Source: Candidatus Omnitrophota bacterium (GTDB taxonomy: Bacteria; Omnitrophota; Gorgyraeia; Duberdicusellales; 4484-171). Taken from it: a DNA stretch of 64,000 bases. This document shows, one piece after another, positions 1 to 64,000 of the stretch. The stretch is taken from positions 15,890-79,889 of the forward strand of contig JBAZGN010000004.1 in assembly GCA_041652815.1 (NCBI GenBank), given 5' to 3'. Under the pieces are notes generated by a model. The model was not told the origin of the DNA, ran no database searches, and worked only from the letters and a program-made list of their open reading frames with translations. Numbering within the stretch: the stretch's first letter is position 1; every line of letters begins with the position of its first letter. The position numbers and the translations under genes were made by a program.

Positions 1-12
1 GATGAGGAAATT

Positions 13-567
13 ATGATGGAGTATAAGGCTGGTAGCGTTAGCGCGCTTGAAGAAATCTTTCAGAGATACAAAAAACCCATACTAAATTACGCTTTTAAGC
101 TCTTATCTAGTTTTGCTGACGCCGAAGATGTAGTTGGCGAAGTTTTTTATATACTAACCTTACGTAAAGATAGCTATGAGCCGGTTGCCAAGTTTTCTAC
201 CTGGATTTATACAATTGCCCATAATGTTGCAATTGATAGGATTAGAAGAAGAAAAAGAATATTTTTCTTCTGGCAAAAAAAGGATAAAGATGGCACCTCT
301 TACGCGGAACTGGATATACCTGATACGCGGTTTATGCCAGATAATGATGCAGAGGAGAACGATATTTCCTGTTACGTTAAAAAAGCCATTGATAAATTGC
401 CTTTCCAGTTAAAAGAAGCAATTGTCTTACGGCAGTATCATAATCTAAGCTATGAAGAGATAGGCGCGGTTTTAAATTGTTCGTTAAGTAAAGTAAAAAT
501 CCTTATTTTTAGAGCAAAGGAGTGCCTGCGCAAAGAGCTTTTGCCTTATATGGAGGAAATCCGATGA
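13..567 (+). CDS. ECF-subfamily sigma-70 factor
   Basis: 184-aa ORF with sigma-70 region 2/4 features; its stop overlaps the next gene start (ATGA), as expected for a sigma/anti-sigma pair. Confidence 0.8.
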   Translation: MMEYKAGSVSALEEIFQRYKKPILNYAFKLLSSFADAEDVVGEVFYILTLRKDSYEPVAKFSTWIYTIAHNVAIDRIRRRKRIFFFWQKKDKDGTSYAELDIPDTRFMPDNDAEENDISCYVKKAIDKLPFQLKEAIVLRQYHNLSYEEIGAVLNCSLSKVKILIFRAKECLRKELLPYMEEIR

Positions 568-1925
568 TATTCATCCATTCAAAAATAAAAAAATTAATTT
601 CCGCTTATTTAGATAACGAAGTAAGCGAAAAAGAAAAGAATCTGGTAGAAGAACACCTTAAAAAATGTACTTTCTGCAGGAAGTACTATGAAGGCTTACA
701 AAAACTTTCTTCTACTTTAGGTAAATATCAGGAAGAAGAATTATCGCCTGATTTAGAGCAACGGATAAAGAATAACTTTTTAGGGAAGAAATACAAGGGG
801 GTGGCTAAAATGAAGAACAAAAAACTGATAGTCGGTATCAGTTCCGGGGCTTTGGCTATCCTTCTAATGTTTGTGTTTGTGGGCCATATGCAGACTTACC
901 TAAGACGTTCGATGCAGGGCAGAGTTCACGATACAGCAATGGAACTTTCCGGAGCAAAAGAATATGACTCAACAAACGGGCGGGTTAGATTTGAGAACTA
1001 TGTTGGTGGGTCTGGCAAGCAATATTCTTCGGGGTTAACTTCCTCTGTGCAATATCAAAATTCGTCTAAAAAAATTAAATCCGTGGATAAGGAAATATTG
1101 AGAGGGATGAATGGTTCATCTGCCGAATGGGAAAGTGGCGGGCATACTAGGGCTGATTATAACAAGCCGCTTTCTGTTACAGCTATTGAAAGTTCGGCGC
1201 AAGAAGGGCCTATTGTGATAGTTGAGCCGTATCTTCCAGCTACAGGCAAGGAAGATAAATTAATCCGTAACGCAGACGCAACCTTAGAAGTAGAAAATAT
1301 CCAGAAAGTCTATGATGAGATAGTAAAAATCGGAAAGGGGAAAAATGGTTATCTTGCCGCAGCTAATTTTAATGAATCAGCAAACGGCAGGGTTAGCGCG
1401 CAGATTATATTACGCGTGCCAAAAGAAAAATTCGAAGAAACCATTGATGAGGTGAGGAAGCTTGGACAGGTAAAAAGATTTGACATTAAAAGCATTGATG
1501 TGTCGCAGGATTACAACGCTCTTGTGTCAGAACTTAACACCATAAAGACGGTTTACGACAAAATCGCGGAGAAACTTAAGGAAAAGAAAACAGATATTCA
1601 AGCGGCAATCAGGCTTGAATCTGAACTTACGCCAATTGCAAAACGCATAGCGGCTATAAGAAATAAGATTTCCGAATATGACAATCTTATTTCTGTATCC
1701 ACAATTACAATTAACCTTTACGAGGTTTCCTGGAAGTTAATGATTCAGGAAAGCGTCAAGGAAACAAAACAGCGCTTTGTTGCGTTTGTTTCAAGCCTGC
1801 TTAAGAATTCAATAACTTTGCTTCCGCTATTGGTAATAATTTGCGTGGTCGTTATAGTTTGCGTTGTGTTAACAAAAAAATTGGTCCGCGCAATTAAAAA
1901 CATTTTTACCAAAAAAACTTCGTAA
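564..1925 (+). CDS. Membrane anti-sigma factor with N-terminal zf-HC2 zinc finger
   Basis: Start at M15 of the listed ORF (ATG 564, GGAGG RBS upstream); 'HLKKCTFCRKYY' zf-HC2 motif; internal and C-terminal TM segments; gene-coupled to the ECF sigma. Confidence 0.6.
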   Translation: MIFIHSKIKKLISAYLDNEVSEKEKNLVEEHLKKCTFCRKYYEGLQKLSSTLGKYQEEELSPDLEQRIKNNFLGKKYKGVAKMKNKKLIVGISSGALAILLMFVFVGHMQTYLRRSMQGRVHDTAMELSGAKEYDSTNGRVRFENYVGGSGKQYSSGLTSSVQYQNSSKKIKSVDKEILRGMNGSSAEWESGGHTRADYNKPLSVTAIESSAQEGPIVIVEPYLPATGKEDKLIRNADATLEVENIQKVYDEIVKIGKGKNGYLAAANFNESANGRVSAQIILRVPKEKFEETIDEVRKLGQVKRFDIKSIDVSQDYNALVSELNTIKTVYDKIAEKLKEKKTDIQAAIRLESELTPIAKRIAAIRNKISEYDNLISVSTITINLYEVSWKLMIQESVKETKQRFVAFVSSLLKNSITLLPLLVIICVVVIVCVVLTKKLVRAIKNIFTKKTS

Positions 1926-1955
1926 ATATTCCTGCATGATAAGCGTTCCTGCCTG

Positions 1956-1988
1956 CAGGGAAGGCCGAAAGGCCTTCCCTGCGTTTTT
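1956..1988 (+). terminator. Rho-independent terminator after the sigma/anti-sigma operon
   Basis: Perfect 11-bp stem CAGGGAAGGCC/GGCCTTCCCTG with GAAA loop, followed by CGTTTTT. Confidence 0.6.
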
Positions 1989-2050
1989 AAAACCAAATAT
2001 ATTTTTAATCGGGGTTTACAATAGCAAGGTTTTTGATATAATTTTTTAAT

Positions 2051-2109
2051 ACGAATTACCACGAATTCATTCGCGGTAATTCGTCCCCTTAATTCGTGGA
2101 TATTCGTGT
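2051..2109. promoter_or_regulatory. Family-D operator-like palindrome (ACGAATTACCaCGAAT-tc-ATTCGCGGTAATTCGT) plus 'AATTCGTGGATATTCGTGT' box upstream of the NSS transporter
   Basis: 16-bp arms with one mismatch; box ends 7 nt before the ATG. Confidence 0.6.
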
Positions 2110-2116
2110 ATAAAAT

Positions 2117-3691
2117 ATGAGACAAAAATGGGCTTCTAAAATCGGTATCATTCTTGCGGTTGCCGGTTCTGCTATTGGCCTGGGAAACTTTTTAAGGTTT
2201 CCTTCTCAAGCGGCAGCTAACGGCGGTGGAGCGTTTATGATACCTTATTTTATTTCTTTTCTTCTTTTAGGCATACCGCTTATGTGGATTGAATGGGCAA
2301 TAGGCAGATACGGTGGGTTTTTCGGCCATGGCACCGCACCCTTGATTTTTAACCGGCTTTGGCAGCATCGTGCTTCAAAATATTTCGGCGCGATAGGGGT
2401 ATTCGGGCCGCTTGCAATATTTATCTATTATATTTATATCGAAAGCTGGCTTTTAGGTTACGCTTTTTATTCTCTTAAAGGAACGTTTATGCAGTTTTCA
2501 GCCCAAACAGACGCGGTTGATTTTTTACATAAATATCAGGGGGTAACCACAAAAAATTTTTTTCTTATAACCTATCTTTTTTTTGTTCTTACTTTTATCG
2601 TCAATTTTACTATTATATATAAAGGAATAAAAGGCGGGATTGAAAGGTTGTGCAAGCTGGCCTTGCCGCTTCTTCTTATTTTCGCGGTTATTATTGTAAT
2701 AAGAGTAACTACGCTGGGAGCTCCTATAAAGGGACATCCAGACTGGAACATATTAAATGGGTTTGGTTTCTTGTGGAACCCTGATTTTAGCGCTCTTTTA
2801 AATGCTAAAGTATGGCTTGCGGCCGCCGGCCAGATTCTTTTTACTTTAAGTGTGGGGATAGGCGTTATCATAACCTATGCCAGTTATCTTTCAAAAGGCG
2901 ACGATATAGTTTTGTCCGGGCTTACAGCATCTTCTTTAAATGAATTTGCCGAAGTTATTCTGGGCGGCTCAATTATAATACCTTTGGCTTTTGTTTTTTT
3001 CGGTGGTAGTGGAGCGCAGGAAATAGCTCGTAGCGGAAGTTTCAATATAGGTTTTGTTTCTATGCCGTTAATTTTTTCAAAAATAAATTATGGAATGGTT
3101 TTTTCTTTTTTGTGGTTTTTTCTTTTATTCCTGGCCGGGCTCACCTCAAGCATATCGCTTTTAGAGCCGGCAGTTGCATTTTTGTGTGATGACTTGGGCA
3201 TCTCTCGCAAAAAAGCTGTTTCGATTTTGGGAGTGGCCAGTTTTTTAATCTGCCAGTTTCCTATATTTTTCCTCGCCAGGGGCGTTGTAGATGAAATTGA
3301 TTTTTGGGCTGGCTCTTTTTTTCTTGTGGTCTTTGCATTTATTGAGTGTATATTATTTGTGTGGATTTTTGGAATAGACAAAGCCTGGGATGAAATTCAT
3401 CATGGGGCCGAGCTTAATATCCCGCGTTTTTATAAATTTATTATAAAATACATTACACCATTATTTTTGATTTTTATACTTGGATTTTGGTTCTTTCAGC
3501 AGGCAGTACCGACCTTTTTACTTAAAGGGGTAGCAAAAGAAAATATCCCTTATGTTTTAGCCACTCGTGCAGGATTGTTAATTCTTTTTGTAATCATCGC
3601 AATGCTGGTGCGTAAAGCGCATAAAAAATCAATGAGGCAGTCCCGACAAAGACGGGACGTAGCCAAATTTGACCCCCGCGCCAACTTTTAG
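2117..3691 (+). CDS. Sodium-dependent transporter, neurotransmitter:sodium symporter (NSS/SNF) family
   Basis: N-terminal 'AGSAIGLGNFLRFP' NSS signature; about 12 TM segments; 524 aa. Confidence 0.85.
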   Translation: MRQKWASKIGIILAVAGSAIGLGNFLRFPSQAAANGGGAFMIPYFISFLLLGIPLMWIEWAIGRYGGFFGHGTAPLIFNRLWQHRASKYFGAIGVFGPLAIFIYYIYIESWLLGYAFYSLKGTFMQFSAQTDAVDFLHKYQGVTTKNFFLITYLFFVLTFIVNFTIIYKGIKGGIERLCKLALPLLLIFAVIIVIRVTTLGAPIKGHPDWNILNGFGFLWNPDFSALLNAKVWLAAAGQILFTLSVGIGVIITYASYLSKGDDIVLSGLTASSLNEFAEVILGGSIIIPLAFVFFGGSGAQEIARSGSFNIGFVSMPLIFSKINYGMVFSFLWFFLLFLAGLTSSISLLEPAVAFLCDDLGISRKKAVSILGVASFLICQFPIFFLARGVVDEIDFWAGSFFLVVFAFIECILFVWIFGIDKAWDEIHHGAELNIPRFYKFIIKYITPLFLIFILGFWFFQQAVPTFLLKGVAKENIPYVLATRAGLLILFVIIAMLVRKAHKKSMRQSRQRRDVAKFDPRANF

Positions 3692-3881
3692 CGGGGATTA
3701 ATTCGCACTATTATTTTTCCTACGCGACTACCTACGGCAGGCAGTTTGGAAAAATAATGTGTTCATTAAAAGAATGACTATAGCTGGCTGGATTTTTTTA
3801 ATAATTTCCTGGGTGAGCATATTGATGCTCGTGATTTTTTGCATTTACGGGGTCTTCAAAGAACCGTATAAGGATCTATAA

Positions 3882-4781
3882 ATGTTTAAAAGAAAGCGTA
3901 TTATATTGGCTTTTTTTTCAATTGTTTTCTTGGCATCTTTTTGCCTTTATTTTATATACACCGAAACTGTTTCTTGCGCTCAAAATTATAAATCTTTCGC
4001 AGCGCTTGAAGATAAAGTAGCCACAATCGCAAAAGGGTTTAGCGGAGAGTATTCTTATATAATCAAGGATATAGAAAAGCCTTACTGTGAAATATCCCGC
4101 AATGAAAATAAAATGTTTCCCGCGGCAAGCGTCATAAAACTGCCCATAGCTGCGGTAGCTTTTAATGCAGCCAAAGAAGGAAAGGTTTCGCTTTCTCAGA
4201 AATTTACAATCACTGCGAAAGATATCACCGGAGGCTCGGGAATAATAAAAACAATGCAGCCGCCCGTGGTCTTAACCTTTCAGGAAATTATCGAAACAAT
4301 GATTGTAAATAGCGATAATACTGCAACCAACAAGATTATTGATATTTTAGGCTATAAATATCTAAACAGAGGATTTAGGGAACTAGGCTTGAGGCGAACG
4401 GTTATCAAGCGCAAAATGATGGATTTTTCGAATAGGAAACATGGAGTTGAAAATTATACCAGCGTGTCAGACATAGTTTTTCTTTTAGAGAAAATCTATA
4501 AAGGAAAACTTATCGATAAAGAATCTTCACAAATGATACTGTCGTTTCTGGGCAAGCAAAAGATTAATGACCGTATCCCGCGGTATCTGCCTAAAAATGT
4601 AAAAGTTGCTCATAAAACCGGCCTTGAGAGGGGTGTGGTGCATGATGCCGGAATTATTTTTTCTTCAAGGGGCGATTGCGTAGTTTGTGTTTTTACTAAA
4701 AAAGTGAAGGACTACAGTAAGGCAAAGAAATTCATCGCCCGCCTTTCCTTGGCAACGTATAATAATTTACGTGAACAATGA
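3882..4781 (+). CDS. Class A β-lactamase-like serine hydrolase
   Basis: Signal/TM N-terminus; S-x-x-K ('ASVIK'), SDN ('NSDNTA') and KTG ('HKTGLE') motifs in the canonical order. Confidence 0.7.
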   Translation: MFKRKRIILAFFSIVFLASFCLYFIYTETVSCAQNYKSFAALEDKVATIAKGFSGEYSYIIKDIEKPYCEISRNENKMFPAASVIKLPIAAVAFNAAKEGKVSLSQKFTITAKDITGGSGIIKTMQPPVVLTFQEIIETMIVNSDNTATNKIIDILGYKYLNRGFRELGLRRTVIKRKMMDFSNRKHGVENYTSVSDIVFLLEKIYKGKLIDKESSQMILSFLGKQKINDRIPRYLPKNVKVAHKTGLERGVVHDAGIIFSSRGDCVVCVFTKKVKDYSKAKKFIARLSLATYNNLREQ

Positions 4782-4816
4782 TGTCGGATGGCAGATATCT
4801 TATACCATAAAAAAAT

Positions 4817-5119
4817 ATGTTTGTTTTAAGTAATTTTTTAATGTCCGTGGCGAATGTTTTAAATCTAATTCTGACTGTTTTATATTGGCTTATACTTATA
4901 AGGGCGTTAGTAAGTTGGGTAAGCCCGGATCCTTATAACGCGATAGTTCAATTTTTATATAAGACTACGGAACCATTGCTTTACCCTATAAGAAAGTTTC
5001 TTCCGTTTAGCCTTAAGTTTGGCCTGGATATTTCACCTCTGATAGCATTTTTGATAATATTTTTCCTCAGGCAATTCCTGGTAGCTACGTTAGTTGATTG
5101 GGCAATTAGAGTTAAATAG
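4817..5119 (+). CDS. yggT: YggT family membrane protein
   Basis: 100-aa two-TM protein with YggT-like 'LIRALVSWVSPDPYN' region. Confidence 0.65.
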   Translation: MFVLSNFLMSVANVLNLILTVLYWLILIRALVSWVSPDPYNAIVQFLYKTTEPLLYPIRKFLPFSLKFGLDISPLIAFLIIFFLRQFLVATLVDWAIRVK

Positions 5120-5306
5120 TTTAAAACCCCAGGCCAGTATTTTCTATCCCCGGCATATTTAGCCTGCCAAATCCAAGCTTGCTTTTATTCCTATTGTAGG
5201 TAGAATATTTGATAATAGAAGTGGATTACTGAGGATTTAGTTAAGTTAATTAGCATTTATCTATGTAAGTTTGCGTGTATATTGACTTACAATAAAGAGG
5301 TATAAT

Positions 5307-5624
5307 ATGAAAGAGATTGTCAATGAAATCCTGAAAGAGGAAGAGGCAGCACGAAAAATAATTGAAAAAACAAAACTTGAGGCTGAAGGTATTATCACGG
5401 CTGCAAAAAATGAAGCTAAAAATTATATTGAAAAAGCGCAAGCAGACCTTAAGCAGCTTTTAGCTCAAAAGCAAGAAGCCGCAGAAAAACTTTTTTATGC
5501 AGAAAAGGAAAAGATTCTAAAAGAGACAGAACAAGAGTGCATCCGCTTACGAAAATCGAAAGAAAAAGATATTTCCGCCATTGCAAAAGCTTATTTTTCG
5601 CAGTTGATAAGTAAACCCCGTTAG
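5307..5624 (+). CDS. V/A-type ATP synthase peripheral-stalk subunit (H/G-like)
   Basis: 105-aa all-coiled-coil Lys/Glu-rich protein; first gene of the V-type ATPase cluster. Confidence 0.5.
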   Translation: MKEIVNEILKEEEAARKIIEKTKLEAEGIITAAKNEAKNYIEKAQADLKQLLAQKQEAAEKLFYAEKEKILKETEQECIRLRKSKEKDISAIAKAYFSQLISKPR

Positions 5625-5742
5625 AGAATTTTGTCTTTTAACGGGTGATTGCCTTGGCGGTGACATCAAGACACCGCTAGTTTATGGATGCTTGATACCG
5701 ATTCTGTCGGTATTTTTCTCTAACGGGGTAAAAAAGAATAAA

Positions 5743-6783
5743 ATGTTAGACCTTACCAAGTATTCCTTCGCAAACGCTAAGATTCGTGCAATGCTCTCCT
5801 ACCTCATAGACGCGGATTATTTCAAGCGGCTAGTTGAAGCACAAGATTTTTACGAATTACTTGATTTTTTAAAGAAAACTTCCTATAAGGATATTGCCGA
5901 AAAGATTAACAGGGAAGAAGTAAATCTTGAACGTTTAGAGAAAGAATTAGTATTGAATGATTTGCATATATATAAAAAAGTCTACGGAATGCTTCCCACA
6001 AATACAGAAAAGAACTTCGTTGCTCTTTTAACTCAGCGTTTCGAAATAGATGAACTTAAGACAGTGCTTAGAATATGGCATAAGAAAATGGAAGTTGAGT
6101 TAAGTGATTACATTCTAGGAGAGAAAGTAATTTTTGATATTGATTTCAAAAAGATTCTTTCCTGCCAGAATATAGAAGAGATAATACTCATACTTGATGA
6201 AACTTCTTACAAGAAGCCGCTCCTTACGGCAAAAGACAGATTTAAGGAGAGAAACTCCACATTTTACCTTGAAAGCGCCCTGGATATAGATTATTACCAA
6301 AGGCTTATTCTATATTGCGAGAAATTATCTTCGTACGATAAAAAGATTTCGCGCAAAATATTAGGCATAGAAATTGATATCGAAAATATAAACTCATTAA
6401 TACGCTTAAGAAAATACTATTCGTTAAGTATGTCTGCGATGATGGATGTTGTTATTCCGGGCGGAGAAAAAATCGATAAAGACAGCGTAAGAAACTTTTA
6501 TACAACCGACGGCCTTTCAAAAATAGTAGAAGGCGTTGCCCTTGGCCCGTATGCTAAAGTAAAAGAATTGGTTGAAGCAAATATATATTTTATCGAAAAT
6601 TTCCTTTACGAAATTCTTTTAAGAGAGATAAGGCGTGTATTGGCGGGTTTTCCTTTTACGATCGGAACCATTATCGGATATTTAATATTAAAGCGCAGGG
6701 AAACTAAAAATCTTATTTCGTTAATCTACGCTAAAAGTTTGGGCGAAAAAAACGAAGATATATCGCATTTGATTGGAATTTAA
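5743..6783 (+). CDS. atpC: V/A-type ATP synthase subunit C (d)
   Basis: Start 'MLDLTKYSFANAKIRAMLSYL' is typical of V-type subunit C; about 347 aa; operon context. Confidence 0.7.
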   Translation: MLDLTKYSFANAKIRAMLSYLIDADYFKRLVEAQDFYELLDFLKKTSYKDIAEKINREEVNLERLEKELVLNDLHIYKKVYGMLPTNTEKNFVALLTQRFEIDELKTVLRIWHKKMEVELSDYILGEKVIFDIDFKKILSCQNIEEIILILDETSYKKPLLTAKDRFKERNSTFYLESALDIDYYQRLILYCEKLSSYDKKISRKILGIEIDIENINSLIRLRKYYSLSMSAMMDVVIPGGEKIDKDSVRNFYTTDGLSKIVEGVALGPYAKVKELVEANIYFIENFLYEILLREIRRVLAGFPFTIGTIIGYLILKRRETKNLISLIYAKSLGEKNEDISHLIGI

Positions 6784-6799
6784 AACTAATGATTAATGT

Positions 6800-6913
6800 A
6801 ATAACCAATAACCAAGATACAATAACCAAACAAATCCCAATAACCAATAATCAATAACCAAATAATTCTTTTCTAAACCGTTTGGTTATTGGAAATTGGA
6901 GCTTGGTTATTTA
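6800..6913. repeat. Family-A interspersed repeat (AACCAA-rich arm / TTGGTT-rich arm), copy 1
   Basis: 'ATAACCAATAACCAAGATACAATAACCAAACAAATCCCAATAACCAATAATCAATAACCAAA...GTTTGGTTATTGGAAATTGGAGCTTGGTTATT' between atpC and atpI. Confidence 0.75.
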
Positions 6914-6934
6914 TAAATTTTAAAGGACGAAAAC

Positions 6935-8857
6935 ATGTTTACTTCTTCTTCAATGGACATATTGAGCATGATTGTCTTTAAGGACAAGATAGAAGAGGTT
7001 TTTTCCCGTCTTGTTAAGCTTGGTATTTTTCAACCCGTTGACATTCGAAAGATAGAAGAAGAAGTAAGCAGTCTTACTTCCCTTGAGATAGAAAAAGAAA
7101 GTACTGAATTGCAGGCGCTTGAAATCTCTTTTAGGGAAATTTCACGCAAGCTCAATCTTTCGATTGTGCCTTCCCGGGACATAGAATCTTTTTCCATTGA
7201 AAGCATAAAAGGAGTTTTTAAGTCACTCGACGAAAAACTTTCGGTAAGCTTATCGGAAAGGCAGGATTTGGTAGAGGAACTTAAAACTACTGAATCGATG
7301 TTTGCCCAAATCCGGGATTATTTTGTTTTTCCGCTGAAACGTGGAACTTTCTATTCTTTTCTTCAGGTTAATCTCGGCAAGGTAGATGAGAAAAACATAC
7401 CGGTGCTTGAGCGAAGCCTTCGTGAAATTCCGCATCTCTTCTATCCGATTAGAAAACAGGATACTTTCATAGTTACGCTAATCATAGGTTTACGAAGGGA
7501 TAGGGTTGTTATTGAAAAAATTCTAAAAGATGTTGCGTGGCAAGAAATAGATTTTCCTGAGAATGCCCGGGGGTTATCCGGTGATGTTGAAACCAAATTA
7601 AAAGATAAAATAGAAGGGTGCAAGAAACGTATAGCCGAGATAGATCAGCATATAAAAAAACAGGCGCAGGAAAGCCAGGGAATCTTAAGTAAAATACGTG
7701 CGTTTATCGTTTTGAAAAAATCTTTAATCGAGGCAAAAAAATATTCTTACGCGACAGACAAAACCGTTATACTTTCAGGTTGGGTATTGCATAAGGATAG
7801 GGATAAAGTAACTAATGAAATAAAAAATATAGCCGGTGTTTCGTATATTGAGAAAAAAAGAGCAGAAGATTTAAATATTGCAAAAGAGGATATCCCGGTG
7901 CGTCTCGAGCATAACGCGATATTTAAGCCTTTTGAACTTCTTATAAATTCATACGGCATTCCTCGTTACGGAACAATTGACCCTACCATATTTGTTGCGA
8001 TCAGCTTTTTAGTCATGTTTGGTGCAATGTTCGGAGATTTAGGCCAGGGGTTGTCGCTTGCATTTGTCGGCTTGCTCATAAAAAGAGCCAAAAATATAAA
8101 AATAAAGCAGGCCTCAACGCTTCTTGTTTACTGCGGTATAAGTTCGGCTATTTTCGGCGCTCTTTACGGAAGTGTTTTCGGATATGAAGAGATAATTCCC
8201 GCTATCTGGATAAGGCCGATGGAAAATATTTTAGAGATTTTTAAAATAAGTGTAATGTTTGGCATAATAATTATTACTCTGGGTATATTGGTTAATGTAA
8301 TAAATGCGCTGCGGGATAAAGATTATATAAAGGCCCTGTTCGATAAATCCGGATTAATTACCGGAATAATTTACTGGCTTGCTATCGCGCTGACAAGTAA
8401 ATTGTTTGTTGCCGAGAAGAATATTCCCTCGATTTATCTGATTTTGATTTTCGCAGGGCTTGCCCTTATATTTCTAAAACCGGTCATAGAAACTACTTTT
8501 AAGAAGAAAAAAGAAAAAGAAAGCTTATTCGTTTCTTTTATGGAAAGCCTTGTGGATATTTTGGAAATAATAATGGGCTATCTTGCTAATACTGTTTCTT
8601 TTATACGTATTGCGGCGTTTTCTCTTGCCCACGCAGGCCTGTTTCTTGCGATTTTTGAGCTTTCTCGCCTGCTAAAAGATGTGGGAGGAGTACCTTTGTC
8701 AGCCCTGGTAATAATTTTAGGAAATATTCTTATAGTTTTACTGGAAGGCCTCGTTGTAAGCATACAGTCGCTTCGTTTAAATTATTATGAATTTTTTTCC
8801 AAGTTCTTTGTAACCGGCAAGCACGCTTATAAACCATTGACAATGAGTGAGCATTGA
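6935..8857 (+). CDS. atpI: V/A-type ATP synthase subunit I (a)
   Basis: 640 aa; N-terminal cytoplasmic coiled-coil half plus C-terminal multi-TM half with conserved 'SFIRIAAFSLAHAGL' arginine region. Confidence 0.85.
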   Translation: MFTSSSMDILSMIVFKDKIEEVFSRLVKLGIFQPVDIRKIEEEVSSLTSLEIEKESTELQALEISFREISRKLNLSIVPSRDIESFSIESIKGVFKSLDEKLSVSLSERQDLVEELKTTESMFAQIRDYFVFPLKRGTFYSFLQVNLGKVDEKNIPVLERSLREIPHLFYPIRKQDTFIVTLIIGLRRDRVVIEKILKDVAWQEIDFPENARGLSGDVETKLKDKIEGCKKRIAEIDQHIKKQAQESQGILSKIRAFIVLKKSLIEAKKYSYATDKTVILSGWVLHKDRDKVTNEIKNIAGVSYIEKKRAEDLNIAKEDIPVRLEHNAIFKPFELLINSYGIPRYGTIDPTIFVAISFLVMFGAMFGDLGQGLSLAFVGLLIKRAKNIKIKQASTLLVYCGISSAIFGALYGSVFGYEEIIPAIWIRPMENILEIFKISVMFGIIIITLGILVNVINALRDKDYIKALFDKSGLITGIIYWLAIALTSKLFVAEKNIPSIYLILIFAGLALIFLKPVIETTFKKKKEKESLFVSFMESLVDILEIIMGYLANTVSFIRIAAFSLAHAGLFLAIFELSRLLKDVGGVPLSALVIILGNILIVLLEGLVVSIQSLRLNYYEFFSKFFVTGKHAYKPLTMSEH

Positions 8858-8958
8858 GTTAAACTTAACGGTTTTGAATGAGGCCAACATTTTTTCGGCG
8901 CCCTGTCACCTTTTTGCCTGCCGATTAGGCAGGCAGGGGGCGAGGCTTGGAAAAATAA

Positions 8959-9500
<542 letters not shown>

Positions 9501-9501
9501 A

Positions 9502-9804
9502 ATGACATTTTTCTGTATTGCAGATAAAGAAAGCAGCCTGGGTTTTAAATTCTCAGGAATAGAGACCAGGGAAATTTCAACTAAATCCGAAGCCTTAGAG
9601 GCTTTTAATGTTGCATTAGCCCTAGAGAACGTCGGAATTATAATTATAACCGAAAAAGCTGCTTCTTTTATAAGAGACAAGGTCAATCAGTTTCTTTATC
9701 GTGAAGAGCTTCCGCTCATACTAGAAGTTCCTTCTAGGGGCCCTGTGAAAAAGCGAAAGAGCGTTTCTGAATCTTTAAAGGAAATGATAGGCATAAGCGT
9801 ATAA
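9502..9804 (+). CDS. atpF: V/A-type ATP synthase subunit F
   Basis: 100 aa; 'FFCIADKESSLGFKFSGIE' resembles the V-type F N-terminus; operon position. Confidence 0.7.
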   Translation: MTFFCIADKESSLGFKFSGIETREISTKSEALEAFNVALALENVGIIIITEKAASFIRDKVNQFLYREELPLILEVPSRGPVKKRKSVSESLKEMIGISV

Positions 9805-9812
9805 AATATCCT

Positions 9813-10460
9813 ATGAGAGTAAAAGAAGAAAATTATCTGAAGGAAAACATAGAAAATGCCGGGGAGATCCGCAAGAAAATCCACGAAGAAACCGAGTATG
9901 AAACAAAAGAAATACTCGCCCGCGCAAAAACTTTGGCTAAAAACTTGCTAAATGATACAAAGCTTGCCGCAGAAAAGAATAAAGCAGACGGCCTCCTTGA
10001 ATTAGAAAAGAAAATAAGCACAATTAAGGAAAGAATTTTCTCCGCGCTTAATCTTGAAAAAAAGCGAATAATCATAGGGGAGAAAAGTAAATTCATAGAG
10101 GAAGTGTTTCTTGAGGTAAACATTCAGGCAAAAGCTTTTCGAGGCCAACAGGAGTATATTCCGTTCTTAAAGAAAATAATTTTAGAAGCAATCGAGATTA
10201 TAGCAACCGGAAATTTGGAGATTCTTTATTCCCCCTTGGATGAAAAAATAATTAATGATAGTTTTATCGCGGAAGTCAAAAATTTGTGTCAAAGTAGGAC
10301 GAACCAGGAAATTTCGCTGAAATTTACGAAAAGTGATTTTAATGATATAGGGTTTATCATACAATCTCTTGATGGCAGGTTGATTTATGATGCGAGATTT
10401 GCTTCGCGGATGAAATTGGCACAGGATGATGTTTATATGGACTTATTGAGGAAATTATAG
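9813..10460 (+). CDS. atpE: V/A-type ATP synthase subunit E
   Basis: 215 aa with long N-terminal coiled coil and globular C-terminus; lies between F and A. Confidence 0.7.
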   Translation: MRVKEENYLKENIENAGEIRKKIHEETEYETKEILARAKTLAKNLLNDTKLAAEKNKADGLLELEKKISTIKERIFSALNLEKKRIIIGEKSKFIEEVFLEVNIQAKAFRGQQEYIPFLKKIILEAIEIIATGNLEILYSPLDEKIINDSFIAEVKNLCQSRTNQEISLKFTKSDFNDIGFIIQSLDGRLIYDARFASRMKLAQDDVYMDLLRKL

Positions 10461-10486
10461 ATGTCAGATACCGGAAAACTATATTT

Positions 10487-10592
10487 AACGCGAACACACG
10501 CGAATCTAACGCTAATATTCGCGAATGGAAAAAATGAGACAAAAAATTATTCGCGGCCATTCGCGTTTGATTTGCGAGAATTAGCGTTTAAA
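10487..10592. repeat. Family-C element, copy 2
   Basis: 'ATTCGCGAATGG...TTATTCGCGGCCATTCGCGTTTGATTTGCGAGAATTAGCGTTTA' between atpE and atpA. Confidence 0.65.
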
Positions 10593-10608
10593 AAAGGTTA
10601 AAATCGAT

Positions 10609-12366
10609 ATGGCAAATATTGCAGGCCGTGTATTTAGGGTTGTGGGCCCGGTTGTAGAAATCGAAGAGGTTACCACGCTTCGCATGCTGGATATGGTTGA
10701 GGTGGGCGATGAGCATCTGATTGGAGAAGTCGTGCGCCTTAAGGAAGATAAGGCGTATGTGCAAGTCTACGAAGACACAACTTCAATCAAAGCAGGGGAC
10801 CCTGTTTACAGCGATGGTTTCCCTTTATCTGTAGAATTGGGGCCGGGACTTATTGGAAAGATTTACGATGGAATACAAAGGCCGCTTGAAGCAATAAAGG
10901 AAAAAGAAGGTATTTTTATAAAACGGGGAGTTCATGTGTCAGCCTTGGATAGAAATAGAAAGTGGCATTTTTTACCTGTAAAAAAAGAAAACACGGATAT
11001 AAAACGGGGAGAATTCCTGGGAGAAGTTACGGAAACCGCTTTAATAAAGCATAAAATAATGGCGCATCCAACAGTAGAAGGTAAATTAAAATGGATTGCT
11101 AAAGAAGGGCAATATCTACTTTCGGAAAAAATTGCTATAGTAGAAAAAGATGGGCAAGATATAGACGTGTTTATGCGGAGCCGCTGGCCGGTCAGAAAAC
11201 CCCGGCCATATCTGGAACGCGAAACCGTAAGTGAGCCTTTAATTACTGGACAACGCGTAATAGACACGCTTTTCCCTGTTGCCAAAGGCGGCTGCGTTGC
11301 GATTCCCGGAGGATTTGGAACGGGCAAAACTGTCGTGCAGCATCAGCTGGCTAAATGGAGCAATGCTGATATTGTTGTGTTCGTTGGTTGTGGTGAGCGC
11401 GGTAATGAAATGACCGATGTCTTATTAAATTTTCCAAAGTTAATTGACCCGCGCACAGGCAGGGCTCTTTCTGAGCGAACAATTTTCATAGCAAACACTT
11501 CAAACATGCCTGTTGCGGCGCGCGAGGCAAGCATTTACACCGGAATTACGCTCGCGGAATATTACAGGGATATGGGTTATAATGTCGCTTTAATGGCGGA
11601 TTCAACTTCCCGCTGGGCAGAGGCGCTTCGTGAGCTTTCCGGCCGCTTAGAAGAAATGCCTCTGGAAGAAGGGTTTCCGGCATACTTACCTTCAAGGCTT
11701 GCTGAATTTTATGAACGTGCCGGTAAAGTAAAAACTTTAAACAAAGACGACGGTTCAATTACAATTATTGCTTCCATATCACCGCAGGGAGGAGATTTCT
11801 CCGAACCGGTTACATCACACACGAAAAGATTTATAAGATGCTTCTGGGCTCTTGACAGGGATTTGGCTAACGCCAGGCATTATCCATCAATCAGCTGGAT
11901 AGACAGTTATTCCGAATATCTTGATGACGTGAAAGAGTGGTGGCATAAAAATATTGACGAAAACTGGCTTAAGTTTCGTTATGAAATTATGGAGCTTTTG
12001 CAAAGAGAGCAAAGGCTGCTTCAGGTTGTAAAGCTGGTAGGGCCTGATGTTTTGCCTCAGACCCAGCGGCTTATACTTGAAATCTGCAGTATATTTAAGA
12101 ATACATTTCTTCAGCAAAGCGCATTCGATAGTGTAGATACTTATTCCTCAGCCCGTAAACAATTTCTAATGTTAAAAATAATCCTTCTGTTTTTCCATAA
12201 AAGCGAAGAACTGGTTAAAAAAGGAATAAACGTAAATGAAATAAGAGAGACTACAATCTACAAGGAAATTATGCGCATGAAACTTACCTATACTGAAAGT
12301 GACCTTGAAAAATTAGCCAAATTACCTGAAAAAATAGATGAAGCTTTGGCAGAGCTGAGTATTTAA
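10609..12366 (+). CDS. atpA: V/A-type ATP synthase catalytic subunit A
   Basis: 585 aa; P-loop 'GGFGTGKTV'; 'non-homologous region' insertion typical of A subunits; '[10 protein letters not shown]' C-terminal motif. Confidence 0.95.
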
Positions 12367-12469
12367 ATATAGTATTAATTTAGTAGTTTGGGAATATAAA
12401 TATGTTCACGGAAACAATCCGTCTGAATCCGTCTATGATGTTACTCAGTTAGCTAAACATTTACTAAAT

Positions 12470-13849
12470 ATGAAAGAATATAATTTAAGAGAATATCTTG
12501 GTTTAGATGAAATAGTCGGGCCGGTTTTTGTCATTCGCAATATTCATAATGTCGGTTACAACGAACTGGTTGATATAGTAGATAAGGATGGCAAAACACG
12601 GTTAGGCATAATCATAGAAGCAGGCAAAGGTTATGCTTATGTGGAAGTTTTAGGCGGAACCAGCGGACTTGCTTTAAAATCAAGCAAGGTAAGATTCAAA
12701 GAAAAACCGCTGATGGTCGGAGTTTCGGAGGACGTTTTAGGAAGAGTATTCGACGGGCTCGGCAATCCGCTGGATGGAATGTCTAAGCCGCTTTATGAGG
12801 ATTACGTTAATGTTAATGGTTTTGCAATAAATCCGACTGCGCGCGATTATCCTAAAAACATAATTGAAACAGGCATCTCATCCATAGATGTAATGAATAC
12901 ACTTATAAGAGGGCAGAAACTTCCGATATTTTCCGGAAGCGGATTGCCTCATGATTTGATTGCCACTCAGATTGCACGCCAGGCGCACGTAAAGAAAGAA
13001 AGTTTTTGCGTTATCTTTGTAGCCATGGGTGTTAAGTATGATACTGCAAAGTTTTTTATAAAAAGCTTCGAAGACTCAGGAGTCCTTGAGCGGGTAACTA
13101 TGTTTTTAAGTCTTGCAGACAGCCCGTCAATTGAAAGGCTGCTTACGCCAAAACTTGCATTAAGCTCGGCCGAATTTTTGGCGTTTAAGAAAAATATGCA
13201 TGTTTTAGTAATAATGACTGATATGTCAAACTACTGCGAAGCGCTGCGTGAACTTTCAACCATAAGAGGAGAAATACCAGCCAGGAAGGGCTATCCCGGC
13301 TATCTCTATAGCGACCTGGCAAGTTTGTACGAACGCGCTGGAATGATTAAAGGCATAAATGGTTCGATAACGCAGTTGCCAATACTTACTATGCCTAATG
13401 ATGATATCACGCATCCTATACCCGATTTAACCGGTTACATTACCGAGGGGCAAATTGTTCTGGAAAGGGAAATGTATGCAAGAGGAATATACCCTCCGAT
13501 AGCAGGGCTGCCTTCGCTGTCACGTCTTATGAAAGATAATATCGGTGAAGGCCTGACCAGGGAAGACCATTCAGCGCTTGCTTCGCAGCTATTTGCTTGT
13601 TATGCCAAAGTAAAAGATATCCGCGCGCTTGCTTCGATTATAGGGGAAGAAGAGCTTTCGCCTCTTGACAATCTTTATCTTAAATTCGGTGACGATTTCG
13701 AAAAGAAATTCCTAACTCAAAGTTATTATGAGAACCGTTCGCTCGAACAAGGCCTTGATCTTGGGTGGCAGGTGCTTTCGATTTTACCTGCTGATGAGTT
13801 GGTCAGAATACGCGAAGAATTGATAAAGAAATACTATAAAAAACTGTAA
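12470..13849 (+). CDS. atpB: V/A-type ATP synthase subunit B
   Basis: 459 aa; strong similarity pattern to V-type B (for example '[18 protein letters not shown]', '[18 protein letters not shown]'). Confidence 0.95.
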
Positions 13850-13876
13850 AAAGATTAAATTGATGCTGGATACTTG

Positions 13877-14575
13877 ATGCTTGATGTTCATGCCGGAATA
13901 AACCGACGAGTATCTAGAATCTGGCATCAAGTATCAAATAGCGATTTAATTAAAATCATGAGAGCAAACATAGCAGCGACAAAAACAAATCTTTTACGGG
14001 TAAAGAAAACCCTTGCGCTTACAGAGGAAGGGTACGAACTGCTTGATGAAAAAAGAAGGCTTCTCATAACTGAATTAACCTCTATAATACATGTTGTAGA
14101 CAGGTTTCAGCGCGAGCTGGATGAGGTTTTGGCTAAGGCTTATGTTTTAGTCGATAAGGCAACTATGGTTATGGGAAGGCAAAAACTTGAGGCGCTTAGC
14201 ATGGCTATAGACATAAAAAGCTCAGTTACTATTTTCAACCGAAGGATTATGGGCGTGAATATTCCGGCAATAGACCTAAAAATTGTCGAAAATGAACCGT
14301 ATTATAGCCCGGTAGGCGTAAGCTTCTATGCCGATGAAGTAGTTGTAAGGTTCAAGGAGGTTCTCAGATTAATTTCCCAGCTCGCCGAGAAAAAAATCGC
14401 ATTACTACGCATTGCAAAGGAAGTACAAAAGATTATAAGAAAAGTAAATGCTCTTGAAAAAATCCATCTACCGTTCTACAGGCAAACCCTTAAATATATA
14501 AACGATAGCCTTGAAGAAGAAGCTCGGGAATCATTCTCGATGCTTAAGCTTATCAAGGAAAGGCTGGGTAGGTAA
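13877..14575 (+). CDS. atpD: V/A-type ATP synthase subunit D
   Basis: Coiled-coil central-stalk protein; the true start may be the internal ATG at 13958 ('MRANIAATKTNLL...'). Confidence 0.8.
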   Translation: MLDVHAGINRRVSRIWHQVSNSDLIKIMRANIAATKTNLLRVKKTLALTEEGYELLDEKRRLLITELTSIIHVVDRFQRELDEVLAKAYVLVDKATMVMGRQKLEALSMAIDIKSSVTIFNRRIMGVNIPAIDLKIVENEPYYSPVGVSFYADEVVVRFKEVLRLISQLAEKKIALLRIAKEVQKIIRKVNALEKIHLPFYRQTLKYINDSLEEEARESFSMLKLIKERLGR

Positions 14576-15063
14576 TGGCGAAAATATTAAATATCGCGGT
14601 TTCTCTTTCCGGAAGTGCGGCGTCATTGATTACGGCAAAATACGCAATTTATCTTTCAAGGCAATTAAATGCCAAACTTTACGCCATATATGTAGTAGAT
14701 GCCAGGAGCTTGCATGAGCTGCTTAAGACAAGAATATTCGTAGAGATCGAGGCTGTTGAGTATGAGCGTGATTTAAAAGACCAGGGTGTAAATGTTATTG
14801 AGAGGGTAAGGAAAATGGCTGAAATAAAAAAGGTTGAATACGAGGGCTTGCTTCTTAATGGTGTGGTGCACGAGGAAGTAGTAAATAAGGTTAGAGAGCT
14901 TTCGGCCGGTTTGCTGGTTATAGGAGAGCTGAAAGAAATCGTTTCGCGCCGGGAAATATTTTACGATGAAGGAGAGAGGATTTTTAGGGAGTCGCCTTGC
15001 CCGGTTGTAGTTGTTAAGAATCCCGAAGAGGTTGAAAGGCTGTATAAAGAGGTAGAACAATAA
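14575..15063 (+). CDS. Universal stress protein (UspA) family
   Basis: 162 aa; USP-like α/β fold pattern ending 'PCPVVVVKN'; start overlaps the atpD stop (TAATG). Confidence 0.6.
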   Translation: MAKILNIAVSLSGSAASLITAKYAIYLSRQLNAKLYAIYVVDARSLHELLKTRIFVEIEAVEYERDLKDQGVNVIERVRKMAEIKKVEYEGLLLNGVVHEEVVNKVRELSAGLLVIGELKEIVSRREIFYDEGERIFRESPCPVVVVKNPEEVERLYKEVEQ

Positions 15064-15139
15064 GTAATACACGAATTTCCACGTCCCGCCCCTTAGTGTT
15101 TTTATAAAGCGGGATCCCGCCAAAGGCGGGAAATTAAAA

Positions 15140-15219
15140 ACGAATTACCGCGAATTTTTTATTCACGATATATAATTTTCATCCGTGGTCATTTGTATAT
15201 AATTCGTGGATATTAGTGT
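15140..15219. promoter_or_regulatory. Family-D second copy (left half-site ACGAATTACCGCGAAT + 'AATTCGTGGATATTAGTGT' box) upstream of ptsN
   Basis: Half-site identical to the consensus; box 18/19 identical to the copy at 2091-2109. Confidence 0.55.
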
Positions 15220-15238
15220 CAACAGGAGGTCGTACACA

Positions 15239-15709
15239 ATGAAGATATCGGATTACCTAAAAAAAGAATTTTGCATAATGGATTTAAAAGCAACCACCAA
15301 GGAGCAGGCTATACGAGAGGTTGCCAGCTGCCTTACCGTTAATGGTAAGATAAAAGATAAAGAAAAGTTTATAAATGATATCCTCGAGCGCGAAAGCCTG
15401 GGTTCAACCGGAATAGGCCATAAAGTTGCAATACCACATTCGCGCACCGAAGTAGTAAATGGTTTTGCCATAGGTTTCGGCCGCTCCAAGGAGGGGATTG
15501 ATTTTAAGGCGCTGGATGGAGATAAAGTTAATCTCATTTTTCTTATGGGCGCAAATCCCAGCGAGCTTAATTTGTATTTAAGGCTGCTTGCTGAGCTTTC
15601 CAGGCTGCTTATGGAAAATTCTTTCCGCAGGGAGTTGCTTTCCGTAAATACCGGCGAGGAAGTTGTGGATATAATAAAAAAATATGAAGCAAGCGGGTTA
15701 GTGCGATGA
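15239..15709 (+). CDS. ptsN: PTS EIIA (nitrogen-regulatory PtsN/fructose-type) family protein
   Basis: Start at internal ATG with AGGAGG RBS 9 nt upstream; conserved His in 'GIGHKVAIPHSR'. Confidence 0.7.
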   Translation: MKISDYLKKEFCIMDLKATTKEQAIREVASCLTVNGKIKDKEKFINDILERESLGSTGIGHKVAIPHSRTEVVNGFAIGFGRSKEGIDFKALDGDKVNLIFLMGANPSELNLYLRLLAELSRLLMENSFRRELLSVNTGEEVVDIIKKYEASGLVR

Positions 15710-16926
15710 TGAAAACTCAAAGCGGAGAAGTTCTTTCCATGGTTATGGCAGGTGGCCGCGGCGAGCGGTTATATCCTTTAACGCTTGAACGCACGAAGCC
15801 ATCGGTTCCTTTCGGCGGAAAATATAGGATAATAGATTTTGCCTTAAGCAACCTTATAAACTCCGGTATTTATTCTATATACGTATTAGTGCAATATAAA
15901 TCCCAATCGTTGATTGAGCATATAAGGACTACCTGGAGTAAGGGGGGCGTGCTTACCAAGCATTTTGTAACTGTGGTTCCGCCTCAAATGAGGAAAAAAC
16001 AGGAATGGTACAAAGGCACAGCTGACTCTATATATCAGAACATAAATTTAGTTTATGATTTCAAGCCAAGATTTGTTGCTATATTTGCCGGAGACCATAT
16101 CTACCGGATGAATATAAGCGAAATGATTGATTATCATTTACGTAAAAAAGCTCATCTTACAATTTCGGTTATGCCGATGGAGTCGAAATATTCCAGTCAG
16201 TTCGGCATAGTCGGTGTGAATGATGAAAATAGAGTCAAAAGTTTTGAAGAAAAACCGGTGATTTCAAGCAAAAAAACGATTTTCGCGTCAATGGGCAATT
16301 ACATTTTTGATACGGATTTTCTTATAGATGTTCTTGAGGAAGATGCTAAGCGAGACACCAGCCGCGATTTCGGAAAAGATATAATACCCTACCTTGCCAA
16401 GCGCAACGCAAAAGTTTACGCCTATGATTTTTCGAAAAATAGAATACCTGGCCTGAATAAATATGAAAGCCCTTTTTACTGGAAAGACGTAGGAACTATT
16501 GCCAGCTATTGGCAGGCGAATATGGATTTATTAGGTACATCTCCGAGCCTTGACCTGGATAACCAGAGCTGGCCTATTTATGCTTCTAACTTGGACAGCC
16601 CCCCGGCAAGAATTATAGAATCAGAGATAGAAAATTCCCTGGTTTGTGAAGGTTCTAGGATATCAGGGGCAAAAATAAAAAATTCAATTATCGGGCGCGC
16701 AGTTAAAGTTGAACAGGGCTGCATAATAGAAGATTCGATAGTAATGGATTTTACCTACATACATAAAGGTTCTCATTTGAAAAAGGTTATAACCGACCGT
16801 TTTAATATTATTCCTCGCGACAGCCGCATAGGCCATAACAGAAAAGAAGACAGCAAGAATTACTATCTGGATTCTTCAGGTATTACAGTTGTAAAACGCG
16901 GCTCAAGAAAAGCATATTACTTTTAA
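15706..16926 (+). CDS. glgC: Glucose-1-phosphate adenylyltransferase
   Basis: 'MAGGRGERLYPLT...KPSVPFGGKYRIIDFALSN' N-terminal nucleotidyltransferase signature plus LbH C-terminal region. Confidence 0.9.
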   Translation: MMKTQSGEVLSMVMAGGRGERLYPLTLERTKPSVPFGGKYRIIDFALSNLINSGIYSIYVLVQYKSQSLIEHIRTTWSKGGVLTKHFVTVVPPQMRKKQEWYKGTADSIYQNINLVYDFKPRFVAIFAGDHIYRMNISEMIDYHLRKKAHLTISVMPMESKYSSQFGIVGVNDENRVKSFEEKPVISSKKTIFASMGNYIFDTDFLIDVLEEDAKRDTSRDFGKDIIPYLAKRNAKVYAYDFSKNRIPGLNKYESPFYWKDVGTIASYWQANMDLLGTSPSLDLDNQSWPIYASNLDSPPARIIESEIENSLVCEGSRISGAKIKNSIIGRAVKVEQGCIIEDSIVMDFTYIHKGSHLKKVITDRFNIIPRDSRIGHNRKEDSKNYYLDSSGITVVKRGSRKAYYF

Positions 16927-16961
16927 GTATAGGTTGATACAGCTATTTTGTAAAATAACCA

Positions 16962-17090
16962 ATAACCAAGATACAATAACCAAACAAATTCCAATAATCA
17001 ATAACCAAACAATTTTTTCGTTATCCTTTTGGATATTGGAATTTGGTCATTGGTTATTGTTTGGTCATTGGAAATTGGAACTTGGTTATT
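16962..17090. repeat. Family-A repeat, copy 2
   Basis: The first about 45 bp are near-identical to copy 1; the right arm is degenerate TTGGTCATTGG/TTGGTTATT; between glgC and the nitroreductase. Confidence 0.75.
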
Positions 17091-17110
17091 TCTCACTATC
17101 TGTATAGAAC

Positions 17111-17638
17111 ATGGATGTATTCGAAGCAATAAAGAAAAGAAGAAGTGTTCGTGGCTACCTGGATAAACCAGTTGAGGAAGGTAAGCTTTTAAAGATCCTC
17201 GAAGCTGCCCGCCTTGCGCCTTCTGCTTCCAATAGGCAAGAGTGGAGATTCGTCGTAGTTAAGGATAAAGAATTAAAAGTGCAGCTTGCTAAAGCAGCCA
17301 AGGGCCAGGTATTTATTGGCCAGGCCCCAGTAGTTATAGCCTGTTGCGCAGAAACCGATAGCCATCTAATGACTTGCGGGCAATTGTGTTATCCTATAGA
17401 TGTAGCAATAGCTATAGACCATATGACACTTAGAGCAGTTGAATTAGGCCTTGATACATGCTGGATTGGCGCATTTTGGGAAGAAGAAGTAAAAAAAATC
17501 CTTGAGATACCAAAAGATATAAAAGTCGTTGAATTGCTTTGTTTGGGTTATGCAAAAGAAGAGCCGCAATGCCCAAAAGATCGGCTTAAAATCGGAAAAA
17601 TAGTTTTTTCCGAAAAGTGGGATAAACCTTACCGTTAA
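17111..17638 (+). CDS. Nitroreductase family protein
   Basis: 175 aa; 'RRSVRGY...APSASNRQEWRFVVV' nitroreductase signature. Confidence 0.8.
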   Translation: MDVFEAIKKRRSVRGYLDKPVEEGKLLKILEAARLAPSASNRQEWRFVVVKDKELKVQLAKAAKGQVFIGQAPVVIACCAETDSHLMTCGQLCYPIDVAIAIDHMTLRAVELGLDTCWIGAFWEEEVKKILEIPKDIKVVELLCLGYAKEEPQCPKDRLKIGKIVFSEKWDKPYR

Positions 17639-17730
17639 ACGCAGATATGCGCGAAATCCTTCCTGTAAGCAAAATGTAATTTTTCCAGTATTCCGGCAAC
17701 CGTTAAGATAGCAAAGTTTTCGGTTGAGTC

Positions 17731-17895
17731 AAGCGGTTGCGGTTGTCTGCCCGCCGCAGGCGGGCGAGCTCGTCACGGTTGCGTTAAACGTTATCCGTCT
17801 TTTTTATTCTTTTGATACGTAACCGTTAAACGAATGACGTAACGAGCCGCGCAACCGATAAACGTAAGACGTAACCCGGCAATTTAACGGTTAAT
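17731..17895. repeat. Family-B interspersed repeat (CGGTTGCG / ACGTAA modules with GCCCGCC-N4-GGCGGGC hairpin), copy 1
   Basis: 'GCGGTTGCGGTTGTCTGCCCGCCGCAGGCGGGCGAGCTCGTCACGGTTGCGTTAAACG...GACGTAACGAGCCGCG'. Confidence 0.7.
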
Positions 17896-17952
17896 ACGAG
17901 AAGAATGATTGATTTTTAGTGTTTGGGTGGTATAATTAACAAGTTTTTTGGT

Positions 17953-18082
17953 GGCGCGAATAAACGCTAATTTTAACCTTGATAGCTTTATTAAGGTATA
18001 AACGCGAATACTCGCGAATGAGAAACAAATACTAATAAACTATTCGCGACAATTCGCGTTAGATTTGCGAAAATTCGCGTTT
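17953..18082. repeat. Family-C element, copy 3
   Basis: 'CATTAAGGTATAAACGCGAATACTCGCGAATG...CTATTCGCGACAATTCGCGTTAGATTTGCGAAAATTCGCGTTTA' directly upstream of pta. Confidence 0.65.
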
Positions 18083-18099
18083 ACTGAAGGGAGGAATCT

Positions 18100-19047
18100 A
18101 TGAATCCGATTATCGAACGTATCAGGGCAAGAGCAAAACAAAACCCAAAAAAAATAATCTTTCCGGAAGATAATGACGAACGGGTGCTTGAGGCGATAAA
18201 GTATATCGAAAAAGAACGCATTGCCATCCCCATGCTTCTTACTCACGATAACCTTGAACCGGAAAAGCAGGAAGAATTCGCCAACATTTTTTACGAGAGA
18301 AAGCAGGTAAAAGGCATAACCTTCGAAGAAGCCAGAGAAATGACTGAAAATCCTCTTAACTACGCTGCGATGATGGTTAAACGTGGTTATGCTGACGGCT
18401 TTGTTGCCGGCGCAAGATTAACGTCTTCTTCAGTAATAAAAGCTTCTCTTAATTGCCTTGAACTGGATAGAAGCATTGGCCTTATTTCAAGTTGTTTTTT
18501 AATGGCTGTTCCAAATTGTGAATACGGAGAGCGAGGAGTATTTCTTTATGCTGATTGCGGAGTAATTCCGTATCCGACAAGCGAGCAGCTTGCAACGATT
18601 GCAATATCAACAGCGCGTTTTGCGAAAGAAATTTTAGAGTTTGACCCCAAAGTAGCGCTTTTAAGTTTCTCCACAAAGGGAAGCGCGGAAGGCAGGTGGG
18701 TTGATAAAATAAAGGAAGCAGTTGAGGTAGCTAAATCACGAAACAGCGGCTTTGCTATAGATGGAGAGCTTCAGGTAGATGCGGCACTCGTTCCTGATGT
18801 TGCGAAAAGAAAGCTTGGCGACAGCGAAGTTGCGGGGCGTGCCAATGTTTTGATTTTTCCTAATCTTGATGCGGGTAATATTTGTTATAAAATAACCCAA
18901 AGGCTTGCGAATGCCCGCGCAGTTGGGCCTATAATTCTTGGCACAGTGCAACCGTGCAGCGACCTTTCGCGCGGCTGCGATGTAGATGATATTGTTGACT
19001 GTACGGCAGTTACAGTAATAAGAGCGCAAAAAGCCGCACAAAAATAA
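18100..19047 (+). CDS. pta: Phosphate acetyltransferase
   Basis: 315-aa Pta/PtaB catalytic domain; adjacent to ackA. Confidence 0.85.
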   Translation: MNPIIERIRARAKQNPKKIIFPEDNDERVLEAIKYIEKERIAIPMLLTHDNLEPEKQEEFANIFYERKQVKGITFEEAREMTENPLNYAAMMVKRGYADGFVAGARLTSSSVIKASLNCLELDRSIGLISSCFLMAVPNCEYGERGVFLYADCGVIPYPTSEQLATIAISTARFAKEILEFDPKVALLSFSTKGSAEGRWVDKIKEAVEVAKSRNSGFAIDGELQVDAALVPDVAKRKLGDSEVAGRANVLIFPNLDAGNICYKITQRLANARAVGPIILGTVQPCSDLSRGCDVDDIVDCTAVTVIRAQKAAQK

Positions 19048-19061
19048 GCCCGAAAAATGAA

Positions 19062-19093
19062 CCCCGCCCTTCCAAAAGATAGGAAGGGCGGGG
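19062..19093 (+). other. pta-ackA intergenic GC hairpin (CCCCGCCCTTCC-N8-GGAAGGGCGGGG) with a third half-site copy at 19129-19140 covering the ackA RBS/start
   Basis: 12-bp perfect stem; the 3' arm sequence recurs at 19129-19140, ending at the GTG start. Confidence 0.55.
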
Positions 19094-19139
19094 TAAAAAT
19101 ATCTCTACTAAAAAAATAATCTAAAGGAGGAAGGGCGGG

Positions 19140-20240
19140 GTGAAAATACTAGTAATAAATTGCGGCAGTTCTTCCATAAAGTATAAACTTTATGAATTCC
19201 CCAGAAAAAAATTAATTACAAAGGGGTTAATTGAAAAAATCGGAGAAAAAAATTCTTCCATACAAAACCATTCGCAGGGAATAAAAGAATTATTTTCCCG
19301 CCTCGTTAAAAACAGGATACTAAAGGACATAAATGAAATTGCTGCTATAGGCCACAGGGTTGTCCATGGCGGCGAAACATTCAAAAAGCCCACCGTAATA
19401 GATGCGCAAGTAATTGCGAAGATAAAAGACTGTATTGGCCTTGCTCCTTTGCATAATCCGGCAAATCTTGAGGGTATTCTTGGCTGTAAAGAAGTTTTAC
19501 CCGAAATCCGCCAGGTTGCCGTGTTTGATACGGCATACCATCAGACAATTCCCGACTACGCGTATTCTTACGCAATACCCGGAGAATATTACAAAAAATA
19601 CGGAGTTAGAAAATACGGATTTCACGGCACATCCCACCAGTTTGTTGCGCATAAATGCGCTGAGGTTTTAAATAAACCGTTGAATAAGCTAAAAATAATA
19701 ACCTGTCATCTTGGAAACGGTTGCAGCATTGCTGCTGTGGATAGAGGAAAAGTAATAGATACTTCAATGGGCTTTACTCCACTGGAAGGCCTGATTATGG
19801 GTACACGCTGCGGCGATATTGATGTTGCAGCAGTTTTTTATATAATGGAAAAAGAACGCCTGACAATTCATCAAATGGATGAAATTCTAAACAGAAAGAG
19901 CGGGCTTTTGGGTGTTTCCGGCATAAGCAATGACATAAGAACGCTCAAAGAAGAGGTTAAAAAGAAAAATACATCTGCAAAACTTGCAATTGATATGTTT
20001 TTACACAGGATAAAAAAATATATAGGCGCGTATCATCTTATTTTAGATGGGGCTGATGCCGTATGTTTTACTGCCGGAATAGGTGAGAATAACCCGGCTA
20101 TGATAAATAAGCTAAAAAAACATATCCGCAAAATATCACGCAAGGTTAAAGTTTTGGTTGTGCCCACCGATGAAGAGCTGATGATTGCAAGTTTAACCTA
20201 CGGGTTGCTTAATAATACATCCAAGCCGAAAAAAGACTAA
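19140..20240 (+). CDS. ackA: Acetate kinase
   Basis: GTG start; 'KILVINCGSSSIKYKLY' N-terminal signature and 'VHGGE' motif. Confidence 0.9.
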   Translation: MKILVINCGSSSIKYKLYEFPRKKLITKGLIEKIGEKNSSIQNHSQGIKELFSRLVKNRILKDINEIAAIGHRVVHGGETFKKPTVIDAQVIAKIKDCIGLAPLHNPANLEGILGCKEVLPEIRQVAVFDTAYHQTIPDYAYSYAIPGEYYKKYGVRKYGFHGTSHQFVAHKCAEVLNKPLNKLKIITCHLGNGCSIAAVDRGKVIDTSMGFTPLEGLIMGTRCGDIDVAAVFYIMEKERLTIHQMDEILNRKSGLLGVSGISNDIRTLKEEVKKKNTSAKLAIDMFLHRIKKYIGAYHLILDGADAVCFTAGIGENNPAMINKLKKHIRKISRKVKVLVVPTDEELMIASLTYGLLNNTSKPKKD

Positions 20241-20261
20241 TCTTAAATTACGGAGGTAATT

Positions 20262-20624
20262 ATGTTACGGACAATGTTGAAATCAAAAATTTACTACGCA
20301 ACAGTAACAGAAGCGCAGCTTCATTATAAAGGAAGCATTACTATAGATGAGGACATAATAGAAAAGGCAAATTTGCTGGTTCATGAAAAAGTCGAAGTCC
20401 TCAACATGAATAACGGCTCACGCATAGAAACCTATGTGATTTCCGGTAAACGCGGTAGCGGTATAATTTGTTTAAACGGCCCGGCAGCAAGGACCGGCAT
20501 AAAAGGGGATAAGCTGGTTATATTAGCGTATGGTTTATACGACGAAAATGAAATTAAGGGATTAAAGGCAAATTACGTGGAGCTTGACGATGCAAACAAA
20601 ATTAAGAATATACACCTGGCCTGA
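20262..20624 (+). CDS. panD: Aspartate 1-decarboxylase
   Basis: 120 aa; 'MLRTMLKSKIYYATVT' and 'GSITID' pro-enzyme cleavage region. Confidence 0.9.
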   Translation: MLRTMLKSKIYYATVTEAQLHYKGSITIDEDIIEKANLLVHEKVEVLNMNNGSRIETYVISGKRGSGIICLNGPAARTGIKGDKLVILAYGLYDENEIKGLKANYVELDDANKIKNIHLA

Positions 20625-21117
20625 GCGCATTTTATCTAAAAAATGCAGAAAAGTTTCCGTAGTGGACGATAAGATAAGGAAGATTATTGATGAGATGCGG
20701 CTTTTGATGATTGAAGGTAAAGGTGTTGGTATTGCTGCAAACCAGGTCGGGATTGATTTAAGATTGGCAGTTATTGAATTCGAAGATAAAATTTTTAAAA
20801 TTGTCAATCCGCGCATATTAAAGAAAGAAGGGAAAGTCAAATTTTTAGAAGGCTGCCTTAGCTTCCCCGGTTTGGAAGTTGAAATCAACAGAGCGAAAAA
20901 AATATGGGTTTCTTATACTAACGAAAAGAATGAACCGGTTGACCTTGAGCTGGATGGCATATTCTCTATAGTATTTCAGCATGAGATAGATCATTTAGAC
21001 GGTATATTGATAAGCGATAAAATATCATTCTGGAAGAAAATGAAAGTTGCCCCGCTGCTGAAGAAAATCAAAAAAGATACCAAAAATGAATTGTCTAAAC
21101 AAGCAAAAAAATATTAA
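20584..21117 (+). CDS. def: Peptide deformylase
   Basis: 'GIAANQVG', 'EGCLSFPG' and 'QHEIDHLDG' motifs; the 5' end overlaps panD by about 40 nt, so the start is uncertain. Confidence 0.85.
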
Positions 21118-21286
21118 CGATTGTAACTGTTCGTACGAGCCTTGTGCAAGAAAAGGTGTTTGTTGCGAGTGCCTGCGTTATCACCGCGCAAGTTCAGAAC
21201 TTCCTGCCTGCTATTTTGCATCTGATGCCGAAAAAACATACGACCGTTCAATAAATCATTTTTTAAAAGTTAACAAAAATAAATGA
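21086..21286 (+). CDS. Small Cys-rich hypothetical protein (9 Cys in 66 aa)
   Basis: ORF wedged between def and trxB; its stop overlaps the trxB start (ATGA); coding status uncertain. Confidence 0.35.
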
Positions 21287-22215
21287 AAAAAACTATAGAT
21301 TTAGCCATAATCGGCGGCGGTATCGCGGGAGTTAGCGCTGCTATTTATGCAAAGAGAGCAGGTTTAAATTTTTGTCTTTTTGAGCCGAAAGCAATCGGCG
21401 GCCAGCTCTTACTTATGGAAACTGTCGATAACTATACGGGTATTTCTCTTGGTACAAAAGCAATAAACCTTGCCACACAGCTTGAAGATACCATAAAAGA
21501 ATTACAGATAGAGGTGATACCCGAAGAAATATCAAAATTTGAAATATCAGGCAAGCAGATTAATTTGACTACTTCTGAAAACTCATTTGTTGTTAATGCA
21601 GCTATAATTACAACCGGCGCATCTTTTAAGAAGCTTGGTGCAAGCCGTGAGGAGGAGCTTACCGGAAGAGGAGTTTCTTATTGTGCTATTTGTGATGGTT
21701 TTTTCTTCAAGAATAAAACTGTTGCGGTTGTCGGCGGCGGAAATAGCGCGGTTGAAGAAGCGTTATATCTTTCGAATATCTGCAGTAAAGTATATTTGAT
21801 ACATCGGCGCAAAGAATTACGTGCGATAGAATACCTGCAAAAAGAACTTTTACGTAAAAGTAATGTTGAAATTATTTTTGACACGGTTATCGAAGAGTTA
21901 AAGGGTGCGGATTGCCTTACGGGCGCAGGTATAAAAAATACAATTACTGGGGTTTCCGGCACTCTTTCTCTAAATGGTTTATTTGTAGCCATAGGAGTAA
22001 ACCCGAACACGCAAGCCTTTAAAGATGCAATATCGCTTGATGAATCCGGCTTTATTACTACTGATGAAGAAATGAAGACAAATCATAATTTTGTCTGGGC
22101 AGCAGGTGATTGCAGGAAACGCCCGCTACGGCAACTGGTAACCGCATCCAGTGAGGGGGCAATTTCTGCGGTGAGTGCTTATAAATACCTTAAAGGCGGG
22201 TATATTAGCGCATAA
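21283..22215 (+). CDS. trxB: Thioredoxin-disulfide reductase
   Basis: '[12 protein letters not shown]' FAD site, redox 'CAICDG' and '[13 protein letters not shown]' NADPH site. Confidence 0.85.
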
Positions 22216-22243
22216 TAAACAGATGGCAGATGGGAGGCGGTGA

Positions 22244-23194
22244 GTGAAAAAAACGATTTCGTTGCTGTTTAAACTTTTCGTAAGCCTTGCCATTCTTTTT
22301 GTTCTTTTTAAACTGGTCCCTTATAAAGAATTAATCGAAGTTTATAAAAAATCGCAAAAGCTGTATATTTATTTATCTTTTCTCGTCTTTATTCTTACTT
22401 CTGTGATTGGTGTTTTTCGTTGGCAGTTTCTTCTTCATGCGCTTGGCGTAAAAGTTTCAACTAAAAACGCTTTCTCGTCCACCTTTGCAGGGCTTTTTTT
22501 TAACCTCATATTTCCTTCTTTTGTCGCCGGAGATATATTTAAGGGCTTTAGCATATCAACGCACCACGGCCAGGCAAAAAAAGTTGCCTCCAGCGTTCTT
22601 ATGGATAGATTTAGCGGCGCAATTGCGTTAGTTTTAGTTGCATTTTTTTCTTATATGTTCGGCAGGAATATTTTTCGGGAGAAAGAAGTCGCATTATCCC
22701 TTGGTTTATTATGTTTGGTCATCGGCATTGTTTCATGCATAATTTTCAGTAAAAGGATTTTTTCTTTTTTGCTTAAAATTCTGGGCAAAAACCATTCTTT
22801 AAAAAGCAAGTTGGTAGATTTTCACGACCATCTTTATTTTTTCAGAAAAAATCCCTCAGTATTTCTAAAAAGCATGTATTTTTCTTTACCTATCCAGCTT
22901 CTTACTCCGCTTATGTTTTACGTAGGCTCAAAAGCATTTGGGTTACATGTCAGCATGCTGTATTTTTTTATTCTGGTTCCCATAATAATGATGATAGCCT
23001 TAATTCCTATTACAATCGCCGGTGCAGGAACGCGCGAGGCAGCTTCAATTTACTTTTTTTCGCTAATCGGCATAGACAAAACCATAGGCTTAGGCCTTTC
23101 TCTTTTAAATTTAGCATTTACTATATTTGTGGGGTTACTTGGAGGGCTTTTTTATGTTACTGTATATCATCGACGGCTTCAATCTCGTTCATAA
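22244..23194 (+). CDS. Flippase-like/UPF0104 (lysyl-PG-synthase TM-region-like) membrane protein
   Basis: GTG start; 8+ TM segments; 'AGAGTREAASIYFFSLIG' motif of the UPF0104 family. Confidence 0.5.
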   Translation: MKKTISLLFKLFVSLAILFVLFKLVPYKELIEVYKKSQKLYIYLSFLVFILTSVIGVFRWQFLLHALGVKVSTKNAFSSTFAGLFFNLIFPSFVAGDIFKGFSISTHHGQAKKVASSVLMDRFSGAIALVLVAFFSYMFGRNIFREKEVALSLGLLCLVIGIVSCIIFSKRIFSFLLKILGKNHSLKSKLVDFHDHLYFFRKNPSVFLKSMYFSLPIQLLTPLMFYVGSKAFGLHVSMLYFFILVPIIMMIALIPITIAGAGTREAASIYFFSLIGIDKTIGLGLSLLNLAFTIFVGLLGGLFYVTVYHRRLQSRS

Positions 23195-23618
23195 AATACC
23201 TTCCGTAAAAAAATCAGACATTCCGCAGCTTGAACTTATCCGTTATATAAAAAAACATAAACTTACCGGAAGCCTCAATAACAAAGTTATTGTTATCTTC
23301 GACGGCTCTGTAGAAATGCAGGCAAGAAATGAATCTGAATTCGAGGTAGTTTTTAGCGGCGAGCGAAGCGCCGATGACTTAATAAAGGCGAGAATAGATA
23401 AAATAAAAAATTCAAAATACCCCGTATCCGAGCTTGTTGTAGTAAGCGATGACCGCGAGATACGTGACTATGCAAAAAAACAAGGCGCAGTATCCCAGAG
23501 AATTGGGGATTTTATAAAGTCGACAAAACAAAGTATTAACGAAGAATCCAAAGATATCAGTTATCCATTGCAAAAAGAGATAACGGATGAGATGCGTAGG
23601 ATATGGTTGAAAGAATAA
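23154..23618 (+). CDS. NYN/PIN-like YacP family RNA-binding/nuclease domain protein
   Basis: Start at internal ATG with GGAGGG RBS; 'LLYIIDGFNLVH' and 'VIVIFDG' NYN signature. Confidence 0.6.
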   Translation: MLLYIIDGFNLVHKIPSVKKSDIPQLELIRYIKKHKLTGSLNNKVIVIFDGSVEMQARNESEFEVVFSGERSADDLIKARIDKIKNSKYPVSELVVVSDDREIRDYAKKQGAVSQRIGDFIKSTKQSINEESKDISYPLQKEITDEMRRIWLKE

Positions 23619-23729
23619 TAAACGTAATGGCTGTCAGCCCTCAGTTTTCAGCTATCAGCAAAAAATCTTAACGCTGAAGACTGACGGCTGAAAGCTGGCA
23701 GCTATTTATTGTTTCTAGTCTGGACAAAA

Positions 23730-24485
23730 ATGAGTTATATTAAGTTTCTTGGAACCGCCGGTGCGAGATTTGTAATGATTAGGCAGCTTCGTTCATCTGC
23801 CGGTATTTGGTTTTCCTATAAATCAACAAACGTATTTATTGACCCCGGGCCGGGCGCTTTGGTGCGTTGCGGCAGCAGCCGGCCGAAACTGGATCCGGCA
23901 AATCTGGATGCGATAATCCTAACCCACAAACATCTCGACCACGCCGGTGACATAAACGCAATGATAGAGGCTATGACCGAGGGTGGGTTTAAAAAAAGAG
24001 GAGTGCTTTTTCTGCCCAAGGATGCGCTGGGGGAGGGTGGCGTTATCTTTTCGTATTTAAAAGATTTTCCGGAAAAAAAAGTTATGCTTGAAAAAGGAAA
24101 TTTCTCGGTAGGAGATATCAAGTTTGAAGTTCCCATAAAAAATCTCCATCCTGTTGAAACTTACGGATTGAAATTTAAAGCAGGTAACGAAGTAATTTCA
24201 CTTGTTTCCGACACTGATTATTTCGAAGATTTAATCGATGCCTACAAGGATTCAACTGTGTTAATTCTTAATGTTGTTTTTTATCAAAAGCGTGACGATA
24301 TCCAACATTTATGTCTTGAAGAAGCGCTGGAAATCATCAAAAAAATAAAACCCAAAAAAGCAATAATTACGCATTTTGGTATGACGCTCTTACAGGCAAA
24401 GCCGCATATCCTTGAAGAAAAAATACGGGAAAGTTTAAAAATGGACATAAGTTTTGCCTATGATGGTATGAAAATAGAGTTTTAG
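23730..24485 (+). CDS. MBL-fold metallo-hydrolase
   Basis: 'ILTHKHLDHAGD' HxHxDH motif. Confidence 0.7.
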   Translation: MSYIKFLGTAGARFVMIRQLRSSAGIWFSYKSTNVFIDPGPGALVRCGSSRPKLDPANLDAIILTHKHLDHAGDINAMIEAMTEGGFKKRGVLFLPKDALGEGGVIFSYLKDFPEKKVMLEKGNFSVGDIKFEVPIKNLHPVETYGLKFKAGNEVISLVSDTDYFEDLIDAYKDSTVLILNVVFYQKRDDIQHLCLEEALEIIKKIKPKKAIITHFGMTLLQAKPHILEEKIRESLKMDISFAYDGMKIEF

Positions 24486-24557
24486 AGCATTGACAAACTT
24501 ATTCTTTTGGTTTATTCTGTCCTATGCTAGTAAAGTCACTAATAAAAATTTAAATAT

Positions 24558-25607
24558 ATGTCAAAATCAGAGAAAAGAAAATTCCAGCGAATAATCTTAA
24601 AGCCTGCCGCAACCGTAAGCAAGGAACCTGTAAAGATTACGGTAATCGATTACAACGAAACAGATTACCAGTATAAAGAGGTCTCTTCCGTAGATGAATG
24701 TCAGACATTTAGGGATAAACCCACTGTTACCTGGATAAATGTTGAAGGTATACACCGGCCAGATATACTCGAGAAGCTTGCCAACTGCTTTAACCTCCAT
24801 CCGCTTATCCTTGAAGACATAGGCGATATTGAACAACGCCCTAAAATGGAGGATTTGGAAAGCTATATTTATGTAGTTTTAAAGATGCTTTCTTATGATG
24901 TTGAAAATGCAGAAATAGAAATAGAACAGATAAGTTTGGTTGTCGGGCATAATTTCGTAATTTCTTTTCAGGAAACAGTCGGAGATGTATTTGACCCGGT
25001 AAGAGACCGCATAAAAAATGCCAAAGGCCGCATAAGGAAAATGGGCGCAGACTACCTGGCTTACGCGCTGGTTGATGCTATTGTAGACCATTATTTTAAG
25101 ATACTTGATGAATTCGGAGAAAAAATAGAATTTTTGGAAGAAGAAATCATAACCCGTCCGGATCAGCTTGTACTTAAGGAAATCTACCATCTAAAGCGGG
25201 AAATAATATTCCTGCGTAAAGTTATTTTTCCTCTAAAAGAGATGCTTCGTTCGCTTGAAAGAAGCGATTCGCCGCTTATCAAAGAGCCGACAAGAATTTA
25301 TTTCAGAGATATTTACGACCACGTTATACAGGTTGCTGATTCAATGGAAATGTTTCGAGAAATGCTTACCGGAATGGTTGAAGCCTATCTTTCCAGCTTA
25401 AGTAATAAATTAAACGAGGTAATGAAGGTTTTAACCGTAATTGCCACCATATTTATGCCTCTTACTTTTGTTACCGGAATATTCGGAATGAACTTCAGGT
25501 ATATTCCCGGTCTCGAAAGAGCCTGGGGTTTTCCTATAGCTGTTATCCTTATGCTTGCAATCGCTATCTACATGCTTCAATACTTCAAAAAGAAAACCTG
25601 GCTTTGA
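24558..25607 (+). CDS. corA: Magnesium/cobalt transporter CorA
   Basis: 349 aa; C-terminal two-TM region with 'GMNF' motif. Confidence 0.85.
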   Translation: MSKSEKRKFQRIILKPAATVSKEPVKITVIDYNETDYQYKEVSSVDECQTFRDKPTVTWINVEGIHRPDILEKLANCFNLHPLILEDIGDIEQRPKMEDLESYIYVVLKMLSYDVENAEIEIEQISLVVGHNFVISFQETVGDVFDPVRDRIKNAKGRIRKMGADYLAYALVDAIVDHYFKILDEFGEKIEFLEEEIITRPDQLVLKEIYHLKREIIFLRKVIFPLKEMLRSLERSDSPLIKEPTRIYFRDIYDHVIQVADSMEMFREMLTGMVEAYLSSLSNKLNEVMKVLTVIATIFMPLTFVTGIFGMNFRYIPGLERAWGFPIAVILMLAIAIYMLQYFKKKTWL

Positions 25608-25630
25608 TAGCAGTTTTAATTAGCTAAACC

Positions 25631-25708
25631 GGCCCCATCGTCTAGCTTGGCCTAGGATGTCAGCTTCTCAAGCTGAATACACCGGTTCAAATCCGGTTGG
25701 GGCTGCCA
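25631..25708 (+). tRNA. tRNA-Glu (anticodon CTC), CCA encoded
   Basis: Cloverleaf parsed by hand: acceptor GGCCCCA/TGGGGCT, D stem GTCT/GGAT, anticodon stem TCAGC/GCTGA with loop TTCTCAA, T arm ACCGG-TTCAAAT-CCGGT; weak hairpin plus T-run follows. Confidence 0.8.
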
Positions 25709-25854
25709 TAAAAAATCCTCACCATTTTTTGGTGGGGATTTTTTTATGTATGCCCCACTGATTTGAATCCAGCGTACGAAGTACCCCGGTTCTAACCGCT
25801 AGAATCCAGCCTTTCCTAAAAGCGGTTCCACGAGCTCCGCCTGTGGCGGGACGA

Positions 25855-25874
25855 GTGAAATCCGGTTGGGGCTG
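25855..25874 (+). repeat. Direct repeat of the tRNA-Glu 3' end (att-like remnant)
   Basis: 17 bp identical to tRNA positions 25689-25705 (AAATCCGGTTGGGGCTG), about 150 bp downstream of the tRNA. Confidence 0.6.
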
Positions 25875-25948
25875 TTGCTTTCTTAACCTTCTGTGATATA
25901 TTGTTACAGAGGGTTTTATTGAATTTAATAATAAAAAAGGGGAGTATG

Positions 25949-27013
25949 AATAAAAAAATAACTGTTATTTTATCGTTAATGTTTTTATTTATTTCTTCAT
26001 CGGTTTTTGCTGAAACAATTGTTCTTAAATCAGGCAGAACCGTAGAAGCAAAAATACTGAAAAAAACAGATAACTCTATAAAAGTAGATGTAGAAGGTAT
26101 ACCCATAACCTACTATCTTAATGAGGTTGAAAGTATCGATGGTAACAGAATAAATATTGCATCTTCTGCTAAAGACTCCTCTTCCGACAATAAATCTTTA
26201 TCACAATCGCAAAATGAAAACCCAAAAGCCAAAGCATTTTTTGAGAATGGAACAAAATATTTCGAACAAGCCAACTACACTGAGGCAATAAAGGAATTTA
26301 CCAAAGCAGTAGAGATTAATCCTGATAATGCAAGAATTTATGTTAGTATTGGAATGTCTTATGCTGGATTAGGTCAAACACAGCTGGCAATAGGGAATAT
26401 CCAAAAAGCAAGGGAATTGTTACGTAGGCAAGGTGATTATTTAGGCGTTGACGCAATGGACGAGTCTTTGGCGCACCTTGTTTCACAGAAAAAAGAAATT
26501 TCTATAGAAGGAAATATTTCTGATTACGCCAAAGTCATTGAGGCCGATCCGCAGAACGGTTATGCTTACGTAATGCGAGGCAGGCTATATAAGAAAAATG
26601 GCAATTTTGATAATGCTATTTCTGATTACACTAAGGCTATCGATATTAATCCAAAAAATGTATTTGCCTATAATGGTAGAGGGCTTACTTATGAGGAGAA
26701 AGGTCTTTACGACCAGGCCATTTTAGATTTCACCAAAGCTATTGAAATATCTCCAATATATAGCACTGCTTATGGGAACCGTGCCTATGCTTATGTATTG
26801 AAGGGTAATTTAGAACAAGCGATACCTGATTATAATAAACTTATTGAAATGAAACCGACTGATTCCGATGTTTATATTGGTAGAGCCTATACTTATTATC
26901 TTATGAAAAGGTATGATAAAGCCTGGGATGATGTGCATAGGGCAGAATCTCTCGGTTACAATAACCCCACATTTATTAACGAATTAAAAAAAGCTTCTGG
27001 TAGGGATAAATAA
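25949..27013 (+). CDS. TPR-repeat lipoprotein/secreted protein
   Basis: Signal peptide; multiple 34-aa TPR units ('AIxDYTKAIEINP' recurrent). Confidence 0.7.
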   Translation, partial: NKKITVILSLMFLFISSSVFAETIVLKSGRTVEAKILKKTDNSIKVDVEGIPITYYLNEVESIDGNRINIASSAKDSSSDNKSLSQSQNENPKAKAFFENGTKYFEQANYTEAIKEFTKAVEINPDNARIYVSIGMSYAGLGQTQLAIGNIQKARELLRRQGDYLGVDAMDESLAHLVSQKKEISIEGNISDYAKVIEADPQNGYAYVMRGRLYKKNGNFDNAISDYTKAIDINPKNVFAYNGRGLTYEEKGLYDQAILDFTKAIEISPIYSTAYGNRAYAYVLKGNLEQAIPDYNKLIEMKPTDSDVYIGRAYTYYLMKRYDKAWDDVHRAESLGYNNPTFINELKKASGRDK

Positions 27014-27323
27014 ACCTATATTAATTGTAAAACAGACATTTCTTCATACACTTTTCCAACTTCTTCTGAGAGAATAAAAGTTCTAAAATCGTCCACGAAG
27101 GGCATTCCTTTGCGATATTCTTTAACCCCAAATTGTTCCCCTATGTATCCCCCGAAGCCATACCATTTTGAATCCCGTGCGCACAGTATTCGGTTTGTTC
27201 TTTATTCTTCTTTATGCTATAATTTTTCCATGCATTTTATGAGGTGGCACAGGTCTTTAGCGCAAAAGATTTCTCAGGGCGCAGAAGAAAGTGTTTTAAT
27301 CGATGCCTATTGCAGGAGGTAAG

Positions 27324-29825
27324 ATGCCAACAGCAAAAAATAACTTACAAGATAATTGGATTACGGTAAATTCGGATATGACAGAAAAGGGTATTGAGCA
27401 TTCTTTCTGGTCTATCCTTAAATTCAGATTGGGAAAAGATAAATATACTGCGACCAAAGAAGATAAGTTTATGGCTCTGGCAACCGCATTAAGGGACAGG
27501 CTTATTGAGCGATGGCTAAACTCGCAGGAGGCATTTCACAAATCCAATACAAAGCGGGTTTATTATTTATCCCTTGAATTTCTTATCGGAAAATTGTTTG
27601 AGACAAATATGCTCAATCTCGGGTTGCAGGAAGAAATAACAAAAGTAGCGGATGATGTTGGTATTAGTATTGAAGATTTAATGGAGTGTGAGCCTGATGC
27701 CGGTTTGGGTAACGGCGGATTAGGAAGGCTGGCCGCCTGTTTCATGGATTCAATGGCAACACTGGGCATTCCCGCGCACGGCTATGGAATACGTTACGAT
27801 TACGGTATATTCAAGCAAAAAATCATAAACGGCAATCAGGTAGAATTTCCTGACGCCTGGTTTGATAAGAGCGACCCCTGGGAGTTCGCGCGGCCGGAAT
27901 ATACGGTGAAGGTGCGCCTTTTTGGGCATACCCGGATGTTTAACGATAAGCAGGGAAAATTATGTGTAGAATGGATCGACACCAAAGATATCTTTGCCAA
28001 GCCTTACGATATTCCCGTTGTCGGTTATGAAAATGATTTTGCCAATACGCTTCGGCTCTGGGCAGCGCATAGCAGCAATGAATTTGAGTTGGATTACTTT
28101 AACCACGGCGACTATGAGCGCGCTATGATTGATAAGGTTTTCTCCGAGATAATCTCAAAGGTTTTATATCCCGGAGACGCTGCCTACCGGGGAAAAATTT
28201 TGCGCCTCACGCAGGAGTATTTCTTTAGCGCCGCTTCTATTTCCGATATCATCAGGCGTTTCAAAACCGAGAATTCCGACTTACGGCTCCTTCCCACGAA
28301 AGCGGTTATCCAGTTAAACGATACGCATCCTTCTATCGCTATTGCCGAGATGATGAGGATTCTTATTGACGAGGAAGGCATGGAATGGGAGAGCGCCTGG
28401 AAAATCACCCGAGATACTTTTGCTTACACAAACCATACCGTTATGCCGGAGGCATTGGAGAAGTGGCCGGTTTCTACTTTCCAACAGGTGCTTCCGCGGC
28501 ATCTGGAATTAATCTATGAGATAAACCGGCGTTTTTTAGACGAGGTGTCTGTCAGGTTTCCCGGGGATATGGATAGATTAAGCAGGATGTCTATCATCGA
28601 AGAGGGTAACCCTAAGATGGTGCGCATGGCGTATCTTGCGATTATTGGATCGCATTCGATAAATGGCGTTTCGAAATTGCATAGCCGCCTTCTTAGAGAA
28701 GACCTGTTTAAAGATTTTTATGAGATGTTTCCCGAGAATTTCAACAATAAAACAAACGGTATTACCCAAAGGCGATGGCTGCTTAAATCAAATAAAGGCT
28801 TAAGCCGTTTAATCACTGAGTCAATAGGCAATAAATGGATTACTGATTTAAGCCAGACAAAAAAGCTGCTTGATTTTGTAAAAGACAATTCTTTCTGCAA
28901 GAAATGGCAGCAGATTAAGAAAGAAAATAAGCAGGCCTTAGCCGATTTTATTTACAAAGCAAATAATATCCGCGTTAACCCGGATTCTATTTTTGACGTA
29001 CAGGTAAAGCGAATTCATGAATACAAACGCCAATTGCTCCTTTGTGTTTATATTGTTTCGCAATACCTTATGATTAAAAATAACCCAAAATCTTCTTTTG
29101 TCCCCCGGACTTTTATTTTCGCAGGCAAAGCTGCTCCTGAATATTTTATGGCCAAGCGTATTATTAAGTTCATTAATAATATTGCCGAGGTAATCAATAA
29201 AGATAAAGATATTGACGATAAGCTAAAGGTCGTATTTCTTGAGGACTATAGAGTATCTTTGGCAGAGAGGATATTTCCGGCAAGTGATTTATCCGAACAG
29301 ATATCTACTGCCGGCACCGAGGCTTCAGGCACGGGATGCATGAAGTTTATGCTTAATGGCGCACTCACTATCGGCACCTATGACGGTGCAAACATAGAAA
29401 TCTGCGAAGAGGTAGGCGAAGATAATATATTTATCTTTGGCCTGCGGGTAGATGAGATTAAAAAAATCCGACAGAAAGGATATTGGCCGCAGGATTATAT
29501 TAACCGCTCGCAAAGTTTAGGGGAAGCAATCCGCTTTATCCAGAACAATTTTTTCTGCCTGCAAGAGCCGGATCTTTTTAAGCCTTTGGCTGATAACCTG
29601 ATCTATTCCGACCCATATCTTATCTGCGCTGATTTTGACAATTATTGCCAAACGCAGGAAAAAGTTTCAAAGAATTATCTTGATAGTGCAAGTTGGACCA
29701 AGAAATCCATTATCAACGTCGCTAAATCCGGTAAGTTCTCCAGTGACCGGACCATAAAAGAATACGCTAAAGATATCTGGGATGTAGCTATCAACGATCC
29801 GTTGAATCAAAAAAAGAAAAAATAG
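27324..29825 (+). CDS. glgP: Glycogen/α-glucan phosphorylase
   Basis: Start at ATG 27324 with AGGAGG RBS; pyridoxal-phosphate signature 'EASGTGCMKFMLNGALTIGTYDGANIE'. Confidence 0.9.
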   Translation: MPTAKNNLQDNWITVNSDMTEKGIEHSFWSILKFRLGKDKYTATKEDKFMALATALRDRLIERWLNSQEAFHKSNTKRVYYLSLEFLIGKLFETNMLNLGLQEEITKVADDVGISIEDLMECEPDAGLGNGGLGRLAACFMDSMATLGIPAHGYGIRYDYGIFKQKIINGNQVEFPDAWFDKSDPWEFARPEYTVKVRLFGHTRMFNDKQGKLCVEWIDTKDIFAKPYDIPVVGYENDFANTLRLWAAHSSNEFELDYFNHGDYERAMIDKVFSEIISKVLYPGDAAYRGKILRLTQEYFFSAASISDIIRRFKTENSDLRLLPTKAVIQLNDTHPSIAIAEMMRILIDEEGMEWESAWKITRDTFAYTNHTVMPEALEKWPVSTFQQVLPRHLELIYEINRRFLDEVSVRFPGDMDRLSRMSIIEEGNPKMVRMAYLAIIGSHSINGVSKLHSRLLREDLFKDFYEMFPENFNNKTNGITQRRWLLKSNKGLSRLITESIGNKWITDLSQTKKLLDFVKDNSFCKKWQQIKKENKQALADFIYKANNIRVNPDSIFDVQVKRIHEYKRQLLLCVYIVSQYLMIKNNPKSSFVPRTFIFAGKAAPEYFMAKRIIKFINNIAEVINKDKDIDDKLKVVFLEDYRVSLAERIFPASDLSEQISTAGTEASGTGCMKFMLNGALTIGTYDGANIEICEEVGEDNIFIFGLRVDEIKKIRQKGYWPQDYINRSQSLGEAIRFIQNNFFCLQEPDLFKPLADNLIYSDPYLICADFDNYCQTQEKVSKNYLDSASWTKKSIINVAKSGKFSSDRTIKEYAKDIWDVAINDPLNQKKKK

Positions 29826-30213
29826 ATGAACCCTGAAAGGGCTATCTAGATAGTTAAAAAAGGCTCCGACTCTCAATTTTTCCCCCCACCATTGTTAAAA
29901 TATTTTTAAAAATCGTGAAGCGAAAGAAGTAGGTTCTGATTTTATCAGGGGTTTTTGAGGTTGAGGAAAAGCCTATAAGGGTGTATACTGATCAATACCA
30001 GAAATCCTTGAATTAAAGTCAGTGATTTCTAGTATTTATTGCCCCGTCGTATATCGAGCGAAGGCGGGATTAATGGGGTGCGGCTACATTGCGAAATTTT
30101 ATACATTCATATCAAAATTGGATAAAAGTTATGGGTATACCTTTGCTGAAAGCGGTGAAGGTTTTTTAGTTTTTGGGCAGATATTATAAAAAATTATTAT
30201 TGAAAGGAGAAGC

Positions 30214-30561
30214 ATGGAAGATGTTAAAAAAATAACCGAAAAAATTAAAAAATTTCGCGACGATCGAGATTGGATGCAATTTCACGATCCTAAAAATATG
30301 GCTGTTTCAATTATTCTCGAAGCTTCTGAGTTGCTAGAGCACTTTCAATGGAAAACAATTGAGGAGGTGGAGGAGTATTCAAGGCAAAACAAAGGCGAGA
30401 TTAGAGACGAAATTGCTGACATTGCTTTATATCTTTTTGAATTAGCGGATAATCTAGGAATTAATTTAATCGATGCAATGGAGCAAAAACTCAAAAAAAA
30501 TGAAATGAAATATCCAATTGAAAAAGCTAAAGGAAAGCATACTAAATATAACAAATTATAA
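30214..30561 (+). CDS. MazG-like nucleoside triphosphate pyrophosphohydrolase (small, single-domain)
   Basis: 115 aa; 'EASELLEHFQWK' and 'EIADIALYLFELAD' EExxE/ExxD metal-binding helices; strong GGAG RBS. Confidence 0.7.
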   Translation: MEDVKKITEKIKKFRDDRDWMQFHDPKNMAVSIILEASELLEHFQWKTIEEVEEYSRQNKGEIRDEIADIALYLFELADNLGINLIDAMEQKLKKNEMKYPIEKAKGKHTKYNKL

Positions 30562-30564
30562 TTC

Positions 30565-33009
30565 ATGAGACTTTACTCTGGAAGCTCTGCCCAATTTATC
30601 CAAGATGTCATTCAAAATCAAATAGCAGAAAAATTAAAACTAGCTTTTTTTGATTACTTTCGTTTTTATCCCTCACCCGGAGAAATAAATTCATGGAGAA
30701 ATTCTTTGAGATCGATTTCTCAGACTTTTCAATATGCAAATTTATTAGACCACGGAATAATCCTTGAATACCAGTTACCGTTGACTTCCAAAAGATTAGA
30801 TTGCTTAATTTGTGGTAAAGATAAAGAAAATATAGATAATTCTGTTATTGTGGAGCTAAAGCAATGGGATAAATGTGAGGAGGCTATTGGAGAGAATGAG
30901 GTTTTGACTTGGCTGGGCGGCGCTAAAAGAGAAGTGCTGCATCCTTCAGTTCAAGTCGGTCAATATAAGATGTATTTAGAAGATACACATACTGCTTTTA
31001 ATGTTGACGAGAATCCTATTAGATTAAATGCATGTACCTACTTACATAACTATAGTTATTATTCCGCGGATGTTATTTTTTCTCGTAAATTTAAACAAGC
31101 ATTAGATTCCTATCCATTGTTTACAGCAGACGATGTTGACAAAATGAAAGATTATTTGCTAGACAGATTAGCTTCAGGAATGGGCATGGAAGTTCTCAAA
31201 AGAGTGGAGAAAAGCAAATACAAGCCAAGTAAGAAATTAATGGATCATGTTGGGTCGGTAGTAAAGAATAAATTGAAAGGTAAAGACGTAAAAATCTTAG
31301 GAGGAGTTCAAAATGACTATATCCTTCTAGATGAGCAGTTAATTGCGTACGATAAAGTTTTAGCTTTGGTAAAAAGGGGTTTTCATGATAAACAAAAGAA
31401 TATCCTAATAATTAGTGGTGGTCCAGGAACAGGTAAATCGGTCATAGCATTGAAACTCTTAGCTGATTTAAATGAAATGCATTACAACGCGCAATATGCA
31501 ACTGGTTCAAAGTCATTTACGGAAACATTACGAAAAATTGTTGGGACAAGAGCTGCTGCACAATTCAAATATTTTTTGAGTTATGCTGATGCCCAAAGTA
31601 ACGAAATAGATATATTAATTTGTGATGAAGCTCATAGGATACGCGAAAAAACGGTCCGCAGATACGGTAGACCTTCCGGTATAAAACAAGTCGAAGAGAT
31701 AATCCAAGCCGCAAAAGTAGTAGTGTTTCTAATTGATCAAGATCAAATTGTCCGCCCCGGAGAAATAGGTTCCAGTGATTTAATTAAAGAATATGCAAAT
31801 AAACATATTTGTAAAATATCGGAATATGAATTAGCGGCTCAATTTAGGTGTAATGGTTCTGACGCTTTTATAAATTGGGTGAACAATACTTTGGTTATTA
31901 GGAAAACTGCTAATGTTATATGGGATTTGCATGAAGAATTTGATTTCAAAATATTTACATCGCCCTTTGAGCTAGAAAAGGCTATCAGAAATAAAGTAGA
32001 TAAAGGGTATACGGGCAGAGTAACTGCAGGTTTTTGTTGGGAATGGAACTATCCCAAGGAAGATGGTACCTTGATAGACGATGTTATAATCGGTGATTAC
32101 AAACGCCCCTGGGATGCTAAGCATGACGCAAAAAAACTTGCTTTAGGGATACCGAAGGCTTCATTTTGGGCCTACGATCCTAATGGTATAAATCAAATAG
32201 GATGTATCTATACGGCTCAGGGATTTGAGTTTGATTATGTTGGTGTAATCTTTGGTGAAGATCTTAAGTATAACTTTGATGAGCAGAACTGGGTAGCTCA
32301 CAAAGAAAATTTTGCTGACTCTCAAGTTTTAAGAGCGAAGGATGAAGACTTACTTAAATACCTAAAAAATATTTATCGTGTTCTCTTGACCAGAGGCATA
32401 AAGGGTTGTTATGTTTATTTCATGGACAAGGATACCGAACGTTTTTTTAAATCGCGTATCGAAGGTGTACCTATTTATAAAGAAGAAACGCTTAAGCTTT
32501 CTGATTTAGTTACCGTGGAAGATCAATTGATCCATAAAATTGAGCAAGATATTGCCGAAAATCTTAAATATGTAGAGTATTTACCAGTTTATTCTTTAGA
32601 GGTTGCTGCCGGTAATTTTGGTCAAGCCATGAGTAGCGAAGAAGAGGGATGGATCAAGACAGATATTGGTAAAAAGTTGGATAAACGAATGTTTGTTGCA
32701 AGAGTTGTTGGTCATTCGATGGAGCCTTTAATTCCGGAAGGCAGGTACTGTATTTTTAGGTGGGGGGTTGAGGGGACTAGACAAAATAAGATTGTTTTAG
32801 TTCAGCATAATAGCATTGCTGATCCTGATACTGGAGGCAAATATACAGTTAAGAAATATACGAGCAAGAAAAAAATTGTTGATGGTGTAGCATGGGAGCA
32901 CGAAGCAATAAAACTTTTGCCATTAAATACAGCTTACAAGCCTATAGATATTCCTAATTCAGAAGAGGGTAGCTTTATTGTGATAGCTGAATTTATTAAG
33001 GTATTGTAA
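30565..33009 (+). CDS. Fusion: N-terminal PD-(D/E)xK-like region + DUF2075-type P-loop/DEAH SF1 helicase-like ATPase + C-terminal LexA/CI-type S24 autopeptidase domain
   Basis: D79 and E97-x-K99 in hydrophobic strands; Walker A 'GGPGTGKS' (285-292); Walker B 'ICDEAH' (352-357); 'YTAQGFEFDYVGVI' and 'VLLTRG' DUF2075 hallmarks; C-terminal 'VAAG' (A682-G683), 'GHSMEP' (S718), 'TVKKY' (K763/764) with LexA-like spacing. Confidence 0.75.
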   Translation: MRLYSGSSAQFIQDVIQNQIAEKLKLAFFDYFRFYPSPGEINSWRNSLRSISQTFQYANLLDHGIILEYQLPLTSKRLDCLICGKDKENIDNSVIVELKQWDKCEEAIGENEVLTWLGGAKREVLHPSVQVGQYKMYLEDTHTAFNVDENPIRLNACTYLHNYSYYSADVIFSRKFKQALDSYPLFTADDVDKMKDYLLDRLASGMGMEVLKRVEKSKYKPSKKLMDHVGSVVKNKLKGKDVKILGGVQNDYILLDEQLIAYDKVLALVKRGFHDKQKNILIISGGPGTGKSVIALKLLADLNEMHYNAQYATGSKSFTETLRKIVGTRAAAQFKYFLSYADAQSNEIDILICDEAHRIREKTVRRYGRPSGIKQVEEIIQAAKVVVFLIDQDQIVRPGEIGSSDLIKEYANKHICKISEYELAAQFRCNGSDAFINWVNNTLVIRKTANVIWDLHEEFDFKIFTSPFELEKAIRNKVDKGYTGRVTAGFCWEWNYPKEDGTLIDDVIIGDYKRPWDAKHDAKKLALGIPKASFWAYDPNGINQIGCIYTAQGFEFDYVGVIFGEDLKYNFDEQNWVAHKENFADSQVLRAKDEDLLKYLKNIYRVLLTRGIKGCYVYFMDKDTERFFKSRIEGVPIYKEETLKLSDLVTVEDQLIHKIEQDIAENLKYVEYLPVYSLEVAAGNFGQAMSSEEEGWIKTDIGKKLDKRMFVARVVGHSMEPLIPEGRYCIFRWGVEGTRQNKIVLVQHNSIADPDTGGKYTVKKYTSKKKIVDGVAWEHEAIKLLPLNTAYKPIDIPNSEEGSFIVIAEFIKVL

Positions 33010-33011
33010 AT

Positions 33012-33704
33012 ATGATTAAATCCGGAGATGTTATTTCTTATTTAGATATGTGCAAAGAAGAAGGAGTTAACCTCCAGCGAGGAATGAATTATCGATTACG
33101 AAGTGGATTTAGTGTTATTCTTATGAGCGTAAGGCTCGGTGCGCCATATGCTGATAAGGTTGAAGAAAATGGTAAAATTCTAATTTATGAAGGTCATGAT
33201 ATTCCTCAAACAAGTGGGGGGCCTATTCCGAAAAAAGTAGATCAGCCTAAGAATAATCCCGGAGGCAGCTTAACTCAAAATGGCTTATTTTATAAAGCGG
33301 CTTTAGAATATAAAGATAAGCGAAAAGATCCAGAGTTAGTTAAGGTCTACGAGAAAATACGATCAGGAATTTGGGCATATAACGGCATATTTAAATTGAT
33401 AGACTCATGGCAAGAGAATAGTAACGCAAGAAAGGTTTTTAAATTCAAGCTTAAGATGGTAGAGGAAGTTCAAAGAAGTGTGATTAAGCAAAAAGATATC
33501 GAGCACAATAGACTAATTCCAACTTCTGTGAAACTAGAAGTTTGGAAACGAGATAAAGGTAAATGTGTGGTGTGTGGTAGTGCTGATAATTTGCATTTTG
33601 ATCATATAATTCCTTATTCGAGAGGAGGGTCTTCGTTGGTTGCAAAAAACGTTCAATTGTTGTGTGCAAGACATAATATTGGGAAACGAGATAAGATTGA
33701 ATAA
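33012..33704 (+). CDS. HNH endonuclease with N-terminal putative modified-base-binding (SRA/YDG- or PUA-like) domain; candidate type IV restriction enzyme
   Basis: C-terminal 'CVVCGSADNLHFDHIIPYSRGG...NVQLLCARHN' Zn-HNH motif; N-terminal about 170 aa with 'G..hxYxG' core reminiscent of SRA; starts 3 nt after the helicase gene. Confidence 0.6.
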   Translation: MIKSGDVISYLDMCKEEGVNLQRGMNYRLRSGFSVILMSVRLGAPYADKVEENGKILIYEGHDIPQTSGGPIPKKVDQPKNNPGGSLTQNGLFYKAALEYKDKRKDPELVKVYEKIRSGIWAYNGIFKLIDSWQENSNARKVFKFKLKMVEEVQRSVIKQKDIEHNRLIPTSVKLEVWKRDKGKCVVCGSADNLHFDHIIPYSRGGSSLVAKNVQLLCARHNIGKRDKIE

Positions 33705-33757
33705 ATAATAGTTCCATTTTTAAAAAATAGATACTTTTGGAATTATTTTTTAATTAC

Positions 33758-34165
33758 ATGTTCGACAAATTAGATTTCTTCCAACTTCTACCCCGTCTTC
33801 GACGTTCTAAATTCCGTTCCAAATTTAAACTCGACCAAAAGGATTTGGATTATATTGAAAAAGTGGGGATGGAGAAGATAAAACAGCATGCGCAGGATTT
33901 TATAGAAAAGCGGCTAGCGCCGGCAGAGCCGCCGAATGACGGAAGACAAACACCATTCAAGGGGCATCCGGTTTTTAAGGCACAGCATGCAACCGCCACT
34001 TGCTGCCGCAGTTGCCTTCTAAAATGGCATTCAATTCCTAAAGGCCGCGCGTTAACTGCTGATGAATGTCAGAAAATTATCGATATCTTACTCGCCTGGA
34101 TTGTCTGGCAAACCAATTCCACCCCGGAGGTGGAACGCAGCACAAACCTAAATCCCACCGCGTAG
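33758..34165 (+). CDS. DUF4186 family protein
   Basis: 'RSKFRSKF', 'RLAPAEPPNDGRQTPFKGHPVFKAQHATATCCRSCLLKWH' match the DUF4186 hallmark as remembered; start assigned to the internal ATG. Confidence 0.55.
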   Translation: MFDKLDFFQLLPRLRRSKFRSKFKLDQKDLDYIEKVGMEKIKQHAQDFIEKRLAPAEPPNDGRQTPFKGHPVFKAQHATATCCRSCLLKWHSIPKGRALTADECQKIIDILLAWIVWQTNSTPEVERSTNLNPTA

Positions 34166-34189
34166 CTGGAATGGATCCGCTTATACAAT

Positions 34190-34229
34190 TTACACTACAT
34201 TTTAAATTTCATGGTATAATGTAGTGTAA
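34190..34229. promoter_or_regulatory. Palindromic element (12-bp arms TTACACTACATT/AATGTAGTGTAA, 16-bp spacer containing TATAAT) just upstream of the two-gene cassette
   Basis: Perfect inverted repeat read directly; -10-like TATAAT inside; AAGGAGG RBS and ATG 34245 follow. Confidence 0.7.
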
Positions 34230-34244
34230 AAACAAGGAGGCATT

Positions 34245-34550
34245 ATGAAGGTATTAAAAGGTATTTTATCGGAGAGTAAAGAATACTATCTTAGCATTAA
34301 GCGAAAGATAGAAAAAAGGCTCACAGAGCTACCTAAAGGTAGTATTAAGGAGCGAAGAATTTCAGGACAAAAATATTATTACCTGCAACAGCGAGTCGGG
34401 AAGAAGATATCACACAAGTATTTAGGGAAGCAAAAGCCAGAGCTTATTATAAAACAAATAAAAGAACGGGATGTTTTGAAACTTGAGTTAAAAAAAGTAA
34501 TCGCGTCCCTTAAAATGATACGAAAGTCAGAAGGCAAAAAACATGGTTGA
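34245..34550 (+). CDS. Small basic protein, putative partner/antitoxin of the downstream nucleotidyltransferase
   Basis: 101 aa, Lys/Arg-rich; strong RBS; stop overlaps the downstream start (ATGGTTGA). Confidence 0.5.
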   Translation: MKVLKGILSESKEYYLSIKRKIEKRLTELPKGSIKERRISGQKYYYLQQRVGKKISHKYLGKQKPELIIKQIKERDVLKLELKKVIASLKMIRKSEGKKHG

Positions 34551-35232
34551 ATCAGTTAATAAAATACTTAAGGTATTTGCTGACAATGGTCTTTTTGAAG
34601 AAGGAGTAGAGCTTATTGGAAGCTGGTGTTTCCACCTCTATCAAAAACATCTGGGCGCAAAAAGTTTTCCATTGAGGACGCAAGATATTGATTTTCTGAT
34701 ACCTAATCCTTATCGTGGGAAGGAGCATAAAGATTTTATAGACCAGCTAAAGGAATTGGGTTTTAATTACGATTTTAGTAATAATGGGTCTTTATATCTT
34801 TGGAACGCTGATTTTAAAATAGAATTTATAACTCCCCTAAAGGGCCGTGGATTAGAAAAGAGCATAAAGATTAAGGCGTTTGGTTTTAAAGCCATACCGC
34901 TAAGATTCGTTGATTTATTGTTAAACCACCCTATCAATATAAACGATAATGGCATTAATATTAAAATACCTAATCCAGCTAATTTTTGTCTTCACAAACT
35001 TATAGTCGCATCGCGTAGAAAAAAATTAGACAAAGCTTCAAAGGATTTACAACAGGCAATTTGTACCTCTGTAATCTTGGATAAACAAGAAGTTAAGAAA
35101 TTATTTGAGACTTTGCCAAAAAAATGGAAAAAAGCGATTTTAAAAATGCTAGAAAAGTCCAAAAAAGAATTGCCTTTATTACTTGAAGAAATAAATCAAT
35201 TAGAATTTACACTACAAGGTACTAAAAAATAA
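34543..35232 (+). CDS. Nucleotidyltransferase-fold protein, AbiEii/DUF1814-like (putative type IV TA toxin / Abi effector)
   Basis: 'IGSWCFHLY...RTQDIDFLI' resembles the G[GS]...R.S.DIDF nucleotidyltransferase motif; translationally coupled to the upstream small gene. Confidence 0.5.
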   Translation: MVESVNKILKVFADNGLFEEGVELIGSWCFHLYQKHLGAKSFPLRTQDIDFLIPNPYRGKEHKDFIDQLKELGFNYDFSNNGSLYLWNADFKIEFITPLKGRGLEKSIKIKAFGFKAIPLRFVDLLLNHPININDNGINIKIPNPANFCLHKLIVASRRKKLDKASKDLQQAICTSVILDKQEVKKLFETLPKKWKKAILKMLEKSKKELPLLLEEINQLEFTLQGTKK

Positions 35233-35246
35233 ATAATGTAGTGTAA
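35207..35246. repeat. Second copy of the cassette-flanking palindrome (TTACACTACA ... TGTAGTGTAA, 18-bp spacer)
   Basis: Shares 'AATTTACACTACA' and 'ATAATGTAGTGTAA' with the 34190-34229 copy; overlaps the last codons of the nucleotidyltransferase gene. Confidence 0.7.
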
Positions 35247-35328
35247 TGGATAACTGGTTAAAATCCTAAAAAAACCGAATCCTGCCTCGTAGGTGGGCGT
35301 GGAAAGAATGTAAAAAACATCATTCGCT

Positions 35329-36867
35329 ATGAAAAAAATCATTTTTTTCGCTTTAATCTTTATCTGTTCAATTCCGTTGTGTCTTGCCGAAAATTTAACG
35401 CAGGATAAAACAATCAAAGTAGAAGTAGGCCAGAATTTTACGATTACTCTTGAAGCTAACGCTACTACCGGCTACGAGTGGCAATTTGCTAAGCCGCTGG
35501 ATGAAAATAGTTTTAAGTTAATAAGTTCAGAGTATGTAGCGGACGAAACAAATCGCATTGGCGCAGGCGGCAGGCAGATTTGGATTTTAAAAGCGCTTAA
35601 GGCAGGAGAGACAGTTATTTCCTTTAAATACGTGCGGCCGTGGGAAAAAGATACTCCGCCGGCAAAAGAAGAATCATTCTTGATTAATGTTACAGGCGCA
35701 GAAATTACTTCTAGTTCTATCAAGCCGGAGTTTTCAGAGATCTTGAAAAGCGAATGGCAGGCGTATAAAAGCGATAAGCCTAATTTTACTGGCGGGCTTG
35801 CCATGCAAATACTTTCACCTAAGGGTGATTATTTTATAGCAACAGATATGGGTGATAATGTTACTAATGCTCATCATTTTCGTATAGCGAGCGTAACTAA
35901 AACCTTCACTGCTGCAGGAATAATGCTGCTTAATCAAAGAGGCGCGCTTAATATTGACGATAAGATTACGGATAATATTCCAGGCAAGGGCGTTGCCTAT
36001 ATACCTGACACTCCCGATTACGATATACCTTATAAAAATGATATTACTATTCGAATGCTTCTTATGCATCGGGCAGGCATATTTGATATTACAAACAATA
36101 ATATTCCCGATAATGAATTCTCGCATAACCAGCCTTACGTCGGGCAAAGTTACCTTGATTATATGGAGGAGAAAGACAAAAACCACACTTTTACCTTTGA
36201 TGAATTAGTAGGCGTTAATGCCAGTAACCAGTTATCTTTTTTTAAACCCGGAACAGCTTATCATTATTCCGATACTGGGTATTCTATGCTTGGAAAAATT
36301 ATTGAAAGAGTTTCCGGTAAGTCGTATGCTGATTTTATTAAAGATGAATTATTGGTACCAAACGGCCTGCTTGATACCACCCTTCCTGCCGCCGGCGCTG
36401 ACCAGGCTTTACCCGAACCTTTTATCAAAGGATATGTTTGGATGGCTGGCGAGAGCGAGGAGGTTACTAAATCTAACATGTCCCCGCATGTTGCTGAAGG
36501 GAATATAGCAACTACCTCAAAAGACCTTATTGCCTGGTGTAAAAAATTATTCCATGGCGAAGCCGGCTTAACCAGAGAGACAATTGATATGATGGAGGCC
36601 GGTATCAAGAAAGACGGCAGCCCGGATTCAAGTTATGGCCTGGGTATTTCATACGCCGTGGGTGCCGGTTATGGGCATGCCGGAGCGCACGAAGGGTATC
36701 TCACGCTGATGTATTACAATCCGGATACCGATACTTCCTATGTTATGCTTACCAATATGTGGAATGTCGAAAATGGCCTGGAATCTATTACGGCCGAGAT
36801 AAAGGCAATGATAGCAATCGCCAATAAGATTTTAAAGAAAATGGAAACTGATACCGTCCGGAAATAG
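35329..36867 (+). CDS. Secreted fusion: chagasin-like protease inhibitor (I42) domain + β-lactamase/transpeptidase-fold serine hydrolase
   Basis: Signal peptide; 'NATTGYEW' chagasin motif; 'FRIASVTKTF' S-x-x-K motif; 512 aa. Confidence 0.7.
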   Translation: MKKIIFFALIFICSIPLCLAENLTQDKTIKVEVGQNFTITLEANATTGYEWQFAKPLDENSFKLISSEYVADETNRIGAGGRQIWILKALKAGETVISFKYVRPWEKDTPPAKEESFLINVTGAEITSSSIKPEFSEILKSEWQAYKSDKPNFTGGLAMQILSPKGDYFIATDMGDNVTNAHHFRIASVTKTFTAAGIMLLNQRGALNIDDKITDNIPGKGVAYIPDTPDYDIPYKNDITIRMLLMHRAGIFDITNNNIPDNEFSHNQPYVGQSYLDYMEEKDKNHTFTFDELVGVNASNQLSFFKPGTAYHYSDTGYSMLGKIIERVSGKSYADFIKDELLVPNGLLDTTLPAAGADQALPEPFIKGYVWMAGESEEVTKSNMSPHVAEGNIATTSKDLIAWCKKLFHGEAGLTRETIDMMEAGIKKDGSPDSSYGLGISYAVGAGYGHAGAHEGYLTLMYYNPDTDTSYVMLTNMWNVENGLESITAEIKAMIAIANKILKKMETDTVRK

Positions 36868-37054
36868 AACCTGGATATTAACAGTCGCCTGATTGGCTTT
36901 GCAGTTATTTTTTATTTGCCCTTAATCCATTACTGTATTACAATAATTGAAATAGCCGCTCTCATAGAAATACGAAAGACGGAGCTTGCGCTAATAGCAA
37001 CGCAAATAAATTCCCCGCGTAAAAAGCCCCGAAGAGAAAGGTGTAATTAATAGC

Positions 37055-37486
37055 ATGAAGACAGCGTTTAATATTTTTGTTTTGCTTTTTTTGTTTGTTA
37101 GTTTCCCGGGGTATTGTGTGCCTGCCGATAGTTCCTTCGAACAGTTAAAACTCGAACTTAAAAAAGAAGGCGTATCGAATGAGTTTATGAAAGTCACGGA
37201 AAATTCCGTAAAAAAAATGATTCTGTCAAACGCACCCATAGTTGAGATAAAACCTGTTTTATTAGATTTGTGGAAAGAAGACGTGCAAGGCAGGGCTTTA
37301 AAGAATGCAGTAGCCGCGGTAGCGGAACTCATCGCTAGCGGGGATAATGCCAAAGACGCAGCGCAAATTGCTTCTGGCGCGGCGCATAAGGCTGAGTCTG
37401 AAGGCCTAGGCGGCTTTGGCATCGGTATGAGAGTTAAAAAAGCAGTTCAGGATAGAAAGGCCTATCTTAAGGCTCTGAAGAAATAA
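37055..37486 (+). CDS. Secreted hypothetical protein
   Basis: Signal peptide; 143 aa, Ala/Lys-rich. Confidence 0.45.
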   Translation: MKTAFNIFVLLFLFVSFPGYCVPADSSFEQLKLELKKEGVSNEFMKVTENSVKKMILSNAPIVEIKPVLLDLWKEDVQGRALKNAVAAVAELIASGDNAKDAAQIASGAAHKAESEGLGGFGIGMRVKKAVQDRKAYLKALKK

Positions 37487-37512
37487 TTTTGCATTTATAA
37501 AGGGTAGATAAA

Positions 37513-38370
37513 ATGTCTAATAAATCTAATTTTACTAAATATATGCGTCATGGTTCAGCAATCGTAAAAGGAACCATCGGCCTGGGAAGATTTCTGATTC
37601 CTTACCGGATTTATGAAAGCGATGGCCCGCACATTATATGCCTTAACGGCGTGCAGCAATCTATGGCAATGTGGCACACCGTTATTTTACGCTATGCCCC
37701 GCATTACCGAATAGTGCTTTTTGATTTTCCTAATGAAGGTAGGGGCAAGGTTGTTTCAGGCCCGGTTTTTGTTACGTTGGATGAACAGGTAGACATTCTG
37801 CGTGAGGTCATAAAAGCTACAGGCACTAACAAGGCCGTTACGATATGCTCTGCTTCATGGGGAGGAATAGTTGCACTGGCATTTGCTTCGCGGTATCGTA
37901 ACGAAGTAAAGCAATTGTGCCTGGCGAGCCTGGGGACAAAAGCAAACGAAAGAATGGTTGAAACAATTAAAAGAGGCTCGCAGATAGATTCCGGTGACCG
38001 GCAAAAAATGGCCGATACATTGATTGAAAGTTTCGGGCAAAATCTACCTGAAAGTATTAAGAATAAAATTATCAGGCAGTTTCAGGCTATGAGTGAAGAG
38101 AATTTGCGCGCGTTTTATGAGCATGGTTTATTCGTTGTATCGACAAAAAAGCTTGGTGATTTAATTAAGCTTTCGCAGATTACGGCAAAAACCTATTTAA
38201 TTCATGGAGAAAATGATACGATTATCGACCCGGAAGATGTTGAGTTTCTTGCTTCCCAAATTAATCAATGCGAGGTTAGAACCATAAAAGGGGCAGGGCA
38301 TTTTCTGCATCTGGAGAAAGACGGAGCATTTGACATTTATAAAGATATTTTGCCGATACCTGCGAAGTAG
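37513..38370 (+). CDS. α/β-hydrolase fold protein
   Basis: 'CSASWGG' nucleophile elbow; C-terminal 'GAGHF' His region. Confidence 0.75.
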   Translation: MSNKSNFTKYMRHGSAIVKGTIGLGRFLIPYRIYESDGPHIICLNGVQQSMAMWHTVILRYAPHYRIVLFDFPNEGRGKVVSGPVFVTLDEQVDILREVIKATGTNKAVTICSASWGGIVALAFASRYRNEVKQLCLASLGTKANERMVETIKRGSQIDSGDRQKMADTLIESFGQNLPESIKNKIIRQFQAMSEENLRAFYEHGLFVVSTKKLGDLIKLSQITAKTYLIHGENDTIIDPEDVEFLASQINQCEVRTIKGAGHFLHLEKDGAFDIYKDILPIPAK

Positions 38371-38592
38371 AGGGACTATAGTGTTAAGCGTTGAAAGTGC
38401 AATTTGCTGGCAACAACTGGAGAGGATAGAAAATATTTATAAACATTGCCCCGAAGCGCCTGTATATTCAAAAAATCTCTCACGAGAGTACTCGTTCGAC
38501 ATTTTTTGAGAGCGCTTCGGGATAATTCGGCTACGCAACTTTTCGGCACTCCCTTAGGTCGCTTGAAAAGTTGCTGCCTCATTAGGAGTAAC

Positions 38593-39072
38593 ATGAAGAA
38601 ACAGTCAAAGAATGAAGCGGGCATCCTGGGATTTATTGCAAAGATACACCAACAACTTGCCTTGTTGGACAAAAAGGTAGATGTATTAATTACTAAAACT
38701 ATGGCGCCCAAGCCGCCGGAAATCAAACCTTTTTCTCACCCTAAGCCTTTCCAGCAGCAGGCGAATGCTCACGCTCAAGCGCAAAGGCAAAATGAGCGTT
38801 TCAGAGAAAGAGTTATGCATAAAGCAATTTGCGCGGATTGCAGAAAACAATGCGAAGTGCCTTTCCGGCCAAGCGGTGACAGGCCTGTATTTTGCCAGGA
38901 ATGTTTCTCACGCCGTAAAAGCGGCAACGCCTTTGGCGCAAATGCCGATAATCGTCCAAAAACAATAACCCCGATTCATACAGCAAGCGTTAACCGGTTG
39001 CAGCCGGTTAGAACGAAAAAGACCGTTGCCAGGAAAAAACCAGCTTCCAAAAAGAAAAAAAGCAAAAAATAG
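38593..39072 (+). CDS. Zinc-ribbon protein with Lys-rich C-terminal tail
   Basis: Start at internal ATG with GGAG RBS; 'CADCRKQCEVPF...FCQECF' CxxC-x16-CxxC; tail 'KKTVARKKPASKKKKSKK'. Confidence 0.5.
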   Translation: MKKQSKNEAGILGFIAKIHQQLALLDKKVDVLITKTMAPKPPEIKPFSHPKPFQQQANAHAQAQRQNERFRERVMHKAICADCRKQCEVPFRPSGDRPVFCQECFSRRKSGNAFGANADNRPKTITPIHTASVNRLQPVRTKKTVARKKPASKKKKSKK

Positions 39073-39090
39073 GAAACAACTCGGCAAATA

Positions 39091-39459
39091 ATGGTTAGGC
39101 AGCAATTATCGCTTATTTTGGCGGTGTTATTCTTGTCTGCGTGCGCGGATAATACTCCTGTAGCCGGGCCATATCCTAAGACAGGGATGGCTTCCTGGTA
39201 TTCCGCCAGGATTACTGCAACGGGTGAGAGGTTCGATGATAATGATTTAATCTGCGCTCTACGCAAAAAAGATTTTGGCAAGCATTACAAGGTTTGTAAT
39301 ACAGCTAACAATAAATGCGTGGCAGTCAGGCATAACAATTTCGGCCCTTCAAAATACTTTTACAATCAGGGCCGGATTATTGATTTAAGCAAGGCAGCAT
39401 TTTCCCAAATAGCAGATTTAGAAGAAGGCATAATCGAGGTTACAATAGTAGAAGAATAA
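39091..39459 (+). CDS. RlpA-like double-psi β-barrel lipoprotein
   Basis: Lipobox 'LSAC'; 'GMASWYSARITATGERFD' and 'VAVRHNNFGP' DPBB motifs. Confidence 0.65.
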   Translation: MVRQQLSLILAVLFLSACADNTPVAGPYPKTGMASWYSARITATGERFDDNDLICALRKKDFGKHYKVCNTANNKCVAVRHNNFGPSKYFYNQGRIIDLSKAAFSQIADLEEGIIEVTIVEE

Positions 39460-39512
39460 AGGGACCAGTTTAATTGCGTTAGCAGCGTAAAAAAAAAGGA
39501 GAAAGATATTTT

Positions 39513-40157
39513 ATGGGATTAGCATCGCTTTTATTTAGTAACCCGGCGTTATTTTTTATATTGGCTGTCTTGCTGCTTTATTCGGTTATCGCCCATGAGG
39601 TTGCGCATGGATGGGTTGCGCATCTCTTCGGAGATAATACAGCCAAAAATTCCGGCAGATTAACGCTTAATCCAGTATCCCATATTGATCCTCTGGGAGC
39701 GATTATGCTTTTACTCGTTGGATTTGGCTGGGCAAAGCCTGTCCCGGTTGATTTCTATCGTTTGAAAAATTATCGCGTAGGCTTAATTGCGGTTTCTTTG
39801 GCAGGCTGCTTAGCTAATATACTTATAGCAACTATTGGTATATTCTTTTTGCAGTTTCCTGCTATAAACACAAACCCGATGCTTAAGGTAATCTTTACGA
39901 TTCTGGTTAGAGTAAATATTATCCTTGGCGCTTTCAATTTAATTCCCATACCGCCCCTTGACGGCTCAAAAATACTTATGGCATTTCTATCTGTTTCCGG
40001 CCAGCAAATTATGGCGCGCCTTGAACGCTATGGATTTTTTATAATCATTATTTTACTTTATACCGGCCTGCTTAATCCCGTCATAACTTTTATGCAGAAT
40101 TTAATTTATACGGTGATTTATTTGCTGTTTAGGTTGTTTGGCCAAAAGCCTTATTGA
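39513..40157 (+). CDS. Site-2 protease family (peptidase M50) zinc metalloprotease
   Basis: 'HEVAHG' HExxH in a TM helix and 'LNLIPIPPLDG' second metal-binding motif. Confidence 0.7.
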   Translation: MGLASLLFSNPALFFILAVLLLYSVIAHEVAHGWVAHLFGDNTAKNSGRLTLNPVSHIDPLGAIMLLLVGFGWAKPVPVDFYRLKNYRVGLIAVSLAGCLANILIATIGIFFLQFPAINTNPMLKVIFTILVRVNIILGAFNLIPIPPLDGSKILMAFLSVSGQQIMARLERYGFFIIIILLYTGLLNPVITFMQNLIYTVIYLLFRLFGQKPY

Positions 40158-40267
40158 AACCCGATTAGATCCTATTTTTCATTTGCCCCCAATCAATTCC
40201 CGTATTAAAATAGTAAGATATTGGAAGATTAAAAATCCAGAAGGTTTCTAAAACAAAAAGGACACAT

Positions 40268-41305
40268 ATGAAAGAACCGCAAAGAGGGTACATAGTTGGG
40301 GAAAAAGATGTCGATAATTTAATCGATAAACTCACTAAGCTTTCTGCTTATCCCGGGACTGAATACCTGCTACGTGAAATATTTACGACTGTTGTTAAGC
40401 TGGGTAAAGAGTCAAGCGATAAAGGGGACCTTAAGCTTGTAAACAATGCGCTTAAGGAATTACGGTATTCTTTTAAAATATTTTCCCCGTATAGGAATGT
40501 TAAGAAGGTAGTAGTTTTTGGTTCGGCACGTTCGAAAAAGGACTCATCCGAATATAAGATGGCTGAAGAGTTCGCCAGAAAAATAACAGAGAAGGGTTAT
40601 ATGCTGGTTACCGGCGGCGGCCCGGGAGTTATGGAGGCAGGCAATAAAGGCGCAAAGAAAGGTACGGACTTTGGGCTAAATATCCGGCTTCCTTTTGAAC
40701 AAAAAACAAACCCGTATTTAGAAGAAAAAGAAAAAATCATTAACTTTAAATATTTTTTTACCAGGAAACTTATTTTCATAAAGGAAACCGATGCCACAGT
40801 CCTTTTCCCCGGAGGTTTCGGCACAAACGATGAAGGCTTTGAGGCACTTACCTTAATCCAGACTGGTAAATCAAAACCCAGGCCGATAGTTTTAATTGAA
40901 CCGAAAGGCTCAACCTATTGGGCAAGTTGGAAGCGTTTTATAAATAACCAACTGGCCAAGAGCAGATTTATAAACAAAGAAGATTTTCATCTTTTTACTA
41001 TCGAGAAAGATGTCAATCGCGCAATTGACTATATAGAAAATTTTTACAAAGTATATCACTCAATAAGGTATATTTCCGGCTTAACCGTTATCCGGCTGAA
41101 CAGAAAAATTTCAGATAAAACATTAAATTTTTTAAATAAAGAATTTAAGGATATTTTAACCAGCGGTAAAATAATACTTTCTACCGCGATGAATGAAGAA
41201 CTTCAAAAAGGAGAGCATCTCGATTTACCGCGGCTTATAATGCACTTTAATCTGCATGATTATGGCAGGCTCTGCAAAATGATTTGTGTTATTAATGAGG
41301 ACTAG
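40268..41305 (+). CDS. LOG family (TIGR00730) Rossmann-fold protein with extensions
   Basis: 'VVVFGSARS', 'LVTGGGPGVMEA' and 'PGGFGTNDE' LOG signatures. Confidence 0.75.
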   Translation: MKEPQRGYIVGEKDVDNLIDKLTKLSAYPGTEYLLREIFTTVVKLGKESSDKGDLKLVNNALKELRYSFKIFSPYRNVKKVVVFGSARSKKDSSEYKMAEEFARKITEKGYMLVTGGGPGVMEAGNKGAKKGTDFGLNIRLPFEQKTNPYLEEKEKIINFKYFFTRKLIFIKETDATVLFPGGFGTNDEGFEALTLIQTGKSKPRPIVLIEPKGSTYWASWKRFINNQLAKSRFINKEDFHLFTIEKDVNRAIDYIENFYKVYHSIRYISGLTVIRLNRKISDKTLNFLNKEFKDILTSGKIILSTAMNEELQKGEHLDLPRLIMHFNLHDYGRLCKMICVINED

Positions 41306-41420
41306 ACGAAAATCAGCAAACAATAGGCTTTGATGCCTGGGTATTTGAGTTATAAAATAAAACAGCCCCGACAAACGTCGGGGCGCTCCAAATAGGATCA
41401 GAAAGGAGTTTCTGTCTTTT

Positions 41421-41789
41421 TTAGTACCCGATTGCGTGATTTATCAATACCCAGCCGGTCCAGCCGGAATATCCGCCGGAAGTTATCTCTATTTTTGCTG
41501 TTTTTTCCCAAAAATTGGCTTCCAAAATACGCGCTTTTGTTCCGTTTTCTACCTCAAATGCAACATGGCCTAACATTTTCGTCAGGTAATTTTGCTTTTC
41601 AGAGCCCATGAGGTTTCCGGTTAAGCTGTTGAAAGAACGTTTGCTTTTACCTGTATATACAGGAATCTTTCCCGCGAAGCTTTTAAGCTCCACTTCTTTT
41701 CCTATATATTCGTCATACTGGGCAAAACTAGTAGGTAAATATGCAAGAATCAATGCGCACGCTATAATTATGACCACGGATTTTCTCAT
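41421..41789 (-). CDS. Secreted hypothetical protein (possible SH3b-like)
   Basis: Only convincing minus-strand gene; signal peptide from the internal Met 'MRKSVVIIIACALILA'. Confidence 0.45.
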   Translation of the reverse strand: MRKSVVIIIACALILAYLPTSFAQYDEYIGKEVELKSFAGKIPVYTGKSKRSFNSLTGNLMGSEKQNYLTKMLGHVAFEVENGTKARILEANFWEKTAKIEITSGGYSGWTGWVLINHAIGY

Positions 41790-41894
41790 TTTACACCTCC
41801 GATGAGCCGGCTTAGCCAACCCAATTTTAATAATACCATAAACATATGCCAAAAAACCACAAAAACAGCAAGGTTTTTGTAAACGTTTTCATGC

Positions 41895-42010
41895 AACGCG
41901 AACAATCGCGAATAGGTTTTGATGGTTTCATTAAGGTATAAACGCGAATTTATGCGAATAAATCTATTCGCGGCCATTCGCGTTGGATCCGCGATAATTT
42001 GCGTTTATGT
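41895..42010. repeat. Family-C element, copy 4
   Basis: 'CATTAAGGTATAAACGCGAATTTATGCGAATAAATCTATTCGCGGCCATTCGCGTTGGATCCGCGATAATTTGCGTTTA' upstream of hisF. Confidence 0.65.
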
Positions 42011-42133
42011 TAATTTTCGTTGATTTTTTAATGAGTATGGTATAATCTACCCCGTTAGAGAAATTAATAAATGCCTCAATAAAGCTAAAAATAATGATTT
42101 ATCGGTGAGGTGATTGCGTAATTCTCTAACGGG

Positions 42134-42997
42134 GTGAAGCCTATGTTGGCCAAGAGAATTATTCCCTGTCTTGATATTAATAAAGGCAGAGTAGTAAAGG
42201 GCGTGCATTTTGTAAATCTAAGGGATGCAGGAGACCCCATAGAAAACGCTTTATTTTATGAAAAAGAAGGCGCTGATGAACTTGTTTTTCTTGATATTAC
42301 CGCAAGCTATGAAAAAAGAAAGACTACGCTTGATTTGGTGAAAAAAGTTGCCGAATGCGTTTTTATGCCTTTTACCGTGGGCGGCGGCATAAGCAGTGCC
42401 GCAGATATACGAGAACTCCTTTTAGCCGGAGCCGACAAAGTTTCCATAAATACCATAGCCGTTAAGAACCCAAAGCTTATCACTGAAGCAAGCAATATTT
42501 TTGGGGCCCAGTGCATAGTGGTTGCGATTGATGCAAAAGCAGTCCACAGTCCACAGTGTGCGAAGCGAAGCGAAGCCTCCCCGAAGGGGGCCGCAGTCCA
42601 TAGCAAAAATAAAAAACTATCGACTATGGACTATCGACTGTCGATTAAAAAGTGGGAGGTTTACATAAACGGCGGAAGGACGGCTACAGGGCTTGATGCG
42701 GTTAGCTGGGCGAAGGAAGCTGAGAAGCTTGGGGCAGGAGAAATACTTCTGACCAGTATGGATTATGATGGAACAAAAGACGGTTATGATGTAGAATTAA
42801 CCAAAGCAATATCTGCGGCCGTAAAGATACCTGTAATTGCTTCAGGCGGAGCCGGAAAAATAGAAGATTTTTATGAGGTGTTTGTTAAAACCGCTGCAAC
42901 AGCAGCATTGGCAGCATCGATATTCCATTATAGAGAAATTAAAATAAAAAATATAAAACAATATCTTAAGAAAAAAGGAATTGAGGTGAGGATATGA
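42134..42997 (+). CDS. hisF: Imidazole glycerol phosphate synthase cyclase subunit, with about 30-aa in-frame insertion
   Basis: '[15 protein letters not shown]', '[13 protein letters not shown]', 'GGGI' and '[17 protein letters not shown]' HisF motifs; 287 aa instead of about 253. Confidence 0.85.
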
Positions 42998-43380
42998 ACA
43001 GACCAAAGGCAACCCTTCGATTACGCTCAGGGCAAGAAGGCCAAAGGCCAAAGACCGGAATAAATAAAATATCACAGTTGAAGTTTGATGAGAAGGGGTT
43101 GATCCCGGCGATCATCCAGGATTATAAAAACGGTGATGTATTGATGGTTGCTTACATGAATAAAGAGTCGCTAAAAATTACCCTTCGTGAAAAACGCACA
43201 TGCTTTTATTCACGGTCGCGCAAAATGTTATGGAGGAAGGGCGAAACCAGCGGCCATGTTCAAAAAATAAAATCAATTTATTACGATTGCGATAAGGATG
43301 CCTTGCTGATTAAAGTTCAGCAAATTGGAGCAGCTTGTCATACTGGAGAGTGGAGTTGCTTCTATAGGAAAATGATTTAG
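42994..43380 (+). CDS. hisI: Phosphoribosyl-AMP cyclohydrolase
   Basis: 128 aa; 'GLIPAIIQD', 'MVAYMN', 'CDKDALL' motifs; ATGA overlap with hisF. Confidence 0.85.
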
Positions 43381-43530
43381 ATACTTGTAACACGTCACAG
43401 GTAGCACGTAACACGTGATGAGGTCGCCCCAGAACCTGTTACCCGTTACCTGTTACGTCCACTCCAAGTGGACTCGCCTAAATGTTTTTATATGGTGGCG
43501 AGGATACGTGTTACAACACGGTGACTAGAT

Positions 43531-45012
43531 ATGCAAATACATCCGTCTCCGAAAGATTTTGTTAAATTAGCGAAAAAGAATAATCTGATTGTTCTATCGC
43601 ATAAATTCTATTCTGATTCGCTTACCCCGGTTTCTATCTATCATAATCTTTCAAAGCAATTCAAGGAAGAAAGTTTTCTTCTTGAGTCAGTTGAAGGAGA
43701 AGAGAAGATTAGCCGTTTTTCTTTTATGGGTTTTATGCCCATAGGGGTATTTAAAAGTAGAAGCAAAGCAATCAGCATAAAAAATCAGAAAGAAACAACT
43801 TTTGAAACCGAAAAAAACCCGCTCTTTGAACTTAGAAAATTAATGCGTGAGTTTAAAGTGGCACCTAAAGAAAATTTACGTTTCTTTGGGGGATTTGTCG
43901 GCTACCTTGGTTATGACCTTGTAAGGTTTTATGAACCGATAGGCGGCAGGAAAAAAGATTCGCTAAATACTCCCGATACTTATCTCATCCTTCCGAAATT
44001 TCTGATAATTTTTGACCATCTTAAAAAGCAAATCGAAATCCTTTCTTTTGTGAAGATAAACACAAAGCAAAACCTTAGAAGCTTATATGCTAAAGAGGTA
44101 AAAGTTATCGAAGGAATATTTAAAAAATTGCAAAATCCGGCAAGGCTAAAAACATTAACAATGTCCGGCGCGGCAAAGGCTAATCTTAAATCAAATTTAA
44201 GCAAGAAAGATTTTGTATCGATAGTTGAGAAAGCAAAAAAATACATAAGAGAGGGAGAAATAATACAAACGGTTCTTTCGCAAAGATTTTCAGTAGATTT
44301 TTCCGGCGACCCTTTCAACGTATACCGCTATTTGAGAATACTTAATCCGTCGCCCTATATGTTTTATTTAAACTTCAAGGATTTAAAAATTGCCGGATCA
44401 AGCCCGGAAATGCTTTTGCGCTGCGAAAAAGGCATTTTAACGACACGGCCAATTGCCGGAACCCGTCCGAGGGGGAAAGATGAACTTGAAGAAAAGAAGT
44501 TTGAGAAGTCATTACTGGATGATCCCAAGGAACGCGCGGAGCATATAATGCTTGTTGACTTGGCACGAAATGATTTAGGCAGAGTCGCCGAAAGCGCCAG
44601 CGTTACCGTTCCGGTATTTATGACCATTGAACATTTCTCTCACGTGATGCACATAGTAAGCGAGACAAGGGCACAGCTTAAAAAAGGGAAAGATATATTT
44701 TCTGCATTCATCAGCTGTTTTCCGGCAGGGACAGTAAGCGGAGCGCCGAAGGTAAGGGCTATGCAGATAATAAATGAGCTTGAAGGCCGTGCGCGGGGAA
44801 TATATGCAGGAAGCGTTGGATATTTTTCCTTCACAAATAGCTTAGATACGTGTATAATAATAAGGACTATAATATTCAAGAACAGGAAAGCCTATATTCA
44901 GGCTGGAGCCGGTATAGTTATGGATTCAAAGCCTGAAAAAGAATATAAGGAAACGTTAAATAAAGCAAAAGCGCAAGTGTTAGCTGTTAGGCTGGCAAAA
45001 AGCTTAGTTTAA
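43531..45012 (+). CDS. Anthranilate synthase component I family (TrpE/PabB)
   Basis: Chorismate-binding domain motifs ('GTRPRG', 'LVDLARNDLGRV', 'GSVGYFS'); no trpG/D neighbours, so TrpE versus PabB is unresolved. Confidence 0.85.
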   Translation: MQIHPSPKDFVKLAKKNNLIVLSHKFYSDSLTPVSIYHNLSKQFKEESFLLESVEGEEKISRFSFMGFMPIGVFKSRSKAISIKNQKETTFETEKNPLFELRKLMREFKVAPKENLRFFGGFVGYLGYDLVRFYEPIGGRKKDSLNTPDTYLILPKFLIIFDHLKKQIEILSFVKINTKQNLRSLYAKEVKVIEGIFKKLQNPARLKTLTMSGAAKANLKSNLSKKDFVSIVEKAKKYIREGEIIQTVLSQRFSVDFSGDPFNVYRYLRILNPSPYMFYLNFKDLKIAGSSPEMLLRCEKGILTTRPIAGTRPRGKDELEEKKFEKSLLDDPKERAEHIMLVDLARNDLGRVAESASVTVPVFMTIEHFSHVMHIVSETRAQLKKGKDIFSAFISCFPAGTVSGAPKVRAMQIINELEGRARGIYAGSVGYFSFTNSLDTCIIIRTIIFKNRKAYIQAGAGIVMDSKPEKEYKETLNKAKAQVLAVRLAKSLV

Positions 45013-45024
45013 AAGGAGGAGACA

Positions 45025-45621
45025 ATGAAGAAGACAATTTGTTTTTTTATAATTTTGTTTCAAGTATTTTTATTATCTTCTTATGCCGAGGTGAAAGCTG
45101 AAAGTAAAGAGGCTGCGGCGCAACCACAGCAGGCTGCTCCAATTACTGTCAGCCAGCCAGTTACGGAAGCCCCAGCAGTGGAAGAGGTTACTGCACCGGT
45201 AGAAGAAGTTACCGTACCGGTTGTAAAAAAAGAAGAAGTTAAAAAGAAGCCAGTAAAAAAAAGACAACCTAAGAAAGGAAAAATTAAAAAAGCAAAACCT
45301 CAAGAACCATGTCAAATGCCACAGGAAGCACAGGGTACGGTTGTCTTAAGAGAGCGCGTATCAGATCAAAATCCTTTACGTAAAGTTGCGCGTGGAGCTG
45401 TAAATACTACTTTGGGTTGGGTTGAAATTCCGCGGCAGATGATAAAAGTAAATAGGACACAAGGCGATATCGCAGGTGTATTCTGGGGCCCTTTAAAAGG
45501 ATTTGCTTTCTTTGTTGGTAGAACAGCAGTTGGGCTTTATGAGGTAACAACGTTTTTACTCCCTCCATACAAGCCTGTTGTAACTCCTGAATTTATATTC
45601 TCGGAAAGCGACGATGATTAG
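45025..45621 (+). CDS. Secreted protein with C-terminal TIGR04073-like (exosortase-system-associated) domain
   Basis: Signal peptide; Lys/Pro-rich linker; C-terminal 'ARGAVNTTLGWVEIPRQM...GRTAVGLYEVTTFLLPPY...PEFIF'. Confidence 0.5.
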   Translation: MKKTICFFIILFQVFLLSSYAEVKAESKEAAAQPQQAAPITVSQPVTEAPAVEEVTAPVEEVTVPVVKKEEVKKKPVKKRQPKKGKIKKAKPQEPCQMPQEAQGTVVLRERVSDQNPLRKVARGAVNTTLGWVEIPRQMIKVNRTQGDIAGVFWGPLKGFAFFVGRTAVGLYEVTTFLLPPYKPVVTPEFIFSESDDD

Positions 45622-45735
45622 TTGAAAGTAGAAGCGGATTTCCGCGGATAGTAACGCGGATTTACGCATGGTTATCTGTGCGTTTATCGGCGTAGATATC
45701 CGCGTTCATCCACATTTATCCCTAAAGGAGGGTTT

Positions 45736-45981
45736 ATGGTTAGAATAAGATTAAGAAAACCGGGTAAGGTTGCGAAAGGAAGATATCATTTTAAAATGGT
45801 TGCGATGGAAAAACGCAATGCAAGAGATTCGGAATATCTGGAGCAAATCGGCCATTACGATCCTTCCAGAAAGCTTCTGAAAATAGATATCGAAAAATAC
45901 GATAAGTGGATAAAAAAAGGCGCAATACCCACGGAAACAGTAGCCTCGTTATACAAGAGATATAAAAAGGAAAATAAATAG
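45736..45981 (+). CDS. rpsP: 30S ribosomal protein S16
   Basis: 'MVRIRLRKPGKVAKGRYHFKMVA...HYDP' S16 signature; AAAGGAGGG RBS. Confidence 0.9.
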   Translation: MVRIRLRKPGKVAKGRYHFKMVAMEKRNARDSEYLEQIGHYDPSRKLLKIDIEKYDKWIKKGAIPTETVASLYKRYKKENK

Positions 45982-46150
45982 TAGAAGCGAATTCCCGCGG
46001 AACGTAGATATCCGCGAAAAGACACTTCTAAACCTACCCCTCGTGCCTGTATATCGGTTAAATTTCCTGGCCACAGGCCGTGAAATTTAACCGAAGCACT
46101 TCGGGGTTAATTCGCCCCGCCGTTACGTCGGGGCTCATTAAGGAGTTAAA

Positions 46151-46438
46151 ATGCAACCAAATCCAGGCGCAGGTATGGCTAATATATTATTTCTCGTAGT
46201 TATATTCGGAATTTTCTATTTTATGCTAATCCGGCCCCAGCAGAAACAGCAGAAGAAACATCAGGAGATGATTAACAATTTAAATAAAAATGACGAAGTA
46301 GTTACCTTAGGCGGCATGCACGGCACAATCATAAACGTAAAAGAAAAAACTTTTGTTTTAAGGGTTGATGATAATGTTAAGATAGAAATAGATAAAAGCG
46401 CAATTTCTTATATAGTAAAAGCGAGGCAAAAAGAATGA
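46151..46438 (+). CDS. yajC: Preprotein translocase subunit YajC
   Basis: 95 aa; single TM helix + 'LIRPQQKQQK' + 'GDEVVTLGGMHGTI' pattern. Confidence 0.85.
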   Translation: MQPNPGAGMANILFLVVIFGIFYFMLIRPQQKQQKKHQEMINNLNKNDEVVTLGGMHGTIINVKEKTFVLRVDDNVKIEIDKSAISYIVKARQKE

Positions 46439-48591
46439 TTAGAAATGCTGATTTAAAAATAAGATACGTTATAATCGGCGCGCTTGTTATATTCAGTGCA
46501 TTGGCGATTTATCCTTTGGATAAAAAAATAAACTTAGGGTTAGATTTAAGAGGTGGAATGTACGTATTGCTTCGTGCCGATATCTCTTCCATCCCTAAAG
46601 CTCAGGTTTCTGATGCGATAAGCGGAGCAATTGAAAAAGTCAGAACCAGAATCGACTCTTTCGGTGTTAAAGAAACTTCCATACAAATTCAAGGAGACAA
46701 TTCCATTCTGGTTCAGCTCCCTGGTGCAGTAGATAGAGAAATAATCAATAAATTAAGAGAAGTAGGAAAGCTTGAATTCAATCTTGTCGTGGATGATAAA
46801 GAAAAGTTTGAAGCGGCGGTTAAAGGAAATGTTCCGGCAGGGTACGAATTAAAAGACTACAAAGGGGCAATTCTTATTCGTAAGGATGCTTCGCTCGCCG
46901 GAGCTGATTTATCCCAAAGCTCTGTTGGTTTCGATCAATATGGTACGCCTAACGTAAGACTTCAATTTACCGCAGAGGGCGCAAAGAAATTTGCCAAAGT
47001 AACCGAAGAAAATGTCGGAAAACAATTGGCAATTATCCTTGATGGAAAAATTATGAGCGCGCCGGCCATCCGCGAGCCAATATTAAGCGGGCAAGCTGAG
47101 ATTACGGGCGATTTTACTCTTGATAAAGCCCGTACGATCGTTTCGGTGTTAAATTCCGGAGCTCTTCCGATACCCTTGGTGGTTGAGGAAGAACGAACAG
47201 TTGGGCCTCTTTTGGGCTCTGATTCCATAACAAAAGGAATAAATGCTTGTCTTCTTGGTGCGGCTTTAGTTTTTATTTTCATGCTCGTCTATTATTTCGT
47301 CGGCGGCGTTGTCGCAGATGTGTGCCTTGTTTTCAATATATTGTTTACCCTGGCAGCGTTAAATATATTAAAAGCAACCCTTACGTTGCCGGGTATCGCC
47401 GGTATGATCCTAGCTTTGGGTATGGCAGTTGATGCTAATGTTTTGATATTTGAAAGAATACGCGATGAATTGTCTGCGAATAAACCGTTAGGCGCAGCTG
47501 TAAAGAATAGTTTTGACAGGACATTTTTAACTATATTTGATTCAAATCTTACTACAATAATAGCAGCAGGTTTTCTTTTTATATTTGGTACAGGCCCTAT
47601 CCGAGGCTTTGCTACAACACTTATTTTGGGTATTCTTATAAGTATGTTTACGGCAATTTTTGTAGGTAAAACCATATTCGCAACAATGCTTAAGGGTGGC
47701 TTGAAGAAAATGTCGATGCTTCAATTTTTCCCGGCTTCAAAGATAGATTTTTTAAAACCACGTTATGTTTGTATTGCGTTATCGGCTATCTTAATAGTTA
47801 TCAGTATGTACGGATTCTTTTCAAAGGGTGAAGCAGTATACAGTATAGATTTTAAAGGCGGGCAGGTTTTGGAATACAAATTAACTCCTGCGCCTGCCAT
47901 TGAAGATGTGAGAAAGATATTAAAGGATGCAGGCCTACCCGGCTTAACTATTCAGGATTTTAAAGATGTAAAAGGCGGAATAAACATAAAGAGCAAGGAA
48001 GATGTTGCCGATAAAGTAGAGGAAGTTCTAAAGAAAAATTATAAAGAAGTAGAAAGATTAAGAGTAGATAAAGTAGGGCCAACTGTAGGAGCATTGCTTA
48101 AAACTAAGGCGTTATGGGCAATTGCGCTTTCGCTTTTGGGAATTCTTGCTTATGTGTTTATCAGGTTTAAACATTTTGATTTTGCTCTTGCCGGAGTTAT
48201 TGCGCTTTTGCACGACGTGCTTATCGCTCTTGGATTTGCCGCAATGTTCGGATATGAGATTGATCTTTTGATAGTTACGGCGCTTTTAACTATCGCAGGT
48301 TATTCCATAAATGACACAATAGTTATATATGACCGCATAAGGGAAATAGCTCCGCGCATGCATAAAGCTTCTATCTATCAGATACTAAACCAGGCATTGA
48401 ATAACACATTTTCAAGGACGATAATTACGTCACTTACGGTATTTTTCGTAACGCTTGCTATGTATCTTTTAGGCGGAGAGGCATTGAAAGGTTTTTCTTT
48501 TGTGCTTTTGGTTGGTTTTATTTCCGGAGTTTATTCAACCATATATATCGCATCCGCCCTGGTTCTTGTTTTTCGAGGAGCTAAGGCTTAA
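46435..48591 (+). CDS. secDF: Protein translocase SecD/SecF fusion
   Basis: 718 aa, two periplasmic-loop + 6-TM modules; ATGA overlap with yajC. Confidence 0.9.
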   Translation: MIRNADLKIRYVIIGALVIFSALAIYPLDKKINLGLDLRGGMYVLLRADISSIPKAQVSDAISGAIEKVRTRIDSFGVKETSIQIQGDNSILVQLPGAVDREIINKLREVGKLEFNLVVDDKEKFEAAVKGNVPAGYELKDYKGAILIRKDASLAGADLSQSSVGFDQYGTPNVRLQFTAEGAKKFAKVTEENVGKQLAIILDGKIMSAPAIREPILSGQAEITGDFTLDKARTIVSVLNSGALPIPLVVEEERTVGPLLGSDSITKGINACLLGAALVFIFMLVYYFVGGVVADVCLVFNILFTLAALNILKATLTLPGIAGMILALGMAVDANVLIFERIRDELSANKPLGAAVKNSFDRTFLTIFDSNLTTIIAAGFLFIFGTGPIRGFATTLILGILISMFTAIFVGKTIFATMLKGGLKKMSMLQFFPASKIDFLKPRYVCIALSAILIVISMYGFFSKGEAVYSIDFKGGQVLEYKLTPAPAIEDVRKILKDAGLPGLTIQDFKDVKGGINIKSKEDVADKVEEVLKKNYKEVERLRVDKVGPTVGALLKTKALWAIALSLLGILAYVFIRFKHFDFALAGVIALLHDVLIALGFAAMFGYEIDLLIVTALLTIAGYSINDTIVIYDRIREIAPRMHKASIYQILNQALNNTFSRTIITSLTVFFVTLAMYLLGGEALKGFSFVLLVGFISGVYSTIYIASALVLVFRGAKA

Positions 48592-48609
48592 TCAAGTTAA
48601 ACTTTCCAA

Positions 48610-48715
48610 GGTTGCGTCATTCGGTTGCGTTGTACGTAAAACGTTTGACGAATGACGAAACGAGCTCGCCCGCCGAAGGCGGGCAGACAGCCGATAGACG
48701 ATATACATAACCGAT
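48610..48715. repeat. Family-B repeat, copy 2
   Basis: 'CGGTTGCGTTGTACGTAAAACGTTTGACGAATGACGAAACGAGCTCGCCCGCCGAAGGCGGGCAGACAGCCGATAGACG' between secDF and mfd. Confidence 0.75.
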
Positions 48716-48744
48716 TGGTACCTTTCCAATCTTCCCCTAAGGCC

Positions 48745-50637
48745 ATGTTCGACACCCTCAAAATATACACAAATAAAGAGCTTTCCCTTGAAGCTACCAG
48801 TTGCGAACTTACAACTCTTGGATATCGCAGGGTTGATAGTGTGCTCGAGGAAGGAGATTTTTCTCTGCGCGGCGATACTCTTGAAATTTTTCCCGTCAAT
48901 TTCACTTTTCCTTTGCGGCTTGAATGGGAATTTGATGTTGTTAGAAAAATATACAGTTTTGATAAAACCCTCAATAAAAAAATCATCGATTACGATTTCC
49001 TCATCGTAATACCCCATTTTAAAAAAGTAAAAAAATATACAAGTGAAGACTTTCCTCTCGAAGCGGTTTTACGCCTTAAAAGAGGCGATTTTGTAGTGCA
49101 TACCAGATACGGAATCGGGAAATTTGTCGGCATAAAAAAACTGAAACTGAAGGAAAAAGAGGATTATTATTTTGAGATAGTATACGATAATAACGATAAA
49201 TTATATGTTTCAAAAGAAGATGCTCATTTAATCCAGAAATATACAAGTTTTTCAATTAGAACGCCTAAGTTATCCCGTTTAGGTTCGCAAGAGTGGGTGC
49301 GCACTAAAATGCGGGTTGAGCGCGGGATAAAAGAATTTGCGCTTACACTTATGCGTATGGAGGCGCAGAGAAAACTTATAGGCGGGTTTAAATTTTCAGG
49401 TGACGTTCCCTGGCAGAGCCAATTTGAAAAAACTTTTCCTTACGAGGAAACTGAAGACCAGGCTAAGGCAGTAGTTGAAACTAAACAGGATATGCAATCT
49501 CCTGCGTGTATGGATAGATTAATTTGCGGAGACGTAGGTTATGGTAAGACAGAAGTTGCTATGCGTGCGGTTTTTAAGGCGGTTATGGATAATAAGCAAG
49601 TCGCATTCTTGGTCCCGACAACGATTCTTGCTTATCAACACTATAAAAATCTTTCCGGTAGGCTAAAAGATTTTCCAGTAAAAGTAGAAATGCTTAGCCG
49701 ATTTCGTACGCCTGCGGAACAAGAGAAAATAATCAAAGAATTACGCGCTGGCAAAATCGATATTATAGTTGGGACTCACCGCCTTACCTCAGATGACGTG
49801 GGTTTTAACGACTTGGGGCTATTGGTTATTGACGAAGAACACAGGTTTGGCGTTGAGCATAAAGAAAAAATAAAAAAACTTAAAATAGGCATTGATGTTT
49901 TGACTCTTACGGCTACCCCTATACCGCGTACTTTATACATGAGCCTTATCGGGATTAGAAATATTTCTTTAATAAAAACTCCGCCCAAGGACAGGCTTGC
50001 GGTTAAGACAAAAGTTATCCAATACAATCCGAAAGCGTTAAAAGATGCTATAGTGCATGAAATAGCAAGGGGCGGGCAGGTATTTTTTATCCACAATCGC
50101 ATAGAAACTATACCAAAGTGGGAAAAAATATTGAGAAATATATTACCCAAAGAAATAAAAATGTCGGTTATCCACGGCCGCTTGTCAGCAGGAGAAATTG
50201 AGAACGTGATGTTTGATTTTATCGAAAAAAAGATTGACTGCCTTCTTTCAACCGCAATAGTTGAGTCAGGAATAGATATACCCTCGGCAAATACTATAAT
50301 CATAAGCGATGCGCATACTTTCGGCCTTGCGGATTTACATCAACTGCGCGGCCGTGTAGGCAGGTTTAATGTTCAGGCTTTTGCGTATTTGCTGGTACCG
50401 AATCTTAGTTCGATATCCAGCGAAAGCAGGCAAAGGCTTCTAATGATTGAGCAGTATTCTCATCTTGGCGCGGGCTTTGAAGTAGCCATGAGTGATTTAG
50501 AACTGCGCGGAGCGGGGAACATTTTAGGCAGACAACAGCACGGGTTTGTCTGGATGGTCGGTTTTGATTTATATTGCCGTATTTTAAAGAAAGAGATAGA
50601 ATATCTAAAAGACGCTTTCAGGATTGAAGTTGGCTAG
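48745..50637 (+). CDS. mfd: Transcription-repair coupling factor homologue lacking N-terminal UvrB-homology (D1-D2) and C-terminal D7 modules
   Basis: RNAP-interacting domain '[17 protein letters not shown]...DKLYV'; helicase motifs '[11 protein letters not shown]', 'VIDEEHRFG', 'QLRGRVGR'; TRG motif '[16 protein letters not shown]'; about 630 aa versus about 1150 for canonical Mfd. Confidence 0.75.
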
Positions 50638-50643
50638 ATATAA

Positions 50644-50750
50644 TGGTTGCGTTAATCGGTTGCGGTTGCGCAACTCGTATCGGTTGCGTTGTACGTAAAA
50701 CGTTTGACGATTGACGAAACGAGCCGCGTAACCGGCAGACGCTAAACGTA
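50644..50750. repeat. Family-B repeat, copy 3
   Basis: 'ATGGTTGCGTTAATCGGTTGCGGTTGCGCAACTCGTATCGGTTGCGTTGTACGTAAAACGTTTGACGATTGACGAAACGAGCCGCG' after mfd. Confidence 0.75.
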
Positions 50751-50769
50751 TCATCGTGGGAGAGAAACA

Positions 50770-51654
50770 ATGAAAAAAATATTTTTTGCAATTATATTTT
50801 TAGGGCTCACTCTTGGGGCCCATAGCGAAGAAATCACAAAGATTGTGGCAAAGGTTAACAGCCAGGTAATTACCGCAAAAGATTTGGATGACTACTATAA
50901 AGTGCTAACCTATAAAGTGCCGGGCGGGCCTGGTATTAACCAGGATGAAACAAAAGGTAAAAAAGAGGCTTTAACAAAATTGATTGAGGATAAGTTGATA
51001 TTAGATGAAGCCAAGAAGAAGAATTTAGAAGTTTATCCGCACCTCGTGACAGGCCAGCTTAATAAGATAATTGAATCATATCCTTCGCGGGAAGATTTCG
51101 AAAACTCTCTTATCGAGCGTGGCCTTACCGTGACTGTTCTTAAAGAAAGAATATTAGGGCAATTTTTAATGCGCCAAGTGATAGATATTTATGTGGGCAG
51201 TTATGTTTCTGTTTCTCCCCAGGAAATAAACAGGTATTACGAAGAGCATAAAAATGAAATGCTTTCTCCTGAGAACTACTCTATCTGGATAGCTCAAAGT
51301 AAAGATAAAAACAAAATCGTTAAAATTGCTCAAACTATAAAAGAAAAAGGCATACTCGAGGCGGAAGGAGAATACCCAGATGAGATTATAAAGCTTGAAA
51401 CTAAGATAAGTGAGCTTAAAGAAGAAATTGCTCAAGCTCTTCTAAAATTAAAACCAGGCGAGCATGTCATAAAAAATATAGATAATGTCAATTATTTAGT
51501 GTATTTAGAAAAGATTATCCCGCCGAAACAACTTACCATCGAGGAGGCTCAGGAAATTGTGCGTAGTATTATCTGGAATAATAAATTCCGCCAGAGGTTT
51601 GAGGAATGGGTGAAGCAGCTTAAGGAAGGCGCAGTTATAAAAACTTATCTTTAA
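50770..51654 (+). CDS. surA: SurA-N-domain periplasmic chaperone-like protein
   Basis: Signal peptide; SurA N-terminal-like region; conserved surA-pdxA-rsmA neighbourhood; no obvious PPIase motif. Confidence 0.55.
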   Translation: MKKIFFAIIFLGLTLGAHSEEITKIVAKVNSQVITAKDLDDYYKVLTYKVPGGPGINQDETKGKKEALTKLIEDKLILDEAKKKNLEVYPHLVTGQLNKIIESYPSREDFENSLIERGLTVTVLKERILGQFLMRQVIDIYVGSYVSVSPQEINRYYEEHKNEMLSPENYSIWIAQSKDKNKIVKIAQTIKEKGILEAEGEYPDEIIKLETKISELKEEIAQALLKLKPGEHVIKNIDNVNYLVYLEKIIPPKQLTIEEAQEIVRSIIWNNKFRQRFEEWVKQLKEGAVIKTYL

Positions 51655-51667
51655 TCCAGCCTATTTT

Positions 51668-52594
51668 ATGTCTAAAGAAAAAATCATAGTTACCATAGGG
51701 GATCCCGCTGGCTGCGGACCGTATATTACATTAAAAGCAATCGAAAATTTAGAAAATTGTGGGGCGGAATTTTTTGTTGCCGGCGATAAAAAAATATTAA
51801 ACCGCTTTGATATTTATAAAAAAATAAATAAGCGAATAACTTTGATTGATTTAAATACACCCGGTATAGATAAGCTAAAACCCGGGCATATTTCAAAGCT
51901 TTCGGGCTACGCTAGCATCAAGTATCTTAAAAAGGCTCTGCAAATTATGAGCGAATACGGTATAAATCGGCTCGTGACTGCTCCGCTGTCAAAAGAGGCA
52001 GTGCAGTTGAATTTGTCCGATTTTATCGGCCATAGCGAATATCTGGCTGATTATTTTAAGTGTAGGATAGAAATGATGATGGTTTCCGCAAAGCTTAAAA
52101 CAGTTTTATTTACTCGCCATGTCCCGTTTAAAAAAGTGCCGGTTTTTATAAATAAAAGCAATCTTAACAATACCTTTAGCCTGGTTTTGAAATCACTAAA
52201 AGGCATATTTAAAATAAAACGCCCAAAAATTGCGGTTGCCTCATTAAATCCGCACGCAGGCGTAAATACTTTTTTAGGCAGTGAAGAAAAAATTATCCAT
52301 AAAGTTATACATAATTTTGGCGAAAATTTTTATGGGCCGTATCCCGCAGACAGCCTTTTTACCGAAGATGCCATAAAACAATATGATTGCATAATCGCTC
52401 TTTATCATGACCAGGGAATGATTCCCTTTAAATTGTTATCCATGAAAACCGGAGTTAACTTTACCATAGGCTTGCCTGTAATAAGGACTTCGCCCGCTCA
52501 CGGTGTGGCGTTCGAGGTTATGCGCCGGAATAAAAAACCATTCGCATCGTCTATGGTGGAAGCAATTAAATTGGCACTTAGGCTAAAAATATAA
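51668..52594 (+). CDS. pdxA: 4-hydroxythreonine-4-phosphate dehydrogenase
   Basis: 'TIGDPAGCGP' N-terminus, 'LYHDQGMIPFK' and 'RTSPAHG' motifs. Confidence 0.85.
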   Translation: MSKEKIIVTIGDPAGCGPYITLKAIENLENCGAEFFVAGDKKILNRFDIYKKINKRITLIDLNTPGIDKLKPGHISKLSGYASIKYLKKALQIMSEYGINRLVTAPLSKEAVQLNLSDFIGHSEYLADYFKCRIEMMMVSAKLKTVLFTRHVPFKKVPVFINKSNLNNTFSLVLKSLKGIFKIKRPKIAVASLNPHAGVNTFLGSEEKIIHKVIHNFGENFYGPYPADSLFTEDAIKQYDCIIALYHDQGMIPFKLLSMKTGVNFTIGLPVIRTSPAHGVAFEVMRRNKKPFASSMVEAIKLALRLKI

Positions 52595-52642
52595 ATAATT
52601 CAAAAATGTTTTGCGCTACGTTACATTAACGTCTACAAAAAT

Positions 52643-52785
52643 AAATAACCAAGCTCCAAGAAACAATAACCAAACAATGACCAATAACCAAATCTCAATA
52701 ACCAAACATTCTCGTTTGGTTATTGGTCATTGGGAGTTGGATATTGTTTGTATCTTGTATCTTGATTATTGGTTATTTTAATCGA
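52643..52785. repeat. Family-A repeat, copy 3
   Basis: Degenerate AACCAA arm and TTGGTTATTGGTCATTGG arm; between pdxA and rsmA; abuts a family-B fragment. Confidence 0.65.
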
Positions 52786-52836
52786 TACGTAAAACGTAAC
52801 CGTAAAACGATACAGCATCGTAACCGTAACTGTTCT
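52786..52836. repeat. Family-B fragment (ACGTAACCGTAA modules)
   Basis: 'CGATACGTAAAACGTAACCGTAAAACGATACAGCATCGTAACCGTAAC' immediately after the family-A copy 3. Confidence 0.5.
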
Positions 52837-52854
52837 GCAAGCTAAAAATAAAAT

Positions 52855-53637
52855 ATGAAACTTTCACATTCTTTGGGGCAGGTGTTTTTAACCGAAAAAA
52901 ATTACATTCAAAAAATAATAAATTCACTCGATATCAAAGATGAAATTGTCCTTGAAATCGGTTCAGGCCCGGGAGAAATAAGCGCAGCAATTTGTGAAAG
53001 ATGTAAATTTTTATACTGTATTGAATTTGACCCGCGCTTTGTAGGCGTTCTGGAGCAAAAATTTAAAAATAAGATAAACGTTAAAGTTATACATTCGGAC
53101 ATACTTAAATTCAGCATTTACGATTTGGGCGAAAAGCTTGTTGTTTTCGGAAACGTACCTTACCAGATAAGCAATTCGCTTATTAGCTATCTTACCGAAA
53201 ATAGAACATTTATAAAAAAAGCCTTTCTTACTTTTCAAAAAGAATTTGTAGATAAGTTAATTGCAAAAGCCGGAACTAAAGATTACAGTTTTTTAAGCTG
53301 TTTTATACAATATTATGCTGGAATAGAAAAAGTTTTCGATATTCCAAAAGGCGCATTTACTCCGGTACCGAAAATCGATTCTTCCTTTATAGCACTTGAT
53401 TTTTATGATAAGCCTCTTCATAAAGCAGAAGATGAAAACCTGCTTCTTAGGGTAATGCGTGGTGCTTTTGGCCAACGCCGGAAGAAAATTTCCAATTCGC
53501 TTTCAAAATTTATTGCTACTCAGGATTTTTTTTCTTCTTTGAAAATAGACCCTAATGCGCGGGCGGAAAATATTTCACTTAAAGAATATGTTGATATTGC
53601 CAATAAAATCTCCGGAGAAAAATTAAAGCGTAGGTAA
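52855..53637 (+). CDS. rsmA: 16S rRNA (adenine1518/1519-N6)-dimethyltransferase
   Basis: 'LGQVFL', 'VLEIGSGPGEIS' SAM motif, 'FGNVPYQISN' catalytic motif. Confidence 0.85.
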   Translation: MKLSHSLGQVFLTEKNYIQKIINSLDIKDEIVLEIGSGPGEISAAICERCKFLYCIEFDPRFVGVLEQKFKNKINVKVIHSDILKFSIYDLGEKLVVFGNVPYQISNSLISYLTENRTFIKKAFLTFQKEFVDKLIAKAGTKDYSFLSCFIQYYAGIEKVFDIPKGAFTPVPKIDSSFIALDFYDKPLHKAEDENLLLRVMRGAFGQRRKKISNSLSKFIATQDFFSSLKIDPNARAENISLKEYVDIANKISGEKLKRR

Positions 53638-53690
53638 CCGGCATTATTGGATTTACAAAATATAGTGGTATAATTTCAATTGGCATAAAT

Positions 53691-54080
53691 ATGGGGGGCC
53701 TAATGCAAAAGCGCATATATTATCACGATACGGATTGCGGAGGAGTTGTTTATTACGCCAATTATCTTAAGTATCTTGAAGAAGCGCGCACTGAATATAT
53801 GGAGGTGCGCGGGCTTAACCTAAAGGAGCTTTCGGAAAAAGGCACTTTGTTTGTTGTAAGAAGTGTCAATATCGAATACAAAGCTCCTGCGCACTACGCA
53901 GACATTTTAGAAATATCTACCAAGGTAAACAAGATACGTAATGTTTCTGTTGAATTCCTGCAGGAAATAAAACGAGAAGGAAAAATCCTCGTATCTGCCT
54001 TGACCACTCTTGTGTGTATTGACAAAAACTTTAGGCCCTGTGCGATGTGCGATGAATTTTTAAATAACCTTTCAAAATGA
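53691..54080 (+). CDS. Acyl-CoA thioesterase, 4HBT/YbgC family
   Basis: 'YYHDTDCGGVVYYANYLKYLEEAR' hotdog-fold signature. Confidence 0.7.
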   Translation: MGGLMQKRIYYHDTDCGGVVYYANYLKYLEEARTEYMEVRGLNLKELSEKGTLFVVRSVNIEYKAPAHYADILEISTKVNKIRNVSVEFLQEIKREGKILVSALTTLVCIDKNFRPCAMCDEFLNNLSK

Positions 54081-54424
54081 AATACAAAATTCTTAATAAA
54101 ACTAAAGGCATTTATATTGCGCAAAACGGGCATTTGGCAGAAACATTCTTTCAACGTTTTTTAGGGCTTATGCTTCGCGAGGCAATCGCGAAGGATGAAG
54201 CGCTTATTTTTCGTGATGTTAACTCAATACATATGTTTTTTATGAGGTTTCCCATAGATGTTGTATATCTTGATGGAGATAATAAAGTGCTTAAAATCAA
54301 ACATTCGTTAAAGCCGTGGCGCATGTCAAGTTGTATACGCGCAAAAGCTACCATAGAACTTCCTGGCCGAAAGGCCCAAGAAACCGCTACCGAGATAGGC
54401 GATACCCTTGAATTCATTGAATAA
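54077..54424 (+). CDS. DUF192 family protein
   Basis: 'GLMLRE...ALIF...IHMFFMRFPIDVVYLD' pattern; ATGA overlap. Confidence 0.6.
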   Translation: MKYKILNKTKGIYIAQNGHLAETFFQRFLGLMLREAIAKDEALIFRDVNSIHMFFMRFPIDVVYLDGDNKVLKIKHSLKPWRMSSCIRAKATIELPGRKAQETATEIGDTLEFIE

Positions 54425-54515
54425 TAAGGCTAAATTACCCTGATTTTAGTCGACGAAAACGGCTAAATACTATTGACGTAAGGGGCTTTTTCGTTTATTA
54501 TATTAGCTTACGCTT

Positions 54516-55538
54516 ATGCCAAAACAAACAAAAGTTGCAATATTGGGTGCTACTGGTTTTACCGGGGAAAAACTCGTTGAAATTCTGCTTTCTCATCCGG
54601 GGGTAGAGGTTACTTATCTTTCTTCGCGGACAGAGGCGCCTGTTGCTTACTCTAAGTTTTTTCCGCGGTTTTTGAATAAAACCAGCCTTAAGTGCGAGAC
54701 GTTAAATATAGAAAAGTGCTGTAAGCTTGCGGATGTTATATTTTTGTCTTTGCCGCACACGGTTTCCATGGGTTTTGTGCCGCACTTACTTGGAAAGAAG
54801 AAGAGAGTGATTGACTTGTCTGCTGATTACCGGTTTAAGGATACAAATCTTTATAAAAAATATTATAAAGTGGCGCATAAAGACAGCGAGAATCTGCCCA
54901 AGGCAGTTTACGGTTTACCCGAACTTTTTAAGAAAGATATAGAAAAAAGCAGTCTTATCGCGAATCCAGGTTGCTATCCAACGTCGATAATCCTTGCGCT
55001 TTTTCCTTTGGTGAAAGAAGGTTTAATTGAAAAAAAGATTATAATCGATTCAAAATCAGCCATAACCGGTGCAGGCAGAAAAGCGGTTATGGAATACCAT
55101 TATTCGAATATTTCAAATAACCTCTGGGCGTATAAGCCGTTTATCCATCAACATATCCCTGAGGTTAGCGAAGTTTTAAAGCTAAGCACCGGAGTAACAA
55201 TTTCGCCGCAATTTACGCCGCATGTAATCGGCGTTGAGGCGGGCATATATTCGACAATATACGTAACTTTTACCAAAAGCGTAAACGAAGAAAAAATTAA
55301 TAATATTTATTCCAAATATTACAAAGATTGCCGGTTTGTAAGATTACTCAGCGGTTTACCTAAATTGAAAGACGTAGTAGGTACAAATTTCTGCGATATC
55401 GGTTTTGCCTTAGACGAAAAAAAGGAAAATGCCGTAATTGCCTCCAGCATCGACAACCTTATCAAAGGTGCAGCAGGCCAGGCTGTACAGAATATGAATC
55501 TAATGCTTGGTTTAGACGAAGCAGCAGGGCTTTTATGA
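54516..55538 (+). CDS. argC: N-acetyl-γ-glutamyl-phosphate reductase
   Basis: 'VAILGATGFTG' NAD site and 'ANPGCYPTS' catalytic Cys. Confidence 0.9.
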   Translation: MPKQTKVAILGATGFTGEKLVEILLSHPGVEVTYLSSRTEAPVAYSKFFPRFLNKTSLKCETLNIEKCCKLADVIFLSLPHTVSMGFVPHLLGKKKRVIDLSADYRFKDTNLYKKYYKVAHKDSENLPKAVYGLPELFKKDIEKSSLIANPGCYPTSIILALFPLVKEGLIEKKIIIDSKSAITGAGRKAVMEYHYSNISNNLWAYKPFIHQHIPEVSEVLKLSTGVTISPQFTPHVIGVEAGIYSTIYVTFTKSVNEEKINNIYSKYYKDCRFVRLLSGLPKLKDVVGTNFCDIGFALDEKKENAVIASSIDNLIKGAAGQAVQNMNLMLGLDEAAGLL

Positions 55539-56638
55539 TTAAACTACCTGCCGGTTTTTTGCTTTCCGGTATAAAATGCGGGCTTAAGAAGAACAATAAA
55601 ACTGACTTAGGCCTTATCTATTGCGAATCTTATGCAGAGGCTCTCGGGTTTTTTACAACAAATAAAAATGTTTCTTATTCGGTTATCCTAAGCAGAAAAA
55701 ATATTTCAAATCCGATAAAAGCAATTATCGCAAACAGCGGCAATGCCAATTGTTTTTCGCATAAAAATGGGTTGAAAGATACCGAGAACATAACTTCGCA
55801 GCTTGCTAAATATCTTTCGGCCAACAAGAATAGCATTCTTATAGCCTCAACCGGGATTATCGGCAAAAGGCTTTCCGGAGAAAAGATTATTTCAGCATTT
55901 CCCCGGCTGGTTGCAGAATTGGGAAAAGATAAGGCCGAAAGCTTCTCTCAAAGCATATTGACAACGGATACTTTTAAAAAGATTTCTTATTCTGAAATTA
56001 AATCGGATAACGGCAACGCACGGATATTGGGTTTTGCCAAAGGCGCAGGCATGATTGCACCTAATGTAGCAACTATGCTCGTGTTCATACTTACTGATGC
56101 AATCTTGCCCAAGGTTTTGTTTAAATCGATAGCCAAAGAGGCGATTGATGAAAGTTTTAACTCTGTAACCGTAGATGGATGTATGAGCACAAACGATACT
56201 GTTTTTGTTCTTTCAAGCAAGAAAAATGTTTTAAAAACTGCAAAAGAGATTAAGGCTTTTTCAAAAGAATTTAAAAAAGTGTGTTTGGATTTGGCAACTA
56301 TGCTGATTAAAGATGGTGAGGGCGCAACTAAGTTTATTAAAATTTCCATAAAAGGCGCAAAGAGCAAAGCGGAGGCAAAGAAAGCAGGGCTTTCTATAGC
56401 AAATTCAAATCTTTTTAAATGCGCAGTCTACGGAGCTAATCCTAATTGGGGTAGAATCATAGCGGCTTTAGGCCATGCAGGAATTTTAGTGCCGGAAGGC
56501 ATACCGATTAAAATGTCGGATCTTACGAAAAAAGATATCAACATCGAAGTTGATTTAAAAAGAGGGGTATTTGCCCAAACAGTATACACTTCTGATTTGA
56601 CACCGGAATACATTAAAATAAACGCCGAGTATAGTTAA
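55535..56638 (+). CDS. argJ: Bifunctional glutamate N-acetyltransferase/ornithine acetyltransferase
   Basis: 'GMIAPNVATML' autocleavage/active-site region (ATML); ATGA overlap with argC. Confidence 0.9.
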   Translation: MIKLPAGFLLSGIKCGLKKNNKTDLGLIYCESYAEALGFFTTNKNVSYSVILSRKNISNPIKAIIANSGNANCFSHKNGLKDTENITSQLAKYLSANKNSILIASTGIIGKRLSGEKIISAFPRLVAELGKDKAESFSQSILTTDTFKKISYSEIKSDNGNARILGFAKGAGMIAPNVATMLVFILTDAILPKVLFKSIAKEAIDESFNSVTVDGCMSTNDTVFVLSSKKNVLKTAKEIKAFSKEFKKVCLDLATMLIKDGEGATKFIKISIKGAKSKAEAKKAGLSIANSNLFKCAVYGANPNWGRIIAALGHAGILVPEGIPIKMSDLTKKDINIEVDLKRGVFAQTVYTSDLTPEYIKINAEYS

Positions 56639-56655
56639 TAAACATAAGGAGACTA

Positions 56656-57507
56656 ATGGTAAAAGAAGCAATAAAAAAAGCAGATATTTTGATAGAAGCT
56701 TTGCCGTATATAAAAAAATTTCACAAGAAAATATTTGTGATTAAATACGGCGGCTCAATATTAAGCGAAGAAAGAGTCCGTAAGTCGGTTCTTGAAGACA
56801 TTGTATTCCTGCGTTATACGGGAATAAGGCCTATTCTAGTTCATGGCGGAGGCCCTAATATTACGGAAAAACTAAAAGAACATAAAATTACAACAGAATT
56901 TTTCGACGGAATGCGCGTAACCGATGAGTTTACGCTTAAAATAGTCGAAGAAGAATTAAACGAGTTGAATGATTTAATCGTCAGAGAGATAAATGCTTAC
57001 GGTGCAAATGCCCGGGGTTTTAAAAAAGAAGACCAGCTGCTTGCCGCAGCTAAGAAGCGCACAAAAAAAGATTTAGGTTTTGTCGGTGAAGTTGTAGATT
57101 ACAACAAAATGAAATTACAGGAAGCATTAGAGACATCGATTCCGGTAATTACCCCCATGGGCATTTCCCGAGAAGGAGTTGCTTTTAATATAAATGCAGA
57201 CGATGTAGCTTTTTTCCTTGCTTCAAAGCTGAACGCGGAAAAGCTCGTTTTGCTTACGAATACTTTAGGTGTTATGCGTAATCAACAGGATGAATCATCG
57301 CTTATTTCCACAATAACAATGAAAGACGCAGACGAATTAATCGATAAGAAAGTTATCAGCGAAGGAATGGTTCCTAAAGTGCGTGCCGCGGTAAAATCCA
57401 TAGAAGAAGGCGTGGGTAAGGCTCATATCGTTGACGCAAAGATACCGCACGCAATATTACTTGAGATATTTACCAACGAAGGAATTGGAACGGAGATAAT
57501 TAAATAA
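56656..57507 (+). CDS. argB: Acetylglutamate kinase
   Basis: 'FVIKYGGS', 'VHGGGP' amino-acid-kinase motifs. Confidence 0.9.
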   Translation: MVKEAIKKADILIEALPYIKKFHKKIFVIKYGGSILSEERVRKSVLEDIVFLRYTGIRPILVHGGGPNITEKLKEHKITTEFFDGMRVTDEFTLKIVEEELNELNDLIVREINAYGANARGFKKEDQLLAAAKKRTKKDLGFVGEVVDYNKMKLQEALETSIPVITPMGISREGVAFNINADDVAFFLASKLNAEKLVLLTNTLGVMRNQQDESSLISTITMKDADELIDKKVISEGMVPKVRAAVKSIEEGVGKAHIVDAKIPHAILLEIFTNEGIGTEIIK

Positions 57508-57510
57508 TTA

Positions 57511-57640
57511 GGTAGAGGAGATGGTTGCGTTAATCGGCTACGGTTGCGCAACTCGTCACGGTTGCGTCTAACGTAGAACGTAACCGTAAGACGAAACGAG
57601 CTCGCCCGCCGAAGGCGGGCAGGCAACCGATAGACGTAGA
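57511..57640. repeat. Family-B repeat, copy 4
   Basis: 5' 45 bp near-identical to copy 3; 3' 'GACGAAACGAGCTCGCCCGCCGAAGGCGGGCAGGCAACCGATAGACG' near-identical to copy 2; between argB and argD. Confidence 0.75.
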
Positions 57641-57662
57641 ACATAATACGATATTGTTTATT

Positions 57663-58847
57663 ATGAAAAGCGAAGATATAAAAAAAATGTTTTCATCATA
57701 TTCCCTTAATACCTACAAAAGAGTAGGGCCTGTTTTTGTGAAAGGAAAAGGAAGTTTTCTTTGGGATAGCGAAGGAAGAAAATACCTGGATTTGTTTCCC
57801 GGATGGGGCGTTTCAATCCTGGGGCACTGCCATCCGCAGGTTGTAAAGGTTATAAAAGAGCAAGCAGCGAAGCTTATACATTTGCCGAATAACCTTTATC
57901 AGGAAGAGCAGGCGATTTTGGCGAAAGAAGTAATAAAGAGCACTTTTCCCGGAAAAGTATTTTTTGCAAATTCAGGCGCAGAAGCAATTGAAGCAGCAAT
58001 TAAATTAACCAGGCTTTACGGAAATAAAACCGGCCGTTACGAAGTTATTACCATGAAGAATTCTTTTCATGGAAGGACTTTTGGCGCGCTTTCTGCAACC
58101 GGCCAGGGTAAGTATAAAGACCCATTTAAGCCGATATTACCTGAATTTAAGGAAGCCATATTTAATGATTTTGAAAGTTTTAAATCGCAGGTAAATGATA
58201 AAACCGTTGCTGTTCTTTTAGAGCTTATACAGGGCGAAGGCGGAATAAACATTGCTTCAAAAGAATATGTCAAAAATTTAAAGGAATTCTGTAAGGATCA
58301 TGATTTGCTTTTTATAGCCGATGAAGTTCAAACCGGTATGGGCAGAACCGGCAAATTGTTTTGCTATCAGAATTATGATATTACGCCTGATGCATTGGTC
58401 GTGTCAAAAGGCCTTGGCGCAGGTGTTCCGGTTTCTGCAATCGTCGTAAAAAATGAGATTGCGGATTTGTTTAAGCCAGGGCTGCACGCTTCAACTTTTG
58501 GCGGCTCGCCCCTGATTACAAAAGTGACGCTTGAAGTTTTTAAAATTATAAAGAAAGATAAAATTCTAAATAATACAATAAAAATGGGTAGCTACTTGGT
58601 TAAGAAACTGAATAAATTAAAAGAAAAGTTTGCATTTATTAAAGAAGTGCGGGCTATGGGCCTTATGACAGGAGTTGAGCTAAGTATTGATTCATTTCCA
58701 ATATTTATGAAAGCGTTAGAGAAAGGGCTGATTATAAACTCAACGCACCAAACAGTATTAAGGATTATGCCGGCTCTTACTGTCAAGAAAGAAGAAATCG
58801 ACAAGGGGCTGGAAATTTTAGAGGAAGTTTTCAGCTCCCATTCCTAG
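57663..58847 (+). CDS. argD: Acetylornithine aminotransferase
   Basis: Class-III aminotransferase; 'FIADEVQTGMGRTGK' and PLP lysine in 'VVSKGLG'. Confidence 0.85.
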   Translation: MKSEDIKKMFSSYSLNTYKRVGPVFVKGKGSFLWDSEGRKYLDLFPGWGVSILGHCHPQVVKVIKEQAAKLIHLPNNLYQEEQAILAKEVIKSTFPGKVFFANSGAEAIEAAIKLTRLYGNKTGRYEVITMKNSFHGRTFGALSATGQGKYKDPFKPILPEFKEAIFNDFESFKSQVNDKTVAVLLELIQGEGGINIASKEYVKNLKEFCKDHDLLFIADEVQTGMGRTGKLFCYQNYDITPDALVVSKGLGAGVPVSAIVVKNEIADLFKPGLHASTFGGSPLITKVTLEVFKIIKKDKILNNTIKMGSYLVKKLNKLKEKFAFIKEVRAMGLMTGVELSIDSFPIFMKALEKGLIINSTHQTVLRIMPALTVKKEEIDKGLEILEEVFSSHS

Positions 58848-58934
58848 ATTCTCCCGACGTAACGTCGGGAGAAAAAGCGGAGCGGGACGTCGCCCCACAG
58901 ATACACGTGGGGCTCCGGAGTATAAAACATTAAA

Positions 58935-59855
58935 ATGGCAAGGCATTTTTTATCTTTAAGAGATTTTTCGAAAGGCGAGATTTATAAACTCATTGATTTG
59001 GCTTTGGATATTAAGGCGAATCCTTCAAAGTACGGCCAAGTTTTATCCGGAAAATGCGTAGGGCTTTTCTTTGAAAAGCCTTCTTTGCGGACAAAGGCAG
59101 CTTTTTATATCGGCGCACTGCAGCTTGGAGGCCAGGCGATTTATTATTCTCCGGATGAGGTTCAACTTGGGCTGCGGGAAAAAATAGCTGACGTAGCAAG
59201 GACGTCTTCCCATTTTATGGACGCGGCAGTCCTTAGAACTTTTTCGCACGAAAAAGTTCTAGAATTTGCAAAATTTTCTACAGTGCCGGTTATAAATGCG
59301 CTGAGCGACCTTCTGCATCCTTCGCAGACCCTTGGCGATTTAATTACCATGAAGGAATTGAAGGGGAGTATTGAAAAGCTTAAAGTAGCTTACATCGGCG
59401 ATGCCAATAATGTTTGTAATTCTTTGATGGATGCTTTTTCTATTTTGGGCGGTATTTTGTATATTGCAGCCCCTAAAGGATACCAGCCGGAGAAGAAAAT
59501 GCTGGATAAAACAAAAAGTTATTGCGCAGCAAGCGGAGCACAAATTATTATAACGGCATCAATTGCGGCGGCAGCTAAGATGAGTGATGTTTTATATACT
59601 GATGTCTGGGTTTCTATGGGCCAGGAAAAAGAAAAAGCAAAGAAGAAAAAGATTTTTAAAAATTTCCAGATAAATGATAAACTTTTAAAATTAGCAAAGA
59701 AAGATTGCCTTATTATGCATTGTCTTCCGGCGCATAGAGGTGAAGAAATAACCGATAGCGCTATGGAAAGTAAGAATTCGGTAGTTTTTTTACAAGCAGA
59801 GAACCGGCTGCATGCGGCCAAGGCGATTTTAGCTTACGTTTTTGGAAAGTGCTGA
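58935..59855 (+). CDS. argF: Ornithine carbamoyltransferase
   Basis: 'KPSLRTK' carbamoyl-P site, 'DVWVSMGQE' and 'HCLPAHRGEE'. Confidence 0.85.
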   Translation: MARHFLSLRDFSKGEIYKLIDLALDIKANPSKYGQVLSGKCVGLFFEKPSLRTKAAFYIGALQLGGQAIYYSPDEVQLGLREKIADVARTSSHFMDAAVLRTFSHEKVLEFAKFSTVPVINALSDLLHPSQTLGDLITMKELKGSIEKLKVAYIGDANNVCNSLMDAFSILGGILYIAAPKGYQPEKKMLDKTKSYCAASGAQIIITASIAAAAKMSDVLYTDVWVSMGQEKEKAKKKKIFKNFQINDKLLKLAKKDCLIMHCLPAHRGEEITDSAMESKNSVVFLQAENRLHAAKAILAYVFGKC

Positions 59856-59898
59856 TAAGTGTAGAAAATAAAAACGGATTCCGGTAAAAGAGGTAAAT

Positions 59899-61068
59899 AT
59901 GAAAAAAATAGTTTTAGCATATTCAGGTGGGCTTGATACGTCTTGCTGTATTCAATGGTTAAAAGACAAAGGCTTTGATGTAGTATGCTTTTCCGCCAAT
60001 TTAGGTAGCGAATTTTCCCCGGACGATTTAAAAAAACGGGCGATAAAAAGCGGCGCTTCCAAAATCTATATAAAAGATTTAAGAGAAGAATTTGCGAAAG
60101 ATTATATATTAAAATGGCTTAAGGCAGGCGCCTTGTATGAGAGTAAATATGTTTTAAGTACAAGTTTGGGCAGGCCGTTGATTGCGAAATATCTTGTAGA
60201 TGTTGCGAAAAAAGAAAAAGCCCAGTTTGTAGCCCATGGTTGTACCGGTAAAGGCAATGACCAGGTAAGGTTTGAGGCAACCTGTGCGATACTTGCGCCA
60301 CAGATTAAGACAATTGCACCCTTAAGGGAATGGGAGCTTTCTTCGCGGGAAGAAGAAATAGAGTATGCAAAAGAACATAATATCCCCATAAAAGCGACAA
60401 AAGAAAAAGTTTACAGTATAGATAAAAACATCTGGGGAGTAAGTGTCGAAGGCGGCGTATTAGAGAACTTAGAAAATGAGCCGCCGCAAAATTCATATTA
60501 TTTTGTTAAGCCACTCAATAAAACTCCGGATAAGGAAGTTTATGTTGAGCTTGAATTTGTAAAAGGCGAACCGGTTAAATTAAACGGCAAAGCGCTTAGC
60601 TTGGTAAGTTTAATTGAAAAATTAAATAAAATTGGTGCCAGTTGCGGTATCGGCAGGACAGATTGCCTGGAAGACAGGGTGGTAGGTATAAAATCAAGAG
60701 AAATCTACGAAGCCCCTGCAGCGTGGATTTTATACACCGCGCATAAAGAGTTGGAAGCTCTGACTTTAGACAGGGAGATTTTATTTTTCAAAGATATGAT
60801 TGCGCAAAAGTATTCGCAGCTTGTATACCAGGGGCTCTGGTTTACTGCGCTAAGAGAATCCTTTGATGCGTTTGTAAATGAAACGCAAAGATGCGTTACC
60901 GGTAAAATTGTGCTTAAGCTATACAAAGGTAATATTGTTATAGCAAAAAGAGCTTCTAAAAATAGTTTATACAAAAAAGCGTTTGCTACATATGGCGAAG
61001 GCGATAAATTCGATAAGACTATGGCGGAAGGGTTTATAAAGATACTGGCAATGCCGTATCAGAGGTAG
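59899..61068 (+). CDS. argG: Argininosuccinate synthase
   Basis: 'AYSGGLDTS' PP-loop. Confidence 0.9.
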   Translation: MKKIVLAYSGGLDTSCCIQWLKDKGFDVVCFSANLGSEFSPDDLKKRAIKSGASKIYIKDLREEFAKDYILKWLKAGALYESKYVLSTSLGRPLIAKYLVDVAKKEKAQFVAHGCTGKGNDQVRFEATCAILAPQIKTIAPLREWELSSREEEIEYAKEHNIPIKATKEKVYSIDKNIWGVSVEGGVLENLENEPPQNSYYFVKPLNKTPDKEVYVELEFVKGEPVKLNGKALSLVSLIEKLNKIGASCGIGRTDCLEDRVVGIKSREIYEAPAAWILYTAHKELEALTLDREILFFKDMIAQKYSQLVYQGLWFTALRESFDAFVNETQRCVTGKIVLKLYKGNIVIAKRASKNSLYKKAFATYGEGDKFDKTMAEGFIKILAMPYQR

Positions 61069-61117
61069 TTGTTAGGTTATTAAGTTGATAAGTTTGTAAG
61101 TTTAAAAGGAGAGAGAA

Positions 61118-62506
61118 ATGGCGAAGAAATTGTGGGGAACAAGATTTGCCAAAAAAACGAATTTGCTTACGTATACTTTTACTTCCAGCATCTCTTTTGA
61201 CAAGAAATTGGCAAAATATGATGTATTAGGCAGTATTGCCCATGCGAGAATGCTGGGAGTCAAGAAAATAATACCGGCCAATGATGCTGCGTTGATAGTA
61301 AAAGGGCTTTCTTCTATTTTACAGGATGTTAAGTCGGGAAAATTCAAATTCGATTTAAAAGCAGAAGACGTGCATTCGAATATTCAGGATGTGCTTTTTA
61401 AAAAAATTGGCCCGGCAGCTAACAAATTACACACGGCACGGTCAAGAAACGACCAGATTGCTTTGGATGTCAGGATGTATTTGAAAGAAGAAGTAAAAGA
61501 ACTGGAACACTTAATAAAATTTTTGCAGAAAGCTATATTAGGCTTTGCAAAGAATAATTCTAAAGTAATTATTCCGGGCTATACCCATCTTCAAACTGCC
61601 CAGTGTGTTTTGTTTGCGCATCATTTGCTTGCATATATCGAAGGGCTAGAGCGGGATAAAGCAAGGCTTCTTGATGCTTACAAAAGAATAGATGAAATGC
61701 CTCTTGGCAGTTGCGCTCTTTCAGGAACCGGGCTTCCTATAGAAAGGAAATATGTCGCAAGAGAGTTGGAATTTAAGGATGTTACTCAAAACAGTATAGA
61801 TAGCGTAAGTGACAGGGATTTTATAATTGAGGTGCTTGCTGATTTATCTATCTTAGCCGTGCATCTTTCGCGCATTTCGGAAGATTTGATTCTCTGGTCG
61901 ACAAGAGAATTTAATTTTATTGACATTGATTTTTCTTTCTGTACCGGTTCAAGTATTATGCCGCACAAGAAAAATCCCGACGTGCTTGAGCTTGTAAGGG
62001 GGTTTGTCGGAAAAATCCACGGAGATTTTTCAAGTGTTTTAATACTTATGAAAGGGCTGCCGTTTTCTTACAATAGAGATTTACAGCTTGATAAGCCGCC
62101 GCTTTTTAATTCCGTAGATACTATAAAAAATATTTTAACAATATTAGCTGAACTTTTTAAAAATATAAATGTTAAGGAAGATGTCATCGCGCAAAGGGTA
62201 ATGGATGAATCGTTATTTTCCGTCGATATCGTAGAATATCTTATCAAAAAAGGATTATCGTACAGAGAAGCGCATGATATTGTGGGAAGATTAGTACGGG
62301 ATTCGCTTGATAAAGGCATAAACATTTCAAGTCTTGAGCCGTCGGAATTAAAAAAATACAGCAATAAATTGGATTCCGGAATAAAAAATATACTTAATGC
62401 ATGGGCTTCCGTCAATTTGAAAACTTCCCATGGAAGCACTAACCCTCGCCTTGTGGCAAAGCAGTTAGCTCTTTGGTCTAAAAGGTTAATTTCTCGTAAG
62501 CAATAA
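61118..62506 (+). CDS. argH: Argininosuccinate lyase
   Basis: Fumarate-lyase signature 'GSSIMPHKKNPD'. Confidence 0.9.
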   Translation: MAKKLWGTRFAKKTNLLTYTFTSSISFDKKLAKYDVLGSIAHARMLGVKKIIPANDAALIVKGLSSILQDVKSGKFKFDLKAEDVHSNIQDVLFKKIGPAANKLHTARSRNDQIALDVRMYLKEEVKELEHLIKFLQKAILGFAKNNSKVIIPGYTHLQTAQCVLFAHHLLAYIEGLERDKARLLDAYKRIDEMPLGSCALSGTGLPIERKYVARELEFKDVTQNSIDSVSDRDFIIEVLADLSILAVHLSRISEDLILWSTREFNFIDIDFSFCTGSSIMPHKKNPDVLELVRGFVGKIHGDFSSVLILMKGLPFSYNRDLQLDKPPLFNSVDTIKNILTILAELFKNINVKEDVIAQRVMDESLFSVDIVEYLIKKGLSYREAHDIVGRLVRDSLDKGINISSLEPSELKKYSNKLDSGIKNILNAWASVNLKTSHGSTNPRLVAKQLALWSKRLISRKQ

Positions 62507-62524
62507 TTTAGAAAGAGTTTAGTC

Positions 62525-63778
62525 ATGCACGAATTTAAATACAAAAATAACCGGCTTTATTGTGAAGGTGTTTCTGTTGAGAAGCTTGCCAGAAAATTTG
62601 GCACGCCTCTTTATGTTTATAGCTATGCTACTTTAATTGACCATTATTCAAAATTGAAATCAGCTTTTAGGCAAATAAATCCCCTTATTTGTTATTCGGT
62701 AAAAGCGAACTCTAATTTATCTATTTTAAAAGCTTTAGTCAGCAAAGGCGCAGGGCTTGATATCGTTTCGGGAGGGGAGCTTTTCCGCGCAATAAAAGCA
62801 GGATGCCCGGCGGAAAGAATCGTTTATGCATCAGTCGGAAAAACTGACGGAGAAATCAGAGTTTCCATAAAAAGAGGCATTTTGTCTTTTAATGTTGAAT
62901 CAATTGCCGAGTTAGAAAATATAAATAGAATTGCTAAGATATTCAATAAAGTAGCAAACATAGCAATAAGAATAAATCCTGACGTTGAACCAAAAACCCA
63001 TAAGTTTATTACTACCGGTAAGCTTACAAATAAATTCGGAATAGATTTTAATAGTGCTTATGAGATTATTATTCAACGCTATAAATTCACAAACCTAAAT
63101 ATCTGTGGGCTTCATATGCACATAGGTTCACAGATAACCGAGGCTGATCCTTATGTTGCCGCAATACTTAAATTAGCTTCTTTTATAGAAAAGTTAAAAG
63201 GGCAGGGTATTAATCTAAAATATCTTAATATCGGAGGCGGCCTGGGTATTGTTTATGATAAAGAAAATCCGCAGACCGCAGAGAAATTTGCACAAAGAAT
63301 TTTGCCTTTGCTCAAAAAGACAGGGCTTAAAATTATAATGGAGCCTGGCAGGTTTATCGTTGGAAATGCAGGAATTTTACTTACAAAAGTATTGTACATA
63401 AAGTCGACACCAGTAAAGAAGTTTGTTGTTGTGGATGCGGGTATGAATGATTTGGTGCGCCCTGCTTTATATGACGCTTACCACCAAGTTCTTCCTACGT
63501 CTTATGTCCCATGCCCTTCGTCTTATGAAAAAGTGGATGTAGTCGGCCCTATCTGTGAAAGCGCTGATTATTTTGCAAAGGAAAGGAAGCTTCCGTATGT
63601 CCTCGCCGGAGATTATCTTGCTGTAATGAGCGCAGGCGCTTATGGCTTTAGTATGGCTTCTAACTATAATTCCCGCAGGCGCGCCGCTGAGGTGCTTGTA
63701 CGTGGGAATAAAGCATTTCTTATCCGTAGACGCGAGACTTTTACGGATTTAATCCGAGATGAAATAATTGAACCTTAA
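62525..63778 (+). CDS. lysA: Diaminopimelate decarboxylase
   Basis: PLP-binding 'YSVKAN' region and 'GGGLG' motif; fold-III decarboxylase. Confidence 0.9.
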   Translation: MHEFKYKNNRLYCEGVSVEKLARKFGTPLYVYSYATLIDHYSKLKSAFRQINPLICYSVKANSNLSILKALVSKGAGLDIVSGGELFRAIKAGCPAERIVYASVGKTDGEIRVSIKRGILSFNVESIAELENINRIAKIFNKVANIAIRINPDVEPKTHKFITTGKLTNKFGIDFNSAYEIIIQRYKFTNLNICGLHMHIGSQITEADPYVAAILKLASFIEKLKGQGINLKYLNIGGGLGIVYDKENPQTAEKFAQRILPLLKKTGLKIIMEPGRFIVGNAGILLTKVLYIKSTPVKKFVVVDAGMNDLVRPALYDAYHQVLPTSYVPCPSSYEKVDVVGPICESADYFAKERKLPYVLAGDYLAVMSAGAYGFSMASNYNSRRRAAEVLVRGNKAFLIRRRETFTDLIRDEIIEP

Positions 63779-63847
63779 GGATATTTTTATTGTCGAATGG
63801 TTTATCCTGAGGCCGTAAGGCCGAGGCAGCTAGAGGATCTAAATAAA

Positions 63848-64000
63848 ATGAAGAAGACAATTAATTTTTGCAAAATGGTTGCAGCGGGGAATGATTTTGT
63901 GGTTATCGCAGAGCAGCTGCAAGCTAAAAACCCTGAATTAGCAAGAAAGATGTGCGATAGAAAATATGGCGTTGGTGCGGATGGTATGCTTTTGGTTGAA
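63848..64000 (+). CDS. dapF: Diaminopimelate epimerase (5' fragment, runs off window)
   Basis: 'FCKMVAAGNDFVVI' N-terminal DapF signature. Confidence 0.8.
   Translation, partial: MKKTINFCKMVAAGNDFVVIAEQLQAKNPELARKMCDRKYGVGADGMLLVE

Follow-up and report, generated by a model that had tools for sequence, protein, structure and literature searches.

What does a palindrome do when the same copy stands at both ends of a small operon? The question is raised by one locus in a 64,000-nucleotide stretch of a Candidatus Omnitrophota contig (the window), where an earlier note, made from the letters of the DNA, had described a small basic protein and an AbiEii-like nucleotidyltransferase (NTase) encoded between two palindromes. 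The palindromes were proposed to be either autoregulatory operators of a toxin–antitoxin (TA)-like pair or the boundaries of a cassette captured by site-specific recombination.

Two palindromic sites around a gene pair

The upstream palindrome, site A, has perfect 12-nt arms and may be written TTACACTACATT-N16-AATGTAGTGTAA or, if only the 10-nt core arms are counted, with an N20 spacer (Table 1). The earlier account of this site, including the TATAAT in its spacer and the ribosome-binding site just downstream, can be read directly from the sequence. The second copy, site B, does overlie the last codons of the downstream gene as had been described; its spacer, given as N18, is in fact 20 nt, since the interval that the note itself assigned to this copy spans 40 nt. 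The left arm of site B supplies the codons for the C-terminal F-T-L-Q of the 229-aa gene product, the TAA stop codon (35230-35232) falls within the spacer, leaving the right arm outside the coding sequence. The left arms of the two sites lie 1017 nt apart, as do the right arms, so that the internal spacing of sites A and B is identical.

Table 1. Features of the palindrome-bracketed gene pair, in window coordinates.
Feature	Position	Strand	Basis and remarks
Site A: palindrome TTACACTACA-N20-TGTAGTGTAA, 40 bp	34190..34229	.	Read from sequence; proposed promoter operator
Extended -10 element TGGTATAAT in site A	34212..34220	+	Sequence; putative promoter
Shine-Dalgarno GGAGG of small gene	34236..34240	+	6 nt past site A right arm; ATG at 34245
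101-aa basic DUF6788 protein	34245..34550	+	PF20586 (precomputed), AF2; proposed repressor/antitoxin
229-aa PF12281 (NTP_transf_8 / GSU2403-family) nucleotidyltransferase	34543..35232	+	Pfam, AF2, Foldseek; proposed toxin/effector
Site B: second palindrome copy TTACACTACA-N20-TGTAGTGTAA	35207..35246	.	Proposed auxiliary operator and module end
~35-nt tail past site B	35247..35281	+	Common only to window and closest relative L003

The 10-mer arm occurs only four times in the 64 kb, each time as an arm of site A or B. A search of the window for the 40-nt pattern, allowing up to 3 mismatches, returned these two sites alone, and no match was obtained in 100 dinucleotide-preserving shuffles of the window. 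The intergenic regions of the window also have recurrent palindromes of comparable size.

The right arm of site A begins with the final T of the extended -10 element. A consensus promoter and terminator scan missed this putative promoter, because it has no -35 element, and found no terminator 3' of the operon. The end of the first gene and the start of the second share 8 nt (ATGGTTGA, 34543-34550). The basic 101-aa protein and the GS...RTQDIDF motif are present as the note had claimed.

The two proteins and their known counterparts

A count by eye shows lysine and arginine in large excess over aspartate and glutamate in the 101-aa protein, which is strongly basic. A precomputed PF20586 (DUF6788) match exists for exactly this gene (L004 3703-4008) and for every homolog listed (at least 120); our own Pfam hmmscan returned no PF20586 match for it or for P0039, the model possibly being missing from the Pfam copy used. 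Its AF2 model (pLDDT 90.7) is a three-stranded β-sheet (residues 33-39, 42-51 and 54-61) between two long helices (2-28 and 66-96), and the invariant residues P30, G32, Y46, R50 and G61 all fall in the sheet region. No AbiEi family was matched in Pfam and the model contains no helix-turn-helix. The top Foldseek matches of this model, integrase arm-type DNA-binding domains, are weak and not significant (E 0.26). We conjecture from the model that the protein would bind DNA through its three-stranded β-sheet. For neither protein of the pair was there a meaningful match in NCBIfam, anything in the PDB by sequence or a transposase family match in profile searches.

The 229-aa enzyme matches PF12281 over residues 5-189 (E 2.7e-29; 103.2 bits, the cut-off being 26.3), and its homologs are named by NCBI as 'GSU2403 family' nucleotidyltransferase fold proteins. 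The motif reads G26S27...R45TQDIDF51, and the catalytic requirements of an NTase (hG[GS], DxD and a third carboxylate) are satisfied by G26, S27, D48, D50, K92 and E94, invariant among 30 homologs. Foldseek placed its AF2 model (pLDDT 89.2) closest to the toxin MenT1 (8an5_B; E 3e-5, probability 1.0, TM 0.44-0.52, identity 14%), followed by ANT(2'')-Ia and TM1012. Membership of AbiEii/PF08843 was tried and rejected: hmmscan at E<=0.1 returned PF12281 alone, while true AbiEii genes in two related loci (L082 and L153) matched PF08843 with the same tool, and no PADLOC model matched the enzyme. The earlier label 'AbiEii-like' consequently survives at the level of fold and motif and fails at that of the HMM family. 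On HMM search the enzyme is formally unrelated to AbiEii/DUF1814, a statement about membership that does not extend to mechanism. A full-text literature search found no paper on DUF6788 or PF12281, with GSU2403 mentioned once, in an unrelated paper; the same search found no discussion of the palindrome, papers with either 10-mer being unrelated among the matches listed.

The closest counterpart in organization is AbiE (PMC3985639; PMC7319586), which is likewise bicistronic, with a DNA-binding protein encoded first and an NTase-fold toxin second, and which has the catalytic motif hG[GS]...R-T-x-D-h-D-F in common with the enzyme described here. Inverted repeats over the AbiE promoter serve negative autoregulation, with which a palindrome over the extended -10 would be architecturally compatible. 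In contrast to AbiE, however, the enzyme belongs to PF12281 rather than PF08843/DUF1814, and its 101-aa α-β3-α partner differs from AbiEi, a two-domain protein of about 200-300 aa with a winged helix at its N terminus and a neutralizing domain at its C terminus. The sites differ as well, 10-nt arms standing 20 nt apart here against 23-bp repeats 3 bp apart in AbiE, and the second copy here lies at the 3' end of the putative toxin gene. The best structural match, MenAT1 of M. tuberculosis (MenT1/Rv0078A with MenA1; PMC10435456; PDB 8an5), likewise consists of an NTase toxin and its cognate partner, both small proteins, although there is no sequence-level relation between the enzymes and the partner proteins are unrelated. 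MenT toxins add nucleotides to tRNA acceptor ends and are neutralized by their cognate partner; for the present pair, the recurrent deletion of the enzyme gene with the partner kept, described below, would be an indirect pointer to such a relation.

Conservation and variation of the module

That the palindrome might occur nowhere else was named in the earlier note as a point that would speak against its proposals; we found it, with hardly any change, in more than 100 loci belonging to several bacterial phyla, the census comprising the matches listed (at least 120). At least 86 related modules, mostly from Omnitrophota, carry both sites with N20 (±1) spacing. Counted by type, there are at least 85 A-type sites, upstream of the small gene, and at least 58 B-type sites. 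The arms are invariant down to enzyme identities of ~45% (45-50%), also in a GC-rich host. Over 81 distinct modules site A has the consensus TTACACTACAtttttaattTTaTG.TATAATGTAGTGTAA, with TATAAT at a fixed position in 65, TG at -15/-14 in 62 and a Shine-Dalgarno sequence starting 0-1 nt past the right arm in 63. Site B has none of these three patterns. It lies over the stop codon throughout, and in those modules that were inspected the stop is part of the spacer. The constraint on site B is visible in codon usage: the leucine encoded by the arm is CTA in 75 of 77 genes, whereas CTA is used in 3-11 of 77 at the other conserved leucine positions of the enzyme, where 5-6 codons are in use. This bias demonstrates selection at the DNA level inside a coding sequence. 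The C-terminal TLQ is conserved while the rest of the enzyme tail is variable.

Distant relatives vary the arrangement. In a subfamily with tandem sites (L065, L068, L069 and L151), whose small protein is 33-37% identical to that of the window, two canonical sites lie upstream, the 3' end being without one. The Rv2827c-Rv2826c promoter (PMC7319586), where a single antitoxin binds four inverted repeats arranged as two tandem pairs, has the same layout as these loci; the subfamily of the window differs in having its second pair ~1 kb away, at the operon end and partly in coding sequence. Two sites per operon are the conserved theme, the tandem subfamily included. Other relatives carry a palindrome of a different sequence. 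Fused 349-aa proteins in two loci (L055 and L056) have their own palindrome upstream, TTACCCACT-N13-AGTGGGTAA, and the DUF6788 homolog of L082 has a different one, TTTACCAAACA-N21-TGTTTGGTAAA. Both repeat the design, lying directly 5' of the gene and enclosing TATAAT in the spacer, and palindrome and protein subfamily thus co-vary. The fusion of DUF6788-like and PF12281 domains into one protein of ~350 aa in distant relatives argues for a coupling of the two that is both physical and functional, but it would be no less compatible with a single two-domain enzyme than with a toxin and its antitoxin.

The enzyme gene has been partly or wholly lost repeatedly, with at least three different internal deletions and three complete losses, and the small gene and sites A and B were retained in every case. 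Recurrent loss of the enzyme with its partner kept resembles the signature of toxin loss. Conversely, about 25 loci among the matches listed, or ~20% of the exact-palindrome matches listed, have an exact palindrome but neither a DUF6788 nor a PF12281 gene in the neighbourhood. Such solo sites lie, among other places, at the 3' ends of AbiEii genes and in five viral contigs, a B-type one shares its contig with a full module, and in some the stem is extended to 15 bp around a loop of 10 nt. When all six-frame ORFs of the orphan loci were searched with a profile, no hidden DUF6788 gene came to light. Solo sites would go beyond the role of a purely cis-acting operator unless they are remnants, as is the case for five or six of them, or targets in trans.

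Known classes of mobile or repeated element were also compared and rejected. Integron gene cassettes with attC sites often carry toxin–antitoxin pairs, and the module resembles them in being a small mobile unit with an imperfect palindrome at its 3' end and cargo flanked by palindromes; it lacks the R''/L''/L'/R' boxes, the GTTRRRY core, arrays and, as far as a search with one integrase query covered it, an integron integrase, and has two sites per unit, with a putative promoter in the upstream one and no extra palindrome copies within ±3 kb in 52 loci. Two copies in 64 kb, of the same sequence across phyla, do not make a REP/RAYT system, which is many-copy and species-specific and has a RAYT gene between REPs. 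A RAYT-like ORF, judged by eye, stands beside the site in a single locus, L062. An insertion sequence or other transposon was rejected for want of a general target-site duplication and of a transposase family match to either protein.

A proposed autorepressed operon and its alternatives

With a probability of roughly 55%, we interpret the module as a self-contained, horizontally mobile, autorepressed TA-like operon, in which site A would be the promoter operator and site B an auxiliary 3' operator. The TA-like pair with autoregulatory operators proposed in the earlier note thus draws support from comparison across genomes. The DUF6788 protein would be a sequence-specific DNA-binding protein, presenting a three-stranded β-sheet on a helical hairpin to the half-site TTACACTACA. 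At site A the half-site is present twice in inverted orientation, with 30 bp between the centres, and this pair would straddle the extended -10 element and the transcription start; protein bound over both is expected to switch the operon off. There is precedent in AbiEi and Rv2827c, which repress the operons of NTase toxins by way of inverted repeats, one pair or two, that lie over the promoter (PMC7319586). At site B, over the last codons and stop of the enzyme gene, bound protein might cooperate with site A through a ~1-kb DNA loop, form a roadblock where the enzyme gene ends, or do both. The PF12281 enzyme would be the effector or toxin, probably transferring nucleotides to tRNA or another RNA in the manner of MenT or AbiEii, and the small protein would hold it in check.

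Auxiliary operators that act by looping include lac O2, inside lacZ, and gal OE/OI. As in those operons, a second operator in or beyond the coding region could cooperate with that at the promoter; here, however, looping is a proposal, and the operators bracket the whole operon and coincide with the limits of a mobile unit. TA operators normally diverge. A half-site that stays invariant across proteins only 33-37% identical would therefore be unusual for such a system, and counts against the operon interpretation.

A variant of this explanation, in which site B serves mainly as a roadblock or insulator rather than as a loop partner, strikes us as rather unlikely. When abundant, the bound small protein would stop RNA polymerase, insulating downstream genes and yielding truncated, stop-less transcripts of the enzyme gene. 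The position of site B over the stop codon suits such a role, as do the missing intrinsic terminator 3' of the operon and the retention of site B in mini-modules without the enzyme gene. This last observation cuts both ways, since the keeping of the site after loss of the enzyme gene argues for a role not specific to the enzyme transcript, and the tandem-site subfamily functions with no 3' site.

That the palindromes are instead the recombination ends of a cassette, excised from A to B by a recombinase or transposase acting in trans to leave a solo site, with regulation secondary, is a doubtful reading that draws on how sharply the module is delimited. Between module pairs in unrelated contexts, homology ends 0-20 nt outside site A (93% of pairs) and 0-5 nt outside site B, and flanks are unrelated even between pairs at 86-92% nucleotide identity. 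In two loci (L148 and L149) an 8-nt direct repeat, TAATATGA, abuts both module ends, and solo sites, the B-type one on the contig of a full module included, are what excision would leave behind. The weak best fold matches of the small protein to integrase arm-binding domains point in the same direction. Sharp limits would, however, equally follow if selection simply reached no farther out than the palindromes. L148/L149 are the sole exception among the modules, 84 of 86 having no target-site duplication, and the longest word common to both flanks measures 4.78 nt against 4.75 nt in the control. One integrase query, run against 959 kb of loci, found one locus and a fragment in a second, with nothing significant in the window (best E 0.68). 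In contrast to crossover regions, the 20-nt spacers vary and are not the same in A and B; that of A is occupied by a putative promoter. Homology between close relatives runs 7-19 nt beyond site A, which would place any recombination junction outside it, and between the window and its closest relative it continues for 35 nt beyond site B. The sites of the tandem subfamily bracket nothing, and a relative of the hydrolase gene that lies downstream of the module (L183) is without a palindrome at the equivalent position. The closest relatives of this hydrolase gene, at 78-84% identity, are preceded by different genes and no palindrome. Of the earlier proposal of cassette boundaries there remain the coincidence of homology ends with palindromes and the solo sites, which together keep it in consideration; on the other side stand the lack of a linked recombinase in the search with one integrase query, of GTTRRRY/attC architecture and of general duplication, and the putative promoter in site A.

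Still less probable, in our view, is a minimal mobile element of a new kind whose recombination ends are the palindromes and whose end-binding protein is the DUF6788 protein, with a sheet that resembles integrase arm-binding domains, A–B excision leaving solo sites in genomes and phage contigs; the NTase-fold protein would then be addictive cargo or a part of the strand-transfer machinery. It owes its place here to the sharp ends of homology, the solo sites, the duplication at L148/L149 and the lack of a linked classical recombinase.

A function of the palindromes at the level of RNA or single-strand hairpins, whether as transcript stabilizer, terminator, or substrate or antidote RNA of the NTase, is highly improbable. 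Their perfect 10-13 bp stems, the folding of the site A region (-13.5 kcal/mol, z -3.9), the 15-bp stems and 10-nt loops of some solo sites and the presence of the palindrome beside AbiEii-type NTase genes would all be accommodated. The site B RNA hairpin is nevertheless weak (-9.8 kcal/mol, z -1.8) and has no U-tract, substitutions in the arms are uncompensated, and the sequence itself is invariant beyond what structure requires; the weak hairpin and uncompensated mismatches at site B indicate that sequence is kept rather than structure. The left arm of site A would not even be transcribed from its own promoter, which lies inside the site, and an Rfam search found no family. Chance repeats, or a generic REP-like repeat unrelated to the gene pair, can be set aside in spite of the similar-sized palindromes elsewhere in the window, given that none of 100 shuffles matched, that both copies in 64 kb are at the gene pair and that the sites are position-locked to it in at least 86 modules of several phyla.

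On the preferred interpretation of an autorepressed TA-like operon, a pair of protein families gains a proposed and testable function, as a MenT/AbiE-like NTase toxin and a new β-sheet repressor or antitoxin, together with a precisely defined candidate operator, TTACACTACA-N20-TGTAGTGTAA. Several features would be unusual for a TA system: a second operator that brackets the operon and dictates codon choice in the last residues of the toxin, a half-site essentially invariant over several phyla and ~35% identical proteins, and operators whose positions match the ends of the transferred unit. Little experimental genetics exists, to our knowledge, for Omnitrophota, where the module is abundant. 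With its putative operators at the limits of the unit, it would make a good system in which to study how small TA modules move and whether a 3' operator works by looping or as a roadblock.

Palindromes at the gene pair in the window

As the earlier note had observed, a palindrome occurs twice at the gene pair encoding a 101-aa small protein and a 229-aa nucleotidyltransferase (the enzyme), which was confirmed by the sequence and by a pattern scan; its 12-nt arms for the upstream copy (site A) hold, whereas the spacer of the downstream copy (site B) is 20 nt rather than the 18 nt it gave. The offset from A to B is exactly 1017 nt for left and right arms alike. Across the 64 kb the arm 10-mer is confined to these four arms; with up to three mismatches allowed, the 40-nt pattern is found at sites A and B alone, shuffled sequences yielding no match. 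The two ORFs share 8 nt, and the left arm of site B supplies the F-T-L-Q codons close to the enzyme's C-terminus, with the stop codon in the B spacer.

The three genes directly upstream of the module (the gene pair with its two sites) have the look of a defence island; in a related genome (L182) this place ahead of the hydrolase gene is taken by a SIR2_2 gene. Separately, the window has two intergenic copies of another palindrome family, unrelated to the first (CAATAACCAAA...TTTGGTTATTG; spacers 18–20 nt), one with its left arm present twice; by eye their neighbours are housekeeping-like (V-type ATPase subunits; pdxA and ksgA).

Coordinates of the palindromes, genes and variants discussed (L-numbers are other loci compared)
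Feature	Locus	Position	Detail
Site A	window	34190-34229	TTACACTACA-N20-TGTAGTGTAA; arms reach 12 nt
TGGTATAAT within site A	window	34212-34220	
GGAGG, downstream of site A	window	34236-34240	
Small-gene ATG	window	34245	
Site B	window	35207-35246	TTACACTACA-N20-TGTAGTGTAA; arms 10 nt, spacer 20 nt
Three upstream genes	window	30565-34165	
Upstream gene 1	window		814-aa Schlafen-group-3-type helicase + S24 (LexA-like) peptidase fusion; weak PADLOC matches PDC-S41, AbiO, Nhi
Upstream gene 2	window		230-aa SRA-like + HNH nuclease
Upstream gene 3	window		DUF4186 protein
Unrelated palindrome family	window	6852-6891; 52679-52728	left arm twice in the second copy
Tandem-site pairs (gaps 4-27 nt)	L065; L068; L069; L151	2851-2937; 161-267; 1100-1205; 1565-1649	
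Fused genes	L055; L053; L056	2686-3735; 2635-3693; 	
Enzyme gene internally deleted or absent	L067/L114, L104/L154, L160/L166, L084, L090, L169		natural variants
Reused site A spacer/promoter	L025; L172	2000-2035 and 2977-3012; 240-275	CATTTTTAATTTTATGCTATAAT
Lone right half-site	L025	3079-3088	
Palindrome after AbiEii gene	L153	1053-1092	
Palindromes in toxin-antitoxin island	L082	1743-1782; 3870-3910	
Solo palindrome; nearby ORF	L062	113-152; 175-549	

The two proteins and the distribution of the palindrome

The enzyme belongs to PF12281 (NTP_transf_8, E 2.7e-29), and its residues G26, S27, D48, D50, K92 and E94 are invariant among homologs. Its AlphaFold model (pLDDT 89) is closest in fold to the MenT1 toxin (8an5_B, E 3e-5), followed by ANT(2'')-Ia and TM1012. 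HMM comparison with PF08843 (AbiEii) and searches with PADLOC models gave no match, so the label 'AbiEii-like' first attached to the enzyme fails as a family assignment and holds at the level of fold and motif. The small protein is placed in DUF6788/PF20586 by precomputed family tables, as are all its homologs; a local Pfam-A hmmscan at E<=1 gave no PF20586 match, perhaps because its copy of Pfam lacks the model. Its structural model (pLDDT 90.7) runs from one long helix through a three-stranded antiparallel sheet (residues 33–61) to another long helix, and the residues invariant across distant homologs all lie in or beside the sheet. A fold search with it returned nothing significant, the top matches being arm-type DNA-binding domains of P4/HPI-like integrases (E 0.26). 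No relative of either protein was found by sequence search of the PDB, nor any paper treating DUF6788 or PF12281 by literature search.

Close homologs of each protein number in the hundreds, mostly in Candidatus Omnitrophota and always of 101 and about 229 aa, and the small-protein profile gathers 941 clusters at 50% identity (most ~100 aa, some ~335 aa). The search for the palindrome elsewhere that the earlier note had proposed showed that it recurs across several phyla: a one-genome-per-species scan yielded 52 loci (Omnitrophota, Margulisiibacteriota, Elusimicrobiota, Armatimonadota, MAGs labelled Planctomycetia, and single delta- and gammaproteobacterial MAGs), while exact-pattern scans gave at least 120 matches in metagenome contigs and five loci in viral sequences. 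Most of the 52 retain both sites with invariant arms and N20 (+/-1), arms and spacing being kept even at 45–50% enzyme identity, where the spacers are wholly different; no further copy lies within +/-3 kb at any of the 52.

In a subfamily of four loci, whose small proteins are 33–37% identical, the half-site is the same, and two tandem 40-bp sites lie upstream of the small gene with none at the enzyme 3' end; two sites per operon are therefore a conserved theme. Three more distant loci encode a DUF6788-like N-terminal region fused to the PF12281 enzyme (~350 aa). Two of these, L055 and L056, show a palindrome of their own just upstream (TTACCCACT-N13-AGTGGGTAA), with TATAAT spanning left arm and spacer. 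For a divergent DUF6788 gene of L082 the palindrome is TTTACCAAACA-N21-TGTTTGGTAAA, whose spacer likewise contains TATAAT. These comparisons indicate that the palindrome goes with the DUF6788 protein.

Constraint on the two sites and loss of the enzyme gene

Site A is predicted to be a promoter-operator. Among 81 distinct modules, TATAAT overlaps its right arm at a fixed position in 65, TG stands at -15/-14 in 62 and a Shine-Dalgarno motif begins 0–1 nt past the arm in 63; in this set TATAAT is absent from the corresponding position of site B. The site A spacer/promoter is also found reused upstream of a DUF5674 gene and a 94-aa gene; there the right arm is missing and the left arm is a variant (TTAGGCTACA / TTAGCCTACA). 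L025 has a lone right half-site at a rearrangement junction.

The leucine codon inside the B arm is CTA in 75 of 77 distinct enzyme genes and CAA encodes the next residue, glutamine, in 64 of 74, while other conserved enzyme leucines use five or six codons, CTA in just 3–11 of 77 genes; the C-terminal tail is variable except for this TLQ. Since B-arm substitutions are uncompensated, the RNA hairpin is weak (-9.8 kcal/mol, z -1.8), and neither an Rfam search of the palindrome nor a terminator search at the operon found anything, the selected feature is the double-stranded sequence. Site B is thus selected as DNA.

Three distinct internal deletions have removed enzyme residues 41-162, about 105-166 and 81-133, and in three further cases (L084, L090 and L169) the enzyme gene is lost completely. 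All of these variants retain the small gene and both sites. In L090 the reading frame of the small gene continues into the enzyme's last residues (...NFTLQNVNKQTL), and in L084 the AT-rich arms are kept amid GC-rich surroundings and spacer. Such a pattern would follow from a harmful enzyme and from a functional unit made up of the small protein and both sites.

Mobility, solo sites and interpretation

In 86 oriented modules, pairwise homology stops 0–20 nt outside A in 93% of pairs, and alignments that reach B stop 0–5 nt outside it; even modules at 86–92% nucleotide identity have unrelated flanks. It follows that the unit has travelled as a discrete block with the palindromes outermost. Taken together, the best-supported model, to which we give a probability of about 55%, is a mobile, autorepressed toxin-antitoxin-like operon, with binding and toxicity predicted. 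The DUF6788 protein would bind TTACACTACA half-sites; A would be the promoter operator, and B an auxiliary operator that loops with A, halts polymerase as it reaches the end of the enzyme gene, or does both.

The reading of the palindromes as cassette ends, kept from the earlier note as a rival, is improbable. It would fit the homology boundaries and the palindromes that occur without the module's genes: among the matches listed, 182 sites divide into 85 A-type, 58 B-type and 39 unassigned, and in about 25 loci with an exact palindrome even a profile search finds neither a DUF6788 nor a PF12281 gene. Remnants include a B site in L118 and L172 with the spacer of L025, 108 nt of enzyme 3' end in L136, a B-type copy in L127 sharing a contig with the full module L074, and a B-typical flank common to L057 and L061. 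In a second group, the palindrome comes directly after a genuine AbiEii (PF08843) gene's stop codon in L153, lies in a toxin-antitoxin island in L082 (one confirmed AbiEii gene with a weak AbiEi-like partner, a second AbiE-like pair by eye and the divergent DUF6788 gene), adjoins an integrase and a Vsr-like gene in L132, and occurs in exact form in phage-like contigs with neither gene nearby (L098, L099, L140 and, from IMG/VR, L177-L181; L140, L178 and L179 are one phage lineage). The sites of this second group may be remnants, trans targets or recombination sites, and those in phage contigs possibly decoys. At one locus, L062, 23 nt separate a solo palindrome from an ORF resembling, by eye, an IS200/RAYT-type Y1 transposase (…FYHVYHRGN…). 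As to an empty site for the window's module, relatives of the downstream hydrolase gene have other upstream genes and no palindrome. One integrase query found no linked recombinase, and the sole target-duplication candidate among the 86 modules is an 8-nt direct repeat (TAATATGA) touching both outer ends in L148/L149. A self-mobilising element is also conceivable, though very unlikely.

Among characterised systems AbiE and MenAT come closest, MenT1 of the latter being the nearest fold to the enzyme (PMC10435456). AbiEi and Rv2827c repress their own operons through one or two inverted-repeat pairs over the promoter (PMC7319586). The pair in the window would function like both systems, yet is not a member of AbiE because neither defining domain is matched; the earlier interpretation is supported in part. 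The pair would then be a nucleotidyltransferase toxin-antitoxin-like module with palindromic operators, unusual in three respects: a 3' operator embedded in coding sequence, a half-site that does not vary from phylum to phylum, and operators lying right at the ends of the mobile unit.
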